Shown: in pieces, positions 1-64,000 of the stretch
Numbering within the stretch: position 1 is the first letter of the stretch
Layout of the letters: every line of letters starts with the position of its first letter
Source of the DNA: a virus
Taxonomy: Duplodnaviria > Caudoviricetes
IMG/VR virus record: IMGVR_UViG_3300018089_000001
Span: 1-64,000 of that record
DNA length: 64,000 nt
Strand: one strand, 5' to 3'
Position numbers and translations under genes: made by a program
The notes under the pieces: model-generated
What the model was told of the DNA's origin: nothing
The model's database searches: none
The model's input: the letters and a program-made list of their open reading frames with translations, nothing else

Positions 1-11
1 CGGTCCCCGAG

Positions 12-263
12 ATGGCACTGGAGCCGGTGGCCTCGGTGGAGGGGGAGTCGCTGGCCGACCGGCTCCAGCGGCTCAAGGAGCGCGGACGCCTGGCGCGCAT
101 CAACCGCCGGCTCGAGAACGACACGACGGGCCTGCTGACCAGGGAGCTAGCGGAGGCGGTGGAGGACGGCCGGATCTCGGAGGACGACCTGGCCCACCTT
201 CCGAGCGCGGACGTCCGGGACGTCCAGGCGGCCATCGAGAGCGGCGTGGAGGTGGAGCCGTGA
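12..263 (+). CDS. hypothetical protein (start may lie upstream of window)
   Basis: ORF with GTGA overlap into next gene. Confidence 0.5.
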   Translation: MALEPVASVEGESLADRLQRLKERGRLARINRRLENDTTGLLTRELAEAVEDGRISEDDLAHLPSADVRDVQAAIESGVEVEP

Positions 264-649
264 CTTGGAACGAACAGGGAGGGCCCGAACCGGACGGTGA
301 GAGCCACCCGCTCGAGGTCACGGAGATGTCGGCGAGCGCCCTGCTGGCGAGCGCGGCCGACGCCCTCACGCGCTTCGGATGGGTGCAGGGGATGATGGGG
401 ACGGTCCACACCGGGTTCTGCCTCCTGGGAGCCGTCGACTACGCGTACCAGTCACGTCCGTGGCACGTGGGCTGCTCCAGTGGGACCTTCATGGCGGCGC
501 GCGACGCGCTGTCGGTCCTCGTCTGGCCCCTCGGCGCGGTCCACTGGAACGACGCGCCCGGTCGGACCGAGGAGGAGGTGATCTGCCTCGTTCGTCGCGC
601 GGCGGCGGCGCTGGAGTCCTCCTCCGTTCAGGAGGAGCCCGAGGCCTGA
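260..649 (+). CDS. DUF6197-like phage protein
   Basis: GWVQG...FCLLGAV...WNDAPGRTEEEVI motif; paralogue at 3654. Confidence 0.65.
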   Translation: MTWNEQGGPEPDGESHPLEVTEMSASALLASAADALTRFGWVQGMMGTVHTGFCLLGAVDYAYQSRPWHVGCSSGTFMAARDALSVLVWPLGAVHWNDAPGRTEEEVICLVRRAAAALESSSVQEEPEA

Positions 650-716
650 GTTGACAGCGAGCCACCCCGACGGGGACGTCCCCGTCGGGGGAACGCGCGA
701 CCAACCAAGGAGGAAC

Positions 717-1253
717 ATGACGACGCTGAGAGTCTCACACGCGCCCCCCCTCGAGCAGCACCTCAGCCAGTTCGAGGTGGACGGGGCCACGGTCCAGTCC
801 GCGCTGTTCGCGGACGGACGCCTCATGTATCCGGGCCGACACGACGTGGAGCAGACCATGGCGGCGGCCGAGCCCTACACGCTCTGGCACGAGGCCCGGG
901 TGATCGAGGGTTTCTACGGGTCCGTCAACAGGGCGATCTGGCTCCTGTCCGAGACGGCGACGGAGCTGCTCTCGGGGCGGGACGCCACGCTGGAGCTCCT
1001 GTGGAAGTCGCACGCCGCGGCCAGGAAGCTCGGCCTCGCTCCTAGCCTGGACCGCCTGGCCGCGGCGCTCGTGATGATCGAGCACCTCCGCGGATGGACG
1101 CGCGTCGGCGACCCGCTGGACGACGCGGCGATCGTCCTGGTGAAGGGCATGATCGCCGCCGGGTTCCCGTCGTCCGCCGTGGCGTTCGAGGAGATCTGCG
1201 ACGGGGCCGCGCCGGCGTGCGTCGGCCTGAACATCGTGGAGTTCGCGCGATGA
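717..1253 (+). CDS. hypothetical protein
   Basis: AAGGAGG SD before ATG 717; ATGA overlap with next gene. Confidence 0.6.
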   Translation: MTTLRVSHAPPLEQHLSQFEVDGATVQSALFADGRLMYPGRHDVEQTMAAAEPYTLWHEARVIEGFYGSVNRAIWLLSETATELLSGRDATLELLWKSHAAARKLGLAPSLDRLAAALVMIEHLRGWTRVGDPLDDAAIVLVKGMIAAGFPSSAVAFEEICDGAAPACVGLNIVEFAR

Positions 1254-1648
1254 GGGGCTTCCATCCGAACTTCAACGGGGGCAAGGAGGTCGAGGTGAGG
1301 GCCGTTCGCCCGACCGACATCAGGGTCGGGATGGTCATCATCGGTTGGACCACGAGCGGGAAGCGGATCGACAGGCCGGAGTGGACCGACAGGCTGCCCG
1401 GGATATGCGACTGGGACGGCCCGTACAGGGTGACGGAGGTCCTCGAGGACATGGTGAGGGGGATGTCCCTCGCGAATGAGTACACCTCACCCATCGTCAG
1501 CCAGCACCAGGACATCTGGCTGTTCGTCGTGGACGAGACGACCTCGGTGGGGGACTTCCCCCACCCGTGTCCCCTTTGCGGAAGGGCGGCGTACGTCGGG
1601 TTCATGCGCATCGACCACGCCGTCGCCGGGGCGTGTCCGAACCGCTGA
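1250..1648 (+). CDS. hypothetical protein with C-terminal CPLCG..AYVGF Zn-ribbon
   Basis: ATGA-coupled start; motif shared with 37874..38305. Confidence 0.6.
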   Translation: MRGFHPNFNGGKEVEVRAVRPTDIRVGMVIIGWTTSGKRIDRPEWTDRLPGICDWDGPYRVTEVLEDMVRGMSLANEYTSPIVSQHQDIWLFVVDETTSVGDFPHPCPLCGRAAYVGFMRIDHAVAGACPNR

Positions 1649-1727
1649 TCGGATGACGACAGGACGGGGGTCCACCGACCCCCGTTCGATCGGGGTCCCG
1701 ATTAGGACCACAGGAGAAGGAGACACC

Positions 1728-2171
1728 ATGGACCTGGGCAAGTTCACTGCTTTCATGACCGAGGGGCTGCCTGACGCGACCGTCAGGGTCGCCCGCAACG
1801 GGGAGGACTTCGAGATGCGCGTCAGGGAGGTCCCCGACCTCGTCGGGCTCATGCGGAAGTCCACGCGGCTGGGCCTCCGCGAGGTGACGGTGAGCGTTGA
1901 TGAGGACCCGGTCCCACCGGGGGTCATACTGACCTTCGTCGACGCCGTGGACGCGGAGTTCACTGACGACACTCTGCGCCTCAGCAACCGCGAGTATCAG
2001 GTCATGGAGATGCTGGCGCGCGGCGTGAGCAAGCACCAGATCGCGACCGACCTCGCGATCAGCGTGAAGACCTTCGACACGCACAGGGGCCACTTGCTGA
2101 AGAAGCTCGGCTTGGCAAGCAACGCGGACCTGGTCCGCTACGCGATCAAGCACGGGATCGTGGGGGCCTGA
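1728..2171 (+). CDS. LuxR-family HTH regulator
   Basis: LSNREYQVMEMLARG...IATDLAISVKTFDTHRGHLLKKLG; SD AGGAG. Confidence 0.9.
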   Translation: MDLGKFTAFMTEGLPDATVRVARNGEDFEMRVREVPDLVGLMRKSTRLGLREVTVSVDEDPVPPGVILTFVDAVDAEFTDDTLRLSNREYQVMEMLARGVSKHQIATDLAISVKTFDTHRGHLLKKLGLASNADLVRYAIKHGIVGA

Positions 2172-2172
2172 C

Positions 2173-2583
2173 GTGTACAGCATCGGCAACGTGATCGTCG
2201 GGACGTACCTGCCGTGGGACGACGAGACCGTGCGGAGGCTATCGGTGCTATACGCGACGCAGGAGAGCATCGACCGGCTCGAGCTGTACTGCACCCTGGA
2301 GGATCTCCGGGCCGACGCCGACAACGGGGACTTCACGGAGTGGATGGACGGGGAGCCGTGGCGCACGGAGTACCACGGCAGCGCGCCGAGCGAGGTGGCC
2401 TGGGTCGGAGCGAAGATCGGCGAGATCGACGACACGGACCACTTCCCCCTCTCTGACCTCACGGGCCTCCAGCCGACTCCCGAGCAGCTGGCCAAGGCCA
2501 GGGAGGCCTACGAGTCGCTGCCACCGGCCGTCCGGGAGGCACTCCCCCCGTTCGGGACGTACGTCGTCTGGAGCTCCTCGTAG
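2173..2583 (+). CDS. hypothetical protein
   Basis: co-oriented ORF abutting previous stop. Confidence 0.6.
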   Translation: MYSIGNVIVGTYLPWDDETVRRLSVLYATQESIDRLELYCTLEDLRADADNGDFTEWMDGEPWRTEYHGSAPSEVAWVGAKIGEIDDTDHFPLSDLTGLQPTPEQLAKAREAYESLPPAVREALPPFGTYVVWSSS

Positions 2584-2925
2584 GATGGCCGGGCGGGTCC
2601 ACGACTGGATCCAATGGTGGGTCCTCAGTCGACCGCTGTGCACCCGTTGTGGACTGGTGTGGCTCCGCAACGGCGTCTCTGACAGGTCCGCCCGCGGACC
2701 CTGCCCAGGAAAGGAGTGACGAGACATGGGAGAGCAGACGGGACCGCAGGCCGCCGTCGGCGTGATCGGCTCCTGCCGCGCCTGTGGCAGACGGGGCCAG
2801 CGGAGGCAGAACCTACCGGACGACCCACCGGAGCGACGCCCCCAGTTCCTCGCCTGCTCCTCGTCCTGCGCGAAGAGGATCATGGAGGGGGAGTTCGGGA
2901 CCTGGAGGTCGGTCGGGTGGATCAA

Positions 2926-3222
2926 GTGAGGGCTCCCCCCGTGACTCCGGAGGAGGCCCGCGCCATCGAGGCGCTGGCCGCCGCGGTCTACGAGGACATC
3001 AGTCACGACCTCGGGCCGTGCCACGTGTCGGACTTCTACGACGCGTTCTACAACCAGGTCGTGCCACCTGGTATGGGGCACCTGGGGTCATGGATGTTGC
3101 CCGTGACCCCGGCGCTGGAGAGCGCGATCGAGCGCGTAAGGCGGCTCGACCCCGCGATCGAGCGGATCGTGATCGCGTACATGCGTCGGCATTACGCCGA
3201 CAGGAAGGGAATGCTCAGATGA
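2926..3222 (+). CDS. hypothetical protein
   Basis: GTGA/ATGA coupling on both sides. Confidence 0.5.
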   Translation: MRAPPVTPEEARAIEALAAAVYEDISHDLGPCHVSDFYDAFYNQVVPPGMGHLGSWMLPVTPALESAIERVRRLDPAIERIVIAYMRRHYADRKGMLR

Positions 3223-3596
3223 ACGGGTTCATCGCCAAAGGCGGGAAAGTCGTGGAGACGGAGGTCGACCTGGGACCTAGCCTAAGGCTCCGGACGTGGC
3301 TGGTCGCCGGATACGGCAGACACGAGCAGGTCCACCCCTCAACGTGCTTCTACATGGCCATGGGCTGCGCGTCCCCCGAGGAGGCCACCAAGCAGGTGAT
3401 CTCCTCGATCAAGACCCACGACGTGGAGGGCGACAGCCAGACCGCGGAGGACCGGGAGTATGTCGCGCGTGGAATCGCGTTCTGGGCCGTCCGTCCCCTC
3501 AGCGACACGCGGGCGCCGAACGTCTCCGCGATGGAGGACGAGGACCGCGGTCCCATGGGACTCTTCTCCCGCGCGTACGTCAGGGTCTACCTCTAG
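3219..3596 (+). CDS. hypothetical protein
   Basis: ATGA-coupled start MNGFIAK. Confidence 0.55.
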   Translation: MNGFIAKGGKVVETEVDLGPSLRLRTWLVAGYGRHEQVHPSTCFYMAMGCASPEEATKQVISSIKTHDVEGDSQTAEDREYVARGIAFWAVRPLSDTRAPNVSAMEDEDRGPMGLFSRAYVRVYL

Positions 3597-3653
3597 CGGC
3601 GGGGTCGTCTAGTTAGCTCCGGGGCCTCATCCCTCAGTTATAGGATTGGCCCA

Positions 3654-4175
3654 ATGGAGCAAAACCAGATGAACACCAAGATCGAAGACACCGCCCTCAC
3701 GCTCGCCGCCTCGGTCGTCGACCGGGCCCGTGAGCTGCTCGCTGACGGGTGGGCCCAGGGCACCCTGTACGAGGGCCGCGACGGGCTCCCGGAGTCCTTC
3801 TGCATCCACGGGGCCCTGAACCTCGCCATCGAGGAGGTGTTCGGGGAGGGCACCTCCCTCGGCCGGTCGCACATCGACGGGACCCGGATGGTCACGTCGG
3901 GCGCGGCGGACGTCGAGGCCCTGGCGGTCGCCCTCATCGTGGACGAGGCGACCAACCAGTTCGCCTACGAGGGCGGCGGCATGTTCCTGGGCGCGGCCAG
4001 GTTCAACGACGCCGCGGACCGCAAGCTGGACGAGGTGCTCTCGGTGGTCGGTAGGGCGGCCGAGCGGCTCTGGGACATGGCCCTCGGCCACGGGGAGTGG
4101 ACGCCCAGCGAGTGGGCGCAGGTCGACGAGGCGACCACGGAGCAGTTCCTGCGGGCGGGCATCGCTGGCAACTGA
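3654..4175 (+). CDS. DUF6197-like phage protein
   Basis: GWAQG...FCIHGAL...FNDAADRKLDEVL. Confidence 0.65.
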   Translation: MEQNQMNTKIEDTALTLAASVVDRARELLADGWAQGTLYEGRDGLPESFCIHGALNLAIEEVFGEGTSLGRSHIDGTRMVTSGAADVEALAVALIVDEATNQFAYEGGGMFLGAARFNDAADRKLDEVLSVVGRAAERLWDMALGHGEWTPSEWAQVDEATTEQFLRAGIAGN

Positions 4176-4209
4176 AGCTCTGACACGCGAGACGTTCCTG
4201 CCGTGATAG

Positions 4210-4247
4210 GGGGGAGGGCCGAGAGAGGCCCTCCCCCTTCTCATTTT
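4210..4247 (+). terminator. intrinsic terminator
   Basis: GGGGGAGGGCC-gagaga-GGCCCTCCCCC followed by T-rich tail. Confidence 0.7.
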
Positions 4248-4269
4248 AGGAAACAGGAAGAGGTGAGAG

Positions 4270-4680
4270 ATGACCAGGATGGATGCTCAGCGTGACAGCG
4301 GGGCCGAGCAGGCCCCCGTCGAATCCGAACCGCCCGCGGGGGCCGCGCAGGTGGCCTCCGTCGGGACGGACGAGTGGCCGACGCTTGACAAACTCGGTCG
4401 GGAATACGTGGCGCGCGTGCTCGCCCACACCAAGGGCAACATCTCATGGGCGGCCCGGATCCTCGGCATCGACCGCAGGAGCCTCTACCGGTGGAAGGCC
4501 GTCCTGGAGGGCGGCAGGCCCCGGATGCTCCTCCGACCGAGGAGCAATCGGGAGCTCCGGCGGATGCAGAAGGTCGAGCTCCTGATCGACCCGGGCATCA
4601 CCGGTGAGGTCAGGGAGCTCATCATCAAGGAGTTCAAGCGGATCTTCGTCGCGCCGCCGGCGCCTGACGACCCGGTCTGA
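4270..4680 (+). CDS. stand-alone Fis-type HTH (HTH_8) protein
   Basis: REYVARVLAHTKGNISWAARILGIDRRSLYR. Confidence 0.85.
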   Translation: MTRMDAQRDSGAEQAPVESEPPAGAAQVASVGTDEWPTLDKLGREYVARVLAHTKGNISWAARILGIDRRSLYRWKAVLEGGRPRMLLRPRSNRELRRMQKVELLIDPGITGEVRELIIKEFKRIFVAPPAPDDPV

Positions 4681-4687
4681 CGGCTCC

Positions 4688-4722
4688 CGTGTGTGTGGGG
4701 CCTCACACACACGTGATATGAT
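4688..4722 (+). promoter_or_regulatory. 10-bp inverted repeat abutting extended -10 (GTGATATGAT)
   Basis: CGTGTGTGTG-gggcct-CACACACACG then TGnTATGAT, 8 nt before the radA-like ATG. Confidence 0.6.
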
Positions 4723-4730
4723 GTGGCCAC

Positions 4731-5750
4731 ATGAGTGAGAAGCAAAAGGCCACGCGCCTCTCCAGCATCGAGGTCGGTCCCGTCGAGGAGCGGTTCTCCA
4801 CCGGTATACCGGGACTCGACCAATGCCTTGCGGAGTCCGATGACGGTCCCCAGGGCCTGCCCTACGGGACCAGCGTGCTGCTGTCGGGCATGCCCGGCGG
4901 CGGCAAGTCGACGGTCGCGACCTACGTCGCGAACGCCCAGACGAGCCGCGAGGCGCTCTACCTGCACGGCGAGGAGCCCGCCCATCGGGTGGTCCGGAGG
5001 TGGAACCGCCTCCAGCTGAAGGGCATGGACCCGTACCTCGCGCCCCTCAAGGACGGGGAGGAGGCCGCGGACATCGTCACCGACGTCGGCGGCGAGCGCG
5101 GCATCGGGGTCACCGTCGTCGACTCCGTCCAGTGCCTCCGGTGGGGCGGCTCGCGGCGCTACCAGGCGCAGTTCGAGGCCGCCGAGTACCTCATGGGCCT
5201 CATCTGCGGGGCCGGCGGGGTCGTCATCCTGGTGTCCCACGTGGACAAGACCGGGAAGTCCCACAAGGGCGCGGCGGAGCTCGCCCACGCGGTGGACATC
5301 CACCTGCACATGGTCAGCAACGCCGCCAGGAACACCCGCACCCTCGAGGTCCGGAAGAACCGCATGGGCCGGGCGGGCTTCCAGGTGCCCGTGAACATCA
5401 CGATCTCTGGCATCAGCGTCGGCACCCCGGCCCCGCTGGCCCCCGGCTCGGGCCTCGTGCAGGCGCGGACCGCCCTGGAGAAGGCCACCGAGGTGGCGTA
5501 CACCCTCCTCATGGCGGGCAAGACGCTCAACGGCTACGACTTCGACGAGGCTGGTCCGGGCGTGAACGGCGGCGTGTGGCGGGCCGGCCTCTCCGTGGCC
5601 GTGAAGCGCATCGAACGGGAGGAGGGACTCACGGTCAAGTCCGAGCGCATCAAGGGACGGATGAGCTGGACCGTCGACCTGCAGCGGAACGACGAGAAGG
5701 CGGGCGAGGAGCCCTCGCCCAACCCGGAGCGTCCCATCGAACTGTACTGA
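4731..5750 (+). CDS. radA: RadA/Sms-like RecA-fold ATPase, lacking Zn-finger and Lon-like domains
   Basis: FSTGIPGLD, GMPGGGKST, LYLHGEE, VVDSVQ, HAVD, KNRMG. Confidence 0.8.
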   Translation: MSEKQKATRLSSIEVGPVEERFSTGIPGLDQCLAESDDGPQGLPYGTSVLLSGMPGGGKSTVATYVANAQTSREALYLHGEEPAHRVVRRWNRLQLKGMDPYLAPLKDGEEAADIVTDVGGERGIGVTVVDSVQCLRWGGSRRYQAQFEAAEYLMGLICGAGGVVILVSHVDKTGKSHKGAAELAHAVDIHLHMVSNAARNTRTLEVRKNRMGRAGFQVPVNITISGISVGTPAPLAPGSGLVQARTALEKATEVAYTLLMAGKTLNGYDFDEAGPGVNGGVWRAGLSVAVKRIEREEGLTVKSERIKGRMSWTVDLQRNDEKAGEEPSPNPERPIELY

Positions 5751-5764
5751 ACAAGGAGAAGCCA

Positions 5765-5983
5765 ATGGAGCAGAAAGAGACTGTCATCAGGAAGATCACC
5801 ATCGATGAGCTGCGGGCGCTCGACGCCGCGGCCGCCTCCGAACTCGAGGAGCTCACCGACGAGGTCCTGGAGATCGAGACGGACGGCGCCGGCCGGTACT
5901 CGGCGAGGTGTAGGGACGAGGGCGACGACGAGTTCGTCACGCAGCGCGGCCCCGACACGGGCGGCGAGTGGCTGGAGTTCTAA
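5765..5983 (+). CDS. small acidic hypothetical protein
   Basis: AAGGAG SD, ATG 5765. Confidence 0.55.
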   Translation: MEQKETVIRKITIDELRALDAAAASELEELTDEVLEIETDGAGRYSARCRDEGDDEFVTQRGPDTGGEWLEF

Positions 5984-6194
5984 CCATGGCGAACGAGGTC
6001 AATCAAGGGGCCCAGGACCTGGTGATCGAGCTCAACTCGGCCTTCCAGGCATTGGCGAATGCGCGGGGAGACGAGCAACTCCCTCACTTCGCGAAGTGCG
6101 GCTACCTCGTCGCGCAGTTAGCAGCCGCCGTGGGCCTGGACCCCCTGAAGATGTTGCTGGTCAGGCCTCACCCCCACACACGAGAGCCCTCGTG

Positions 6195-6416
6195 ATGGAC
6201 GCCGTCGTGATGGCCGTGGCCGCGGTGTACGTCGTGGGTTGGGTCGCGACGCTGGCCATGGTCCAATGGACTCGTGACCACGATCCGGACGAGGAGGACG
6301 AGGACCCGTTGTGGACGGCCACGAAGTGGCCTCTCATCGCGGCCGTGTGGCTCGTCCTCCTCGGCGTGGTGGGCTGGCAGGCCCTCGACGGGGCACTCCG
6401 CCGGAGGGGCCTGTGA
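6195..6416 (+). CDS. small membrane protein
   Basis: two hydrophobic segments; TGATG coupling. Confidence 0.55.
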   Translation: MDAVVMAVAAVYVVGWVATLAMVQWTRDHDPDEEDEDPLWTATKWPLIAAVWLVLLGVVGWQALDGALRRRGL

Positions 6417-6796
6417 CCGATGGGTCTGTGATCGAGGGACGCGGGTGGCGGGCCCGCCGCACGGCCGAGTTCCGTTGCGAGCGGTGCCAGACAGTCAACG
6501 GCTGCGAGGAGCACCGGGTCTTCCGATGCGGGGCCTGCGGGCGCCCCACGTGGTGGTCCGACGGGGCGGCGGATGACTGCCCGGACGACTGCTCGGAGTG
6601 TTGGCACGCCTGGTACCTCCCCCGACAGCAGATCGCCCAGGCGCTCGCGGAGCTGCTGGAGATGATCTGATGGGACTCGTCGGGTCCGTGGCCAAGTTCG
6701 TTCTCAGTCACCTCGCGGGCCCGATGCTATCGGAGGTCGGCGAGGCAGTGGGGAAGGCGGTCGGAAACAGAATCGCAAGAAAGGTAGATCCCGACT

Positions 6797-7294
6797 ATGA
6801 GCCAAGCGAAGAAGACGACAGCGGGTCCGAAGAGGACCCCGGGCAGGGGGACCCCGAAGAGCCCCCCCCCACACCTCCACCAGAAGACGGACCCGCGGGT
6901 CTTCGTCTTCGGATCGAACCGCGTGGGGATCCACGGGGCCGGCGCGGCTGACTACGCCGCCCGCGACCTGGACGCCAAGCACGGCGTGGGGGAGGGCCTC
7001 ACGGGACGTGCATACGCGCTGCCCACCTGCCTCGCTCCGGGCATCCCGCTCACGCTGGACCAGGTCAGGGTCCACGTGCAGCGGTTCATGGCGTTCGCCG
7101 TGACCCGACCGGACCTGCGGTTCTTCGTCTCCGCGATCGGGACGGGGATCGCCGGTTTCAGGGAGGACGAGATCGCCCTCCTGTTCGACGGGGCCCCGCT
7201 CAACTGTGACCTCCCGCCGGGCTGGCGCGAGGCGCACGTCGAGCACCTCGAGGCCGAGGCGTCCCGGTCCGCCTCCCGGACGCCGTCGAGATGA
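6797..7294 (+). CDS. A1S_2505-like phage protein (macro-domain-like)
   Basis: VFVFGSNRVGIHGAGAA...YALPT...FFVSAIGTGIAG. Confidence 0.75.
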   Translation: MSQAKKTTAGPKRTPGRGTPKSPPPHLHQKTDPRVFVFGSNRVGIHGAGAADYAARDLDAKHGVGEGLTGRAYALPTCLAPGIPLTLDQVRVHVQRFMAFAVTRPDLRFFVSAIGTGIAGFREDEIALLFDGAPLNCDLPPGWREAHVEHLEAEASRSASRTPSR

Positions 7295-7652
7295 GCCTCC
7301 TTCCCATCGAGGCCATGCATCCGGGGCCCGTTCCGGTCAAAAAAAAGGGGAAGCGGGCGGCGTACCCCGACGTGACCCGCGACGGACGTCCGAAGAAGCG
7401 GGGGACCCCCGCGGACGACGGCCTGACGGCCCTCTACGCGTGGTTCACGGGGAACGGCCGGAGCCTGGCCGGGGCCCCCGAGACCCTCCTGCAAGGAGCG
7501 CGGAGGCGCGTCGACGCGCGGATGCATGAGCTCCGTGAGCTGCGGAAGCTCCTCTACGCGAAGGGCGGCCGGGTCGGTCGGGTGCGGGCGCAGCTGGTCT
7601 GGCTCAGACGCTGGCACCGGATGCTCCCTCCCGCCCGGAAGGAGGCGGGGTC

Positions 7653-8420
7653 ATGATGCTCTACGAGGTGGGCGGCTCCGTCAGGGACGCCCTGATGGGC
7701 CGCCCGTCCAATGACACCGACATGGTCGCCGTGGTCGAGTCCTGGGACTGGGAGGCCCACTCGATGAACCCGGAGTCGGACCATCCGCTCGACCTGCTGG
7801 TCGCGGACCTCAAGACACGCGGGTTCAGCGTCATCCCGGCCCGCGTGGACCGGCGGTTCATGACGATCAAGGCGATCGCCCCGTCCGCCGGCTTCACGTT
7901 CGCCGGTCGACCCGTCAGGGGGGCGGTCGACTTCGTCCTGGCCCGTAGGGACGGCTCCAGCAGGGACGGCCGCCATCCCGATCGGGTGGGCCCGGGGTCA
8001 CTGTCGGACGACCTCAGGCGCCGCGACTTCACCGTGAACGCCGTGGCCCGCGGTCCCACGGGGGAGCTGATTGACGAACACGGCGGGGTCCAGGACATCG
8101 GGAATCAGGTCCTCCGGTGCGTCGGCGATCCCCTGGCACGGCTGGAGGAGGACCGGCTCCGGGTCCTCCGGGCGCTCCGCTTCCACGTGACCCACGACAT
8201 GTGTTTCGCGCCGACCCTGATGCACGCCATCAGGAGGCTGGTGTGGACGCACGGGAGCGGCCTCCTCACGGGAGTCTCGGAGGAGCGCGTCCGCGAGGAG
8301 CTCCTCAGGATGTTCAGGGAGGACAGCGCGGCGGCCGTCAACGTGATCCGCAACTTCGATCTGCAGGAGGTCCTCTTCAGGGGCCGCCTGTGGCTCAAGC
8401 CGACGCTGGAGGACAGGTGA
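7653..8420 (+). CDS. tRNA nucleotidyltransferase (CCA-adding)/poly(A) polymerase family
   Basis: VGGSVRD, DTD, DLRRRDFTVNA, EDRLRVLRALRF, VSEERVREEL. Confidence 0.9.
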   Translation: MMLYEVGGSVRDALMGRPSNDTDMVAVVESWDWEAHSMNPESDHPLDLLVADLKTRGFSVIPARVDRRFMTIKAIAPSAGFTFAGRPVRGAVDFVLARRDGSSRDGRHPDRVGPGSLSDDLRRRDFTVNAVARGPTGELIDEHGGVQDIGNQVLRCVGDPLARLEEDRLRVLRALRFHVTHDMCFAPTLMHAIRRLVWTHGSGLLTGVSEERVREELLRMFREDSAAAVNVIRNFDLQEVLFRGRLWLKPTLEDR

Positions 8421-8582
8421 CAGCCCGCGTCAGAATGCACTCACTACCAGGGAGAAGCGTCATGCGAGACAGGTTCGACAACGAGCAACTGATGATCATC
8501 GTCATCGTCACGGTGATCTGCCTCACGATCGCCGCCTGCGTCCTCGGCGGCATCTACATCTCGAGGGTCCTCTGAGGCCGCG

Positions 8583-8894
8583 ATGGGCTGGGCGGACAGG
8601 CCGATCGAGCAGCTGAGGATGGGCCTGGAGGCCCGCTTCCGACCGAGGGGCAACAGCATGGAGCCCCGGATCAGGAGCGGGCAGCTCTGCGTGGTCCAAC
8701 CGATCACGAGCCCCTACGCCCTCAACCCCGGTGACATCGTCCTGTGCGTCGTCCGCGGCAGCCAGTACCTCCACCAGGTGCTGGCGATTGACCCCGGCCG
8801 GCGGCGGGCGCTCATCGGCAACATGAGGGGCCGCCAGAACGGCTGGACGCCCTTCGAGAAGGTCTACGGACGTCTGACGGAGGTCCACCCGTAG
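8583..8894 (+). CDS. S24/S26 peptidase-like protein
   Basis: RGNSMEPRIRSG...PGDIVL...YLHQV. Confidence 0.7.
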   Translation: MGWADRPIEQLRMGLEARFRPRGNSMEPRIRSGQLCVVQPITSPYALNPGDIVLCVVRGSQYLHQVLAIDPGRRRALIGNMRGRQNGWTPFEKVYGRLTEVHP

Positions 8895-9174
8895 GAGGTG
8901 GACCTCCCCTCTCAAACAGGAGAAACAACCCAGATGGCAGAGGAAACGCGGGCGCTACGCCTGACCCTTGATCAGGCCGTGACGCTCCTGCATCACATCA
9001 TGAACGTGCGCAGCAACCCGCAGTCGCTCGAGAAGGGCTGCTGCCTCGACGCGGCCACGCACCCGATCAGGGACCTGGAATGCCTGGTCGCGATCGACGA
9101 ACAGCTCGGCCCCCTCCTCGATTTCGAGGGCGGGGAGCCCCGTTGGGCCGACCCACCCGGCAAGGAGGAAACGA

Positions 9175-9732
9175 ATGACGAGTGAGTCACACTTTCACTG
9201 GCGACGCGAGTTGCCCTCGCCCGAGGCAGTCAAGGCCTGCCAGTGGTGGTGGTACCGGTCCCCAACCACGAAGGCCCGGCCGATGCAGCTGTCCTGGCAG
9301 CTCGACCGGGTGCTCGTGTCGGGACTGAACTTCGGTGACCACGAGCCCAACAGGCTGGCCCAGGAATGGGCCGACCCGATGGCCGAGTGGGCCCCATGCC
9401 TGACCCCCGAGGAGGTCTCGACGACGACGGTGACCGCGCTGGAGGCGCACCACATCGGCATCAGGGTCTCCGAGCGGAGCGTGTACAACGCCCTTCGGAA
9501 CCTCCTGGTAAACACCTACAAGATCGACGGGTCCTCGATCGTCACGGAGCTCCTGAAGCACTTCGATCCGAAGAGGCTCGTCACGGACTGGATGAACGGG
9601 GCGCACATGCGTGAGTTCGTGTCACGGACGGCCCGGGAGGCCGTCCGGGAGATGGCGGAGAAGGTCCTCCGCGACGAGGTCCGGTCCGTCGTCAACGGCC
9701 GGGTGAAGATCACGATCGGAGACGCCCCGTGA
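9175..9732 (+). CDS. hypothetical protein
   Basis: SD AGGAGG before ATG. Confidence 0.6.
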   Translation: MTSESHFHWRRELPSPEAVKACQWWWYRSPTTKARPMQLSWQLDRVLVSGLNFGDHEPNRLAQEWADPMAEWAPCLTPEEVSTTTVTALEAHHIGIRVSERSVYNALRNLLVNTYKIDGSSIVTELLKHFDPKRLVTDWMNGAHMREFVSRTAREAVREMAEKVLRDEVRSVVNGRVKITIGDAP

Positions 9733-9898
9733 CCGCCCTGCTCATCATCGCGATCTCCTTCGCCGGGGGGGGGCTCCTGGGGAGCCTCGCCATGCTGGTC
9801 GCCGCAGACGAGCGGCCGGTGCGGCAGCTGGCCGCCCTCAGCTCAATCAGCCACGGCCTGGCGATCGTCGTCATGGCCCTGGCGCTCGGGTTGGGCGT

Positions 9899-10423
9899 GT
9901 GAGGGCCCTCGCCCTCACGCTCCTCCTCACCTCATCAGCGGCGTCCGCGGACTTCAGGTCCGCGGGGATCAGGCGGGCGGCCCACATGCTGGGAGACGCC
10001 CGGTCCGACGACACGGACGCGGCGGTCGACGCCGCGCTCGAGTTGGAGGAGCTCGCGCCCGACGGCATGGACGCACCGCTCATCCTGGCCATCGCATGGG
10101 CCGAGTCCCGGTTTGACAACCGGGCCCGTCCCATGTGTGGGGTCATGCAGGTGGGACCCCGGGACATGGGTGAGCCGAGGTCGAGGTGCGCCGAGTGGCG
10201 CGCCAGCGCCTGGGACGGGATCATGGCGGGCATCCGAGAGGTCCGGCTGATCATGACGATCAGACGCGTGGGGGGTGACCTCCACCGGGCCCTGGAGTAC
10301 CGGGCCTGCGGCCGGAAGGCGTTCACGCGACGGTGCCGCAAGCGCCGCTGGCTCCGAAGGGTGGAGGCGATCGCGGCCAGGCTGCGGGAGCCGCCGTACC
10401 GGATCGAGGGGAGGGGACCGTGA
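9899..10423 (+). CDS. SLT-type lytic transglycosylase with signal peptide
   Basis: ILAIAWAESRFDNRA...GVMQV; hydrophobic N-terminus. Confidence 0.75.
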   Translation: MRALALTLLLTSSAASADFRSAGIRRAAHMLGDARSDDTDAAVDAALELEELAPDGMDAPLILAIAWAESRFDNRARPMCGVMQVGPRDMGEPRSRCAEWRASAWDGIMAGIREVRLIMTIRRVGGDLHRALEYRACGRKAFTRRCRKRRWLRRVEAIAARLREPPYRIEGRGP

Positions 10424-10749
10424 AGCTCTACATGGTGATGATCGACGAGGACGAGGAGTGCACCCTCTGGCAGGAGGAAGAATCGGATCACGAATGCCCG
10501 ACGGCGATCGAGCGGGCGCACTACCTTGTCTTCGCGGCCAACGCGGACGCGGCGGCGCGGGCCGTCTACGACATGCCGGAGCGCGCGGACTGCAAGCCGC
10601 GGACCAAGCGCTTCGTCGTGATGAGGACGAAGGACGACGCCGTTATCCGGATGATCTCGGAGGGCGGGTCGTCAGGCAGGGATGAGGACGACCTCTGGAC
10701 GTTCATGGACCTGTTCGTGGACAGAGGCGAGGAGATCACGCTAGTCTAA
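10420..10749 (+). CDS. hypothetical protein
   Basis: GTGA-coupled start; ends before terminator. Confidence 0.55.
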   Translation: MKLYMVMIDEDEECTLWQEEESDHECPTAIERAHYLVFAANADAAARAVYDMPERADCKPRTKRFVVMRTKDDAVIRMISEGGSSGRDEDDLWTFMDLFVDRGEEITLV

Positions 10750-10756
10750 CGGACTC

Positions 10757-10787
10757 GGGGGAGGGCCTTACGGCCCTCCCCCTTTTT
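10757..10787 (+). terminator. intrinsic terminator
   Basis: GGGGGAGGGCC-ttac-GGCCCTCCCCC-TTTTT. Confidence 0.9.
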
Positions 10788-10863
10788 GCGTCCGCGCATT
10801 TCGAACAGTGTCCGGAGATGGGCCTAGACCGCCTTCGACAGTTCCGGACGGAAGGAACGGAAC

Positions 10864-11100
10864 ATGGAATGGTATCTCAGCGCGCTCCCCTTTCTAGCGA
10901 TCCTCCTGTTCGGAGGGATCGCGCTCGTCACCGCCGAGCGCGAGGGAAAGCTACGCCGGCAGAGACTCCTCACAGAGGAGAGCCGACGGGCGCAGATGAA
11001 GCTGCTCGCTCAGGAAATCGTCAAGGACGAGGAGGCCCGCCGCCTGGCCTCACTCGCGAGGCTCGGTCGACTCGGGCTGTCTGACCGCCCGGAGGAGTAG
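10864..11100 (+). CDS. small membrane-anchored protein
   Basis: N-terminal TM helix plus charged coil. Confidence 0.55.
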   Translation: MEWYLSALPFLAILLFGGIALVTAEREGKLRRQRLLTEESRRAQMKLLAQEIVKDEEARRLASLARLGRLGLSDRPEE

Positions 11101-11304
11101 CGCCCGGGCCCAGTCCTGGACCCGGAGCGGGCCACCCTCGGCATCGGCCGCGGCGTGCATCAGCAGCCTCATCTCCTCCGCGTTGAGGGCGATGACGAGC
11201 TTCTCCCGCCGGCGCTGGCCCTCGGGGAGCCGGGGGCGGCCCCTCCCGCGATATTCGAGCTCCTCGGGAAGGGTCGGGTCGGTGGGGTCCGTCGGGTCGC
11301 TCAC
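11050..11304 (-). CDS. ribbon-helix-helix-like DNA-binding protein
   Basis: GRGRPR...KLVIALNAEEMRLL..AA...VQDWARALLL; GTGA-coupled. Confidence 0.6.
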   Translation of the reverse strand: MSDPTDPTDPTLPEELEYRGRGRPRLPEGQRRREKLVIALNAEEMRLLMHAAADAEGGPLRVQDWARALLLRAVRQPESTEPRE

Positions 11305-11465
11305 TCGCGTCCCTCCCGGTACCGCTGGACGGACACGAACAGGAGGAGCGCCTGCACCGCGCAGCCGGCTCCCATAAGGGAGTCGACGACCGGACTGTGC
11401 GGCGGAATGGCGGCCAGGAAAAGTATGAGGACGAGGTACAGAGCCTCGAAGACGATCAAACGCAT
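11301..11465 (-). CDS. 54-aa membrane protein (absent from ORF track)
   Basis: translated by hand: MRLIVFEALYLVLILFLAAIPP...REGRE; AGGAGG SD and GTGATATAAT upstream. Confidence 0.6.
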   Translation of the reverse strand: MRLIVFEALYLVLILFLAAIPPHSPVVDSLMGAGCAVQALLLFVSVQRYREGRE

Positions 11466-11511
11466 TGCGGGAGCCTCCTGTTGTTGCCATTATATCACGC
11501 TAGGTACGGGC

Positions 11512-12393
11512 ATGGGTCTCATCGACATCATCAGGGGCCTCATGGCCGCGGCCGCCTCGGCGGCGGTGACGGGGTCCGCGGCCGCGCCCGTCCTCCCGAA
11601 CAGGTTCGGGACCTTCATCGCGCCCGACGTCTATCCCCAGGACCTCGGACCGAACCCGCCGTTCAAGGCCCTCCCGGGCCTCACGGTGATGGACAAGGAG
11701 GTCGTCGGCTGCTACGTCAAGGCCTCCGAGGGCCTCGGATGGGGGGCGGCCAACGAGGAGTGGTTCCGGCGGTCCTGGCGGGAACTCCGTGGGGTCGGCG
11801 GGGCCCGCTACAGCGTCGACTGGTTCCGCGGCTGCTACCACTTCCTCCGCTTCCAGCAGGACGGGACGGCCCAGGCGGACTACTTCATGGACCTCGTGGA
11901 GTCGGCCGGGGGCTGGGACGCCGGGGACCTCGTCCCCTGGGTCGACGTGGAGGAGGGCGGCCAGGGGACCTGGGCCGGCGGAGAGAAGCTGGAGGCGATC
12001 TCCAACGACTTCAAGCGCAGGCGGCTGGCGAAGGAGGTCACCGACTGCGTCTCCGCCTTCGTGGCCCGCGTGAAGCAGCGGAAGCCGGGCATACGGGTCG
12101 GCGTCTACGGCCGGGGCCTCTTCCGGGACCTCGGGATGGCGGACTGCCGCTTCGGCGCGGACGTCGCCTGCAACCCGGCGTACACGGAGCACATGCCGCC
12201 CATGGACGCGTACGGCTGGCCCCTCAGCGACGTGGTCGAGTGGCAGCTCTGCGGGGACGGCGAGGTGCACGCCAAGGGGTACCCGTCCAAGCTGCCCGGC
12301 TGGGGCGCCACCGACTACTCCGTCTTCCTCAACGGTGCCCAGCGGTGCGGCACGGCGGACATCAGGCGTCGGAGCCTGGCGTTCCCCCGCTGA
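11512..12393 (+). CDS. GH25 muramidase (endolysin-like)
   Basis: PDVY, YVKASEG, GCYHF, QADYF, PWVDVEE (DxE), EWQL. Confidence 0.85.
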   Translation: MGLIDIIRGLMAAAASAAVTGSAAAPVLPNRFGTFIAPDVYPQDLGPNPPFKALPGLTVMDKEVVGCYVKASEGLGWGAANEEWFRRSWRELRGVGGARYSVDWFRGCYHFLRFQQDGTAQADYFMDLVESAGGWDAGDLVPWVDVEEGGQGTWAGGEKLEAISNDFKRRRLAKEVTDCVSAFVARVKQRKPGIRVGVYGRGLFRDLGMADCRFGADVACNPAYTEHMPPMDAYGWPLSDVVEWQLCGDGEVHAKGYPSKLPGWGATDYSVFLNGAQRCGTADIRRRSLAFPR

Positions 12394-13054
12394 GAGGAGG
12401 GCCATCCTCAGGGTCCCGGTTTCTCCACAGGTCCTCCATGTCCCTGAGGGACAGGTACAGGTCCCTCATTTGCGTGGGAGTGAGGACGAACTCCCCCGGG
12501 AGCTGACTCGGACCACGGGGCATCTGCCGGAAGGCCTCGTGGAACGAGGGCCGGACGAACTGGCCCAGGTACTCCGCGAGCCGGTCCACGTGGATGAACC
12601 TAGAGGGCCGGAGCGGCCGCTCCAGCTTCACAGTCCCGCCCGTGCGGACCAGCGACGGGATGAGCATCTCGCTGGTCGGGTCCTGCCCGGGACCGAAGAC
12701 GGCCGGCGGCCTGACCGAGACGCCGCCCACGGAGGAGATCAGCTCCTCCGCCTTGGCCTTGTGCAGGTACGTCCGTCGGGAGCTCAGGTACACCGTCCGC
12801 TTGGCCCGTCGCGGGTTGGCCGCGTAGGCCCACACCTGCTCCAGCTCCTCAGCGGCCTCCTGGGGGGACGGCCGGGCCCGCCCCAGCACGAGGTAGAGGC
12901 AGTCGAGGCCGGACAGGTCCTCCTCCCCCAGCAGGCCCTTCGTGAAGATCGCCGGTTGGACCCCCCTCCGCGCGAGTTCCGCGATGAGGGCCCGGGAGAT
13001 GAAGGACCGGTGGCCACACAGGCCAACCTGGGGATTGCATTCAACTTCGCTCAT
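12362..13054 (-). CDS. divergent NAD-dependent epimerase/reductase (SDR-like)
   Basis: VGLCGHRSFIS, VYLSS, KAEE, VRPPAVFGPGQ, FIHVD; NAD and YxxxK motifs degenerate. Confidence 0.6.
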   Translation of the reverse strand: MSEVECNPQVGLCGHRSFISRALIAELARRGVQPAIFTKGLLGEEDLSGLDCLYLVLGRARPSPQEAAEELEQVWAYAANPRRAKRTVYLSSRRTYLHKAKAEELISSVGGVSVRPPAVFGPGQDPTSEMLIPSLVRTGGTVKLERPLRPSRFIHVDRLAEYLGQFVRPSFHEAFRQMPRGPSQLPGEFVLTPTQMRDLYLSLRDMEDLWRNRDPEDGPPLSGGTPGSDA

Positions 13055-13155
13055 TTGCTGCCTCTAAGATAATCGATTGCATTGAGCATCGCGGGAATGG
13101 ACCCATCCTTCTTGGCCCAAGTTGGAATGGTCCTACCACAAAGCCTGCAATTCAC
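13051..13155 (-). pseudogene. internally deleted endonuclease VII-type homing endonuclease remnant
   Basis: low-GC mini-ORF VNCRLCGRTIPTWAKKDGSIPAMLNAIDYLRGSK; tail resembles DSTEILTRAIEYLKR of 60626..61213. Confidence 0.5.
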
Positions 13156-13173
13156 TTCACAGTGCTCCACATT

Positions 13174-14208
13174 TCACCCTGGAGTGTTTTCACCGGTAAG
13201 GCCAAGGCCAATACCAACCCCAGGTTGATCACCCTGGAGAGGCCCCTGGACCTCCGGGCCACCGAGGTGCTCCCCGAGGATGCGCCGCAGGCCATCCGCG
13301 AGGCCCACGCGGGGCTCCCAGCCGAGCACCCGCCTGGCGAGGGTGCAGTCCAACGCCTGCATCCAGATCTCACCCCTCCGGGTCCCGAGGAAGGCCGGTG
13401 CCCCGGGGGTCAACCCGAACTCCCGGGCCACCGTCCGAGCGAGGTCCACGAGGTCACGCACCGAGAGGTGGACGCCGCCGGCGAAGTTGAAGGCCTGGTA
13501 CTGCGGTCCGTAGGGAATGACCTGGGGGAGGCCCGCCAGGTATCGCTCCACCGCCAGGTAGCCGTCGACGGCGTCGTCGATGTACAGGTAGTCCCGGACC
13601 GGGGACCCGTCGGAGTCCATCCTGACGGGCTCCCCCCGGACGAGCTGGCTGACGAGGGTCGGCACCACCCGTGTGACGTGGGTGTCACCCGGCCCATACG
13701 TGTTGCCGCAGCGGACGACGGCGATCCGCAGGCCGAACTCGGTCGCGTAGCTGCGAGCCAGGAGGTCCGCGCATGACTTCGAGACGTCGTAGGGACCCCG
13801 ACCGTCCATCGAATACGATTCACGGTACGCCGCCTTGTAATCCGGTAGCTCACCGTACGCCTTATCCGAGGACGCGACGACGAGGCGGGTGTCGAAGGAG
13901 CCGTGCCGGCGGAACGCCTCGAGCAGGTTGTACGTGCCGCGGACGTTGTCCTCGAACGTGGCCCATGGGTATGAGACGGCGTACGGGACGATCGCCTGGG
14001 CGGCGAGGTGGAACACCGCGTCGAGCCTGGAGCGGGCCAGCGCCCGCTCCACGGAATACAGGTCGCAGAGGTCACCGCGGATGACCGTGCACCCGCTCGG
14101 CGGTTGGCCGTTCCTGACGAACGCGGTGACCTCGTGTCCGTCGCGCAGCAGCCTGGCTGCCAGGGCCCCTCCCACGAAGCCGGCCGCACCCGTGACTAGG
14201 ACCCGCAT
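13174..14208 (-). CDS. rfbG: CDP-glucose 4,6-dehydratase family SDR
   Basis: TGAAGFVG, HLAAQAIV, SSDKAYG, PYDVSKSC, RCGNTYGPGD. Confidence 0.8.
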   Translation of the reverse strand: MRVLVTGAAGFVGGALAARLLRDGHEVTAFVRNGQPPSGCTVIRGDLCDLYSVERALARSRLDAVFHLAAQAIVPYAVSYPWATFEDNVRGTYNLLEAFRRHGSFDTRLVVASSDKAYGELPDYKAAYRESYSMDGRGPYDVSKSCADLLARSYATEFGLRIAVVRCGNTYGPGDTHVTRVVPTLVSQLVRGEPVRMDSDGSPVRDYLYIDDAVDGYLAVERYLAGLPQVIPYGPQYQAFNFAGGVHLSVRDLVDLARTVAREFGLTPGAPAFLGTRRGEIWMQALDCTLARRVLGWEPRVGLADGLRRILGEHLGGPEVQGPLQGDQPGVGIGLGLTGENTPG

Positions 14209-14410
14209 CAGGCCCCCTTCGGGAACATCTGACAGACGCAGATGAGCGCCGTGATCGCTAGGCTGAGCATCAGTCCGGCGTACCCCACCGCCTGCATCTC
14301 ATCCCTGTTGTCCCCCATGGTGCAGTCGTCCCAGACGACCAGCCGGTAGACGAACCTGATCAGGTTCAACACGGAGAGCAGGGCGAGGGACGCGATCGCG
14401 ACGGCGAGGC

Positions 14411-15058
14411 TCACGGAACGAACTCGCCGTCATGCTCGATGATGTTTCTCATGATGTCGGTCATCAGCTTCCGGCTCGCCTCCTCGCGCTCGGCGCCGGT
14501 GCGCGTGAACCACGTGTTCGGGTCCAGGCGCTGCTTCCCGAAGCTGACCGCGCGATCGACAAGCGCGTTGGACGTGAGGCGGTGGGCGAACCGCGAGCTG
14601 ACCTCGAAGGCCGCCTCAATCAGCCCGAGCTGCTCCTCGGTGAACCAGCTCATCAGGTACCCGCGCATGGTCGACTGGGTCTCGCTGCAGGAGACGCCGA
14701 AGTGCCTGAGGTCGCCGACGAGGATGTTGTTTGCCCGTTTGACGGCGCAGACGAAGGCGGCCCCCAGCGCACACACCTGACAGCCGCGCTGCTGCTCCAG
14801 GACCACATGGGCCTGCCTATCCGCCTTCGTCGAATCGGTCCAGTCATGGAAGTCGGTGGGGTGGAAGTAGAGCCCCTTCCGGGCCTTGATGGCCCCCTCC
14901 TCCAGCTGGGCGATGACGTCCCGGGCGATCCGGACCCGCTGCCCAGCGGGGGAGAGCTTCCGGAAGCGATAGTTGCGGTCGCGGGCGCGCTTGGCCATCC
15001 GCCTTGCGGCTTCGGTGTTGGTCTGGGTGTTGGTCTGGGTATTGGTCTGGGTGTCCAT
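14411..15058 (-). CDS. hypothetical protein with N-terminal TQTN repeats
   Basis: start 7 nt after GCGATAGGAT motif; CQVCALG. Confidence 0.6.
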   Translation of the reverse strand: MDTQTNTQTNTQTNTEAARRMAKRARDRNYRFRKLSPAGQRVRIARDVIAQLEEGAIKARKGLYFHPTDFHDWTDSTKADRQAHVVLEQQRGCQVCALGAAFVCAVKRANNILVGDLRHFGVSCSETQSTMRGYLMSWFTEEQLGLIEAAFEVSSRFAHRLTSNALVDRAVSFGKQRLDPNTWFTRTGAEREEASRKLMTDIMRNIIEHDGEFVP

Positions 15059-15068
15059 CTGCCTCATC

Positions 15069-15884
15069 CTATCGCTTGTTATGGTCGTCGCGCAGCCAGG
15101 GGAGTCGCCCGCCGGCGGCGGCGACGTCGGCCTCGATCTGCTCCAGGTCCCGACGGGTGTCCATGCACCGCCAGTACCCGGTGTACCTGTACGCGTGGAG
15201 TCCGCCCGAGGCAGCGAGCTCCCGGAGGGCCGTGGACTCAAGCTCGAACTCACCCTCGATGTACTGCTCGATGAACTCGGGCTCCACGACCATGAAGCCG
15301 CCGTTGATCCAGCCGCCGCTCGGCTTCTCATCGAAGCTCGCCACGGCCCCGGATGACCCGGAGTGCGGGGCGAACCTGATCAGACCGAATCGGCTGGGGG
15401 GATGCACTGCGGTCATGGTGACCGCGGCGCCGGTGAGTTCGTGCTGCCTCAGCACGGCATGCATGCCCACGTCAGACAGGCCGTCCCCATACGTCAGGAC
15501 AAACCTACGACCCGCGATGTGCTCCCGCACCCTCCACAGTCTCAGGCCGGTGTGGGCGTCCTGGCCCGTGTCGACGACCGTGACGCGTAGCATCCCACCC
15601 GCGAGGGTGTAGACCCAATGCCATGGCTGCGGATCATCAATGCGGGGACAGGAGACCGCGTCGTCCCCCGCCTCCTCGAAGTGCCGCCGAATGGCATTCC
15701 CGAGGTAACCCGCGGCGACAATGAACTCCCGAAAGCCCTGTAGGGCCAGGGAGTCGATGATGTGCTGCAGCATCGGCTTGCCCGCCACCTTGATCAGCGG
15801 CTTGGGTAGGACCTGGCTCTCGTGGTCGAAGCGAGCGCCGCGTCCACCCGCGAGGATGACGACGGGGACGCCCGCGACGGTCAC
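15069..15884 (-). CDS. rfbF: glucose-1-phosphate cytidylyltransferase family
   Basis: VILAGGRGARF..ES...PKPL, VDTG..AHTGLRL, LTYGDGLSD, WINGGF, GYWRCMDTRRD. Confidence 0.85.
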   Translation of the reverse strand: MTVAGVPVVILAGGRGARFDHESQVLPKPLIKVAGKPMLQHIIDSLALQGFREFIVAAGYLGNAIRRHFEEAGDDAVSCPRIDDPQPWHWVYTLAGGMLRVTVVDTGQDAHTGLRLWRVREHIAGRRFVLTYGDGLSDVGMHAVLRQHELTGAAVTMTAVHPPSRFGLIRFAPHSGSSGAVASFDEKPSGGWINGGFMVVEPEFIEQYIEGEFELESTALRELAASGGLHAYRYTGYWRCMDTRRDLEQIEADVAAAGGRLPWLRDDHNKR

Positions 15885-16186
15885 GCCTCCTCCGAGTGCC
15901 AGGTGAGTCCGCACCCGCCGCATTCGCAGTACGACTGGAACAGCTCAGGCGGCAGGACCACGGTCCACTTGCCCGACTTGATCGACTCCCCGTCGGGAGT
16001 CCCAATGGACACGTGTTTCGTGTCCTGCGATCCGCACCCCGGGCACTTTGCCCCGAGCGGGGTCTCCCGAAGGAAGTGTCCCATCGCCTCCTCGAGGGCG
16101 GCCGCCACCTCGGGCGACGGCTCGGGGAGTTCCTCGTCGTCGTCGAACGGATCGAACCCGCTACCCCCGTCGTCCTGCGCGGACAT
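15881..16186 (-). CDS. small Zn-ribbon protein
   Basis: CPGCG...CECGGCG. Confidence 0.5.
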   Translation of the reverse strand: MSAQDDGGSGFDPFDDDEELPEPSPEVAAALEEAMGHFLRETPLGAKCPGCGSQDTKHVSIGTPDGESIKSGKWTVVLPPELFQSYCECGGCGLTWHSEEA

Positions 16187-16627
16187 CAGGGGTCCCTCCT
16201 TCGTCTCGGACGCTCGTCCTCCTCGCGGTCCCGGTACTCCCGGGCGTCGGGGGGAAGCGTGCGCCTCCTGGCCTGGAACGCCAGCTCCTCGTCGTAGAAC
16301 CGCTGCAGGCCGGTTAGGCCGTGGCGATGGCACCAGTCGCGACTCTCCACGAGTTCCGCGTATTGCTTCTGGGTCAGCTTCACCCGCTTCATTCGAGCAC
16401 CTCGTCGACCCTTGGATGGAGGGGTGGGCCGCTGACCCGCTCAATGACCATGCCGTAGCCGGTCAGTCTGATGCGATAGACGCTGCCGCCGGGTCCGGCC
16501 TTCTTGACCGCCACCGACTCATGGATGTACAGCTTCGGGCCGCCTGACCCGTTGCTGCCGCCGTTGCCGACGAAGCCCGAGGCCTTCACCGCCAGGAAGA
16601 GGCCCTCCTCGGGGCGGACGAGCCGAC

Positions 16628-17914
16628 TCACGGCAGGTACACCACCGCGGTGCCCGGGACGAGCCTGCGGTTCACCGAGGTCGACTGGACGAAGACCCTG
16701 AACTCGCCCAGCTCACCGGGCCTGATGCGGACGGTCCCGCTGAAGTTCGGGATGCCGAGCAGCTTGGACGCGGCGTCGCGCCCGGCGTAGAACGCCCCGG
16801 TGGCCGTGTCCTGGATGACGACCGCCTTGTAGTCCTGCACCTTCTCGGACTCGGTCAGCTGGTAGTACAGCTTTCCCTTGTGGAAGCCCCCCAGCTTGGC
16901 CTCGGCGAACTTCTGGATGACCAGGGGGTCGCCGGGCATGACGCGCTCGACCTTGAACGCCGCGGGGTCGAGCTTCGTCAGCTGGCTGCCGAGCCTACCC
17001 GCGAAGTCCTGCGGGTTCGAGACGACCGGCTGGGCGTAGAACGAGGTCGAGCTCATGACGCCCGCGGAGCGCGTGGCCGCGTAGCTCTGGATCGAGCTGT
17101 TCGTGCGCATGCCCAGGTCCTGGGTGCCGCGGACGCTCTGCTCCCACGCCGTGATGTTCCCCTCCGGGATGCCGATCGACTTCGCGTAGTTCCGCGAGAA
17201 GTCGTTGTCGGGACCGGCGAAGACGAACGTGTAGCGTCCGGTGGCCATCAGCGCGGCCAGCTCCGTCCGAACGCGCTCGGTCGAGGTGGACGAGGCGTTC
17301 TCCCCGCCGTCCGTCACGACGGAGACCAGGAAGGCCTGCCCGAGGTCCCCGTTCTTCGTGGAGCCGACCGCCTCCATGATGGCGTCGTTCATGGCGGTCA
17401 TGCCGCCGGCGCCGAGGTAGAGGTGGTCCGTGTTGGCGGCGAGGGCGAGGCTGGACACGCTGGCCTTCTCGAGGGTCTTGTTGACCTTGTCATCGAAGCA
17501 GATCACGGTGATCCGGTACTCGTCCGAGGGACCGGCCGCGGCCCGTAGGGTCGCCACCTGCTGGGCCAGGTTCCTCCGGGCCTGCGTCAGGAGGCCGGCC
17601 ATCGAGCCGGAGCGGTCGAGGACGAAGACGACGTCCGTCTTGTTGACCCGGGCGATCTGCAGGATCGGGGCGGGGACCGGCGTCGGCGTGGCGATCGAGC
17701 CGGGAGTGATCGGGTTCGAGGCGAACGGCTGGATGCCCTTGGCGGCCAGCTCGGCGTGTTGGAACGTCCACTTGCCGTCGATGAGCTTGCCCGGGATCTG
17801 CCCCCGCTTGGCCCGCTTGCGGACGGTCTCCTCGTGGAGGCCCATGATGTTGGCGAGGGTACGGCAGCCGGCATAGCTGTCGGCGAACTTCACGTTGACT
17901 GGTTGGTCGGTCAT
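16628..17914 (-). CDS. HTH-vWA fusion protein
   Basis: N-terminal excisionase-like HTH (LHEETVRKRAKRGQIPG..IDGKW); MIDAS DRSGS, GMTAMNDA, VTDGGEN; C-terminal VFVQSTSVNRRL. Confidence 0.85.
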   Translation of the reverse strand: MTDQPVNVKFADSYAGCRTLANIMGLHEETVRKRAKRGQIPGKLIDGKWTFQHAELAAKGIQPFASNPITPGSIATPTPVPAPILQIARVNKTDVVFVLDRSGSMAGLLTQARRNLAQQVATLRAAAGPSDEYRITVICFDDKVNKTLEKASVSSLALAANTDHLYLGAGGMTAMNDAIMEAVGSTKNGDLGQAFLVSVVTDGGENASSTSTERVRTELAALMATGRYTFVFAGPDNDFSRNYAKSIGIPEGNITAWEQSVRGTQDLGMRTNSSIQSYAATRSAGVMSSTSFYAQPVVSNPQDFAGRLGSQLTKLDPAAFKVERVMPGDPLVIQKFAEAKLGGFHKGKLYYQLTESEKVQDYKAVVIQDTATGAFYAGRDAASKLLGIPNFSGTVRIRPGELGEFRVFVQSTSVNRRLVPGTAVVYLP

Positions 17915-17930
17915 GCTTTCATCCATCCTA

Positions 17931-18575
17931 TCACTTCTGGCAGTCGCACCTGGCGACGGTCGTCGGTTCGAACGGCAGCGACGTGACGCCGGTCCCGCCG
18001 CACTTCGCGCACAGGACGGGGCTACCGTCGGGTGCGAACGAGAGCTTCGCGAGGGCCTCGCCCCGCGTGTTGATCATGGGTTCGATCTTCACGTGTTGCC
18101 CATGACCGTCACCCCGCTTCACCCACTTGCGAGCGACGTTGACCTCCATCTTGGCGTCGACGTCGCGCACCATGCTGCCGCCCAGGCGGGTGACCAGCCG
18201 GCAGAGGACGATCACCACGTCGGCGACCTCCGTGCGGGCGTGCTGGTCGTTGTCGTCGCGCGCCAGGCAACGCAGGAGCTCGGCCATCTCCTCGTTCGCG
18301 CGGATCGCGATGCCGAGGTTGCTCTTAGGCTCACCGAACGTGGCGTTCTGCCACTCGGTCACGGCGGCCTGGTCCCATTTGACGGAACGGCGATTGCGAC
18401 GGACTTTCTCGAGGGCCTTCAGGACCGCTACGGCGGCCTCGTCACCGATCGCCATCGCCCCCCGCTCCCTCCGCTTTCCCTCGATCACCGCGTCGCAGAT
18501 GATCTCGCGGATCTCGGCGTACAGCTCACTCTCGAACTCGGTCATCCTTGACTCAGCGCTCTCCAGTTCACTCAT
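17931..18575 (-). CDS. MazG-like all-alpha NTP pyrophosphohydrolase
   Basis: EWQNATFG...NEEMAELL...TEVADVVIVL...AKMEVN. Confidence 0.75.
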   Translation of the reverse strand: MSELESAESRMTEFESELYAEIREIICDAVIEGKRRERGAMAIGDEAAVAVLKALEKVRRNRRSVKWDQAAVTEWQNATFGEPKSNLGIAIRANEEMAELLRCLARDDNDQHARTEVADVVIVLCRLVTRLGGSMVRDVDAKMEVNVARKWVKRGDGHGQHVKIEPMINTRGEALAKLSFAPDGSPVLCAKCGGTGVTSLPFEPTTVARCDCQK

Positions 18576-18975
18576 CTTCCCTCGTCATCCTCCTCACGGC
18601 GTCCGCCAGCCAGTCGTCGGCCGGCGCGATGCCCTGGTCCTCGATGTCAGTCCGCACGCCGTCCGGATGCGGCGGTGCGGCGGCGGTGATTCGATATGTG
18701 GCGCCGCGACCGAGGGAACCGTTCGGACCCCTCTCCACGAGCTCCAGGATCGGACGTAGCCTCCGAGCGGCGGCCCGCGCCCGGGGTCGCCTCCCGTCGG
18801 GATAACACGGGACGTGGACGAGGACCTCCTCGATCGACATCACGCGCCCGACCAGGTCCGTCCGAGCGGACAGCGTCCTCGCCACCGAGTCCCACCACGG
18901 GGACTCGACCGAACTGACCGCCGGCCTCCCCGTCAGGGAGGCCGGCGGGGACCCCCTAAGCCTGCCGGCCACCGG

Positions 18976-19866
18976 TCAGTCGTCTTCGACGGACAGCAGC
19001 GACACGTCGTCGTCGCCGTCGTCGCAGTTGCCGTCGTCGGGCTCCTTTCCCATGCCCGCCATGTCCTCGAACCGCGCTCGGATCTCCGGCAGCGACATCC
19101 GCATCAGGACGTGGGAGACGAAGGCCTCACGGAGGTGGGCCAGTGAGATCGGGAGGCCGGTCAGCGCCGCCACGATCTGCTGCGGCACCTCGGGCCGGTC
19201 TCCGACCCGGGCCTCCACCCGCCGGAGGTACTCGATCTGGACCTGCGGCGGGGGGCAGTCGACCAGGATGACCCGGTCGAACCGACCCGGTCGGTTCACG
19301 AGCCGCGGCGGGAGCTTCTCGCGGTAGTTCGTCATGGCCACGAACACCGCGCCCTGGATCGACAGCTCACCGTCGAGGATGCTCAGGCACTCGGTGTAGT
19401 TCGCCACCCGGTCGGCCTCCTCCATGAGATACATGGAGGGCCGGCCCGGCTCGACGTCCCGCATGACGCTCACGCCGCCGACGAAGCTGTGGGCGTCGCC
19501 GGCGTACATCACCACCCCGCCGACCCGCTCGATGAACCGCTTCGCGATCATCAGGCCGATACTAGTCTTCCCCGAACCCGGGGGGCCGTGGAAGAGGTAG
19601 CCTCGCTTGTGGGTCAGCCCGTACCGGGCGTAGTCGTCCTTGCTGGACAGGAACGCGTCGATGTCCGTGAAGACCTCGTCCGCCACCGTGCCCGGGATGT
19701 CGATCAGGTCATCGGAGACGGTGGCCCGGGCGTCCAGGTAGTAGCCCGCCATGTTCCGGCTGACGTTGTAGAACCCCGGGGGGAGGTAGCGACGGGTGTC
19801 GCCACACGGGAAGTACGAGTTCCCCTTGATGTTGTACTGCCTGATCTCTCTCTGCGGTTCGGTCAT
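18976..19866 (-). CDS. AAA+ ATPase
   Basis: GPPGSGKT, LMEEAD, LDGE, MTN, RPGRFDR. Confidence 0.9.
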   Translation of the reverse strand: MTEPQREIRQYNIKGNSYFPCGDTRRYLPPGFYNVSRNMAGYYLDARATVSDDLIDIPGTVADEVFTDIDAFLSSKDDYARYGLTHKRGYLFHGPPGSGKTSIGLMIAKRFIERVGGVVMYAGDAHSFVGGVSVMRDVEPGRPSMYLMEEADRVANYTECLSILDGELSIQGAVFVAMTNYREKLPPRLVNRPGRFDRVILVDCPPPQVQIEYLRRVEARVGDRPEVPQQIVAALTGLPISLAHLREAFVSHVLMRMSLPEIRARFEDMAGMGKEPDDGNCDDGDDDVSLLSVEDD

Positions 19867-20242
19867 CGGCTCGTGTTCCTTGCCTTGTGTGTTGCCATGG
19901 TATCACTTATCTCGGCGGACCGCCACACGGCGACCTCCCGCGAGTGGCGGGGGTCCTTCCAGACGAAGCCCGCCGCGGCCATCTTCTGGGCCACCATCAC
20001 GGAGGAGAGGGCGGCGTTCCGGGCGTCGTGCTGCTCGGGACTCAGGAAGGCCCCCGGGACGGCGTGCAGCGACGCTAGGACGGCCGCCACCCGGTTCCAC
20101 CGGTCCATCGTGAGCCGGCGGCCGACCATCTCACCCCGTAGGGCCATCGCGTGTAGCGGGAAGTGTGGGTCAAGGAACGCGGCCAGGCGCTCCATGAAAC
20201 CGGCGACGGTCGAGTTCACGGCCGCCTGGTCCGCGTCCCCGA

Positions 20243-20725
20243 TCACTCCCCGCCGTCCGGCTGGCCGTCCTCGAAATCAGACTCTGGCTCGACCGCCGCC
20301 GCCTTCGGCTCCCTGGACCCCTTGGGTTCCTTGGGCTTCCGCGGCCTCTTCTCCCCTCGGGGGGCGGGAGGCGGGGCTGCCCGGACCGCGTCGACCAGCG
20401 CGGCGAACGCCCCGCGGGCCACATCGAGCCCGAGTCCGAAGTCCACCTCGGCCACGATGCCGCCTCGGCGGGCGTCCTTCCGGGCCTCTGGCATGTGGGT
20501 GATCACCCCGGGCACGGCCGGGATGGACTCGTAGGGTCCATAGAAGTACGCCCGGCTGACGCCGGTGACGGTCTTCGGGACCGCCAGGCGGGTCCCGCCC
20601 CGGTGTCCGATCACCCAGAACGAGGTCTTCTCGTACCGTCCGATGCCGGCGGTCATCCCGTCGACCTCCGCCCAAGTCAGGGCGTTCCTCTTGGGAAGCG
20701 TGGCTCCCCCGCTCTCGTCGCTCAT
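20243..20725 (-). CDS. hypothetical protein; domain shared with 25881..26657
   Basis: PGVITHMPEARKDARRGGIVAEVDF. Confidence 0.55.
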   Translation of the reverse strand: MSDESGGATLPKRNALTWAEVDGMTAGIGRYEKTSFWVIGHRGGTRLAVPKTVTGVSRAYFYGPYESIPAVPGVITHMPEARKDARRGGIVAEVDFGLGLDVARGAFAALVDAVRAAPPPAPRGEKRPRKPKEPKGSREPKAAAVEPESDFEDGQPDGGE

Positions 20726-20748
20726 GTCGTCGTCCTTTCCCTCCGGGA

Positions 20749-21507
20749 TCAGCGCCGGCGGGTCCGCTTGATCAGGAAGTACCCCTTGGTGCCGCGGCCG
20801 TCGATGTTCTCGGCCTCGCCCAGCTTGCCGTCGAGGTCGTCGACGAGCTTCTCGAACGCGTCGTCGTAGTAGGTGTCGGCGGTCGACGTGTCGTAGAAGC
20901 CCCCCAGGTCCCGCATGATCTCGGCCTTGGTCCGGATCACCCGCGGCATCAGGACCCCGAGCAGCGCCTTCTCGGTCAGCGGGGGCTTCGCGGCCGCCGC
21001 CGCCCGACTGCGGACCTTGGCGCCGTGCTTGGCGGCCCACGCCACGATCGCCCTGTCGAAGGCGGCCTCGTTGACGCCGGCGACCGTCGAGAGGCCGGCG
21101 ACCGCCGAGAGGCCGTACGTGACGTTGAACGGCCGTCCCCGGGACGTCAATGCCCCCGAGGCGTTCGGGACCGCCCGCGCGATCTCACGGACGTCCGCCT
21201 CGGTGAGCTCCTTCATCCAGAGGACCCGCCGGTGCCGGCCGCAGAACTTGTCGTCATCGTTGGCGATGTCGCCCCAGACCTCGACGCGACACAGGACGGG
21301 GCCGCGGTTGTACTTGGCGGCGTCCGAGGGACGGACCGAGGCGTGCATCCCGTACGAGCAGGTCTTCGGAACCTGGTGTGGGGGGATCGAGAGGGTCGTC
21401 CCGACCGTGACGGCGCGGCCGTCCCCGTTCGTCAGCGTGAGGTCCGCGGGGAGGAAGTGCCACCCAAGCCTCTTCGCGGCCTTCTTCTTGCCAGCTGTGC
21501 TTGCCAT
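20749..21507 (-). CDS. conserved phage hypothetical protein
   Basis: CSYGMHAS...VLCRVEVWGDI...DKFC; GTGTTATAAT 7 nt upstream. Confidence 0.6.
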   Translation of the reverse strand: MASTAGKKKAAKRLGWHFLPADLTLTNGDGRAVTVGTTLSIPPHQVPKTCSYGMHASVRPSDAAKYNRGPVLCRVEVWGDIANDDDKFCGRHRRVLWMKELTEADVREIARAVPNASGALTSRGRPFNVTYGLSAVAGLSTVAGVNEAAFDRAIVAWAAKHGAKVRSRAAAAAKPPLTEKALLGVLMPRVIRTKAEIMRDLGGFYDTSTADTYYDDAFEKLVDDLDGKLGEAENIDGRGTKGYFLIKRTRRR

Positions 21508-21753
21508 GTTGGACATTATAACACAACCGCAACCTCATCCTCAACAGGCCGTCGCGGGGTCCCAGTCCATGACGAGGGCGAACTCCGCCACGTCGTCCCA
21601 GAACCCGGTGTGGAGCGCCTCCGCGAGGAAGGACATCCCGTCCCCCTCCCAGCGACCTGAGGGGAGGACCCACGCGAGCCTCCAGTCGAGCAATAGGGCC
21701 ACGGGAAAGGTAGGGAAGCCGTCCGCGCGGCCTCCCGGGCCCTAAGTACCGCC

Positions 21754-22290
21754 ATGAGCAGGACCTGGGAGCGGCTGGCTGAGGCCGTCGGGATCGAGAC
21801 GGAGGCGGGGTTCAACTACCGCAAGGCCGGACAACGGGCGAACATGCAGCGGTACGGCTCCGTCAGCCGGCAGGCCTTCGACCGGTCGGGACCCATGCCG
21901 TACTTCAAGCCGGGCGGCGGCGGGCTCGCCCAGGGCAACCGCGCCCCCACGGGCGCCGCAGTCCCCACGGGAAGGCCGATGCAGATCCCGGGCGGGACGG
22001 ACAGGCCGACCGGCCAGCCGAACCCGCTCACGGTCCCCACCCGCGCGCCCACTCCGCTGAGCAGGTCGGGCAACGCCCCCAGGGGGACGCAGCCCGTGCC
22101 GACGCCGGGAGGCGAGGAGGAGGACGAGGGGGCCTACGAGTCGGCCGGAGTCGACGAGGAGAGCCGGTTCAAGAGGCTCTCCCACAAGCTGGGGAGGAAC
22201 CCGAAGGTCCGGGACCCGGACGCCCTCGCGGCCTCGATCGGCCGCAAGAAGTACGGGGCGAAGAAGTTCGCGTCCATGGGACGGAAGTAA
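21754..22290 (+). CDS. lone plus-strand low-complexity protein, possible internal head protein
   Basis: MSRTWERLAEAVGIETEA; DPDALAASIGRKKYG; own TAAGTA motif and terminator. Confidence 0.6.
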   Translation: MSRTWERLAEAVGIETEAGFNYRKAGQRANMQRYGSVSRQAFDRSGPMPYFKPGGGGLAQGNRAPTGAAVPTGRPMQIPGGTDRPTGQPNPLTVPTRAPTPLSRSGNAPRGTQPVPTPGGEEEDEGAYESAGVDEESRFKRLSHKLGRNPKVRDPDALAASIGRKKYGAKKFASMGRK

Positions 22291-22306
22291 GCCGCTAGGA
22301 GACGAC

Positions 22307-22347
22307 GAAAGGGGTCCGGGGATGCTCTCCCCGGACCCCTTTCTTTT
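22307..22347. terminator. probably bidirectional intrinsic terminator
   Basis: 16-bp stem GAAAGGGGTCCGGGGA/TCCCCGGACCCCTTTC plus TTTT, between convergent genes. Confidence 0.85.
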
Positions 22348-23334
22348 GCCCGCCGCCCGAACGCTCAGCGCCGGCGGTTCTCCGCGTACGTCTCGGGCGG
22401 GATCGGCGGGCGCCCCTCGATCTGGAGGATGCAGACGTCCTTCTTCGTCCACACCATCTCCCCCCGCACCCTCGCCGGGCCGCCGTCGTCCGGACGGAGC
22501 GCGGGGTGGACCCAGGGGAGGGTGGACGACGGGGCGACGCGCAGGTCCACCACCGGGCCGGCCACCTCCGGTTCAATCCAGGTGGGCACGGCCTCGTCTG
22601 TGCGGGCCTCCTCCCGGGTAGGCCTGGCCGCGGCCGGCCGGACTCCCAGACGCTCTCCGAGGGTCACCCGCACGGCGGCTCCTCGTGCCCGAGACCCTCG
22701 TGACTGACGACGTCCCCGACGACCTGACGCCTCCAGTAAGTCGGAAGGGTCCCCCACTCGGAGTCACGCCGGACCCCGCAGCGGATGCAGCAGTGGGTCA
22801 CCCGCTCGGTCGGGTCGTCCCACTCTCCCGGGAACTCGACAGTCCAGTCATGGGCGGGCATCGGAGACCTCCTGACACGGAATTTCAGCGGAGAAGAGGT
22901 CGCCGCCGGGCCGCCAGAAGACCGAAGATGCCCCGAACTCCCGGCGGCGATGGGCGCTGCATCGTCGACAGCGGTGCACCTCAGCCTCGGCCGGGTGCCC
23001 GTATTCAGCCCAGATGAGTTCCCAGTCATGGCCGGCCATCAACGGACCACCCTCGCCCGGGGGACGGACGGACGGCCGCGACGGGCGGCCCAGCGGGCGA
23101 GGCCCACGAAGCCGCGGAACGCCGACCAGACGAACCGGACGGACAGGACGGCCAGCCGGACGGGCCAGACGACGCTCCAGAGGAAGCGCCAGGCCATGAG
23201 CGGCTCGCTGCCCAGGAAGTCGCGGTCCTGTGGTCCCGTGTTCTCCGCGCAGGCGTAGCCCAGGCTGCCCAGCACACCCGCCGCATAGAAGATGGCCCCG
23301 AGGACCTCGAACCGAAGAACCACTTCAGCATGAC

Positions 23335-23730
23335 TCACAGTAACCTCAGCTTTCCGGTGATGGCGTCGACCTCGTCGGCCCAGGCGGGTCCGATGGCGAG
23401 GCAGGTGCGGGTGGGCTGTCCGTGGAACTCCGTCCGGCCCGCGTCGGTGACGAGGTAGATCGGTAGGCCCGCCGCCTGCGCCTCCGTGAGCACCGCCAGG
23501 AGCCCTTCCTCCGAATCCACGCCGACGCAGACCTTGGTGAACGACCCGGTGATCCAGGCGTCCCACGCCGGCGTCCAGGCGTGTTCCCGCAACCCGGAGC
23601 CCACGACATCCTTAACGTGCAGGGTCACGAAGGTCGAGGCATGGGCCCCCTGGGCGACCATCTTGCCCTTCCGCATGTTCAGGTCCGTCCGCATGACGAT
23701 GACCTGCTTGGCCGGGCGATCAGTCACCAT
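23335..23730 (-). CDS. pth2: peptidyl-tRNA hydrolase Pth2
   Basis: KQVIVMRTDLNMRKGKMVAQGAHA, DAGRTEF, TCLAIGP, ITGKLRLL. Confidence 0.95.
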   Translation of the reverse strand: MVTDRPAKQVIVMRTDLNMRKGKMVAQGAHASTFVTLHVKDVVGSGLREHAWTPAWDAWITGSFTKVCVGVDSEEGLLAVLTEAQAAGLPIYLVTDAGRTEFHGQPTRTCLAIGPAWADEVDAITGKLRLL

Positions 23731-24085
23731 ACGAGTCCTTGCAGAAGGAGCAGCTGCAGTCCATCCCGTGCGTTGATGGCGGCAGGGACTGCTTGGCGAA
23801 CTCCAGTAGTCTGGTCAGGCGGGCGTTCTCCTCGTTCAGCCGGCGGCGCTCGGCGGCGGTGAGGTCCAGCTCCCGCTGCTGCACGACGGCGGCGCCCTCG
23901 AGGTCCGCGATCTCCGCGTATGCCTCGTTGAGGCGGTCGTGGAGGTTCCGGATCGCCTGCCGGTCCCGCTGGATAGCGTCGGGGAGGTCGGGGTCGCCCG
24001 AGATCTCGAGGGCCCGCTCTATCGTCTCGACGACGGGGGCGACCAGCGATCCGATGGCCCCCCGGATGAGGGAGAGTAGTGGCAT
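23720..24085 (-). CDS. coiled-coil hypothetical protein
   Basis: start 6 nt after GAGGTAGGAT; C-terminal CSCSFC. Confidence 0.55.
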   Translation of the reverse strand: MPLLSLIRGAIGSLVAPVVETIERALEISGDPDLPDAIQRDRQAIRNLHDRLNEAYAEIADLEGAAVVQQRELDLTAAERRRLNEENARLTRLLEFAKQSLPPSTHGMDCSCSFCKDSYGD

Positions 24086-24115
24086 CCCCCCATCCTACCT
24101 CAACTTCTTACGGGA

Positions 24116-25435
24116 TCACTCCTCGTCATCGTCGAACGACGGGACGCCGGGATCGGTGGGCTCGTCGCTGAACTCGTCCTCCGGCTCCTGCGGGGGACGC
24201 TCGGCGCGGACCTGCGCGGGGCTCTTCGGGGGCGATGCGGGGGTCGGGCCGGCGTGCGCGCCGCGACGGGGCGGGTGCTGCCAGGCCTTCCACGGGGCGT
24301 TGCCCTTGCGGAGCTCGACGCCCGCGTCGCGCGCCCTGATGGCGGCGTACTCGCTCGGGGTGTACCACTTGCCCCTGTATCCGACCCACTTGGCCCCCGT
24401 CTTCGAGGGATCGACCTGCCGCTTCCCGAAGACCCAGTTGCCGATGATCGGGTCCATGCGCATGGTCCTCTCCTCACCCTCGCTCCCGTGGGGCTGCCAG
24501 ACCTCCCCGTCGAAGCTCGGCGGTCGATCGGGCCCGCGCCTCTCCCTCTCCGGAGTCGGCGCGGTCATGCGCTTCGCGAGCCCGTGCTTGATCAGGTCGG
24601 TTCGGCTGATGGGCTCGGGGGCCTGCCTCGGCTCCGCGCCGCGCATGGAGGTCGCCCGCTCGGCGCCGGGCTCCACGGGGAGGTGCTGCTCGTCCTCCTT
24701 CCGCCACTTGAAGACCCTGTCCGGGCTCCAGGTGACGATCCGCGGTCGGCCGGCGGCGTCGCGGACGACCTGGCCCTGCCTGTCGTAGTGGAACCGCTCC
24801 TCCGGTGGCGGGACGCCGAGCTGACGGGAGAGCTTCAGGGCCCCCGCCCGGTCGCCGTCGCGGTACAGCTGGTCGACGCGACGCTGCGCCGCCACGATCC
24901 CGGAGGGAGTCTCCTTCTCTGGATCGTGCACCTGGGCGACCACGCCCGCCGAGGTCTTGGGGCCCGACGTGATGCCGGGTCGCATGAACTCCGGCTCCTT
25001 CGGGCGGTGCAGCGGGCCGGCGCCCACGGCGTGGGAGGGCTTCTCACCGGGAGCCAGGACCGTCCTGGGGGCTCCGGACAGGGGAGAGGGGGACCTCGAG
25101 GGCGTCGGCCTGGGGGGAATCGGCTCGGCCGCGCCGGAGCCCTTGTCGGTGGACCGGCTCTGGGTCGGCCTGATCCCCCGCGCCCGCTCCGGATGCCGAT
25201 GGAGCGCGGCGTTGACCATGTTCCGCGTGATCTCGTCGATCTCGTCGCTCACGAAGTGGGTGGCGACGTACTGCTGGAAGGCCTGTGGGCTGAGGACCTG
25301 CATCCGCTGCATCATCTCGTCGGCCGCGTCCTGGCCGTGCCTCCTCTGGACGAGCCTGAACAGCTGGTCCCGGTAGTACGCGGCGTCCTTCGCCTCGGCC
25401 AGCAGGGACTCGAGGAACCTCCAGAGTTGGGTCAT
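24116..25435 (-). CDS. Pro/Arg-rich hypothetical protein, possibly virion-internal
   Basis: MTQLWRFLESLLAEA N-terminus; long disordered body. Confidence 0.6.
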   Translation of the reverse strand: MTQLWRFLESLLAEAKDAAYYRDQLFRLVQRRHGQDAADEMMQRMQVLSPQAFQQYVATHFVSDEIDEITRNMVNAALHRHPERARGIRPTQSRSTDKGSGAAEPIPPRPTPSRSPSPLSGAPRTVLAPGEKPSHAVGAGPLHRPKEPEFMRPGITSGPKTSAGVVAQVHDPEKETPSGIVAAQRRVDQLYRDGDRAGALKLSRQLGVPPPEERFHYDRQGQVVRDAAGRPRIVTWSPDRVFKWRKEDEQHLPVEPGAERATSMRGAEPRQAPEPISRTDLIKHGLAKRMTAPTPERERRGPDRPPSFDGEVWQPHGSEGEERTMRMDPIIGNWVFGKRQVDPSKTGAKWVGYRGKWYTPSEYAAIRARDAGVELRKGNAPWKAWQHPPRRGAHAGPTPASPPKSPAQVRAERPPQEPEDEFSDEPTDPGVPSFDDDEE

Positions 25436-25465
25436 GGCTGCCCTAAGTACGGCCGACCCGACGGA

Positions 25466-25675
25466 TCAGCTCAGGCGACGGACTACCGTCAGGGCGGAGG
25501 CCCTGATCGTCCTGGTCCTGAGCTCTCCCCAGACGGGGGTGTTGCCGGGGCCACCGAGCTCCTCGAACCACACGCACACCGCGGACTCCCCGACGACCTC
25601 CTGGGCCGTCATGTCCGGGCCACCGGAGAGCAGTCGGACCACGTCCCCCGGCATGATGTTGGCGTGGCGGCTCAC
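25466..25675 (-). CDS. YodC/DUF2158 family protein
   Basis: GDVVRLLSGGPDMT...CVWF. Confidence 0.8.
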   Translation of the reverse strand: MSRHANIMPGDVVRLLSGGPDMTAQEVVGESAVCVWFEELGGPGNTPVWGELRTRTIRASALTVVRRLS

Positions 25676-25880
25676 GCGGCCCCCAGGTAGTCATGGACGA
25701 ACTCCTCCAGCGAGGACTCGAAGTCCGCCCGCATGGAGGAGTAGGCCACGGTGGTCCCGCGGTCACGGTCGACCACCCGCACGGTCGGGTAGTCCACGAG
25801 CAGGTCGTGGCGCCCGTCGTCGGCGACGGCGCTGATGAGCTCGCCGGCCTTTGCGGCTTGGATGGTTTCCTGAATGTCGA

Positions 25881-26657
25881 TCATCCCAATTGCTCCAGTG
25901 CCGCCTCGAAGGCGGCGATTGCGACCGCTCGGTCGTCGAACAGTAGCTGCCCCCGGACCTTGCCGAGGTGCATGTCCCTGGCCTCCTGCTCGGAGATCTG
26001 CCTGATGCCCGGGTGGTCCACGGTGAACCCGCTCAGGTCGACCCTGAGCTGGGAGCGGAAGACGTAGAGGCGCCGGGCGGCGTCCATGCCCGTCACCTTG
26101 ACGTTGGCGCCGCCCGGCTCCAGGGAACGGACCTTCGAATGGACCCGCGCGGCCTCGAGCATCCGCTCGGTCAGCTCGGGGTCGCGCTGGCCCCGCTTCC
26201 GGTTGCGTCGGAGGGCCCCCGCTGGGTCCGCGGGGGCCCGCGCGATGGCCTCCGTGACCTCAGCGAGGCGTGAGGCCATCGCGGCCTCGTTCTCCATGCG
26301 AGCGACGTCGTCCGGCGCCGCCAGGCGGGCCTCCGAGCCGGGCGCCTCGTGCTGGGTCCCCGAGGCCGCGACGTGCACGATGACGCTCTGCTCATACTCC
26401 GGCCCCGTGTTGACCACGCCGAAACAGATCACCCGGCCCCGGCGGTCACCCTGCTCCGTCGGAACGACGACGTCGGCCCCGAGGATCCGGTCCTGCGGGA
26501 CGGGACCGCGCCAGACCGAGCGCTCCTGCCCCGCGGCCCGCATCCTGAGCTCCATCCTCCCGATCCTGACGAGGAGCTCGTTCCTCTCGTTCCACGAGAG
26601 GGCGGAGAGCTCCCGGGCGAGACGGGCGCTGAAGTCAGCGACCTGCGGTCCGGTCAC
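25881..26657 (-). CDS. hypothetical protein
   Basis: GTGA-coupled; C-terminal HPGIRQISEQEARDMHLGKVRGQLLF. Confidence 0.6.
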   Translation of the reverse strand: MTGPQVADFSARLARELSALSWNERNELLVRIGRMELRMRAAGQERSVWRGPVPQDRILGADVVVPTEQGDRRGRVICFGVVNTGPEYEQSVIVHVAASGTQHEAPGSEARLAAPDDVARMENEAAMASRLAEVTEAIARAPADPAGALRRNRKRGQRDPELTERMLEAARVHSKVRSLEPGGANVKVTGMDAARRLYVFRSQLRVDLSGFTVDHPGIRQISEQEARDMHLGKVRGQLLFDDRAVAIAAFEAALEQLG

Positions 26658-26890
26658 TTCTGGGGACCCTCCGGCTGGGGGGCGAGCCCCTCGAGGCAGA
26701 CCGACTGGCCGAACGTGTTGCCCGAGGAGAAGCACACGTAGCCCCTGTCGCGATTGCGAGAGAAGCAGACCGCCACGCCCCCGGAGACCTGCGTGCAGAA
26801 GACGTCGCCGCCGAGGGTCCGGGCCGCGTTGTTCACGGTATAGTCGCACGCGGCGACCGGGAGGAGGAGAGCGAGCAGGAGCGCTTTCAT
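26654..26890 (-). CDS. small Cys-rich lipoprotein
   Basis: MKALLLALLLPVAAC lipobox; GTGGTAGGAT 7 nt upstream. Confidence 0.65.
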   Translation of the reverse strand: MKALLLALLLPVAACDYTVNNAARTLGGDVFCTQVSGGVAVCFSRNRDRGYVCFSSGNTFGQSVCLEGLAPQPEGPQK

Positions 26891-27353
26891 GCAGAACATC
26901 CTACCACCACTTGATGATGAAGTGGACCACGACGCACGCCCCGGCGACCACCGCGGCCAGCCAGAGCAGCACCCAGACGAGGAACGCGCCGAGGCCAATC
27001 CGAACCTTCAGGTCATTCCCCATCGTGACTCTCCACCCCGGGCCACCAGACCAAAATGAGGCTGATCGGCTGGCCCTTCGAGTCCATCGAGCGCATCTCC
27101 AGGGGCGGTCCGGCGGCGGACTGCATGGACGGGTCCGCCTTGTCGCCCTTTCGCTTGACGCGATACACCGCGATCGGACCGAGCGGCTCGGGATAGAACT
27201 GCTCCACGGTCCGGTCCCCCTCGTTGCTCACGACGAAGACCGGTCGCATGAGCTCGAAGTGGTCCCTCTCCGCGGCGGGCCGCAGGAAGGCCGGCCCGAA
27301 CCTCCAGGAGTCGTGGCCGACCGGTGGGGGCGGCAGTCTATCGGGAGTGAGGC

Positions 27354-27917
27354 TCACCGGTCCCCCAGCAGAATCTCGCAGATCCCGGCCCAGTCGTGGG
27401 ACGGCGTACCCGGGGGGGCCTCGTTCCACGGTTGTCTGAACAGCAGGGGCTTGACGCCCGCGGCGGCCCACCGCTCGCACGTGTCCCAGCGGTCGTCGGT
27501 GCCGTAGTCGGCGACGAACCAGTGCTTCTGCCCGGACGGACAGGAGATCACGGGGACGCGACCGAAGTGCTTGTCGAGCCAGCGGTACTTCGAGGCGTAG
27601 CTCTCGGGGGAGTCGTGCAGGGTCGCGGTCACGAAGCCCACCTCATGGCCAGCATCCCGGATCGCGGCGAGCGCGCTCCTGGCCCCCGGAATCGGGTCGA
27701 CGTAGTCCTGGTAGACGTCGGGGAGGGCCAGGAACTCGGCCAGGTTCGTGTCCAGGCAGATCCGCTCATCGAGCTCGCGATGCGCCGGTGAGCGGGGGAT
27801 GTGGAAAGTCGTGATCTCCCTCGGACGCAGCTCGAGGCCGTGCTTGGCCCGAATGAAGCGATCGAAGCCGCCCATCAGGTCGGCCACGACGCCGTCGACG
27901 TCGACCAGGAGCCTCAT
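27354..27917 (-). CDS. HAD-family 5'(3')-deoxyribonucleotidase (NT5C-like)
   Basis: LVDVDGVVAD, PIPGA, FVTA, KYRWL, DD, QPWN. Confidence 0.85.
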   Translation of the reverse strand: MRLLVDVDGVVADLMGGFDRFIRAKHGLELRPREITTFHIPRSPAHRELDERICLDTNLAEFLALPDVYQDYVDPIPGARSALAAIRDAGHEVGFVTATLHDSPESYASKYRWLDKHFGRVPVISCPSGQKHWFVADYGTDDRWDTCERWAAAGVKPLLFRQPWNEAPPGTPSHDWAGICEILLGDR

Positions 27918-28399
27918 TCCCCTTCTCCGATCGGAGAGAAATCAGCCTCCCAGTCCACGATCGATCCCAGCAGCACAAGGTAGTTGATCAGGTCGTTGAT
28001 GCGGCCGTCGATCGGCTCGCTCTCCAGGATCCCTTCCTTCACATACCGCATGATCGCCCCCCAGTGCTTCTGGGCGAAGACGGCCCAGGCCTTCCGGACG
28101 GGGACATCGATGTCACGGGCGATCCGCTTGAAGGCCGCGATCCTGTCGTGCTTCTGCTCTCCCTGGCTGTAGTCCGCGTTCTTCCGCCGGATGATCTCCA
28201 TGCAGTTCACGAAGCGCTGCGCGAAGACCCCGTCGCCGAGGTACGCGGAGACCACCGAGAAGAGCAGGTCCTCGTCCACTGTGTCGTCCTCGGGGACAGC
28301 AGAGTCGATCAGCTCGGAGACCGACTGCTTCCTGGCCTTAGTCCCCAGCTCCCGGCACCTCTTCCGCATGCCCTCGAACCCATCGTCCATCTCACCCAT
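27914..28399 (-). CDS. nucleotide-modification-associated all-alpha protein (DUF1599-like)
   Basis: RKNADYS...DRIAAF...KH...RINDLINYLVL. Confidence 0.7.
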   Translation of the reverse strand: MGEMDDGFEGMRKRCRELGTKARKQSVSELIDSAVPEDDTVDEDLLFSVVSAYLGDGVFAQRFVNCMEIIRRKNADYSQGEQKHDRIAAFKRIARDIDVPVRKAWAVFAQKHWGAIMRYVKEGILESEPIDGRINDLINYLVLLGSIVDWEADFSPIGEGE

Positions 28400-28423
28400 G
28401 CTCACATCCTATCATCGTCAAAA

Positions 28424-29446
28424 TCACTCGGTATCGATCGAGTCCTCGTTACGCGAGCGGAAGTAGGCCCGGAGGTCGTCCCGCATGCGTTCGCCGGCCC
28501 TGGTCAGCTGGATCAGGCCCTGCGAGTCGTGGCGGACGTCCCTCTCGGGGTCATACTGCCACTTCTGGAGGATCTTCCAGCGGTCAACGTATTGGCGATC
28601 ACGTTTTCGACCATGCCAGAAATGGAGCAGGGTCCCGGGGACGTACCCAACGTCTCCCCTGACGGCCTCCGCGCACCTCTCCTGGTAAAGGAGGGCGTGC
28701 CGGAGGTAGTTCGCGTGGAGTCCATCGGGGATCGCCTTTCCGACCTTCCCCAGCCAGGCCAGGGCCATCATGTGGTCCGCGGAGCCGAGGACGCTCCAGT
28801 CCAGGAGGCCACCCATCTCGTCGAGGGTCTCCCGGCGCGCGGCCCAGGCGAACCCCGGATGCCAGAACTTCGCGGGGACGTCAGGCTGGTGAAACCTGGC
28901 CTGAACCTGCTGGACCTCCTGCGAGCTCCTGTAGTAGTTCGCCGCGTCGACCTCGGCCTGGCTCCCGTTGAAGACCTCGGGCAGCCCGTCGGCCTGGGAG
29001 TACCCGAAGCCGTTGAAGACCTGGAGGATCTCGCCGGTCGGACCGAGGTCCGCGGCGCACTGGAACATCTGGACGACCCGGTAGTGCTGGAGCTGGTGGA
29101 CCGTCTCCTCCGCCCAGTCGGGGCGGACGAACTGCACGTCGCCGTCGATCCAGGCCACGTACTTGGCCTCCGGCGGCAGCCGAGAGAGGCCGACGTTGAT
29201 GAGCGATTCCTTGACCCAGAGCTCCTGTTGCTGGACGACCATGCTGTGCCAGTCCACCCCCCGCCCAGTGTGGTCCGCGTCACGCTCGCCGAAGCTCGCC
29301 TCGACGACGTGGAGGCTGACTCCCGCGGCCTGACACCTGGCAACGAACTCCTTGAAGAGCCGGTGGCGGCTCCTGAACCTCAGGGGGTTGTGGACGACCG
29401 CGACCACATGGAGGTGGTGCGGGTCAAAGGTCTCGTGTGATCTCAT
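28424..29446 (-). CDS. GT-A-like glycosyltransferase
   Basis: LWVKESLIN, YVAWIDGDV, HPGFAWAARRE, GSADH, HFWHG. Confidence 0.7.
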   Translation of the reverse strand: MRSHETFDPHHLHVVAVVHNPLRFRSRHRLFKEFVARCQAAGVSLHVVEASFGERDADHTGRGVDWHSMVVQQQELWVKESLINVGLSRLPPEAKYVAWIDGDVQFVRPDWAEETVHQLQHYRVVQMFQCAADLGPTGEILQVFNGFGYSQADGLPEVFNGSQAEVDAANYYRSSQEVQQVQARFHQPDVPAKFWHPGFAWAARRETLDEMGGLLDWSVLGSADHMMALAWLGKVGKAIPDGLHANYLRHALLYQERCAEAVRGDVGYVPGTLLHFWHGRKRDRQYVDRWKILQKWQYDPERDVRHDSQGLIQLTRAGERMRDDLRAYFRSRNEDSIDTE

Positions 29447-30318
29447 ACGCTCTGCTCCCTGCCGTCCTCTCCCGGGTAGAACTTTCGCAGTTGACGGAAC
29501 CCGTTGAAGTTCCCAGACGGACCCGGTTCAGCGACGGCGACGTGTTCGAAGGGCGACCAGTGCCCGCTGTTCCGCAGCCTCATGCTCAGCTTGATGTCGT
29601 TGCGGACGTCCCGGCCCTCACCCTGCCGAACATAGGAGACTGCGGCGCACCGGGCGGCAGACACCATCGCGGGCATCGGCACGCCCTCGACTCCACCGAG
29701 CGCGGCCGCGTAGTCCTCAGGAAGCATGTACGGGGTGTGCCACATACCCCATCCGAGCTCCCTTGGGAGGCTCGCGCCCATCGCGTCCCGGATGCACATG
29801 GCGAGCTCCTGGAACTCCGGCTGGGCGTCCGGATGCAGCCGCAGCTTGAAGAAGTTGCGCCACTCGGTGCCCGAGATGACCGCGGTATGCCAGACCCACG
29901 GCTCCAGGATGCGGTTGACGACCTGCTTGTGCAGCCCGACCCTCACCAGCAGCCAGGCGAAGGCGATGGCGGGCAGCCGGGCCCACAGGAAGAGCCTCCT
30001 GGCGAGCCCGCGGCGCCACCCGGTGAGTTCTGAGCGGGCCTGCATGCCGGCCTGGTTGCTTCCCCAGTGGACCGGCACCGCCGGGTCACGGTAGACCTGG
30101 CGGATGATCTTCGAGGCCGGGATGGCCCGGCTCGAGGCCGAGTTCTTGCTCAGCATCCTGTGTGTGTTGAGCTCCGCCAGGATCCAGCGGTTGAAGACCG
30201 CCTCGACGGTCGTCAGCCGGTCCCCGTCGGGGTTCACTGAGTCCGCGATGACCCTCGCCATGATACCGCGGTTGCTGACCACGTGCCAACACGTCCCGTT
30301 CCCTTCAGCCAAAGCCAT
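29443..30318 (-). CDS. thyX: FAD-dependent thymidylate synthase
   Basis: AELNTHRMLSKNSASSRAIP, HKQVVNR, AQPEF, HWSPFEH. Confidence 0.85.
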   Translation of the reverse strand: MALAEGNGTCWHVVSNRGIMARVIADSVNPDGDRLTTVEAVFNRWILAELNTHRMLSKNSASSRAIPASKIIRQVYRDPAVPVHWGSNQAGMQARSELTGWRRGLARRLFLWARLPAIAFAWLLVRVGLHKQVVNRILEPWVWHTAVISGTEWRNFFKLRLHPDAQPEFQELAMCIRDAMGASLPRELGWGMWHTPYMLPEDYAAALGGVEGVPMPAMVSAARCAAVSYVRQGEGRDVRNDIKLSMRLRNSGHWSPFEHVAVAEPGPSGNFNGFRQLRKFYPGEDGREQSV

Positions 30319-30328
30319 GCGGTCCCTT

Positions 30329-31054
30329 TCAGAAGTCGATCACGTTGAACGTCGTCGCGGCGTTCGAGAAGAGCACCGTCGAGATGCGTCTCGTCATCCC
30401 CCCGCACTCGTGGATGTGTCCGAACAGGTGGAGGGAGCTCGGGGGCTGGTCTCCCAGCTCACGCTCGACCTCCCATACGGACGGGAGGGTGCGCTTGACA
30501 AGCCAGTACGCCATCTCCTCGAGACCGTAGTGGATGCCGGCGACGTCGTCGCGATGGTGCTCGGGGCCATCGCTGTCTAGGACACCGTGGGGCGGATAGT
30601 GCGTCACGTAGACGTCCGCCTGGGGCATGGCCCTCATCCTGTCGATGAGGTCCGGGCGGTGGGTCTCGTCGCTCCAGGTCCCGTGGATCCACGGGATGCC
30701 GCGGTGCCCGGTGAAGCGCAAGCCAGCGATCTCGTGGACCTCGTTCCCGATCAGCTCGGTCACGTCCGCGCCGGGAAACAGCGCGGCCGCGTCGATGAAG
30801 TCGTGGTTCCCGCGTACAGCGACGATCGGCGCGTCAGGGGAGGCGAGCATGCCGCGGTGCGGGTATCCCCGCTCGGCGAGCCACTCGGCCTGCTTCACGC
30901 GCTCGAACGACGGGTCGATCTTCCAGAGTCGGAGCCCGTAGTCCCGCTCGACGACGGGGTGGTTCGACAGCATGTCCCCGGTGAAGACGTAGACGTCCGC
31001 CTCGGGGAGCTCTATCAGCCTGCCGTGCCAGTCGCTGGCGTGGACGATCCTCAT
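30329..31054 (-). CDS. calcineurin-like metallophosphoesterase
   Basis: SDWH, GD, GNHD, TH, FGHIHE. Confidence 0.9.
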   Translation of the reverse strand: MRIVHASDWHGRLIELPEADVYVFTGDMLSNHPVVERDYGLRLWKIDPSFERVKQAEWLAERGYPHRGMLASPDAPIVAVRGNHDFIDAAALFPGADVTELIGNEVHEIAGLRFTGHRGIPWIHGTWSDETHRPDLIDRMRAMPQADVYVTHYPPHGVLDSDGPEHHRDDVAGIHYGLEEMAYWLVKRTLPSVWEVERELGDQPPSSLHLFGHIHECGGMTRRISTVLFSNAATTFNVIDF

Positions 31055-31180
31055 GGGAGGATCATACCACGCGGCGCCGGCGCCTCCTCGCCTGCCTCAG
31101 GACCCTGCGACGGTTCGCGTCCTCGGTCCTGTGCAGTCGGGCCATGCGGGCCCGGGCGAGGAGGATCAGGCGCGGCTCGC

Positions 31181-31561
31181 TCAGCGGTACCTCCGCGTGG
31201 TCGTGACGGTCGTTGTGGCCCGCGGACGGAACGCCGATGACGAGCGGACCGTCGTGGTCGTGGTCACCGGGGCGCGGTAGCTCGGAATCACCGCGGGCGT
31301 CCGATAGACGGGCGGACGGGTCACGATGACCGGCGGGGAATGCACGATAACCGTGCGTCGCACGTACCGCGGGCCGATCCAGACGTGCATGGGGTTGTAA
31401 TACCCCGGCGTCCAGTTGTAGTTCGTGTCGCACGCGGGCGATTGGTACAGTTGCCCGGCACAGGGATCGACCGCCTGGACGATCGGGCCCGGCGCGGGGG
31501 ACACGTACGTGCTGTCGCAGGCGGCGGTCAGGGCTGCGAACGCGAGGGCGAGGCGCTTCAT
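31181..31561 (-). CDS. lipoprotein with Pro/Thr/Arg-rich tail
   Basis: MKRLALAFAALTAAC lipobox. Confidence 0.6.
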   Translation of the reverse strand: MKRLALAFAALTAACDSTYVSPAPGPIVQAVDPCAGQLYQSPACDTNYNWTPGYYNPMHVWIGPRYVRRTVIVHSPPVIVTRPPVYRTPAVIPSYRAPVTTTTTVRSSSAFRPRATTTVTTTRRYR

Positions 31562-31892
31562 TCGTCTTCTCCGATGATGGGGATCGTCGTCACCCCCCGC
31601 TCCCCTCCGGTCGCCTCGTCGATGGCCCGACGGGCCGCCTCGACCTGCTCCCGCATCCTCTCGGCGCGTGGGTCTGGCTGCCACGGGTCCATGCCGAGGT
31701 ACTCCCGGATGTCGGCGGGTGTGGACTGGTCCATCATACCGCTGTCACCCTGGTGAAGGTGGTACCACTCACTGAACGTGGGCTTGCGGCCCGGGCGGCC
31801 CCAGTGGCCCGCCATCCGCTTCTCGCGGCGCCAGTCGCGCGAGAAGCGGTCGTACTGCCTACGCGCGACGGCGCGCGCGATGGTCCTGGACA

Positions 31893-32213
31893 TCACTCGT
31901 CCTCCTTGCCGCGGGCTATCGCGGCGTAGATCTCCGCCAGCTCGCGGTCCCTGACGGGGGGAGCGGACGGAGGCTTTCGATCGAGACCCTCGTCGCGGAC
32001 CCACTGGTCCACCATCGCGAGGGCCGCCGGATGCTTGGTGACGAAGCCCCTGATGAGGGCCTCGAGGAGGGCCGGCACGGTGATCCGGTCCTCCCGACAG
32101 CGGACGTAGAGGGACTCCCGGAGCTGGCGGGGGAGGCTACAGCGGATGGTCGTGAAGTCCACCCGCCGGCGCCTCTCCGCCTCGATCCTCAGGAGTTTTC
32201 CGACCCGGGACAC
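31893..32213 (-). CDS. RHH-like hypothetical protein
   Basis: IRCSLPRQLRESLYVRCREDRITVPALLEALI. Confidence 0.5.
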   Translation of the reverse strand: MSRVGKLLRIEAERRRRVDFTTIRCSLPRQLRESLYVRCREDRITVPALLEALIRGFVTKHPAALAMVDQWVRDEGLDRKPPSAPPVRDRELAEIYAAIARGKEDE

Positions 32214-32759
32214 TGTCCGAGCAGGCAGCCGACGGACTGGACCGGGGAGTCGATCAGCCCAAGCTGGCTGTCAACCGCAGTCCCGCTGAGCGTGATCGTG
32301 AACGTGCCCGGCCACCAGTGGTTCCCGCCGCAACCGACCTGCCCGCAGACGGGACAGGACACGACCCAGATCGGGTTCGGGTAATGGGGTGGCTGCGTCC
32401 ACGGCCTCGGCAGCCGATCGACGACCCTCTCCGGGACCGACTGGATCTCCCGGAGGAGGTCCTCGAGCCCCTTGCCCTTCAGCACACCGGGCTTCTTCGG
32501 AGCGGGTGGTCGCTCCTCGCGGAGCCTCCGCTCGTACTCGGCGAGCTCGTCGGCGGTTCCCTCCAGGACCTCCTCGGTCCCGTCGGCCCTCTTGAAGGTC
32601 CGCTTCACCGGTCCTCCCCGTCCACCCTCTCGACCGAGAGGACCGTGACGTTGCCGTCGATCCCGGCGTCCCGGAGGGCCTCCCAGAAGGCCTCGACGAG
32701 GGCGTCGAGCCCCCCGTCGTCCTCCTCGGACGCGATCTCCAGTGTCACCCGGGAGGCGC

Positions 32760-33119
32760 TCACCCCTCCTCCGACTGGAGGTTAGGGGGGAGGAGGAGCG
32801 GGACGAGCCGGACGAGCCCCTCCCTGTCCCCGACAGTCAGCGGGACGTGCTCGCTCGTGTTCGTCACCTTGACCACGATCTCCTCACCGGCCGGGATGAC
32901 CTGCCGGACCTCGATGTGGGCCGCCGAGGGCAGCGCGATGAGGTTGCAGTTCGCGGCCACGCCCAGCCGGACGTCCATCGACACCTTGGGCGGCAGGGAC
33001 CGCTCGAACGGGTTCCGTCCGATGAACCAGTGGGGGGTCTGGGTGGGCCGGAGCCCGTCTCCGATCAGGTGCCAGACCACGCGGGGGCCGGTGGTCTCCT
33101 TTTCAGCATTCTTCGCCAT
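32760..33119 (-). CDS. degenerate trimeric dUTPase-fold protein
   Basis: LPP....VRLGVA; EIVVKVTNTS....VGDR...LV; catalytic motifs absent. Confidence 0.45.
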   Translation of the reverse strand: MAKNAEKETTGPRVVWHLIGDGLRPTQTPHWFIGRNPFERSLPPKVSMDVRLGVAANCNLIALPSAAHIEVRQVIPAGEEIVVKVTNTSEHVPLTVGDREGLVRLVPLLLPPNLQSEEG

Positions 33120-34275
33120 CTGTTCCTTGTCGTTCAGTTGCCTCAGCAGTCGCCGCAGGAACCTCTCCTGCCACCGCATCTCCTACCAGCCCCTCGAGCA
33201 CGTCCACGAAGTTGCGGACGTCCATGTGAGACAAGATATGCGCGGCCTCCTCACGGATGACCCTCCTCCGGATCGGGGACACGTTTCGTAGCTCGGTGGC
33301 CTGCTCGAGGAGGCCCTGGGCGTCCCCGACCACCCGCTGCGCGTACTGGCCGACGCCGAGGTGGCACGCCAGCCCGATCGGAACGCTCCCGAACAAAACG
33401 GCCTCCCACGGCCGGGGCGTGATGAAGCCGCTCTCATAGTACGACTGCTTCGCGAGGAGTGGGACGGCGGCCACCCGGGAGTACGCCTCACGGAAACCCC
33501 GCACGCCGATCCGACCTGCGAAGGTGACGCCCGGCCAACGCCGCCGGACCTCCTCCGCGGGCTCCCACTTGCCCCAGAACTTGACCCGATGGGTCCTCGG
33601 AGGGGCGATCGGGCCGATCCAGCGGTCGATCGTCTCGTCCCGCTCGTAGCGGGACCCGATGTAGCCGAGGTGGTGGGACGGCTTCCGTTCGTCGATGTCG
33701 TGTTGGAGCAGGTCCGCGGTGACGAAGGGCGGCTCGACGCGAGTGGCCCCGATCAACGATCGTGACGCTGTCTCGATGACCTTGACTCCATGCCAGAATG
33801 CGAGGGACTCTTCGTCCAACTTGTGATCGAGATCCCAGACCACGACGGGGACGCCCAGATCGAGATAGTGGCGGAGGACCTCGACCTGCCGGTCGAGGTC
33901 GGACTGGAAGTTGGGCTTTCCGCGGTCCTCCGGAGTGTTTCGACCCGGGATGGACCACCGCCACTCGATCAGGACCATGTCCAGCTCGGGGAACCTGACG
34001 TCCGAGAGTCTCGTCCAGCCCCGGACGAGCATCCGCTCGTAGGAGAGGAGCCGCTTCCGGCCGCTGAAGGCTGAGAAGAGGTCCCCGCCCAACCGGGTGG
34101 CGGCCGGGGCGTCGAGGTTCGGGCCCAGGGGGATGAGCTTGTGACCCCGTCGCTCACACTCGTGCTCGATGGACCACGAGTACGTCGCATTGCCGTCGGG
34201 GGTCGACAACTCCGACCCGTCGGGAGCCATCTTGACGTCGCCGAGGAAGCCCCGGAAGAGGTAGCCGATCCTCAC
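33103..34275 (-). CDS. GT-B glycosyltransferase, candidate DNA-base glycosyltransferase
   Basis: RIGYLFRGFLGD..STPDG; WDLD; GYIGSRYERD; FWGKW; GFITPRPWEA. Confidence 0.7.
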   Translation of the reverse strand: MRIGYLFRGFLGDVKMAPDGSELSTPDGNATYSWSIEHECERRGHKLIPLGPNLDAPAATRLGGDLFSAFSGRKRLLSYERMLVRGWTRLSDVRFPELDMVLIEWRWSIPGRNTPEDRGKPNFQSDLDRQVEVLRHYLDLGVPVVVWDLDHKLDEESLAFWHGVKVIETASRSLIGATRVEPPFVTADLLQHDIDERKPSHHLGYIGSRYERDETIDRWIGPIAPPRTHRVKFWGKWEPAEEVRRRWPGVTFAGRIGVRGFREAYSRVAAVPLLAKQSYYESGFITPRPWEAVLFGSVPIGLACHLGVGQYAQRVVGDAQGLLEQATELRNVSPIRRRVIREEAAHILSHMDVRNFVDVLEGLVGDAVAGEVPAATAEATERQGTDGEEC

Positions 34276-34541
34276 TGATCGTACACGCCCTCCGCGAGGG
34301 CCCCGTTGAGGTACTCGAGGTGCCTCCGGATCCACCGCATGAACGTCAGGGCCTTGTCGCTCGGAAGAAACTCGCCCCCGCCGGCATCGGAGACGGGAAT
34401 CGGGAAGTCGAAGGAGTGGATGGAGCAGGTGCCACCCTCGGTGGTCCCCTCCCAGTCGATCCTGTACCACAGGTTACCGTCCTGGTACCGCTGGAACCAG
34501 GCGATGCTCTTCGCGAGTTGAACGATCGTCGGCAGCTTCAC
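34272..34541 (-). CDS. conserved phage hypothetical protein
   Basis: YQDGNLWY...FPIPVSDAG...DKALTFMRWIRRH. Confidence 0.6.
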   Translation of the reverse strand: MKLPTIVQLAKSIAWFQRYQDGNLWYRIDWEGTTEGGTCSIHSFDFPIPVSDAGGGEFLPSDKALTFMRWIRRHLEYLNGALAEGVYDQ

Positions 34542-35152
34542 AGGCCCATCTCCCTCTCGCCCAGCAGGGCGAGGCAACGCTTCGTGTCGAAGTCCTCCCG
34601 TTCCCTCCCGCTCAGGTGGAGGGACTGGGAGGTGTCGTAGCGGACGACACGGCAGTCCGTCCAACACATGAACATGTCGTACATCCGCTTCACGTCCCAG
34701 TACCGCTCCGGCGGGACCAGCTCGTCCTGTTCCTGGGGCTGGACGGAGGCGTAGAGGTACAGGATCACCGTCCCGAGGTTCACGTGGGCGTGGTCGATCT
34801 CGTCCAGGAGCCGCACGTCGGTCTCCCGCTCGAACACGGCCGAGTACACCCACTCGCAGGGGTAGGCCCGGTCGCTGATGAAGCGATATCCGGTCTGCTG
34901 GAGAAAGTGCGTGAGCGTGTAGTCGAAGGCCAGCGACGAGCGGCCGCCCTGTCGAAAGATCTGCTTCTCGGTCGGGCACTTGAACACCGGGATCCCGGTG
35001 AGCTCCGACATGCGTTTGGCGATCGTGGTCTTCCCGACTCCGTCGGGGCCGACGACGAGGACCGACGGACCCTTTCGGATGACTCTGGGCTTGAGAGCCC
35101 ACTCGGTGTCGGTCTCATCGGCAGTGCTGTCGATGACTATCGTGTCCTGCAT
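34538..35152 (-). CDS. dNMP/thymidylate-type kinase
   Basis: GPDGVGKTT, SDRAYPCEWVYS. Confidence 0.8.
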   Translation of the reverse strand: MQDTIVIDSTADETDTEWALKPRVIRKGPSVLVVGPDGVGKTTIAKRMSELTGIPVFKCPTEKQIFRQGGRSSLAFDYTLTHFLQQTGYRFISDRAYPCEWVYSAVFERETDVRLLDEIDHAHVNLGTVILYLYASVQPQEQDELVPPERYWDVKRMYDMFMCWTDCRVVRYDTSQSLHLSGREREDFDTKRCLALLGEREMGL

Positions 35153-35315
35153 CAGTCCTCCATCGGATCACGGGGTTCCAGCTCACGCTCCACGGCGCGC
35201 TCGACGGCCCACTCGAACTGCTCGTTGATGTGTTGGGCGAGCCATGCAAGGGTCTTCCTCGTGGACCCGTCGACCCCGGCATCGGTCATCACCCTCGCGA
35301 GTTTCTCGAGGTCTA

Positions 35316-35738
35316 TCACTTGCGTCTCCTTCGCATGCGGCGGAGGGTCCGCTGGGCCCTCTCGTTCATGATAACACCGTCGAGCCTGGAGGCCTCCTCG
35401 AGGGTCAGGAGCTCGCCGCACCTGCGGAGCTCTTCCTCGGTCACGACGAGGTACGTCCAGCCGTTCGCGGCGGCCCACGCCTCCGCGGCGCGCCTCTTCG
35501 CCGTGTTGTTGCGGTTCCCGGCGCGGGAGCTCGGCTTGATCTCGACCAGCGTCCTCGTCTGGGGGAGCGTGAGGTCCACCACGTAGGTCCTCCTCCCCTC
35601 TTTCCCGTAGGGTATCCTCGTCGCCTCATAGAGCATCGTGGACCCCAGGATTAGGCCGTCGGCCTCCAGGTTACGGATGACCGCCAGCTCGAGCAGGCTC
35701 CTGAACCGCGTCCCGCGATAGGTTCCGGAGAAGGCCAT
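35316..35738 (-). CDS. TnsA-N/T4 gp4-like PD-(D/E)XK nuclease
   Basis: FRSLLE, YE...IPY, YVVD, VEIKP, K..AA..W. Confidence 0.75.
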   Translation of the reverse strand: MAFSGTYRGTRFRSLLELAVIRNLEADGLILGSTMLYEATRIPYGKEGRRTYVVDLTLPQTRTLVEIKPSSRAGNRNNTAKRRAAEAWAAANGWTYLVVTEEELRRCGELLTLEEASRLDGVIMNERAQRTLRRMRRRRK

Positions 35739-36090
35739 CAGCCCCCGTACGCGGTCTCAAACGCCCGATCGACCTGCCTCTGGACCTCTGGCGTCACGTC
35801 TGGTTCGGTGAACAGCGACTCCGTCGCGACCCGGGTGTCAGAGACCGGCAGCTTATAGCAGCTCAACATCACGCCCAGCTCATTCCGTTCCACGGAGAAC
35901 GAGGCGGAGGACGCCATCTCCAGGAAGGACTCGAACGGGACGATGATGCAGACCGGTTTCCCGAAATGGAGGTGCTCGATGACCCGCTTCCGCATGGCCT
36001 CGCACGGCTCCCGATACCTGTCACCGACGTACGAGGCGGGCGCGAGCGGGTCCCCTTCAAACCTGATGAAGAAATACGAGTCGATGGTCT

Positions 36091-37182
36091 TCACGGGACC
36101 TCGAAGAGTAGGGACCAGCACTCCATCGCGTCACCGAGTCGGCTCCAGTACGCCGCGTGCTCGCCGCCGAACCCCCGGACCGCGGAGGCGACCCTCCGGT
36201 AGCATTCGGTGGGTGTCCGGAGGCCATCGAGTCGCACCGCGTCGATCCTCTCCCAAAACGTTTCGTTCTGTTCGATCCCGTTGGCCTCCTTGCGGAGGTT
36301 CTTGAACGGGTCGGACGCCCGGTCGTGATGGATGTGCGGGGTACCTGTGCTGACGACCCACCCGAGGTGGTCGCAGATCCTCTTTTGGATGATGCCGCAC
36401 CATATGTCCCCCATCCTATCGAACGGAAGGGGCTCGGTGAAGCCCTCGAAGCCCCTCCGCACCGACTTGATCTGCCCCATGAGCAGGTGGTAGCTCAGCG
36501 GGATCGTCTCGCGCCGCCACATCACGTTCATCCCGCAGAAGGGGAAGAATGCCCCGTGCGGGACGATGCGGTTGTCATGGGTGTACGTCTCCGGGACCGG
36601 ATCGACGAGCTGCTGGGGGGCGTCGTAGTCGAGGACGCCCTGCCAGATCCCGTGGTTGACGTGGACCGGCCGCGAGCCGAGGTTCCGGTACGGGACCCCG
36701 CGCGGCCGGACGCTGTTCAGCGTGTTGAACCACCTCGTGCGTTGCAACATCCCCCTATGCAGGAGATCGAGCTGCTCGTAGCCCTTCGCGGGGTAACAGT
36801 CGTCGTCAAGGGTCTGCAGGAAACCGTACCCCTGGCTCCAGGCCCACCAGTAGCCGAAGCTCCTGACGGTGTCCGAGCGGCGGGGAATGATCCACGACCA
36901 AGCGTGCATGTCGATGTCCTCCCAGCAGAAGTGCTGGGCGACGTCGGTCACGGACGGCGTGAAGGTCTTCCGCGGATTGTCCTCGACGAGGATGAGGTCG
37001 ACCCGATCGAGCATCCCGGTGGGTCGCCACTCCGCGACGAACCGCGAGAAGCTCTCCCTCCTGATCGAGGGGACGACGAGGGCCACGCGGTCTCTGTTAG
37101 GACCTGTTAGGCCCTCGTCGTCATCGTCAGGGCCTAGATTCTCTGAGAGATCCTGAGGGAGGAGGGGGTAGTCAGCTTCCAT
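36091..37182 (-). CDS. RGP (GT75)/UDP-arabinopyranose mutase-like protein
   Basis: RSFGY, LDDDCYP, WFNTL, RGVPY, GIW...DYDAPQQL, FCGMN, DIWCG..K.ICDHLG, ASDPFKNLRKE. Confidence 0.85.
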   Translation of the reverse strand: MEADYPLLPQDLSENLGPDDDDEGLTGPNRDRVALVVPSIRRESFSRFVAEWRPTGMLDRVDLILVEDNPRKTFTPSVTDVAQHFCWEDIDMHAWSWIIPRRSDTVRSFGYWWAWSQGYGFLQTLDDDCYPAKGYEQLDLLHRGMLQRTRWFNTLNSVRPRGVPYRNLGSRPVHVNHGIWQGVLDYDAPQQLVDPVPETYTHDNRIVPHGAFFPFCGMNVMWRRETIPLSYHLLMGQIKSVRRGFEGFTEPLPFDRMGDIWCGIIQKRICDHLGWVVSTGTPHIHHDRASDPFKNLRKEANGIEQNETFWERIDAVRLDGLRTPTECYRRVASAVRGFGGEHAAYWSRLGDAMECWSLLFEVP

Positions 37183-37546
37183 TTCGAATCCTCCAGAGCT
37201 CGATTGCCTGGCAGCAGTGGCCCTCCATGCCGAACATGTCGGAGAGGCCGCTGGCCGATCTTATCACGTCGAGCAGCCACGGGTTCTCCCTGATCCACTC
37301 GTCCCAGAGCCAGGAGTATAGCGCGGCGCACTCCGCCTGGTTCGTCACGCCGACTCCGGCGACCCGCTTCGCCTTGGCGGCCCTCCAGTCGAGACCAGTC
37401 GAGCCGTCCTCGAAGACCTTGTACGCCTGGTACGCCTCCTCAATGGAGGCCCCTCCGAGGCACGACGGCCTCGCGTAGAACGCCGAGAGCCGGGTGTCAC
37501 CCCGGCTACTACACTCGAGGTACGGTGGGTCGCCGACGCGGATCAA
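37172..37546 (-). CDS. conserved phage protein, possibly NADAR-like
   Basis: LECSSRGDTRLSAFYA...SIEEAYQAYK...DMFG...CQA; TTG start after GGGGGA. Confidence 0.5.
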   Translation of the reverse strand: MIRVGDPPYLECSSRGDTRLSAFYARPSCLGGASIEEAYQAYKVFEDGSTGLDWRAAKAKRVAGVGVTNQAECAALYSWLWDEWIRENPWLLDVIRSASGLSDMFGMEGHCCQAIELWRIRNGS

Positions 37547-37661
37547 TCGTCCCCCGAGAGCAGGTCGGCGATCATCGCGACCGGAGACATCACGAAGATG
37601 AACGCCCAGAACAGGACGTGGATGCACCACGGCTCACCACGGAGGTCACCGAAGTCTGCCA

Positions 37662-37877
37662 TCAGCAGATCCTCCTGTCACCGGCGGACGGACGGGGGAT
37701 GGGCTTCAGGATGTCCGCCAGGTTCGGCCTGTCGTGGGTCTGTTTCTGGAAGACGAGGGCGAGGTGGTCGTTGACCATGCGGATCTGCGCCGGACTCAGC
37801 GTGATCGCGGTATCGTCGCCGACCATCGACAGCTCGAAGAACCCCTGGAGCCAGTAGCAGAACTGCTCGGGCGTCAC
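37662..37877 (-). CDS. conserved small phage protein
   Basis: MTPEQFCYWLQGFFEL...DHLALVF. Confidence 0.65.
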   Translation of the reverse strand: MTPEQFCYWLQGFFELSMVGDDTAITLSPAQIRMVNDHLALVFQKQTHDRPNLADILKPIPRPSAGDRRIC

Positions 37878-38305
37878 ATGCCCTCCCGGTGGACGAAGTT
37901 ACCGCAGTTCCCGTTGGAGCACTCGACGCGGACGAACCCGACGTACGCGTCCGAGCCGCAGAGCGGGCACCCGTTCCTGTGCGGCCAGAAGTGGTCGTCG
38001 TGGGCCCTCGCCATGACCTCGGTCTCAGGATCGAGTCCGTCCGGGTCCTTGACCGGATATGGGACGGCCGCGATGGGTAGATCGATCTCGACGCAGGGGT
38101 TCACGCCCCCCCACCTCCTGTCGAAATCGAAGAGCAGCGAGGTCGGCAGCGGCATCGGCTGGATGCGCGGCTTAGTGATCTCGAAGATGCCGTCGGTGTA
38201 CGACATGACCTTGGTCCTCTGGTACTGAAGAAAGGGGAGCCTCTTCAGCTCCTCAGCGTACTCGTTCCACAGGGCCTTTACCTTGGCCCACTCGTCTTCG
38301 CCCAT
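37874..38305 (-). CDS. hypothetical protein with C-terminal Zn-ribbon
   Basis: CPLCGSDAYVGFVRVECSNGNC. Confidence 0.6.
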   Translation of the reverse strand: MGEDEWAKVKALWNEYAEELKRLPFLQYQRTKVMSYTDGIFEITKPRIQPMPLPTSLLFDFDRRWGGVNPCVEIDLPIAAVPYPVKDPDGLDPETEVMARAHDDHFWPHRNGCPLCGSDAYVGFVRVECSNGNCGNFVHREGM

Positions 38306-38315
38306 CCGAGTCCTT

Positions 38316-39863
38316 TCAGATTTCGATGCTGTCGACCGGAATGAAGTAGCTCGCGGCCTGCCTGGCCGAGTGGGCCCACCCCGGCTTCCCGACCACGAAG
38401 CCGTTGGGGTCCTCGAGCTTACGGTGCAGCACCGTGATGTACACGTCGCCCTGGCGGACGGCCGCCCGGACGTGCTCCCAGATGCCAGCGAACGCCGGCG
38501 CCTCGAACTCCATGCCGTCCCGGTCCGTGAGACGGAGCCAGGCCATGGGCCGCCCGTTCTTCTGGGGCCTCTCCTTGATCGACTTGACCAGGAGCGGGGC
38601 TATCAGGACCTCACGGTCCTCGTCCTCGACGAAGGCCGCGTAGCCCGGCTCGCAGAGACCCTCGCCGACGAGGCGGTCGACCTTCGCGTGCCGGTCGTTG
38701 ATGGAGAACGGGGTGCCGCGGAGGTTGAACCCGAGCAGCTCCCGCTCCCGCTCCATCAGCTCGATCGGGTCGTCCTTCGGGCCCCAGATCGCCTCGAGGA
38801 CGGGGGCCACGGCGTCCCGGTTCTTCTTATGGGAGAGCCGCTTGTCGGACCTGAAGGCCTCGTAGCGGAGGCGGAGGGTCGCCACGGACGTCCCGGGGAC
38901 CAGGTCGGTGAAGGCGCCCACGGCCATGAGGGCCTCGACGGACGTCTTCGTCGCCCCCGAGTCGAGCAGGAAGTCGGCGAACGAGGCGTACGGCTGACGG
39001 GCCGCGATCTTCTCGACCGCGGACGGTCCGATCCCCTTCACCGCCGTGAAGGGAAGCCGGATCCCGTTCCCTTCGATCCGAGGGGAGCGGCCCGACAGGT
39101 TCACGTCGACGGGCTTGATCTCGAAGCCCTGGCGGCGGATGTCGTTCACGTACGTCTGCAGGTCGGCCGCCTGGCCCGCGGAGAGCAGCGCGGCGAAGAA
39201 CTCCATCGGATAGTACGTCCGGAGGTACGCGGTCTGCATCGTGACCATGCCGTACGCCTTGGCGTGGGCCCGGTTGAAGCCGTAGGAGCCCCACTTGCCG
39301 AAGGCCTCCCAGAGGTCCTCGGCGGCGGAGCGGGCCATCCCGTTCCCCACGGCGCCCTCGACGACCTTGCCACGTAGCTCGGCGTCCTCCTGCCGGAGGA
39401 ACTCGTCGGACTTGCTCTTGTCCTTCTTGAGGAAGTGCTTGCGGACCCGGTTGGTGTCCTTCCAGGACATCCCGCAGAGCTTCCGGCAGGTCTCCAGGAG
39501 GTGCTCCTGGTAGACGAAGCAGCCGTAGGTGTCCCTCAGGACCTCCTCGAGCAGCGGGTGGTCGTACGTGACGTCCTCAAGGCCGTTCTTCCGCCTCGCG
39601 TACATCTGGTCCATGCCTGAGCCGAGTGGACCCGGACGGTAGAGGGCGCAGACGGCCGCGACGTCGTCGAAGCAGGTCGGCTTGACCTGCTGGAACAGCT
39701 TCATCATGCCCTGGGAGGTGACCGAGAAGATCCCCGTCATGTTCCCCTCCCAGAAGACCGTCCGCATGACCTCCATCGAGTTGAGGTCCATGGTCTTCGG
39801 GTCGATCTCATTGACGACGTCCTGGTAAGAACGTGGGACCCGCTTGATCGATTTGATCCGCAT
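38316..39863 (-). CDS. dnaE: DNA polymerase III alpha, C-terminal fragment (fingers, HhH, OB)
   Basis: ALYRPGPL, TYGCFVYQE, YGFNRAHA.AY, YPMEFFAALL, VDVNLS, VKGIG. Confidence 0.95.
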   Translation of the reverse strand: MRIKSIKRVPRSYQDVVNEIDPKTMDLNSMEVMRTVFWEGNMTGIFSVTSQGMMKLFQQVKPTCFDDVAAVCALYRPGPLGSGMDQMYARRKNGLEDVTYDHPLLEEVLRDTYGCFVYQEHLLETCRKLCGMSWKDTNRVRKHFLKKDKSKSDEFLRQEDAELRGKVVEGAVGNGMARSAAEDLWEAFGKWGSYGFNRAHAKAYGMVTMQTAYLRTYYPMEFFAALLSAGQAADLQTYVNDIRRQGFEIKPVDVNLSGRSPRIEGNGIRLPFTAVKGIGPSAVEKIAARQPYASFADFLLDSGATKTSVEALMAVGAFTDLVPGTSVATLRLRYEAFRSDKRLSHKKNRDAVAPVLEAIWGPKDDPIELMERERELLGFNLRGTPFSINDRHAKVDRLVGEGLCEPGYAAFVEDEDREVLIAPLLVKSIKERPQKNGRPMAWLRLTDRDGMEFEAPAFAGIWEHVRAAVRQGDVYITVLHRKLEDPNGFVVGKPGWAHSARQAASYFIPVDSIEI

Positions 39864-40099
39864 CAGTGACCCAGAGAGAGTGGGTCGAGGCCCAGTGGAA
39901 TCTCCGGCAGCCCCAACGATCTGAGGCTCTCATTGGCGGTGAGGTGCTCAGCGTAAACCTCCCGGTCTATCTCGGAATCCGGATGGAACCCGTGGCCTTG
40001 GTAGCCGCAACCGAAACACCTGAATAGGCAGACGCCGTCGAGAAAACCCCTCCGGTGCTCCGCGGAGCACCGGGGACAGACAAAGTGGATGTCACTCAT
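39863..40099 (-). CDS. small Zn-finger protein between the dnaE halves
   Basis: MSDIHFVCPRC...CFGCG; overlaps endonuclease stop and is TGATG-coupled to dnaE-C. Confidence 0.65.
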   Translation of the reverse strand: MSDIHFVCPRCSAEHRRGFLDGVCLFRCFGCGYQGHGFHPDSEIDREVYAEHLTANESLRSLGLPEIPLGLDPLSLGH

Positions 40100-40862
40100 A
40101 CGCGAAACGTCTCCCCCTCGTTGTTCCAGAGACACGGGTGCCACGGGCGCAGGCGGCGATGGCCGCCTCGCTGATATCATAATGCTGACTGGCGAGACGG
40201 ACGGATTCAAAGACAAGGCCATCGTCGAGGCACTTGACACGCTTGACCTTGGAGAGGCGGATGCGATCGCGATGTTCCTGCGTGATCACGCGATTGCTGA
40301 TCCTCTCTTTCGTCTCCTCGGAGTGCTTCTTCCCGTAGAAGGGGTTCTTAGAACCGGACTGGTCGCCCTTCTTCTTGCGGGTCTGTCGTTTTGGAGGGAC
40401 GACGATATCGAGGCTAGTCTTCGCGGTGGACGGATCGGGAGCATCATCAGGGGTTCGCTCGAGAAAACGACGTAGCTGTGATTCACGCATTCTCGCTCGG
40501 GTCTCATCTGAGAGCTTATGGCCGAGCAGTCCGCCGCCTCCATCGGTACAGTTCAAGAGTGCGCATCCCTCGCTTCTCTTTAAGCGAATCCAACGCACCT
40601 CCGCGTCATTCAAGAGGGAATTCGCGAGTTCCCAGTCTTCAGACTGTCCGAGGTTTTCGAGCGTCACCACCCGAGGACTCATTCCGAGTCCTTTCAACTT
40701 TCGAATCCAACAGTAAACAGGATAGTGTGCTTCTGCAACTCTCTTGTTCTGCAGATGCCTGTATGGGCGAACTAAGCCGCTCGCAGATCGTCCGACATAT
40801 CGAACTTCATCGGTTCGCGGATCCACCAGCCCGTATATCAGAAGATTCCAGAATTTCGTCAT
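40092..40862 (-). CDS. GIY-YIG homing endonuclease with NUMOD3-type repeats
   Basis: IYGLVDPR..VRYVGRS; LLNCTDGG.G; NPFYGKKHSEETKERIS; lower GC. Confidence 0.9.
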   Translation of the reverse strand: MTKFWNLLIYGLVDPRTDEVRYVGRSASGLVRPYRHLQNKRVAEAHYPVYCWIRKLKGLGMSPRVVTLENLGQSEDWELANSLLNDAEVRWIRLKRSEGCALLNCTDGGGGLLGHKLSDETRARMRESQLRRFLERTPDDAPDPSTAKTSLDIVVPPKRQTRKKKGDQSGSKNPFYGKKHSEETKERISNRVITQEHRDRIRLSKVKRVKCLDDGLVFESVRLASQHYDISEAAIAACARGTRVSGTTRGRRFAYE

Positions 40863-42852
40863 CTTCAATGAGCTGGTCGACTCTGATCGATCCTCGCTGT
40901 GTTTGCACTCGCTCATATGACAAAAACTTTCGGATTGAACCGTCCTCCATCTCCAGTTCGATCAATGGATGAGTTGCGGCGATCAGTTTGCAGGCTTGAG
41001 AGATGACCTCGAGCGAGGCAAGCGAAAGTATGTCAAACTTCACCAGCCCCATGTTGGAGGCCGACTTGTTCACGATCCCGTCGGTGAACGAGGCCTGGAC
41101 GACCCCCTTGGAGCGGAACACCGACGTCTCGGAGGGCAGGTCGTCGCCGATGACCACGCCCGAGGCGTGGCGCCCGACGTGGTGCTCCCGCCCGTACAGG
41201 CTCCGGACCGCACGCTCCAGCTGGGGGTACTGACGCATGAACGAGTTGAACGTCGGACTGAGGCGGTAGATGTCGTCGAGCTTGATGACGATGGCCGAGC
41301 GGGTCACCCCCTCGTCCTCGCTGTACAGGGCCCGCATCTCCCGCTCGATCTGCGCGTTGACGCGGTTGCAGAGGTTGTGGTCGATGTCGTGGACCCGGCA
41401 GAGGTCCTTCAGGAGGCCCTTGATCTGGTTGGTCCCGTACGTGCTGATGCAGGCGACGTTGTCCTCGCCGAAGTCGCGGCGGAGGATGTCCTTGACCCGG
41501 TCCACGTCCTGGAAGTCGAGGTCGATGTCCGGGGTCTCGACGCGGTCGATGTTGATGAACCGCTCGAACATCAGGTTGTGCTCGATCGGGTCGATGTTCG
41601 TGATCCCGGTGAGGTAGCAGATCAGGCTGCCGGCCGCCGATCCGCGGCCGGGACCGATGAGCATCTCCTTCCGCGCCGCGTCGCAGATGTTCCGGACGAC
41701 GAGGAAGTAGTTGGCGAGCCCCTTCTCCCGGATGACGCCCAGCTCGTAGCTCAGACGCTGGACGTACCGGTCGTCCCGCTCCAGCCCGCGGGACCTCAGT
41801 CCCACGGCCGCGGACCGCATGAGCTCCCTGAACGTGTCCGCGTACGGCAACGACGGGAGCCGCATCCGCGTGTCGGGCTCGAACTGCTCGACCAAGGAGT
41901 CCGCCATGAGCGTGTTATCGAACGCCTGGGCAAGGACGTCCTCCGGAACCTCGGGGTTGTTCAGGCGGAAGCTCTCCCACAGTTCGTCGGCCGACTTGAC
42001 GAAGAGGGAGCGCACGTCGAACCTATAGTCGGGCGGCAGGTTCCCGAGAGTGAGGCCCCCAGCCTTACCCCGATGCGTCAGGAGGAGGTGGAGGATCTGC
42101 TGCGACTGCCAGTCCGCGGGGTCCACATAGTGGCTGTCTTGCGTGACAAGGAGTGGGATCTTCGTCTCGTCGTGGATCTTAATGAGGGCGGAATTCAGTT
42201 CGGCTTGGTACGGCGCCGCGTTGGTCTGCAGCTCAAGGAAAAACCGACCCTGAAAGATCTCGGAGTACTCTTGAGCTAGCTTGACGACTTCATCCCATTC
42301 GCACTCGCCGCGTTTGAACAGCGAATAGCGAGCGCTGATGACACCGCCCATGCATGCTGATGAGGCGACTAGGCCCCTGCTGAGCTCAGCGAGCATCTCC
42401 TTGTCAAGGCGCGGCTTTTGGAAGTAGCCTTCCTTGTGGGCTCGGTACTGGAGCCGATAAAGGTTCGCCAGACCCTCCCTGCTTTGAGCCACCAAGACGA
42501 GATGGCCCTTCCGATAGAGGACCTTCCGCTTCGTCTTATCGAGGGCAGCGCGGTCAAGGTCGAACTCGACGTCCTCGACCGCGGCTTTCTTCTCAAGTGC
42601 CAGCTGCTCCTTGAGGGCTCGCCAGTCCTTGAGGCTATCGATGACGTAGCTCTCCATTCCGAGGAGAGCCCTCACGCCCTGCTTCTTGGCCTCGAGGAAA
42701 GTCCGTGCGTGCGAGTGGCAATGCCCGTGATTCGTGATCGCGAAGGACTTGAGTCCCTTGTCCTTCGCCGCCTTGACAAGCTCTTCAGGAGAACAGACGC
42801 CATCCTGAAAGCTGAAGGCATCGTGCGTATGCAGACTTGCCATCATCCTCAT
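40807..42852 (-). CDS. dnaE: DNA polymerase III alpha, N-terminal fragment (PHP, palm) with intein-like tail
   Basis: HTHDAFSFQDG, ITNHG, GPGRGSAAGS, FERF, PDIDLDF, RHASGV, KFDIL. Confidence 0.95.
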   Translation of the reverse strand: MRMMASLHTHDAFSFQDGVCSPEELVKAAKDKGLKSFAITNHGHCHSHARTFLEAKKQGVRALLGMESYVIDSLKDWRALKEQLALEKKAAVEDVEFDLDRAALDKTKRKVLYRKGHLVLVAQSREGLANLYRLQYRAHKEGYFQKPRLDKEMLAELSRGLVASSACMGGVISARYSLFKRGECEWDEVVKLAQEYSEIFQGRFFLELQTNAAPYQAELNSALIKIHDETKIPLLVTQDSHYVDPADWQSQQILHLLLTHRGKAGGLTLGNLPPDYRFDVRSLFVKSADELWESFRLNNPEVPEDVLAQAFDNTLMADSLVEQFEPDTRMRLPSLPYADTFRELMRSAAVGLRSRGLERDDRYVQRLSYELGVIREKGLANYFLVVRNICDAARKEMLIGPGRGSAAGSLICYLTGITNIDPIEHNLMFERFINIDRVETPDIDLDFQDVDRVKDILRRDFGEDNVACISTYGTNQIKGLLKDLCRVHDIDHNLCNRVNAQIEREMRALYSEDEGVTRSAIVIKLDDIYRLSPTFNSFMRQYPQLERAVRSLYGREHHVGRHASGVVIGDDLPSETSVFRSKGVVQASFTDGIVNKSASNMGLVKFDILSLASLEVISQACKLIAATHPLIELEMEDGSIRKFLSYERVQTQRGSIRVDQLIEDDEILESSDIRAGGSANR

Positions 42853-43002
42853 CGATGCAACCTCATTTCCACCACGGAGGGAGTAGATACCGACAACGGG
42901 CCCACTTCGCCATGCATGACCTATCGCAAAAAATCGTCTTTCCGCGCATCGGCCTTCGCACGATTCCGCCGCATGTCCAACAGAGGGACCGCCAGCCTCT
43001 GC

Positions 43003-43458
43003 TCACGGAACGATCTTCGCCACGTTCCATCCTACGGTGTAGGAGTACATCTCGATCGTCGGCTTGCCGTCGATCCGCGTCACGGCCCGCCGACGCTTCT
43101 GATCGATGAACTCCGTCCCGTCCTCCCGGCAGTACACGAACATCACGTAGTCCCGGGACTCCCTATAGACGTCGTCGCAGTAGTACCGGTGGGCCACCCG
43201 CTCCTTGCTCCGTGAGACCCAGACACCGTCCATGCGGCGCCCAGTGATCGCCTCCCTGAGGACGTACAACCCCCGTGCCCCCTCGACCCTCTCGAAATGA
43301 CGTCGGAAGATGTGCCCGAGGTTCATGTGGTAGTGGTGGTCGGATCGGGGGATGCCCGTGGCCATGCGGTACCTCGCGGCCGCCTCGCCCCAGCTGATCA
43401 CGCCGCCCGGCTGGAGACGAGCGAACCGCAGGATGCTAGCCGTCGCGCCGCGTTTCAT
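43003..43458 (-). CDS. hypothetical protein
   Basis: ATG 6 nt after GTGGTAGGAT. Confidence 0.55.
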   Translation of the reverse strand: MKRGATASILRFARLQPGGVISWGEAAARYRMATGIPRSDHHYHMNLGHIFRRHFERVEGARGLYVLREAITGRRMDGVWVSRSKERVAHRYYCDDVYRESRDYVMFVYCREDGTEFIDQKRRRAVTRIDGKPTIEMYSYTVGWNVAKIVP

Positions 43459-43665
43459 CAGGAAATCCTACCACGTGATGGGGTTGTCAGTTGAGCGACG
43501 AGTCGTCCCGACGGGCCTCAGCGAGAGCGAGAGCCCTCCTCCTGATCCAGGACAGGAAGGAGACCTGCAGGTGCGCGGGGATCTCGTCAGCGAACCTACT
43601 GAGGTCAGAGAGCGTGGGGGCGGCGGCCATCATCCGAAAGTACTTCTCGATCAGCTCCGCCAGGC

Positions 43666-44124
43666 TCACTTGGCCCTCCACTTGAGGAACGTGGGCTCAC
43701 GCTTGAGTTTCCGGGAGTACTCGATGGCGTCCCAGGTCCCCCCGTCCCTGACGCCGTCCCAGACGGCGGCGAGTCGGTCGCTGTTGTCGACCATCCATCG
43801 GTTCCTGATCGAATACACGGAGACCGAGTACCTGTCGACGTCGGACGTCACCCTCACGTCCGCGGCCTTCTCGAGACGAGCGAGGTACTGCTCACGGAGG
43901 GTCGGTGGCCACTCCAAGGCGTGACCGACCCACGGGACTGCCGCGGTGACCGGTATCCCGAGGTCCACGGCGATGTCGAAGGCCATCGAGTCGACCCCCT
44001 GGGCCATCCCCGAGATGACCCCGTCGGGCCGCTCGGTCATGAGGAACTCCTTGATGGCTATCCATGCCCCGGCGAGGTCGTCGCCGAGACGCTCGGAACG
44101 GTGTCCCGCGAAAGCGATTATCAT
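43666..44124 (-). CDS. SLOG/YspA-like (DUF1273) protein
   Basis: AFAGHR, ISGMAQGVD, RNRWMVDNSD, VWDG..GGT. Confidence 0.85.
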   Translation of the reverse strand: MIIAFAGHRSERLGDDLAGAWIAIKEFLMTERPDGVISGMAQGVDSMAFDIAVDLGIPVTAAVPWVGHALEWPPTLREQYLARLEKAADVRVTSDVDRYSVSVYSIRNRWMVDNSDRLAAVWDGVRDGGTWDAIEYSRKLKREPTFLKWRAK

Positions 44125-44600
44125 TCGATCTCCCCGAACTCCCGCTGGATGCAGTCCAGGACCTCATCCAGGGGAATCCTTGATTTGATTGGTGGCTCGC
44201 TGGTATAATACCTCTCCTGACGGCCGTTCCGGTATCCGGAGCGTTCGACCGTGTGGGCGAGCACCGTCTCCCAGCGTTGGAACCAGCAGCCGAGCGTCTC
44301 GTCCTCATTCATCGCCATCAGCCACCTGGCCTGGCTCTTATTGAACTCGAAGGTCGACACGGAGACGCTGTCGGGGTACTTGGCGGACGGGGTCTTAACC
44401 TCGATCGTCAGGAGCGGGGCCTCGTCGGGCCTCGAGAAGAGGAGGTCACCCTTTATGCCGTTGGCTCGGGAGTGCCTCGGACCCCTCCGGACCGTGATCC
44501 GTGAGCCGCGCTCTGCCAACCTCCGTCGAATGATCTCCAGGGCCCGGTCGTTGCCTTCCTCGCCGACCTTGGCCTCCCATGAGTTTGGGTCGTAGCTCAC
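44121..44600 (-). CDS. PD-(D/E)XK nuclease-like protein
   Basis: GDLL...TIEVKT. Confidence 0.55.
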   Translation of the reverse strand: MSYDPNSWEAKVGEEGNDRALEIIRRRLAERGSRITVRRGPRHSRANGIKGDLLFSRPDEAPLLTIEVKTPSAKYPDSVSVSTFEFNKSQARWLMAMNEDETLGCWFQRWETVLAHTVERSGYRNGRQERYYTSEPPIKSRIPLDEVLDCIQREFGEIE

Positions 44601-44634
44601 GCAACCCCGTCCTTGCCCAGCGGAGACAGCCCGA

Positions 44635-45024
44635 TCATTCGTTCACCACAACCCTTCCGTTCCTCAGGATCACCGTGCGGTCCGTCAGCGGGTCGTACTC
44701 ATACCAGGTCCTGGCCCACGGCCCCCGCAGCGTGAATACCCATGTGGTACCGAGGCTAACCACTCGATGGAAAGTGTCGCGTCTCGTGATGATAGGAAAC
44801 AGGCTCGGCACGTGGACCTCGATCCGTCCATCGAGGTGCTCCTCGATCAGGGTTCCCCACAGGACCCACGAGACGCTGTTGAAGGCGTGGGAGTGGTACT
44901 CGTCACGGCTGCCGTTCGCGAAACGCAGCAAGGCCACGCTGAACAGCCTCTTGACCTCAGCGAGCCAGTAGCCGACGACCGTCGACTTCGGGCCCCCGTC
45001 CTTGGCCCTGTGGAAGAACTTCAC
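44635..45024 (-). CDS. cupin-like phage protein
   Basis: YHSHAF..VSWVLWG...E...FHRV...TWVF. Confidence 0.6.
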   Translation of the reverse strand: MKFFHRAKDGGPKSTVVGYWLAEVKRLFSVALLRFANGSRDEYHSHAFNSVSWVLWGTLIEEHLDGRIEVHVPSLFPIITRRDTFHRVVSLGTTWVFTLRGPWARTWYEYDPLTDRTVILRNGRVVVNE

Positions 45025-45255
45025 ATCACACCGTGAATTCCGCGGCCTCGATCTCGATATGCAGCCATCCGGTCGCGACGATGTGTAGCTTTCCGTCAGC
45101 AGTCCTCAAGCGATGCGTCCCGCTTGGCCTGGCGAGGAAATGCGTCACGTCCGCGATGCAAACCTTCTCCCCTCCAGGGAAGGAGTACACCCGTGACTTC
45201 TCTGGCGGATCCAGCCTGGTCAACTCCACAACAGCAGCTTCGGGAAAATCAGTCA

Positions 45256-45621
45256 TCAGTATCCCTCCTGTAGCCTCCGCCGCACGACCGCGTTCTTCCG
45301 TCGAAACTCCTCGTAGAGCGCGTCGGGCGTCATCCCACTGATCACGCAGAGTTCCAGGAAGAACGCGAAGGCGTCGCCGATCTCCTCCCGGTAATGCTCG
45401 AGGTCCACCTCGGCGGCGTCGCTGAGGCGGTGCATCTTGTTCTTCAGCTCCACGGTGGCCTCGAAGAGCTCCGCGACGCAGTTGAAGACGCACTCCTTGA
45501 CGAAACGCTGGCCCGGCTTCGTACCGAGGTCAACGGGGTACTCGGGGAAGCGGTCGTGCTCCACGAGCATGTCCATGTACTCACGCTGGAGGGCGAAGGC
45601 CCGGTCGAGCTTGTCACTCAT
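45256..45621 (-). CDS. MazG/dimeric dUTPase-like (d)NTP pyrophosphatase, candidate dCTPase
   Basis: AELFEA..ELKNK.H...EEIGDAFAF...KNAVVRRRLQEGY. Confidence 0.8.
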   Translation of the reverse strand: MSDKLDRAFALQREYMDMLVEHDRFPEYPVDLGTKPGQRFVKECVFNCVAELFEATVELKNKMHRLSDAAEVDLEHYREEIGDAFAFFLELCVISGMTPDALYEEFRRKNAVVRRRLQEGY

Positions 45622-45798
45622 CGGTCGAAGTAGTCCGTCCTCATCGGCTCGATCGTCGCCCGCGCGACGAGATCATCGCCCGCGCCGTGGAATGTCACCA
45701 TGACCCCGTGGTTCGGCTTGATGTGTCCAGCCTTGGTCAGGTACTCCCTGACCGCCTGGCTGATCTCCGGCTCGCTCAGTTCGACTGTCACCTTCATC

Positions 45799-46374
45799 TC
45801 ACCCCTTCGTCCAGCGTCTCTGGAGCACAGTCGAGAGACGTGGCTCCGCGCATCCCGTCCCATAGACCCAGCGCAGCCTCTTGCCGGACACGGTCACGTC
45901 ACGAATGCCGTATGAGCCGAGTTCGACGCGAGTGTCCTTCTCGACAATGTCGTAACCGTGCTCGGTGCGAAGCACGCGGATGTCAGGAAGGAACGTCTCG
46001 AAGAACGTGCACGCCTCGTGCACCATGTGCATCAGGTGACCCTCGTCCACGTCGTGGGCGTTGATCAACTCCGCCTTGAGGAAGTAGATGCGCCGGAGCT
46101 CGTCCAGCCTCTGCTCCCACCGGAAGCACGGCGTGACGCACACTGCCCGCTTCAGCGGCTGCCCGTCCAGCATCATCTGGATGAACGACTGCTCGCCGGA
46201 GGCCACGAGATTGCCGAAATGCCCCGCCGGGGTGGCGATTCGTAGGTCCGTGGCCCCCGGGGGCTTCGTGGCGTCGTACGCGGGCGGGTCCACGTACCAC
46301 GGGGCGTCCTGGACGTACACGTACCCCCGCTTCTGATAGAACTCGATGGCGCTCGCGATGTGTCGGTAGTCCAT
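45799..46374 (-). CDS. stand-alone class II aminoacyl-tRNA synthetase catalytic core
   Basis: LVASGEQSF, TPCFRWE (motif 2), ELGSYG, GTGCAEPRLS (motif 3); no anticodon domain. Confidence 0.75.
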   Translation of the reverse strand: MDYRHIASAIEFYQKRGYVYVQDAPWYVDPPAYDATKPPGATDLRIATPAGHFGNLVASGEQSFIQMMLDGQPLKRAVCVTPCFRWEQRLDELRRIYFLKAELINAHDVDEGHLMHMVHEACTFFETFLPDIRVLRTEHGYDIVEKDTRVELGSYGIRDVTVSGKRLRWVYGTGCAEPRLSTVLQRRWTKG

Positions 46375-46375
46375 G

Positions 46376-46780
46376 TCACTCCTCCTTGGGGACCCGGTGG
46401 CCCACCTTGAAGGCCCGCTTCGTGATCGCGGCCATTGACAGGAGATCGGACAACTCGATGCTCGGGTGATGGCGGTCGAGGTACCCCTCGATCGCTCCGA
46501 TGAGGTCCGCGAGCTCTAGGAGGGCCATCAGGGAACACCGCTGGGCCAGGGCGTCCTTGAACTCCGCCAGCTCCTCCTCGATCTTCGAGACCTCGCCGTA
46601 CTCGCCCTGCGGTATCCAGGCGATGTGGTATCCGATCGGGGATGGCGGTGTCTCGAGCTGCTGGATCGTCTTGAACGCCGTACACATGCAGGACGGAGCG
46701 GAGAGAGGCTTGGCGGTGCAGGCCCCAGTCCCCATGAAATGGAGGATGCTGACGTGTCCGCACCAGCACTTCGGCTCCAT
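46376..46780 (-). CDS. MazG-like protein with N-terminal Cys/His motif
   Basis: SKIEEELAEF.DA...LELADLIGA. Confidence 0.65.
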   Translation of the reverse strand: MEPKCWCGHVSILHFMGTGACTAKPLSAPSCMCTAFKTIQQLETPPSPIGYHIAWIPQGEYGEVSKIEEELAEFKDALAQRCSLMALLELADLIGAIEGYLDRHHPSIELSDLLSMAAITKRAFKVGHRVPKEE

Positions 46781-47182
46781 GGTCAGGCCTCCGCCTTTCC
46801 GAACATGTCCGGGAGCTCGTACCGGTCGTATGGGCGGCCACTGAAGCCGTGGGCCACGACCAGGCGTCCCAGTGACGAGTTGAGGGAGTAGAGCTCACAC
46901 CACGGTTGGACGGAGAGCAGGGCCTTCCGCACGGAGCGGGCGTGCTCCTCCCCCGTGACCGTGACTGCGACCAGCCGCGGTCGGCGCTGGGAGATGCTCG
47001 CGTACGTCCGTCTAGTCGGCTCGGCACCGTCGACGACGACGACGCTCTCCGGAACGACGAGCAGAAGCATCTCAGACAGCGTCAGCGGACGGAACCAGGC
47101 GGCCGGGTAGGTCCGCGACTGGTCGCGATTGGCGATGACGACGACACGCTCGTAAGAGCGGACGTCCAGGACGAGTTCGATG

Positions 47183-48196
47183 TTAGGGCGATTGCTGCTC
47201 ACGCTTGTCCTTCTCGATCTTCTCGATGACGCGCCTGTCGCGGTGGTCGACCAGCATGGAGACCATCCATTCCAGGGTCGTCTGGTCCGCGTCCCTCTCG
47301 GGTGAGGAGAAGGCGGGGGGCCAGGAAACGTTCAAAGGGGCCAGGGGGTTGCCGACTGACTGCCGACACGCCGGCTCGTACTGTGTCGCCAGCCACTCCA
47401 TCTGGTCCCACGTCACGGGGAGCATCGGAGCGGGCCAGGGGTGTTCCTCATTGGCCACCTCCCCCGCCATCCCCCAGTGTGTGTCATAGAGGTGGAGGGA
47501 GCCCGCCGTGTGATGGTAGGACCCCACGTCGTCCACCGGCACGCCGCGGCGACGCAGTTCCAGCATGAAGAGCTCCTGCAAGCAGGTGAAGCTGAAGACG
47601 TCGTAGGGCAGACCCCAGACGACGTCGTTGCTCCTCATCACCACGTGCATGTGGAGGTGGCGGTCCCTGATCAGGAGCTGTATCGAGAGGGTGCAGGGGA
47701 CGTCCTTGGAGCCCTGGACGACGGTCCGCCGGAGGTCCTCGGGCTCATTGATGTGCATGACGGCGCGGCGGCTGGCCGGATCGGCCGTCAGCTCGGCGAG
47801 GACCTGATCGAACTGGCCCTCCCCCTCCGTGAAGGAGGGGGAACCCGGTGGACCGAACCAGCGACCCCTGAACAGGCGGTTGCCGTAGGCGGAGTTGATG
47901 GTCAGCCCATCGTCGGAGAACTGGGCCATGCGCTTGTTGTAGTAGCGCATCGTCTCCAGGTCCGTGTCGCCCCGGAGGTACCAGCACAGCTCCCCGACGG
48001 CGAAGCCGTAGTTGACGGCCCGAGCGGGACTCGTGATGAGCCTGTTCCGGGGATCCGTCAGGGTGAACGTCGGAGCCACGAGCTCCCGGATCAGCTTGCC
48101 GCGGGGAGCGGACTCGAAGTCGAAGGACCACCGCAGGTCACCCATCAGGTCGCGGTGGATCTCCTCCAACGAGGAGCGGGTGATGTTGAGGGTCAT
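47183..48196 (-). CDS. thymidylate-synthase homologue, predicted dCMP hydroxymethylase/hydroxylase
   Basis: ELCWYL.G, SAYG.R, SRRAV, DVPCT, MRSNDVVWGLPYD, HTAGSLHLY. Confidence 0.85.
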   Translation of the reverse strand: MTLNITRSSLEEIHRDLMGDLRWSFDFESAPRGKLIRELVAPTFTLTDPRNRLITSPARAVNYGFAVGELCWYLRGDTDLETMRYYNKRMAQFSDDGLTINSAYGNRLFRGRWFGPPGSPSFTEGEGQFDQVLAELTADPASRRAVMHINEPEDLRRTVVQGSKDVPCTLSIQLLIRDRHLHMHVVMRSNDVVWGLPYDVFSFTCLQELFMLELRRRGVPVDDVGSYHHTAGSLHLYDTHWGMAGEVANEEHPWPAPMLPVTWDQMEWLATQYEPACRQSVGNPLAPLNVSWPPAFSSPERDADQTTLEWMVSMLVDHRDRRVIEKIEKDKREQQSP

Positions 48197-48488
48197 CCCG
48201 CGTCCCACATCCGCACGTATGTGTCGCAGGCCTGACAGACGAGGTCCGCTTCGTGCCACATCATGTCGTAGTTCTCCATGCGAAGCTCCGTACCTCCACA
48301 CTCCGGACACGTGTTGTCATGCTTGCGGGCAGCGGTGAAGGCCTGCTCGTAGGTCGGATGGTCCCACGCCTGGGAGTGATCAAGGCCCTCAGCGACCAAG
48401 CGAGCCTCGATGCCTTTGAGGGAGGCCCAGAGCTCACGACTCCTCTCGATGTAACGGGCCCTTGCCTCAGTCGAGGGTTGACGGTAAC

Positions 48489-49373
48489 TCATCCGAACGC
48501 TCCTCCGATCAGGCCGCGAAGTGTGGCGTCGATGCCTCCTGGCATCCTAAAACCGGCGGCCTTCGCGTGGCCGCCGCCGCCGTAGAGGCCCGCGATGACG
48601 CTGCAGTCGATACCGTTGGGGCGTGAACGGAGACTGACCATACCGCCCATGAGATCGAGGATGACGGCCACGTCGACCAGTGGTCGGGTGTCCAGGATCC
48701 TGTTGGCCGTGTCGTTCTTCCAGTCCTGGGGGCACGCGGCGGCGGCCGCGACGATGCGCCCAGTCGGTTCGGGTAACCAGATCTCGCTCTGGACGGCGGC
48801 GCGCGCCGCCCGCTCCGCGTAGACTGACCTGACCGCCTCGGCGCCGGCCGCCCGGGCCGCCATGGCGGGGTCGTTGATGATCCCGGCCTCATGCTCGAGG
48901 AGGACGTCGAGGAACTGCTCCTGCGTGTACGTCGCCGCGAGGTCCGCGAGTCGCCGACCGACCGGATTCTCGAAGCGACCCAGGTCGTAGTCCCTCATGC
49001 CCCCGATGAAGGCCTCTGTGTCATCGTCGAGGTTGCGTAGGGCGAGCCTGTTGGCCATCAGCGACGTCCCGCACTCCCCCATGTCGAACTCACAGCGTGG
49101 GTCCCTCCCGTGGACCCGCTGGGAGCTCACGTGGTGGTCGAAGACCCAGAAGGGTCGTCCGGCCGCCGGGTCACTGAGGTCCTGCGGACAGCAGTCCACG
49201 TACCAGACCTCCTCGACGGGACCCGGGACGTCGTCCCCGGACAGCTGCAACCCCGAGGGATTCCTGAACAAGACAAGATCCCTACTCCCGCCTGCCCAGA
49301 GGTACATCAGCGCCGACCCGGTGCCGTCGAGACACCCCCTGTGGGTCACCAACAGCGTGCGGTTGAGACTCAC
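48489..49373 (-). CDS. DHH/DHHA1 phosphoesterase
   Basis: H..CLDG, FDHH, SLRS, GGGGHAKAAGF. Confidence 0.9.
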   Translation of the reverse strand: MSLNRTLLVTHRGCLDGTGSALMYLWAGGSRDLVLFRNPSGLQLSGDDVPGPVEEVWYVDCCPQDLSDPAAGRPFWVFDHHVSSQRVHGRDPRCEFDMGECGTSLMANRLALRNLDDDTEAFIGGMRDYDLGRFENPVGRRLADLAATYTQEQFLDVLLEHEAGIINDPAMAARAAGAEAVRSVYAERAARAAVQSEIWLPEPTGRIVAAAAACPQDWKNDTANRILDTRPLVDVAVILDLMGGMVSLRSRPNGIDCSVIAGLYGGGGHAKAAGFRMPGGIDATLRGLIGGAFG

Positions 49374-49864
49374 AGGCCCATCGCGATGTTGATCGCGCTC
49401 CATAGGTCCACGCACGTCGAGTCGCTGGGGTCATGCAACGCATGCCTGAAGTCGGGGTACTCACGGAGGTACATCTTGAAGGACGCGCCTCCGTGCCTGA
49501 CGTTGGCCAGGCGGTCAGCCAGCTTCAGCCGGACCGCGCGCGGACCAGCCGCCCGAATCTTCGGATAGGTCAGGGCGTTGCGGACCCTCCTGTTGAGGCC
49601 CTCTTCCGAGGTGACGGCCCCCACCAGCGCCGCCACGTCCTCCCCGAAGTTCTCCTCGACGTCCCGGAGCTTGACGTCCGTGTCCTCCACGATGTCGTGG
49701 AGCCATGCGGCGGTGAGGTCGACGTAGTCCGCCACCCCGAACTCCAGGAGAATCCGCTCGACGTCCTGGAGGTGATGCGTGTACGGGACGTTCCCGTACA
49801 GCTGCCCCTTCCGAATGACGTGATGGAGCGTGGCGTAGGCCTTAGCGGCCGACAGCGCGTCCAC
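49370..49864 (-). CDS. HD-domain SpoT/Mesh1-like small alarmone hydrolase
   Basis: PYTHHL, AAWLHDIVEDT, KLADRLAN. Confidence 0.85.
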   Translation of the reverse strand: MDALSAAKAYATLHHVIRKGQLYGNVPYTHHLQDVERILLEFGVADYVDLTAAWLHDIVEDTDVKLRDVEENFGEDVAALVGAVTSEEGLNRRVRNALTYPKIRAAGPRAVRLKLADRLANVRHGGASFKMYLREYPDFRHALHDPSDSTCVDLWSAINIAMGL

Positions 49865-50152
49865 GGATCAGTACCTCGTCTTCTCGACGAAGCCCTTCCT
49901 GGGTATACGCCAGGAATACCTGGCGATGATTCGGCCCTCCTCGGGGAGCTGCTTGAGGGTGAAGCCGCCATCGCGGCTGCTCTCCATGGGGAAGCGCTCC
50001 ACGGCTTCCTCGAGTGCCCTCAGGGCCTTATCGAGGTCCGTGTAATAGCAGTCATTACTCGCGACCGCCAGCATATCGGGCTGGGGCTGACAGATGCTCG
50101 AGATGTTGTGACCGCTGTTGTTCAGTATGACGTACCGCATGCCCACATCATA

Positions 50153-50626
50153 TCACCTGCCGCCCTTGATGACAGCTCCGGGAGATATGAATATGCCGAG
50201 ACGAGCAGCGTTGTCGAGCGCACCGGGGCGGGCCACACACGCCCTCTCATCGAGGCATCGGCCGAAGCCGACGGGACCCTTCTGCGTGTCGACGACGCTT
50301 CCGCACAGGGCGCACGGGGCCGGTTTGAGCAGGGTGCTGTGGTGCAGCATCCCGGGCCTCGCGAGACGCTCGAACTTCCCCGCGACGGAGTCGTTGACCC
50401 GGCGCCAGTCGATCACTCCGAGACGGGAGAGGAGGTCAGCCACGGCGAGGATGTCAGTGATCTCGTCCTCGAGGGACGTCTTATTGTCGATCCCGCTGTA
50501 CGGGCTGACGCTGCTCACGCCGTGCCGGAGGATCTTTCCGACCCGCTGGACCACCTCGCCGCACTCCTCCGCGAGGATCGCCAGTAGCTCCGCGACCTCG
50601 GGGTCCAATCGATTGTAGTGCTCCAC
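50153..50626 (-). CDS. MazG-like NTP pyrophosphohydrolase
   Basis: LAEECGEVVQ..GKILRHG...LEDEITD. Confidence 0.75.
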   Translation of the reverse strand: MEHYNRLDPEVAELLAILAEECGEVVQRVGKILRHGVSSVSPYSGIDNKTSLEDEITDILAVADLLSRLGVIDWRRVNDSVAGKFERLARPGMLHHSTLLKPAPCALCGSVVDTQKGPVGFGRCLDERACVARPGALDNAARLGIFISPGAVIKGGR

Positions 50627-50637
50627 GGTGCCCTTTC

Positions 50638-52404
50638 TCAGACGTCACACTGGCCGCTTCGGCAGGCGTCGTTCCCGCCGGCCTGCGAGATTGACTGGAA
50701 GACGATCTCCTCCGCGCGCTCCCTGTCGAGGGGAGTCAGCGGCTGGTTCTCGCGGCTGCCGACCGGATACACGGTGACGCCCTTGAGGTCAGGGAGGAAC
50801 TCCATGAGCAGATCGGACAGCTCCTCACCGGTTGTCCCGGGCGGCAGATTGATGGTCTTGCTGACCGCGTTGTCGACGTGGCGCTGGCAGGTCCGCTGCA
50901 TCTCCAGGTGGTCACGCATGGAGAGGTCGTAGGCGTTCTGGAAGTTCTCCGTCGAGCGTCCCTCGGCCACGTACCGCTTGAACAGCGGGTCCGCGACCAC
51001 CTCCATGGCGATCTCCGCGCCCTTCCGGTACCTCCGCTCGTACGCCATCGCGAAGATCGACTCGATCCCGGAGCTGACCTCGCTCACCATCGAGATGGTC
51101 CCAGTCGGAGCGATCGTGTTGAGGGCGCAGTTGCGGATGCCGTTCCGCCTGATCCGCTCCCTAATCGACGGCTTGAGGGTCTTGGTGAACCCAGACTTGA
51201 GGAACTCGTCGGCCTTGAAGGCCGGGAACGGACCCTTCTCGATCGCCAGATCCACGGAGGCGTCGTACGACTCGTTCTTCAGGAACTTGAAGAGCTTGTC
51301 GACGAACTCGAGGCCCTCGACGGAGTTGTACTTCAGGCCCAGCTCGATGAGCATGTGATGCAGGCCCATGACGCCGAGTCCGATCCGGCGGAGCTGCGAG
51401 GTCTTGGCCTGCACCTCCGGAAGCGGGTAGCTGTTCACGGTCAGCACGTCGTCCAGGAACCTCACGCCGAGCCTGATGGTCTCGCGGAGGGCGTCCCAGT
51501 CGAGCTCCCGCCGGCCGGTGTGGGAGACGTGGTCGATCGTCCTGACGAACCTCGGCAGGACCAGGTGACCGAGACAGCAGCAGTCATACGGGGACATCCA
51601 GATCTCGCCGCACGGGTTGGTGCTGACGAGCGGCTCGACATACCAGATGTTCGACATCCGATTCGCGAGGTAGCCGTTCAGGAGACCCGGCTCGCCGCCC
51701 CTCAGGGCGTTCTCCACGATCCTATTCCAGATGTCCCGGGCCGGGATGGACCCAACCTGCTTCCCCCCGAACGTCAGGGGGAGGTCCCACCCAGCTCGGA
51801 CGTACTCGAACAGCAGCTCCGGGTCCTGATCGAGGACCACAGAGACGTTGGCGTTGTTGAGCTCGTGGAGGTCCAGCTTCTTGTCGAGGAACTCTACGAT
51901 GTCCGGGTGGGAGATCCGCAGGCACTGCATCAACGCGATGCGGCGGCCGCCGCCCGCTCCGATGACGTCGCCCACCGAGTTCTGGGCCACCATGAGGGAG
52001 ACGGCCCCCGTGGCCTCGCCGCCGGTCCCCACGATGAACGCGCCGCGCTGCCTGATCTCGCTGAAGTTAGCCCCGATGCCGCCGCCGGTTCCCGCGATGA
52101 CCACGGTGTCGTAGAGGGTCTTCCCCCATGCCTCGCGGCTGTCACCGGTCGGAATCACGAAGCAGTTCAGTAGCTGGCCCCTGGCCCTCCCGGAGCCATA
52201 CCAGATCCTACCGCCGGGCATGAAGAGGTTGTCCAGGAGGGCCTGCTTGAATGCCTCGAACCACCTGACGCGGGCCTCCCCCACCTCGGCAGCTGCCACG
52301 TGCCAGGAGACGCGCTTGCATGCATCGGCCCATGGCTCATCGGGGTACGCCGCATGGCGTGACGCGAAGATCTGTCGGGCGAAGCCCGTCGGCTCGTAGC
52401 TCAT
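50638..52404 (-). CDS. nrdJ: class II (AdoCbl) ribonucleotide reductase
   Basis: PGGRI, LLNCF, GEPG, TNPCGE, CCLG, RRIGLG, IAPTGTIS, AVSKTIN; C-terminal CxxxxC. Confidence 0.9.
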   Translation of the reverse strand: MSYEPTGFARQIFASRHAAYPDEPWADACKRVSWHVAAAEVGEARVRWFEAFKQALLDNLFMPGGRIWYGSGRARGQLLNCFVIPTGDSREAWGKTLYDTVVIAGTGGGIGANFSEIRQRGAFIVGTGGEATGAVSLMVAQNSVGDVIGAGGGRRIALMQCLRISHPDIVEFLDKKLDLHELNNANVSVVLDQDPELLFEYVRAGWDLPLTFGGKQVGSIPARDIWNRIVENALRGGEPGLLNGYLANRMSNIWYVEPLVSTNPCGEIWMSPYDCCCLGHLVLPRFVRTIDHVSHTGRRELDWDALRETIRLGVRFLDDVLTVNSYPLPEVQAKTSQLRRIGLGVMGLHHMLIELGLKYNSVEGLEFVDKLFKFLKNESYDASVDLAIEKGPFPAFKADEFLKSGFTKTLKPSIRERIRRNGIRNCALNTIAPTGTISMVSEVSSGIESIFAMAYERRYRKGAEIAMEVVADPLFKRYVAEGRSTENFQNAYDLSMRDHLEMQRTCQRHVDNAVSKTINLPPGTTGEELSDLLMEFLPDLKGVTVYPVGSRENQPLTPLDRERAEEIVFQSISQAGGNDACRSGQCDV

Positions 52405-53804
52405 CCGACCTCCGAAATGCGCTCCGCCTTCTCGACGGGCCTCCTGCTGAACTCCTTCAGGCGGTCGCCCAGGAACTTGCGCATGCCCTCCTCACCGGTG
52501 CTCTTGACGAGCATCGTGACCGCGTCGGCGTCGCTGTCCATCAGCGTCACGCGGACGCTCTCCCTCGTCTGGAGGAGGAACGGGAGGACGATCCCGTCGG
52601 GACCGAAGCGGCTCTTCGCGAGGAAGAGCCGGCCCGTCCCGTTCATCTTGTCCTCGGCGGTGCGGGAGATCGTGAAGATGCCGTCGCAGACCGTCGCCTT
52701 GGCGTAGGACTCCGCGATGGAGCTGATGGTGACGATCTCGAGATCGAGGCCGCCGCGGTTGGTCTGGTCCGCGGTGATGACGACGCAGTTGAGCTCCTGG
52801 CCGAGCCCCCGGAGGTTCTCGTAGTTACTCTCCAGCTCGTGCCGCTTCTCGCCGTAGCTCCGCACGGGCCGCAGGCAGTCCGCGTAGTCGATGACGATCG
52901 CGTCGGGCTTGAAGTTCTTCGTCGCGATCAGGCGCTGGACATGGGACCGGATGGTCTCGACCGTGGCCGTCTTCGTCGGCCACTCCTTGATGAGGAGCCG
53001 GCCCTTCATCCGCTCCTTGATCGAGGCCTTGACCCTGTCGACGTCCCTCGGGACGTCGTCGATCGCCACGCCGCCGAACCAGCTGTCGTGCCGGAGGCCG
53101 ATCTTGAAGTCCGACATCTCGAGCGTCACGTATAGGACGTTGAGGCCCTGGGCGGCCAGCGCGGCGCTGACGTTCACCAGGAACATCGACTTGCCGGCGC
53201 CCGTCGGGGCGATGAACGTGACGAGGGTCTTCCGCTCCCAGCCGCCGCCGAGGTACTTGTCCAGCGTCGGCCAGCCGGTCGAGATGGGCTCGCGGACCGC
53301 CTTGGCGACGCGGACGTCGATGTCCTCGCCGTAGTCGTGGCCGTGGTCGCGGGGTGAGCCGCGGTCGAGGGCCTCGCGGATCGTCCCGGCGATGCTGTCG
53401 TACTTCTTGTTCTCGACCTGCTCCAGGCACTTGCCGAGGGCGCTGATGAGCTGCTGCCTCTTGCAGAACTCCAGCGAGCTCTCCTGGATCCAGGCCCGGT
53501 CCCCGTTGAGCGGGACCTCGGTCATCCGCTTGACGAGGTCCGTGGCCATCGCCATGGCCGCCGGGTCGTCGTCCTGCTGTCTCAGCTGCAGCAGGGAGAC
53601 CTCCATGCCCGGGAACTCTCGGTACTTGGCCCGGTGGTCGAATAGCACGCGGGCCAACCCCCGGAGGTGGGCGTACGTGAAGTACTCCGGGCTGAAGACC
53701 TCGAACATGCTCTCGGCGTACGTCGGGTCCTCGAAAAGCGCTTGAAGTACGCGCTCCTGATATCCCCGCCCCAGCTCCTCGAACGACCTCACGGCTTCAC
53801 TCAC
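52401..53804 (-). CDS. DnaB/gp41-like replicative helicase
   Basis: APTGAGKS, YVTLEMS, VIDYAD, TADQTNR, AKSRFG; GTG start after GGAGG. Confidence 0.9.
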   Translation of the reverse strand: MSEAVRSFEELGRGYQERVLQALFEDPTYAESMFEVFSPEYFTYAHLRGLARVLFDHRAKYREFPGMEVSLLQLRQQDDDPAAMAMATDLVKRMTEVPLNGDRAWIQESSLEFCKRQQLISALGKCLEQVENKKYDSIAGTIREALDRGSPRDHGHDYGEDIDVRVAKAVREPISTGWPTLDKYLGGGWERKTLVTFIAPTGAGKSMFLVNVSAALAAQGLNVLYVTLEMSDFKIGLRHDSWFGGVAIDDVPRDVDRVKASIKERMKGRLLIKEWPTKTATVETIRSHVQRLIATKNFKPDAIVIDYADCLRPVRSYGEKRHELESNYENLRGLGQELNCVVITADQTNRGGLDLEIVTISSIAESYAKATVCDGIFTISRTAEDKMNGTGRLFLAKSRFGPDGIVLPFLLQTRESVRVTLMDSDADAVTMLVKSTGEEGMRKFLGDRLKEFSRRPVEKAERISEVG

Positions 53805-53819
53805 TCGCCACCCCTCCGC

Positions 53820-53843
53820 AAAAAAAGCCTCCGCGAGGAGGCC
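53820..53843 (-). terminator. intrinsic terminator
   Basis: GCCTCC-tcgc-GGAGGC-TTTTTTT on minus strand. Confidence 0.75.
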
Positions 53844-53874
53844 GATCATACGCTCAATCGGATCAACGAAACCG

Positions 53875-55005
53875 TCAGGACTCAGCGGGAGGGGTCTCGC
53901 CCTCAGGTAGTCCGCCAGTTCCTGCGGCCTCTCCGGTATCCACCGGGTCCGCAGCCTTCGTCTCAGCAAGCACCCTCCGCCGCCGGTGCACGAACTCCCG
54001 GAAGACGTTCACGAACCCGTCGCCCTTGAAGGCCACGCCGTCGCGGACGATCCGCACCCTGAACTCGACCTCCTTGCATCCGAGGTCGAGGCGCAGCGCC
54101 TCGCGGCCCTGCCGCGCAGCGGTCGCGCTCAGCATTGGGGCAGATAGGTCAACGAGAGTGAGATTCTCGAGGAAACGGGATTTCTCCGCCGCGAGGCGCT
54201 TTCCCAATGTCGGGCTAAGCTCGTGGTCGATCTTGTCCGTGATCGTAGCCGGTCCACACAGCTTCTGCGCCAGCTCCGGGAAGAGCTTGACGACGGTCCT
54301 GACGCCGAATCCCCGTATCCCCTCGATATTATCACTCTTGTCGCCGGTCAGCGCCTTCACCAACCTGAAGTTCTCCGGGAGCACGGCGTATTCTGAGATG
54401 AACGCCTCGCGGTCGTACATCTTCGCCTTCACGGGCGAGTACACCCGCACCTCAGACACACGCGGGGTGCATCTCTCGGAGCATCCGTCAGCGTGGTTCT
54501 CCTCGGAGCAGCCGCCGGACGCCTCGCGGACCAGCTGGAGCATGTCCTGATCCGTCGTGACGATGACGCAGCCGCCGGGGTGATTCATCTTACCCGCGAG
54601 GTAGGCGATGAGGTCGTCGGCCTCCACCCCGTCCGCCCGCACCTGCGGGACGCCGAGCATCGTGAGGTAGTCCTGGGCGACGTTCCGCTGACGACGCATG
54701 TTCTCCATGCGCTGCTCCGGCGTCTCCCCGAAGTCGTTCTCCTCCCTCTCGTTGAGGCGGACGGTCCGCCCGGCCTTGTAGGAGGAGAGGATGGACTTCC
54801 GACGCTGCGATCCCCCCTGTCCGTCCCAGACGACGAGGCAGTTCGAGGCCTGAAAGTCGTTGATGATCTTCCGCACCGAGACGACCATCCCGGTCGCCCC
54901 TCCCATCCGCTCCCCGTGCGAGTCCGTATAGGGGGAGCGCACGTAGTTGCGGATGAAAGCGTTATGCCCGTCGATGAGGACGAGCGGACCGGTTGACTTA
55001 CCCAT
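53875..55005 (-). CDS. 5'-3' exonuclease/flap endonuclease (T4 RNase H-like)
   Basis: LIDGHN, VWDG, YKAGR, EADD, DQDMLQL, GDKSDNIEGI.G.G. Confidence 0.92.
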   Translation of the reverse strand: MGKSTGPLVLIDGHNAFIRNYVRSPYTDSHGERMGGATGMVVSVRKIINDFQASNCLVVWDGQGGSQRRKSILSSYKAGRTVRLNEREENDFGETPEQRMENMRRQRNVAQDYLTMLGVPQVRADGVEADDLIAYLAGKMNHPGGCVIVTTDQDMLQLVREASGGCSEENHADGCSERCTPRVSEVRVYSPVKAKMYDREAFISEYAVLPENFRLVKALTGDKSDNIEGIRGFGVRTVVKLFPELAQKLCGPATITDKIDHELSPTLGKRLAAEKSRFLENLTLVDLSAPMLSATAARQGREALRLDLGCKEVEFRVRIVRDGVAFKGDGFVNVFREFVHRRRRVLAETKAADPVDTGEAAGTGGLPEGETPPAES

Positions 55006-55245
55006 CGGAATCCTCGGTTGCGGGAAACAGGGGCCCAGGGATCACCCCCCTGATCACAGGAAACACGACCGTCCTGAACTCGAAGGTCCCCTTCCCGGGG
55101 ACGAAGCGCGGCCCGTGGATGATGAGATCGGGACAAGGGTCGCAGTCGTCCCTGGGGTCGAAGCAGCTGAGGACATGGACCCTCTTGTTGTGGTCGGCCT
55201 CGCAGCGATACTGCCGATCACACCAACAGCGATGCAGGTGGGCCA

Positions 55246-55617
55246 TCAGCGCCGCCGGACCGTCACGTGTCGGAGCTCGACGCCCTGGATGATGTTGTCC
55301 TCACCCTCGGGGTTGTAGCTCAGCTCGAGGAAGGGGATCAGGCGCGCCTCGAGCCACACGATGTCGTACTCCTCAGTCACCTCGCCTTCGCTGTCGAGGA
55401 GCTTTAGGATCGCGTGTGTGCCGTCCAGGGGGAGCTCACTGAGGTCGGTGTTCTTGAGGGCGCGAAGCTGCACGGTCATCACGAGCCCGAAGTGTTCGCT
55501 CAGGCGGCAGGCGATCGCCTTCAAGCGGAAGGACTCGCAGCCGCTATTCTGGAAGACCCAGCGGAAGTTCCGTGCGGGATCGTACCTCTTCGTGAGGTTC
55601 TCTTCGTCGTCGGACAT
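55246..55617 (-). CDS. possible short tail-tube (gp19)-like protein
   Basis: YDPARNFRW...LKLLDSEGEVTEEY...LSY pattern. Confidence 0.35.
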   Translation of the reverse strand: MSDDEENLTKRYDPARNFRWVFQNSGCESFRLKAIACRLSEHFGLVMTVQLRALKNTDLSELPLDGTHAILKLLDSEGEVTEEYDIVWLEARLIPFLELSYNPEGEDNIIQGVELRHVTVRRR

Positions 55618-55899
55618 GTCACACCTTCTTGAAAAGCGGTTTCGTGTTGGGTCCGCGACCCTCAGTCCCTCTCGCTCAGAGCAACGACTCGAAAGTTTGA
55701 CAGCAACCTAACGAACTGCCTCATCTGCTCTGCGCTTCCGATGATGGCTTTCGAAAATGTCTGCATCTCCTCAGCGTTCGGAACGGACACCATTCCGAGG
55801 TTTCCGAGCTCTTCGAATACGTCAGCCATCTCAGCGAACCTGCTCAGGAGGAATCGATACTGCTGGCTTGCGTCCATCTCACACCTTCTTGAAGAGCGG
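55615..55899. repeat. 25-bp imperfect direct repeat (55615-55639, 55875-55899)
   Basis: catgtcacaccttcttgaaaagcgg vs catctcacaccttcttgaagagcgg, 23/25 identical. Confidence 0.85.
55662..55877 (-). CDS. low-GC inserted hypothetical protein
   Basis: MDASQQYRF...; lies between the direct repeats. Confidence 0.55.
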   Translation of the reverse strand: MDASQQYRFLLSRFAEMADVFEELGNLGMVSVPNAEEMQTFSKAIIGSAEQMRQFVRLLSNFRVVALSERD

Positions 55900-56475
55900 G
55901 CGGGGGTTCGGGCCGGGCGTGACCTGCCTCGACTCTGTCCCGTGGAACAGCGGTCTCGGGTTAAAGACCTTCCCCTGCACATGAGTGTCTTCCACCACCT
56001 TAGCTGAGAACATCCACTGTTGCCAGTATTTCCGATATGCGTCCGCACCAGCAAGAAACGGTTTAACCAGAGTCTGGTAGCACAGAATCGGATTCTTGAC
56101 AGCCTCTACGGGATCCATCCTCTTCAAGATATCACGGATCAGAGCATAAGGCGGGACTCCCTCGACGGGCCACTCGCCTTCGTCCACTGCCCTCTTCACC
56201 TTGGGGTCGAAGACGGCCCGGAGCGTCTGCACCTGGGCCGGGGTCAGCCTCTTCAGGTCGATGGCGTGGACCTGGTTATGGTAGTTTGGATGCAGCACGA
56301 GCACGTACTTGCTCGGGTCGCTGGGCGGCTCGGGCTTCGGTTGGACGACCTGGGTGGTCCGCAGGACCGTCCCGTCGGGCTGTCGCACGTTCTGGAACAC
56401 CCGCCGGGGCCTCTTGGGGGGCTTCGCCGGCGGGCGGTAGGTGAACGTGATGAACTGGCCGGCCTCGAACCTCAC
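55879..56475 (-). CDS. hypothetical protein, weakly T4 gp2 end-protector-like
   Basis: GQFITFTY...DP...VLVL....HAIDL..L. Confidence 0.45.
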   Translation of the reverse strand: MRFEAGQFITFTYRPPAKPPKRPRRVFQNVRQPDGTVLRTTQVVQPKPEPPSDPSKYVLVLHPNYHNQVHAIDLKRLTPAQVQTLRAVFDPKVKRAVDEGEWPVEGVPPYALIRDILKRMDPVEAVKNPILCYQTLVKPFLAGADAYRKYWQQWMFSAKVVEDTHVQGKVFNPRPLFHGTESRQVTPGPNPRPLFKKV

Positions 56476-56674
56476 GGTGCCTCCTCCGCCCAGAGGATGT
56501 GCTCCGCGTCACGCTCGACGCAGTAGCAGGGGCGGGCCGCGGCCAGCTGCGCCTGGGCGTCGCTATAGACGGGTCTGCCGTCCCTGTGCTCAACCCAGAT
56601 GAAGGCCGTCTCCCAGTCCGCCGGCGGGCACAGCCCCGTCTGTCGGTTGATCCTGAGCACCGTGAGCTTCCGAC

Positions 56675-58069
56675 TCACCGCGTCCACCTCTGCCCGTCGC
56701 CCCACGGCCGCTCGGTGCCAGCAGGGACCCTATCGACCATCCGGGCCACCCCGCCCGACAGCGTGTTCGAGGCCTGGATGACGTCGTCGGCCGCGTCGTC
56801 GTCGGTGTTCAGCTGCATCGCGACCGGCATGGTCGGGGTCGCTCCCGTGTCCGAGAACGAGTTGCCCGTGATCTCCGCGAAGTTGATCCTCGCGTTTCCG
56901 TTCCCGCCCAGGACCACGCCGTGCTGGCCGAAGTTCGAGATCGAGTTGCTGCGGATGACGGCGGACCGGACCGGTCCGAGCTCGCGGGTCGCCCTGATGA
57001 AGACGCCCGGGGCGAACCCGGGCCGACCGGCTCCGACGATGCGGTTGCCCGCGATAGCGATGTCCCTGACGCACACTCCGGAGACCCCGATCATGGGTTG
57101 GTCCGTCCGTAGGTCGTTGGCGATCACGGAGACCGACCCGGGCATCTGGTCGACCTCGGTCCCGGCGACCTGGACGATGCTACCCCCGTCGTATGACGGT
57201 GCGGCGGTCGCGTGGATCGTGTTCCTATGGACGAGGATCCTGTCGCAGGTGCGGTACACGTACACGGACGGCTTGCTCGAGGCGTTGACGCCGACGTTGT
57301 CGGCGTAGACGACGTCGGTGATCCAGAGGATCAGGGCCGCCCCGTTCACCACGTTCCGGGTGACGGTCCAACCGGAGCTGCGCACGGCCGCGGAGGTCCC
57401 GGTCATGGTGAGGACGAAGTCGTCCGAGGCGCCCAGGGTGTCGAACAGGCAGTCCGTGATCGTCACGTCGTCGATCGGCTTCCCGTTGACGCCGTCGGAC
57501 TCCGAGTCGAACTGCTGGGCCGCGTTGCCGACGAACTGGGACTTGGTGAACGTCCCTCCGGCGGTGCCGCCCCCAAGGGTCAGGCCGTTCCGGCCGTTCG
57601 AGCGGGCCAGGCAGTCGAACATCGTCACGTCGTCGGAGCCGTCATACGCGTAGAACCCGTCGCCGCAGAAGTTCTCCGCGGTCACGTGCCGGAGGGTCAT
57701 CCGCGGTCCCTGCTTGGCGAAGATCCCCGCCTGGTGTGGGTTCCCCTGCGGCTGGTTAGCCCTGTTCCCGTCGACCGTCAGGTTGACCGCGGTGAACCCC
57801 GGGGATGAGACCTGCACCATGCTCATCGAGCCCACCACGTTGGGAGCCAGCAGCAGCCGGGTGCCCTGCCTCGTGTCACCGCGGAGGACCGTGCCCGGCC
57901 TGGTCTGGACGCACCAGGGCCGCCCCTCCGTCGGGGTGAGTCGGTACGTCCCGTCCGGGAAACGGACGGCGTCGGATCCACCCGCCGCGTCGATGGCGCG
58001 CTGCACCGCGACGCGGTCGTCAGTCACGCCGTCGCCGACGGCCCCGAAGTCCCTCACGTTGATCGTCAT
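56675..58069 (-). CDS. pectate-lyase-like right-handed beta-helix protein
   Basis: INVRDFGAVGDGVTDDR.A.QRAID...FPDGTY plus PbH1-like repeats. Confidence 0.85.
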   Translation of the reverse strand: MTINVRDFGAVGDGVTDDRVAVQRAIDAAGGSDAVRFPDGTYRLTPTEGRPWCVQTRPGTVLRGDTRQGTRLLLAPNVVGSMSMVQVSSPGFTAVNLTVDGNRANQPQGNPHQAGIFAKQGPRMTLRHVTAENFCGDGFYAYDGSDDVTMFDCLARSNGRNGLTLGGGTAGGTFTKSQFVGNAAQQFDSESDGVNGKPIDDVTITDCLFDTLGASDDFVLTMTGTSAAVRSSGWTVTRNVVNGAALILWITDVVYADNVGVNASSKPSVYVYRTCDRILVHRNTIHATAAPSYDGGSIVQVAGTEVDQMPGSVSVIANDLRTDQPMIGVSGVCVRDIAIAGNRIVGAGRPGFAPGVFIRATRELGPVRSAVIRSNSISNFGQHGVVLGGNGNARINFAEITGNSFSDTGATPTMPVAMQLNTDDDAADDVIQASNTLSGGVARMVDRVPAGTERPWGDGQRWTR

Positions 58070-59289
58070 TCGCTGGCTTCCTCCTGTCCGCCGGTGTCGT
58101 CCGTCCCCTCCTCGTTGGGGACCTCCTCGCCCTCGCGGACCGGCCGCGTGTCGTCGTACTTCCTCACGAGGAGCTTCTCCAGGGTGTCGAGGGCCCACTT
58201 CCGCACGCGCTGGTCCTCCCGGCAGAGTCTGCCGAACTCGGCCTCCCGGAACTGGACGCCGCGGTCCTTGCCCGCGTGGACGCCCTTGTCCCATAGCCTG
58301 CCCGACGGGAGCTGCTCGATGTAACACCACCCGTTGTCCTTCTCGATCATCCCGGCCTCGTGGAGGACCGGGAACCACGAGGCCTCGTCGTCGATCCCGT
58401 GGTCGAAGTGGATCTCGAACTTGCAGGTCCGGTGCGCCGTCCCGAGCCTGCTCTTGATGATCCGGCCGTTGGTCACGAGCCCGTAGATCTCCCCGTCCCT
58501 GTCCTTCAGCTTCGTGCTGGAGGTCACCCTGAGGCGGATCGAGGAGTGGTACGGGAGGGCCTTCCCGTACTTCGTGCCGAGAGGGTCGCCGTAAAGGCCG
58601 GCGTCCATCCGGTACGTGAGCGGCTGGGTGAAGACCATCGTGACCTGCTCCTTACCGATCATGTCGGTGATCTTGCGGAGGCCCTTGGCCATCGCCTTGG
58701 CCCCGAGGCCCATGCGGCTGTTCGGGTCGTAGTCGCCCTCCACCTCGGCCTGCGGCGGGGTGTTCCCGACGGAGTCCCAGATGATGAGGAGGGCCTGGGT
58801 CGGCGCCTTCGCCCGGATCGTCATGACGACCCCCTCGATCACCTCGAAGGCCCGCTCGATGGTGCCCGGCTGCACGTAGATCATGCGCTCCAGGTCGACC
58901 CCGATGCGGCGCATGAAGTCCGGGTTGGCGGCGTTCTCCGTGTCCATGTACACGGCGATCCCGCCCCTCCGCTGGACGTTCGCGATGAGGTGGGCGCAGA
59001 GGAGGGACTTGCCGCTCGACTCCTCGCCCTGGATCTCCACGATCTTTCCCGCCGGGACCCCGCCGTCCCGGCGGTTACTGATGGCGTAGTCGAGGAGCGT
59101 GCTCCCGGTGGGAATCCAGTCCTTGATGTGCGTCGGGGAGTCGTCCTTGGTCAGGTCGTAGGCCACGGGGTCCGCGTCCTTGCCGTTGGACTTGTTCAGG
59201 GCGTCGCGGAGCGTCCGCGCGGCCTGCTTCTGGTCGATCGCCTTCGCCGCCGCCGGCTCCGCCGGCACCTCGCTCATCCGCTTCGCCAT
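58066..59289 (-). CDS. recA: RecA/UvsX recombinase
   Basis: IPTGS..LD, GEESSGKS, MDTENA, IWDSV, GKALPYHSSIRL. Confidence 0.92.
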   Translation of the reverse strand: MAKRMSEVPAEPAAAKAIDQKQAARTLRDALNKSNGKDADPVAYDLTKDDSPTHIKDWIPTGSTLLDYAISNRRDGGVPAGKIVEIQGEESSGKSLLCAHLIANVQRRGGIAVYMDTENAANPDFMRRIGVDLERMIYVQPGTIERAFEVIEGVVMTIRAKAPTQALLIIWDSVGNTPPQAEVEGDYDPNSRMGLGAKAMAKGLRKITDMIGKEQVTMVFTQPLTYRMDAGLYGDPLGTKYGKALPYHSSIRLRVTSSTKLKDRDGEIYGLVTNGRIIKSRLGTAHRTCKFEIHFDHGIDDEASWFPVLHEAGMIEKDNGWCYIEQLPSGRLWDKGVHAGKDRGVQFREAEFGRLCREDQRVRKWALDTLEKLLVRKYDDTRPVREGEEVPNEEGTDDTGGQEEASE

Positions 59290-59789
59290 CAGACTCCCGA
59301 GACCGCCAGCAGGGACAGCATCTCGTCCACCTCGCCGCCGCCGACGAACTGCTCCTCGATCAGGCGGACGTTGTCGAGCGACACCGTCGCCGAGCCGAGG
59401 ACGGTCCCGGAGGAGGTGTCGTCCAGGGCCACCTGGGCCATGCTCTCGTACTCCACCACTCGAAGGGCCAGACCGTCCGAGCGGTCGTGGTCCCGCTCCT
59501 CCACGACGGCCCCGTACGGGCGGTCCGTGGCGATCTCTACGACGTCGTCCTGGATCGGGCTCTCGACGAGTTGAGATTCAGCAATCAGCAAACCGAGATT
59601 CTGTCCATCCGCAGCCACCCTTTGATAGGGCCTGTCACCTTGAAAGACGTCAACGCGACGCACCGCGTCTATGATCAGGAAGCTTCCCGCAGAGAGGTTC
59701 TCCCACGCAGCTTCCTCGAAGTTAGCAAGCCGACCCCTCACGTCGCATCCGCTCAGTGGGCTGAGCGGGTCGTTCACCCTATACCACAT
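59289..59789 (-). CDS. hypothetical protein
   Basis: TGATG coupling to recA. Confidence 0.55.
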   Translation of the reverse strand: MWYRVNDPLSPLSGCDVRGRLANFEEAAWENLSAGSFLIIDAVRRVDVFQGDRPYQRVAADGQNLGLLIAESQLVESPIQDDVVEIATDRPYGAVVEERDHDRSDGLALRVVEYESMAQVALDDTSSGTVLGSATVSLDNVRLIEEQFVGGGEVDEMLSLLAVSGV

Positions 59790-59805
59790 GCGTCCCCCTC
59801 ATGAG

Positions 59806-59849
59806 AAAAGGAGGGGCACGGGAGGGACGTTGATCCCTCCCGCAGCCCC
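59806..59849 (-). terminator. intrinsic terminator after ssb
   Basis: GGGGC..CGGGAGGGA/TCCCTCCCG..GCCCC then TCCTTTT. Confidence 0.6.
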
Positions 59850-59862
59850 GCCGCGGGCGGCC

Positions 59863-60753
59863 TCAGCGGCCCGCGCTGACCATCGCCTCGAGCTTGGCGA
59901 TGGTGGACTCGACGTCCCCGCCGCCCTGGGCGGGCCTCTCGGACCCAGCCGAGCCGCCGTACTCGAGGTCGCTGTCGTCGGACTTGCCCTTGGACGAGTC
60001 CCCGCCGCCCTCCCTCATGGACGCCTCCCAGGCGGCGAAGACCTTCTCGGCCTCCTCGGTGCTGACGGGCTTGGCGATGTCGGCGGCCGTCGGGATGCGC
60101 TCGAGGAGCATCCGGGCCTTCGCCTCACCGCCGTCCGCGGCCTTGAAGATCGGGGAGAACTTCTTCCGCTCCTCGACCTCCGTGAGGTCGAAGGACGTGG
60201 TGTTCCCCTTCTCGCCCTTCTTCTTCAGGGTGACCACCAGGTCGAGGGCGTGGGTGAGCGAGGTCAGGACCCGCAGTCCGCCGCCCTCCGGATGGTCGTC
60301 ATTCCAGTCGTCGTTGGCGCAGATCTTCAGGACCGCCTGGTAGGTCTTCGGGGTCAGCTCCCACAGGAACGGCCCCTCGACGTCGGTCGAGTCCTTCTTC
60401 CGGACGACGACCGGGATGTAGTGCTTGACGGCCGCGTCGACCTTCTTGAAGCACTCCCAGTCCATCTTGCGGACGTGCTCGGGCTTGTCGCGGCCCTTCT
60501 CGTCCTTCCAGGACTTCAGCCGCTTGGCCACGTCGCAGAACGGACACTCCTCGTCCCACGTCCCGGGACATGCCATCTGACGCCCGTTGTCGACGCCGTA
60601 GTGCCACTTGATGACCAGCGCCAGGTCATCCTCGCCGGGGAGCGGGAGCGCCCGGACGGTGTGCTCGTCCTTGGGCTTCCAGCGCTTGCTCTTGGGCTTG
60701 CCCTCCTCCAGGTTCTTCAGCTTCGCGCGGATCGCGTTTAGATCGAAAGCCAT
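59863..60753 (-). CDS. gp32-like single-stranded DNA-binding protein
   Basis: MAFDLNAIRAKL, WKP...VRALP, WHY, CP...EECPFC, acidic tail; next to recA. Confidence 0.8.
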   Translation of the reverse strand: MAFDLNAIRAKLKNLEEGKPKSKRWKPKDEHTVRALPLPGEDDLALVIKWHYGVDNGRQMACPGTWDEECPFCDVAKRLKSWKDEKGRDKPEHVRKMDWECFKKVDAAVKHYIPVVVRKKDSTDVEGPFLWELTPKTYQAVLKICANDDWNDDHPEGGGLRVLTSLTHALDLVVTLKKKGEKGNTTSFDLTEVEERKKFSPIFKAADGGEAKARMLLERIPTAADIAKPVSTEEAEKVFAAWEASMREGGGDSSKGKSDDSDLEYGGSAGSERPAQGGGDVESTIAKLEAMVSAGR

Positions 60754-61213
60754 CTTCCTTCACCTTTCCCTCTTCAAATCGCTTCAAATACTCAATCGCT
60801 CTTGTCAGAATTTCTGTTGAATCTCGAAGACTACCAATGCCCACATTACAGTAATGACACAGTAATCCTCGAACTTGACCGTTTACGTGTGAATGATCAA
60901 CGTGCCAATTTCCCTTACCACCCGGTTCGGAAGTATGACAGACAGCACACTTCGAATCTTGCTCACGAAGCAACGTGTTGAAAGTTTCAAGCGTGATCCC
61001 GTATCGAACCACATAGTACATGTTCTGATAGTAATCAGAACGACAGGATGCGCAGAATCGGCCCGGTTTTCCATCCCGAGGAGAGCCACACATCTTGCAA
61101 AGTTTATCGGGAACTCTCCCGATCCTTGTCCTGTGATGGCCCCGTGACCAGGTTCCCATCACCATCTTGCCGCATCCGCACCTGCAAGGGTTCCCTGGGA
61201 ATTTTTCCGACAT
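60626..61213 (-). CDS. endonuclease VII-type HNH homing endonuclease
   Basis: YGIT...Q..KCAVC...HVDHSH..GQVRGLLCHYCNVGIG; low GC. Confidence 0.9.
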   Translation of the reverse strand: MSEKFPGNPCRCGCGKMVMGTWSRGHHRTRIGRVPDKLCKMCGSPRDGKPGRFCASCRSDYYQNMYYVVRYGITLETFNTLLREQDSKCAVCHTSEPGGKGNWHVDHSHVNGQVRGLLCHYCNVGIGSLRDSTEILTRAIEYLKRFEEGKVKEDGFRSKRDPREAEEPGGGQAQEQALEAQGRAHRPGAPAPRRG

Positions 61214-61970
61214 ACCGGAGCTTGACCCCTTCAGAGCTCGCGCTATCAAAGACTAGGAATTGCGCGATTTCATCCCTAGAAACCATTGTATATAGGGGTC
61301 CGGCGACGAGGAAGATTCCCTCGAGGTCAGCGAAACCGCCAACGATGTCAGACGGTTGGACGCGATTGTACAGCAGGTCCCTAGCGACGGGAAGCATCGT
61401 CGGGATCCTGAGGGAGACCTGCGCGAGCCGCTCAAAGCGAGCGGCGAAGGACTTCGAGTGCCTCCGCTGCATGGCCTGATCGATCAGGGTGTGGGTCTCC
61501 TCGACGAACCTCGTCAGCTCGTCCCTGGAGCGCTTCCCCCAACCCGGATGGGAGACGGAGTCCTGCAGGATGTGATCGACCTGGGTCTCCAGTGCCACGG
61601 CGAAGGCCTTGATCAGGGAGTCGCGGCGGCCGTAGAACTTCTCTCCCCTGCGGCCGACCTTGAAACGGGGGTCGAAGGCCCGCACCTCGGTCTTGCGCCA
61701 CAGGGCCTTCACCTCGTAGCGACCCGGCTCGATGCCGGCCGCCCGGGCGAAGACGCGGTCGTTGATCTCGAGGTCGTACGACTGGGTCCGCTTGCCGGCC
61801 CGCTTGACCGGGACGCCGTACCGGACGTAGACCGTGTGGGCCACTTGCTGCTCAGCGGAGCAGGGGGCCGCCGTCGGATCGATGAACAGCTCACGCCAGC
61901 CGAAGGCCGGCTCAGATGCTTGCCCCGGTGATGCGGCCGGGTCCCCAGTCCAACGCCCTGTCTGCGTCAC
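61104..61970 (-). CDS. hypothetical protein
   Basis: long co-oriented ORF; 3' end low GC and overlaps the HNH gene. Confidence 0.55.
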   Translation of the reverse strand: MTQTGRWTGDPAASPGQASEPAFGWRELFIDPTAAPCSAEQQVAHTVYVRYGVPVKRAGKRTQSYDLEINDRVFARAAGIEPGRYEVKALWRKTEVRAFDPRFKVGRRGEKFYGRRDSLIKAFAVALETQVDHILQDSVSHPGWGKRSRDELTRFVEETHTLIDQAMQRRHSKSFAARFERLAQVSLRIPTMLPVARDLLYNRVQPSDIVGGFADLEGIFLVAGPLYTMVSRDEIAQFLVFDSASSEGVKLRYVGKIPREPLQVRMRQDGDGNLVTGPSQDKDRESSR

Positions 61971-62832
61971 GCTCGTTCTCGTCCTCCGGGACGTGGTTCT
62001 GGGGGGCCTTCAGGGCGCCCCGCCCGTTGGACCACGACGACGAGTTCGATCCCCGCATCGTGGCGGGCCCCGCCGCGCCTGACCCGGGAGCCCCCGTCCC
62101 GAACTCACGGAGCATCCCCTGTCCCGACAGGACCCGACGGTAGCGCTCCAGGCCCATGTCGTCAGAGAAGACGTGGGGGTCCAGGAGGCTCTCCATGCGA
62201 TCGGCGTCCTGTCGGTCGATGGCATCGATTATACCATCGCCGTCGTCAGTGGGAACCCTTCCCGTCCTGATCCTGATGAGGCCCGGGTCGACCCGGGCGT
62301 TACCCAGCTCGAACGAGCGCCTCAGCTCCGCGGCCTGCTCGGGGCTGCAGAAGACCTCCAGCGCCTCGTTCGGGAGGTGCATCCCCTCCTTCATCGCGGC
62401 CTCGATGGCCCCTTGGGCCGAGGGCTGGTGATCGAGGACGCGCAGCTTGGAGGCGCAGTCGGGCATCGACACCTGGAGGAGCTGCTCCAGCGCCCCGGCC
62501 GGTAGCCTGCCGCCGGTGCCGACGACGATGACGGAGGTCCGCCCGCGGACGAGGTCCCGAAGGAACTTGCAGGTGTGCTTACCCGGCGGGTCACCGGCCA
62601 CGAGGAGCATGGCGGACGAGCCCTGACGACCCGTCTCCCTCAGGGTGAGGAGCTCGGCCACGGCCGCCGGGCCTCCCAGGAGGGCCAGCTCGAGCTCCTC
62701 GTCCGTTTCCATCGAATCAGAGACGTGCTTGGGTAGCTTCTTTCCCTTGGGCGTGTGCGCGTCCCAGCGGCGGGCCATCTTCGGGTGATGGATGTGCATC
62801 CACGCCCTTTGCGACTGAGACTTATAGGGCAT
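61912..62832 (-). CDS. protein with MPYKS phage motif and possible degenerate HxGH nucleotidyltransferase fold
   Basis: MPYKSQSQRAWM...RWDAHTPKGKKLP; LLVAGDPPGKH. Confidence 0.5.
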   Translation of the reverse strand: MPYKSQSQRAWMHIHHPKMARRWDAHTPKGKKLPKHVSDSMETDEELELALLGGPAAVAELLTLRETGRQGSSAMLLVAGDPPGKHTCKFLRDLVRGRTSVIVVGTGGRLPAGALEQLLQVSMPDCASKLRVLDHQPSAQGAIEAAMKEGMHLPNEALEVFCSPEQAAELRRSFELGNARVDPGLIRIRTGRVPTDDGDGIIDAIDRQDADRMESLLDPHVFSDDMGLERYRRVLSGQGMLREFGTGAPGSGAAGPATMRGSNSSSWSNGRGALKAPQNHVPEDENERDADRALDWGPGRITGASI

Positions 62833-62837
62833 GACGT

Positions 62838-63149
62838 TCAGAGCATCTTGGCCAGGGTCATGGCCAGGGTCATCGTGCTGAAGAGCGACGAGATCACGAT
62901 ACCGACCCAGGCCGACCTGGGCAGCTTCCTCAGCGCCCGCTCCTCGGCGACACGCTTCAGCTCGTTCTCCACGAGCGCCAGCCGGACCGTCATGGCCGGC
63001 TGACCGTTGCCCTCGATGAGGACGTGCTTGATCTGGGAGACGTCCTCCTTGAGGAGCCGCTGCTCGATGGCGTGCTCCCGCTGGCTGACGCACAGGTCAG
63101 ACAGCATGTCCCGGATGCCCTTCAGCTCGACGTCGATAGATTCCGCCAC
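62838..63149 (-). CDS. coiled-coil protein with C-terminal TM helix
   Basis: AWVGIVISSLFSTMTLAM. Confidence 0.6.
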   Translation of the reverse strand: MAESIDVELKGIRDMLSDLCVSQREHAIEQRLLKEDVSQIKHVLIEGNGQPAMTVRLALVENELKRVAEERALRKLPRSAWVGIVISSLFSTMTLAMTLAKML

Positions 63150-63179
63150 GGCGGGGTCCTTTCACTCTCTCTCACAGGT

Positions 63180-63695
63180 TCACGGGATGTCGTGAAGCTG
63201 GTTCTTCCACAGGAACTTCACCTCGTCGGAGATGACCAGGATCACCAGGGAGTCCGTGGTCTCGTTGAACGTGATCACGACCTCCTTCGCGCCCGGCAGG
63301 TGCTCCGACTTGGGGTTGATGCTGATCGCCTGGACGGTCTTCCCGGAGACCTCGTCGCTCACGGCCCCCGAGGGGTCCTCCCCCGCGTCGCCGTCCTTGT
63401 CCAGGGCATCCGGGTCGGGCGAGTTCCCGTCCACGGCGGGACCGTCGGGGTCCGCGTCCGGCTCCTGGCCGCCCTCGGGGGAGGACGCGCCGACGTCGGG
63501 TGACCCGACGGTCGCGTCCGGTGACTCGGGGTTCCCCGCGTCGGGCGGCTCGTCCTGGTCGGCGGAGGCCACGCCGGGCTTCCGCTTCTTGACGGGGACC
63601 TCGTCGTCCTCCTCGCCGGCCTCGACGAGCTCCCGGAGCCTCCGGCGGACCTCCTCGGCGACGATCTCTGCGAGCCTTTTCCGTGAGATGTTCAT
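63180..63695 (-). CDS. acidic protein with putative head-targeting propeptide
   Basis: MNISRKRLAEIVAEEV....LVEA. Confidence 0.6.
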   Translation of the reverse strand: MNISRKRLAEIVAEEVRRRLRELVEAGEEDDEVPVKKRKPGVASADQDEPPDAGNPESPDATVGSPDVGASSPEGGQEPDADPDGPAVDGNSPDPDALDKDGDAGEDPSGAVSDEVSGKTVQAISINPKSEHLPGAKEVVITFNETTDSLVILVISDEVKFLWKNQLHDIP

Positions 63696-63761
63696 GGCTT
63701 ACGGGCCCTCCGCGGGATCCCTAACGCCTACCTATGGCCCGCGGCCTCCGGACCACCGCGT

Positions 63762-64000
63762 TCAGCGGATTACGCCGGGTGTGGCGTGCTTCCGTAGATA
63801 TTCCTGGGCAGCCTCATGCCATCCCCCAGGTATCTCCAAGCACCCAATGCCCCAATTGCATCGGATGCAAAGTAAGCCCCTGGTTTTGCCTGTCTCATGA
63901 TTGTGATCGACAACCTGAGGTTCGTTCAAGCAACCGACAACGGCGCAAGTGCCTCCCTGATCTTTCAAAATCCTATCCCACTCGCGTCGGGAGACTCCGT
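63762..64000 (-). CDS. endonuclease VII-type HNH (5' truncated by window)
   Basis: QGGTCAV...VDHNHETGKTRGLLCIRCNWGIG; low GC. Confidence 0.8.
   Translation of the reverse strand, partial: GVSRREWDRILKDQGGTCAVVGCLNEPQVVDHNHETGKTRGLLCIRCNWGIGCLEIPGGWHEAAQEYLRKHATPGVIR

Follow-up and report, generated by a model that had tools for sequence, protein, structure and literature searches.

A split dnaE gene in a peat phage

The dnaE gene of a large soil (peat) phage is broken into two open reading frames that carry short extensions at the broken ends, which raises the question of what these extensions are and how two separate halves can yield a polymerase. We analysed a window of 64,000 nucleotides (positions 1 to 64,000 of IMG/VR record IMGVR_UViG_3300018089_000001) from the 185-kb, 91%-complete genome of this phage. 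The PHP, palm, finger and HhH domains of DnaE (Pol III alpha) are encoded in order over both ORFs. The N-fragment comprises the PHP domain, the palm/NTPase domain with the catalytic Asp strand (KFDIL) and the first finger helix, followed by an acidic tail; the C-fragment starts with a basic head and comprises the remaining finger domain, the HhH domain and the C-terminal part. DnaE is encoded once in the genome, by the split copy, and PolB is absent from the 91%-complete sequence, so the split enzyme must work. The features of the locus are as follows:

40807..42852, minus strand: dnaE N-fragment ORF, 681 aa, with PHP and DNA_pol3_alpha domains
40849..40965, minus strand: acidic tail, the conserved 39 aa, recognised by homology to the N-intein second half, by selection and by the predicted fold of a relative (L003)
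40807..40848, minus strand: variable last 13 codons and stop of the N-fragment, delimited by alignment with relatives
40092..40862, minus strand: free-standing gene of a putative homing endonuclease, 256 aa from the ATG at 40862
39863..40099, minus strand: zinc-ribbon ORF, 78 aa, CxxC...CxxC, recognised from the ORF and its sequence
39834..39863, minus strand: basic head MRIKSIKRVP, 10 aa, matching the first beta-strand of C-inteins
38316..39863, minus strand: dnaE C-fragment ORF, 515 aa, with DNA_pol3_finger from profile position 17 and HHH_6

The endonuclease gene and the small zinc-ribbon ORF between the dnaE halves give the locus the fractured-gene layout of Dassa et al. 2009. Read from its ATG at 40862, the endonuclease gene overlaps the end of the N-fragment by 56 nt, as it does in the relative L002; its longest ORF begins at 40916. 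The last 13 codons of the N-fragment are shared, in another frame, with the beginning of the endonuclease gene. These codons vary among relatives, and the conserved 39 aa precede this overlap. The zinc-ribbon ORF overlaps the endonuclease stop by 8 nt at its start and the ATG of the C-fragment by 1 nt at its stop. It is not present in the relatives, and L002 has unrelated DNA in its place. No second copy of the tail was found in the phage's own genome.

A LIY...(11 aa)...YVG motif is visible near the N-terminus of the endonuclease, where Pfam GIY-YIG is undetected even at E 10. The protein matches NUMOD3 (E 6.7e-10), the I-TevI DNA-binding domain (PDB 1i3j, E 5.5e-5) and a PHROG homing endonuclease family (E 6e-14), and a split PolA gene (L008) has a Pfam-positive GIY-YIG at the homologous cassette position. 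This suggests a putative homing endonuclease of the GIY-YIG type.

The native DnaE sequence breaks off at ...KLIAATHP (about 40966) and resumes at RSYQDV in the C-fragment, with none of it missing and none duplicated. More than 60 unsplit homologues (1131-1150 aa) run directly from ...LIAARTG into RTYEDV...EIDPK. Since these relatives are continuous across the break, tail and head are a precise insert and not a normal loop; they lengthen the two proteins in frame, at the C- and N-terminus respectively, and unsplit alleles lack them, as in endonuclease-borne tail elements. Phage relatives in GenBank are at most 33% identical and all unsplit at the break site, and a scan of IMG/VR with the N-fragment recovered a single distant relative, also unsplit. 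No longer DnaE homologue with an intact intein at the break site was found in a dedicated search, a result of little weight; the intein of four longer homologues (P0230-P0233) is of the HNH type and sits at the YGFN site. Duplicated native DnaE was also considered as the source of the tail, on the strength of tblastn alignments reaching residue 645, and was ruled out by aligning close unsplit homologues.

A preliminary description of this locus had placed the split, the tail and the head correctly to the base, and had rightly held that the break is not at the cyanobacterial DnaE intein site, whose equivalent (YGFNRAH) is intact in the C-fragment. It made no mention of the endonuclease gene and the zinc-ribbon ORF between the halves.

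Intein homology of the tail and the head

Neither the tail nor the head alone matched the Pfam intein and Hint models at E<=10, and a phmmer search of the PDB with the single tail returned nothing meaningful; only a profile built from six related tails was sensitive enough. Among PDB sequences, this profile matched residues 62-104 of the NrdJ-1 split intein (E 7.4e-5). Against 1.84e9 proteins it gave 282 matches at E<=1e-3, many Pfam-verified inteins among them, which it matched over Intein_splicing positions ~41-93 and over its full length with E values down to 7e-12. By BLASTP, the tail is 41% identical over 44 aa (E 8e-11) to the N-intein of UvsW from Salmonella phage S16, a cultured example of a fractured gene (gp114 / gp114.1 / gp115). 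The homology always falls in the second half of the N-intein (the block B region). The head motif corresponds to the first strand of the C-intein and occupies the same position in contiguous mini-inteins (16.9 and 10.9 bits, where the 99th percentile of the controls is 8.4); the head also matches the S16 C-intein (E 6e-4). The best named cluster in a feature search of the ESM Atlas was 'Hom_end-associated Hint' (score 0.85), which serves as a lead only. At the level of sequence, this homology indicates that tail and head descend from a split intein of the 'fractured-gene' type.

Loss of the splicing residues

We compared seven split loci for the residues that splicing requires. The start of the tail has no conserved Cys/Ser/Thr in any of them, and its first residue is L, Q, S, G, D or E across six loci. 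The ~60-aa N-lobe that bears block A is absent. The TxxH motif of block B is missing from all seven, the aligned positions reading LSYE in this phage and LPYE, VPYE, SGRR or ELNQ elsewhere; among the canonical intein matches the T of this motif is conserved in 97% and the H in 100%. Blocks F/G are likewise lacking, with no terminal HN and no C/S/T at the +1 position in the seven loci: the heads are 10-12 aa long, end in P, S, I or Q and are followed by the native Arg (Thr in one). The complete two-lobe Hint fold is not encoded here, the other lobe having no counterpart in either ORF, and the extensions are not the functional split-intein halves of fractured genes. Since every splicing residue and the other lobe are gone, no peptide bond can form, and with only ~39 + 10 aa left, devoid of catalytic residues, the product must remain two chains. 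The preliminary description had likened the tail to the second lobe of split-intein N-halves and the head to the first strand of IntC, and had judged the splicing residues to be missing; all three points agree with our searches.

Selection and mobility

The tail is under purifying selection as a protein (pN 0.11-0.25 vs pS 0.63-0.92), and its synonymous sites are saturated. Tail and head persist where the endonuclease does not: it is absent from L003, where the halves are separated by a 57-nt gap with its own ribosome-binding site (AGGAG) and a GTG start, truncated in L007 and replaced in L005. Split forms occur at no fewer than four positions in the DnaE tree, and the AU test rejects a single clade (p 1e-84). 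This placement of the split forms shows that the cassette is mobile; it is also more diverged than the flanking sequence. Retention of the tails after decay or loss of the endonuclease, together with several independent insertions at the same site, places the dnaE cassette alongside the MobE/NrdA and MobA/Topo2L elements.

About 30 similar truncated tails end the N-fragments of UvsW, PolA, PolB, DnaB-like and RNA ligase genes. The occurrence of the same tail type on unrelated host proteins points to a role that does not depend on the host protein, pairing with the head being one candidate.

Predicted fold and proposed docking of the halves

The opposite charges of the two extensions are conserved, the net charge being -4 to -7 for the tail and +3 to +5 for the head. 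We modelled the relative L003 with AF2, reading through its two TGA stops and joining the halves via translated intergenic codons. Recoding of TGA in L003 was considered separately and rejected, as TGA ends 6/8 neighbouring genes. The model is of moderate confidence (tail pLDDT 70-82, mean pLDDT 64). Over tail and head it aligns only to residues 59-127 of NrdJ-1 (Z 6.7) and to residues 52-114 of Npu DnaE (Z 6.0), scores within the range where common arrangements also occur. AF2 may also have been pulled toward a familiar fold. An exhaustive structure search of 48,161 chains returned Hint folds at all ranks from 1 to 14 (Z 5-8), with Z 2.6 at rank 50. Prediction of a complex between the tail alignment and the first 36 residues of the C-fragments, run without controls, scored 0.31 (mark 0.32), which speaks neither for nor against docking.

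We consider it probable that a mobile cassette with degenerate split-intein ends split dnaE, and that tail and head dock the two halves non-covalently into a working polymerase. The anatomy of the locus, the intein homology, the loss of the catalytic residues, the selection on the tail, the mobility of the cassette and its persistence without the endonuclease are established, whereas the docking step is predicted. The cassette invaded dnaE at a surface loop just past the first finger helix, bringing, in gene order, the 39-aa acidic extension of the upstream half, the putative GIY-YIG-type endonuclease gene with the zinc-ribbon passenger ORF, and the 10-aa basic extension of the downstream half. 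The extensions keep one of the two pseudo-symmetric Hint lobes, namely the N-intein second half and the C-intein first strand, the two long strands of opposite charge through which split inteins associate. Once the halves have been translated independently, the head strand would insert between the tail strands, and the small beta-sheet domain so formed would keep the N- and C-fragments in register, with palm (N) and fingers (C) rebuilding one active, non-covalent polymerase. We infer the binding of tail and head from the selection on the tail, its retention without the endonuclease, the charge complementarity and the predicted fold. A hydrophobic face may, however, be left exposed where only one half of the Hint fold is present. 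The interpretation in the preliminary description, a trimmed intein acting as a clasp, stands as regards homology and anatomy, but missed the mobile endonuclease cassette and the spread of the module on other split genes.

Alternative explanations

A smaller but real probability goes to the extensions being intein leftovers that have no docking role, the halves associating by their large native interface and the extensions being kept for another reason, such as folding or solubility of the new termini, positioning for activity or for contact with a partner as in Aeh1 NrdA, or constraints from endonuclease overlap or translational coupling. The halves of Aeh1 NrdA still bound each other after tail deletion (PMC3045599), and since tails are not needed for binding there, the native DnaE interface may suffice here and the tail may act otherwise. 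Native contacts do exist, because the split lies inside the finger domain with its first helix on the N-fragment, and the last 13 tail codons do overlap the endonuclease start. However, the 39 aa upstream of that overlap are conserved at the protein level while synonymous sites are saturated, and L003 retains them without any endonuclease gene to overlap. The recurrence of the tail type on unrelated host proteins and the conserved opposite charges of tail and head also speak against leftovers.

It is very improbable that the extensions still work as a highly atypical split intein and trans-splice by a non-canonical mechanism. Homology to split inteins would suit this reading, and non-canonical inteins are known (class 3, Ala1 and cysteine-less), but the tail start has no conserved nucleophile, TxxH, blocks F/G and a terminal Asn are absent, the +1 residue is Arg or Thr, and only ~50 residues are left of a ~130-residue fold, the lobe bearing both splice junctions being the missing one. 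Equally hard to credit is an arbitrary tail sequence, acquired with the endonuclease, that merely looks like an intein. An ExExDG motif does occur in short acidic, beta-rich peptides of unrelated proteins (there were cupin and repeat-protein matches), but full-length matches to verified inteins among 1.84e9 proteins, the pairwise match to S16, a head motif at the homologous position and top structural matches that are Hint folds only all speak against chance.

Joining at the level of RNA or translation, by a group I intron with its endonuclease or by ribosomal bypass as in T4 gene 60, is the least probable of all: group I introns often host GIY-YIG genes and the L003 halves share a frame 57 nt apart, but no Rfam intron model or other RNA matched between the halves (E-value mode, 39300-41500, no family even at E 10 except a chance miRNA match), selection on the tail acts at the protein level, and both halves carry a stop and a start of their own. 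In L003 an AGGAG box precedes the GTG, an intron core would not fit into 57 nt, and TGA is a normal stop. The 950-nt gap in another frame in this phage cannot be bypassed. Among sequencing runs, only the probable source DNA run, a peat metagenome, matched, and no RNA run was listed.

Implications

We see an even chance that the tail-head pair belongs to a separate subfamily of 'half-Hint' modules, possibly of single origin. Its members would be two-piece beta domains that are autonomous, non-catalytic and held together by a charge zipper, and homing-endonuclease cassettes would carry them. If so, such cassettes could interrupt any essential gene at a surface loop while the enzyme would still work as two chains, and the module would be spread over DnaE, PolA, PolB, UvsW, a DnaB-like helicase, RNA ligase and other phage genes. 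It would represent a third way for selfish elements to live inside genes, one that needs no splicing, and a state in which the life cycle of an intein naturally ends. Should half a Hint fold be stable as a two-piece domain, this would matter for the proposal that the Hint fold arose by duplication and for split-intein association, as a capture step without collapse and chemistry. The use as a very small heterodimer tag, raised in the preliminary description, would be a reasonable corollary: a natural, charge-complementary pair of ~39 + 10 residues (~50 in all) with many diverged alleles would supply small orthogonal heterodimerisation tags that leave no covalent scar and require no cysteine. 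For annotation, polymerase and helicase N- and C-fragments of this kind in phage metagenomes should not be labelled as pseudogenes.

Comparison with known systems

The closest relatives by sequence are the fractured genes with the split inteins NrdJ-1, gp41-1 and IMPDH-1, whose long strands are charged (Dassa et al. 2009, PMC2677866). They share with dnaE a phage replication gene in two ORFs, a free-standing endonuclease gene between them, which is GIY-YIG or Vsr-like in those systems and putatively of the GIY-YIG type in dnaE, an upstream half ending in an acidic N-intein end and a downstream half starting with a basic strand, and they are directly homologous in sequence. Unlike the dnaE extensions, those inteins are 88-105 + 33-54 aa long, have Cys1, TxxH and a terminal Asn followed by Cys/Ser, and splice. 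The cyanobacterial DnaE split intein (Ssp/Npu) resides in the same host enzyme and uses the same principle of charged strand pairing, but its insertion site is different (Y|CFNKSH, a motif intact in the phage), it is catalytically complete, its halves are encoded far apart and its product is covalent.

Endonuclease-borne tails are already published for Aeh1 NrdA and T4 MobA; Hint-derived tails were not found in the published literature. T4 MobA in the topoisomerase genes 39/60 (Manning & Atkins, bioRxiv 10.1101/2022.08.31.505936) is likewise a mobile element with an endonuclease and conserved C- and N-terminal extensions, inserted independently at the same site in several clades, and its endonuclease has been lost or replaced step by step, with the split and the tails kept in every case. 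The MobA tails, however, are ~44 aa each, are not reported to be Hint-like and come with a 50-nt bypass cassette that dnaE lacks.

The nrdA-a / mobE / nrdA-b locus of Aeh1 (Crona et al. 2011, PMC3045599) is also an essential enzyme split by a homing endonuclease, with oppositely charged C- and N-terminal tails derived from the element. These tails are essential for activity of the split enzyme: they are not needed for binding between the halves, but for higher-order (dimer-of-heterodimer) assembly and activity (PMC3045599). Their charges are reversed relative to dnaE (basic C-tail, acidic N-tail), the endonuclease is of the HNH type, and there is no demonstrable intein similarity; a degenerate-intein origin was a speculation of Crona et al. 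(PMC3045599). The dnaE tails, in contrast, can be traced to the Hint fold by statistics and structure, and thereby link two phenomena known separately, the trans-splicing split inteins of fractured genes and non-splicing endonuclease-borne tails.

Organization of the split dnaE locus

Four chained ORFs on the minus strand of the window encode DnaE in two pieces, with extensions at both broken ends that we call the tail and the head:

40807-42852, minus: dnaE N-fragment, 681 aa, with PHP and DNA_pol3_alpha domains
40849-40965, minus: tail, a conserved acidic C-terminal extension of the N-fragment (39 aa), followed by 13 variable residues
40862 (ATG, most likely start) to 40092, minus: homing endonuclease gene, between the dnaE halves
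39863-40099, minus: zinc-ribbon ORF, 78 aa
39834-39863, minus: head, the basic N-terminal extension of the C-fragment
38316-39863, minus: dnaE C-fragment, 515 aa, with DNA_pol3_finger from profile position 17, plus HHH_6

The start of the endonuclease gene overlaps the end of the N-fragment by 56 nt, and the next two junctions (endonuclease/zinc-ribbon ORF and zinc-ribbon ORF/C-fragment) overlap by 8 nt and 1 nt. The endonuclease matches NUMOD3 (E 6.7e-10), the PHROG 'homing endonuclease' (E 6e-14) and, in the PDB, the DNA-binding domain of I-TevI (E 5.5e-5); its N-terminus shows a GIY...YVG motif, but the Pfam GIY-YIG model gives no match. Family-model searches assigned the zinc-ribbon ORF to no family. 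It is translationally chained between the endonuclease gene and the C-fragment and is without counterpart in relatives; in the related locus L002 this place is taken by unrelated DNA that encodes a different ORF of 69 aa. Genes for an RGP (PF03214) and a TnsA-like protein lie downstream of dnaE (window 36091-37182) and are kept in all related contigs (L002, L005 and L007).

Searching with the C-terminal 122 residues of the N-fragment recovered more than 60 unsplit homologues (1131-1150 aa), which reach 96% identity immediately before the break, and three more split N-fragments. The unsplit proteins join ...LIAARTG directly to RTYEDV..EIDPK. The window's N-fragment runs from ...LIAATHP into 52 additional residues, and its C-fragment places ten (MRIKSIKRVP) ahead of RSYQDV..EIDPK; relative to the unsplit homologues, no native DnaE sequence is lost or duplicated at the break. 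Judged by this alignment, the tail and head are a precise insert in DnaE. The preliminary description had taken them for intein-derived additions, and they are indeed not an ordinary loop of uninterrupted homologues, since the unsplit proteins run straight across the break. The break lies one helix past the strand bearing the third catalytic Asp (KFDIL); one chain holds the palm residues, and the other holds the finger residues together with an intact YGFNRAH.

Conservation of the tail and head among split loci

In total, the searches yielded seven split dnaE loci. The tail is present in every one of them, and the head wherever the downstream gene is present.

Content between the dnaE halves in the seven split loci
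Window: endonuclease and zinc-ribbon ORF
L002: same endonuclease type and a different small ORF
L004: start of an endonuclease after the N-half, then contig end
Contig of P0080: endonuclease
L007: truncated endonuclease remnant only
L005: two unrelated ORFs
L003: no gene, 57 nt containing an AGGAG box and a GTG start codon

The tails share nine invariant positions. Comparison of the four tails without gaps gives a pN of 0.11-0.25 and a saturated pS of 0.63-0.92, which shows that selection acts on the tail as protein. Five of six dnaE tails carry a net charge of -4 to -7 (L004: -1), and the heads carry +3 to +5. None of the junction residues needed for splicing is conserved among the compared loci, and splicing of the halves is chemically excluded. 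Joining at the RNA level is also excluded; Rfam contains no match to an intron in 39300-41500, even at E 10. The L003 halves lie in the same frame with two TGA codons between them, and TGA is a genuine stop in L003, terminating six of eight neighbouring genes. The L003 junction (5414-5476) resembles a clean endonuclease excision, one step short of becoming a single ORF again, with a half-Hint domain inside it.

Relationship of the tail and head to inteins

The tail is recognised neither by Pfam nor by a single-sequence PDB search. A profile built from six tails (A1) retrieved from the PDB, as its top match, the NrdJ-1 split intein (8ubs_A residues 62-104, E 7.4e-5); the second match (E 0.023) covered 12 residues. 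Against 1.84e9 representative proteins the profile gave 282 matches at E<=1e-3, and 116 of the 149 fetched had one full-length match. These single-match proteins are mostly canonical inteins, in which a Cys-led block A precedes the match and TxxH falls inside it; in P0084, P0088, P0102 and P0204, Pfam Intein_splicing or Hint covers the matched stretch. Two contiguous mini-inteins carry the head motif directly after the tail match, just ahead of block F, with scores of 16.9 and 10.9 bits (controls: mean 0, SD 3.9). The end of the UvsW N-intein of Salmonella phage S16 is 41% identical to the window tail over 44 aa (E 8e-11), and the start of its C-intein (MRLKSIKEI...) matches the head (E 6e-4). 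In split inteins the two longest antiparallel strands are oppositely charged and mediate association, and the N-part of NrdJ-1 is negative and its C-part positive (Dassa et al., PMC2677866). The strands surviving in the tail and head are these two association strands.

The S16 UvsW locus (NC_020416.1, 2399-5125) is itself a canonical fractured gene in a cultured T4-like phage: gp114 has a full N-intein at its end (Cys1, TGNH), gp114.1, annotated as hypothetical, looks like a free-standing endonuclease, and gp115 opens with a full C-intein whose last residues are AHN|C. The UvsW pieces are annotated only as 'DNA helicase'.

For fold prediction, the L003 halves were translated through to give a chain of tail, 19 residues, head and 26 native residues. 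AF2 with alignment A4 returned a mean pLDDT of 64 (70-82 in the tail); it predicts that the tail forms five short strands and the head a strand of 11 residues. Almost all of the top ~45 Foldseek matches in the PDB were inteins or other Hint domains (best E 9e-3), and in an exhaustive alignment to 48,161 chains ranks 1-14 were all Hint folds (Z 4.9-7.7; rank 50, Z 2.6). VIA-align placed model residues 1-82 on NrdJ-1 59-127 (Z 6.7, 2.7 Å, 65 residues, 31% identity), and the model on Npu DnaE intein 52-114 (Z 6.0) and gp41-1 42-104 (Z 7.0). In this model of moderate confidence, made from a relative's protein with an artificial linker of translated intergenic codons, the predicted match takes in the N-intein's second half and the first strand(s) of the C-intein.

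Mobility of the cassette

A tree built from the N-terminal ~625 residues of 73 homologues includes five split forms, which require at least four changes; branches with SH-aLRT >= 95 force this minimum. The nearest relatives of each are unsplit, and a single split clade is rejected by the AU test (p 1e-84). Between the window and L002, the dnaE flanks adjoining the cassette share 82-96% DNA identity, the tail and endonuclease only 62-78%, and the stretch with the zinc-ribbon ORF is unrelated.

Among close DnaE homologues, P0057 (620 aa) has a real intein after GVFQ and an endonuclease-like domain at its end, which makes it a possible further fractured form; P0230-P0233 (1402-1421 aa) have real inteins at YGFN with an HNH-type insert. 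The window's dnaE clade is a hotspot for selfish elements.

Truncated tails in other genes

About 30 of the single-match proteins resemble the window tail, having neither TxxH nor the N-lobe and ending 0-21 residues after the match. Pfam, run on 28 of them, detects no intein family. The host domains it identifies are DEAD/ResIII/UvsW_N (6), DNA_pol3_alpha, RNA_lig_T4_1, DNA_pol_A and DnaB (2 each) and DNA_pol_B (1). In a tree of the ~40-residue stretch with block B columns removed (36 columns, poor resolution), such tails require 8 changes, compared with 32.7 under shuffled labels (0/500 shuffles as low), which indicates a distinct subgroup with few origins. A split PolA locus (L008) has the order tail, Pfam-positive GIY-YIG gene, two small ORFs, and a C-fragment starting MKLKKISP.

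L008 (JGI 3300042599) carries a second tail-like motif (VEVEQDGKKF ... DLKADDEI) at the end of a 76-aa ORF (6736-6966), located after the GIY-YIG gene and before the PolA C-fragment; this may be an orphan tail or may be left over from a second cassette. The unsplit ribonucleotide reductase P0162 (1340 aa) has a contiguous tail-like and head-like segment (residues ~1002-1055) in the loop between the EIALPT and EIAVCN motifs, about where mobE splits Aeh1 NrdA; this may be a secondarily fused half-Hint module, and a normal intein is also present upstream. Six DnaB-like/P-loop N-fragments (P0093, P0126, P0141, P0211, P0223 and P0228), with a Cys directly after the Walker A GK, ~16 residues and then the tail, may be intermediates whose N-lobe is strongly shortened. 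P0081, P0082, P0085-P0087 and others, which are 480-820 aa long, contain 7-9 DIDVQFEDG-like repeats that match the first ~20 tail positions only; they are either an unrelated repeat family or a beta-hairpin repeat.

Function of the tail and head

The phage genome (185,486 bp, 91% complete) encodes one DnaE, no PolB and a single copy of the tail. Its PolA-like match is sub-threshold only and lies just outside the window: at G000:C1:65171-65332 (minus), a 433-aa open frame weakly matches the last 55 DNA_pol_A positions (17.8 bits, under the cut-off). A split sole replicase kept across diverged lineages must be functional. The best reading, we infer, is that the tail and head probably act as a non-covalent clasp, because splicing and RNA joining are excluded and the extensions are selected, oppositely charged and match the association strands of split inteins. 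The main rival is that the extensions have a role other than keeping the two halves together. The tails of Aeh1 NrdA are such a case: activity requires them, and heterodimer formation does not (PMC3045599).

Comparison with known systems

Fractured genes with active split inteins have been described (PMC2677866), and so have tails that come with an endonuclease element and rescue the enzyme it splits (PMC3045599; bioRxiv 10.1101/2022.08.31.505936). For such tails Crona et al. raised a degenerate-intein origin as speculation, with no similarity to show (PMC3045599). Our full-text literature search on degenerate, inactive and remnant inteins yielded no description of a natural non-catalytic half-intein, which does not prove that none exists. 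The MobA element has inserted independently at one site, with its endonuclease lost or replaced and its tails always retained (bioRxiv 10.1101/2022.08.31.505936); the dnaE cassette follows the same pattern. The intein origin of the dnaE extensions can be traced, and the module appears to be general.
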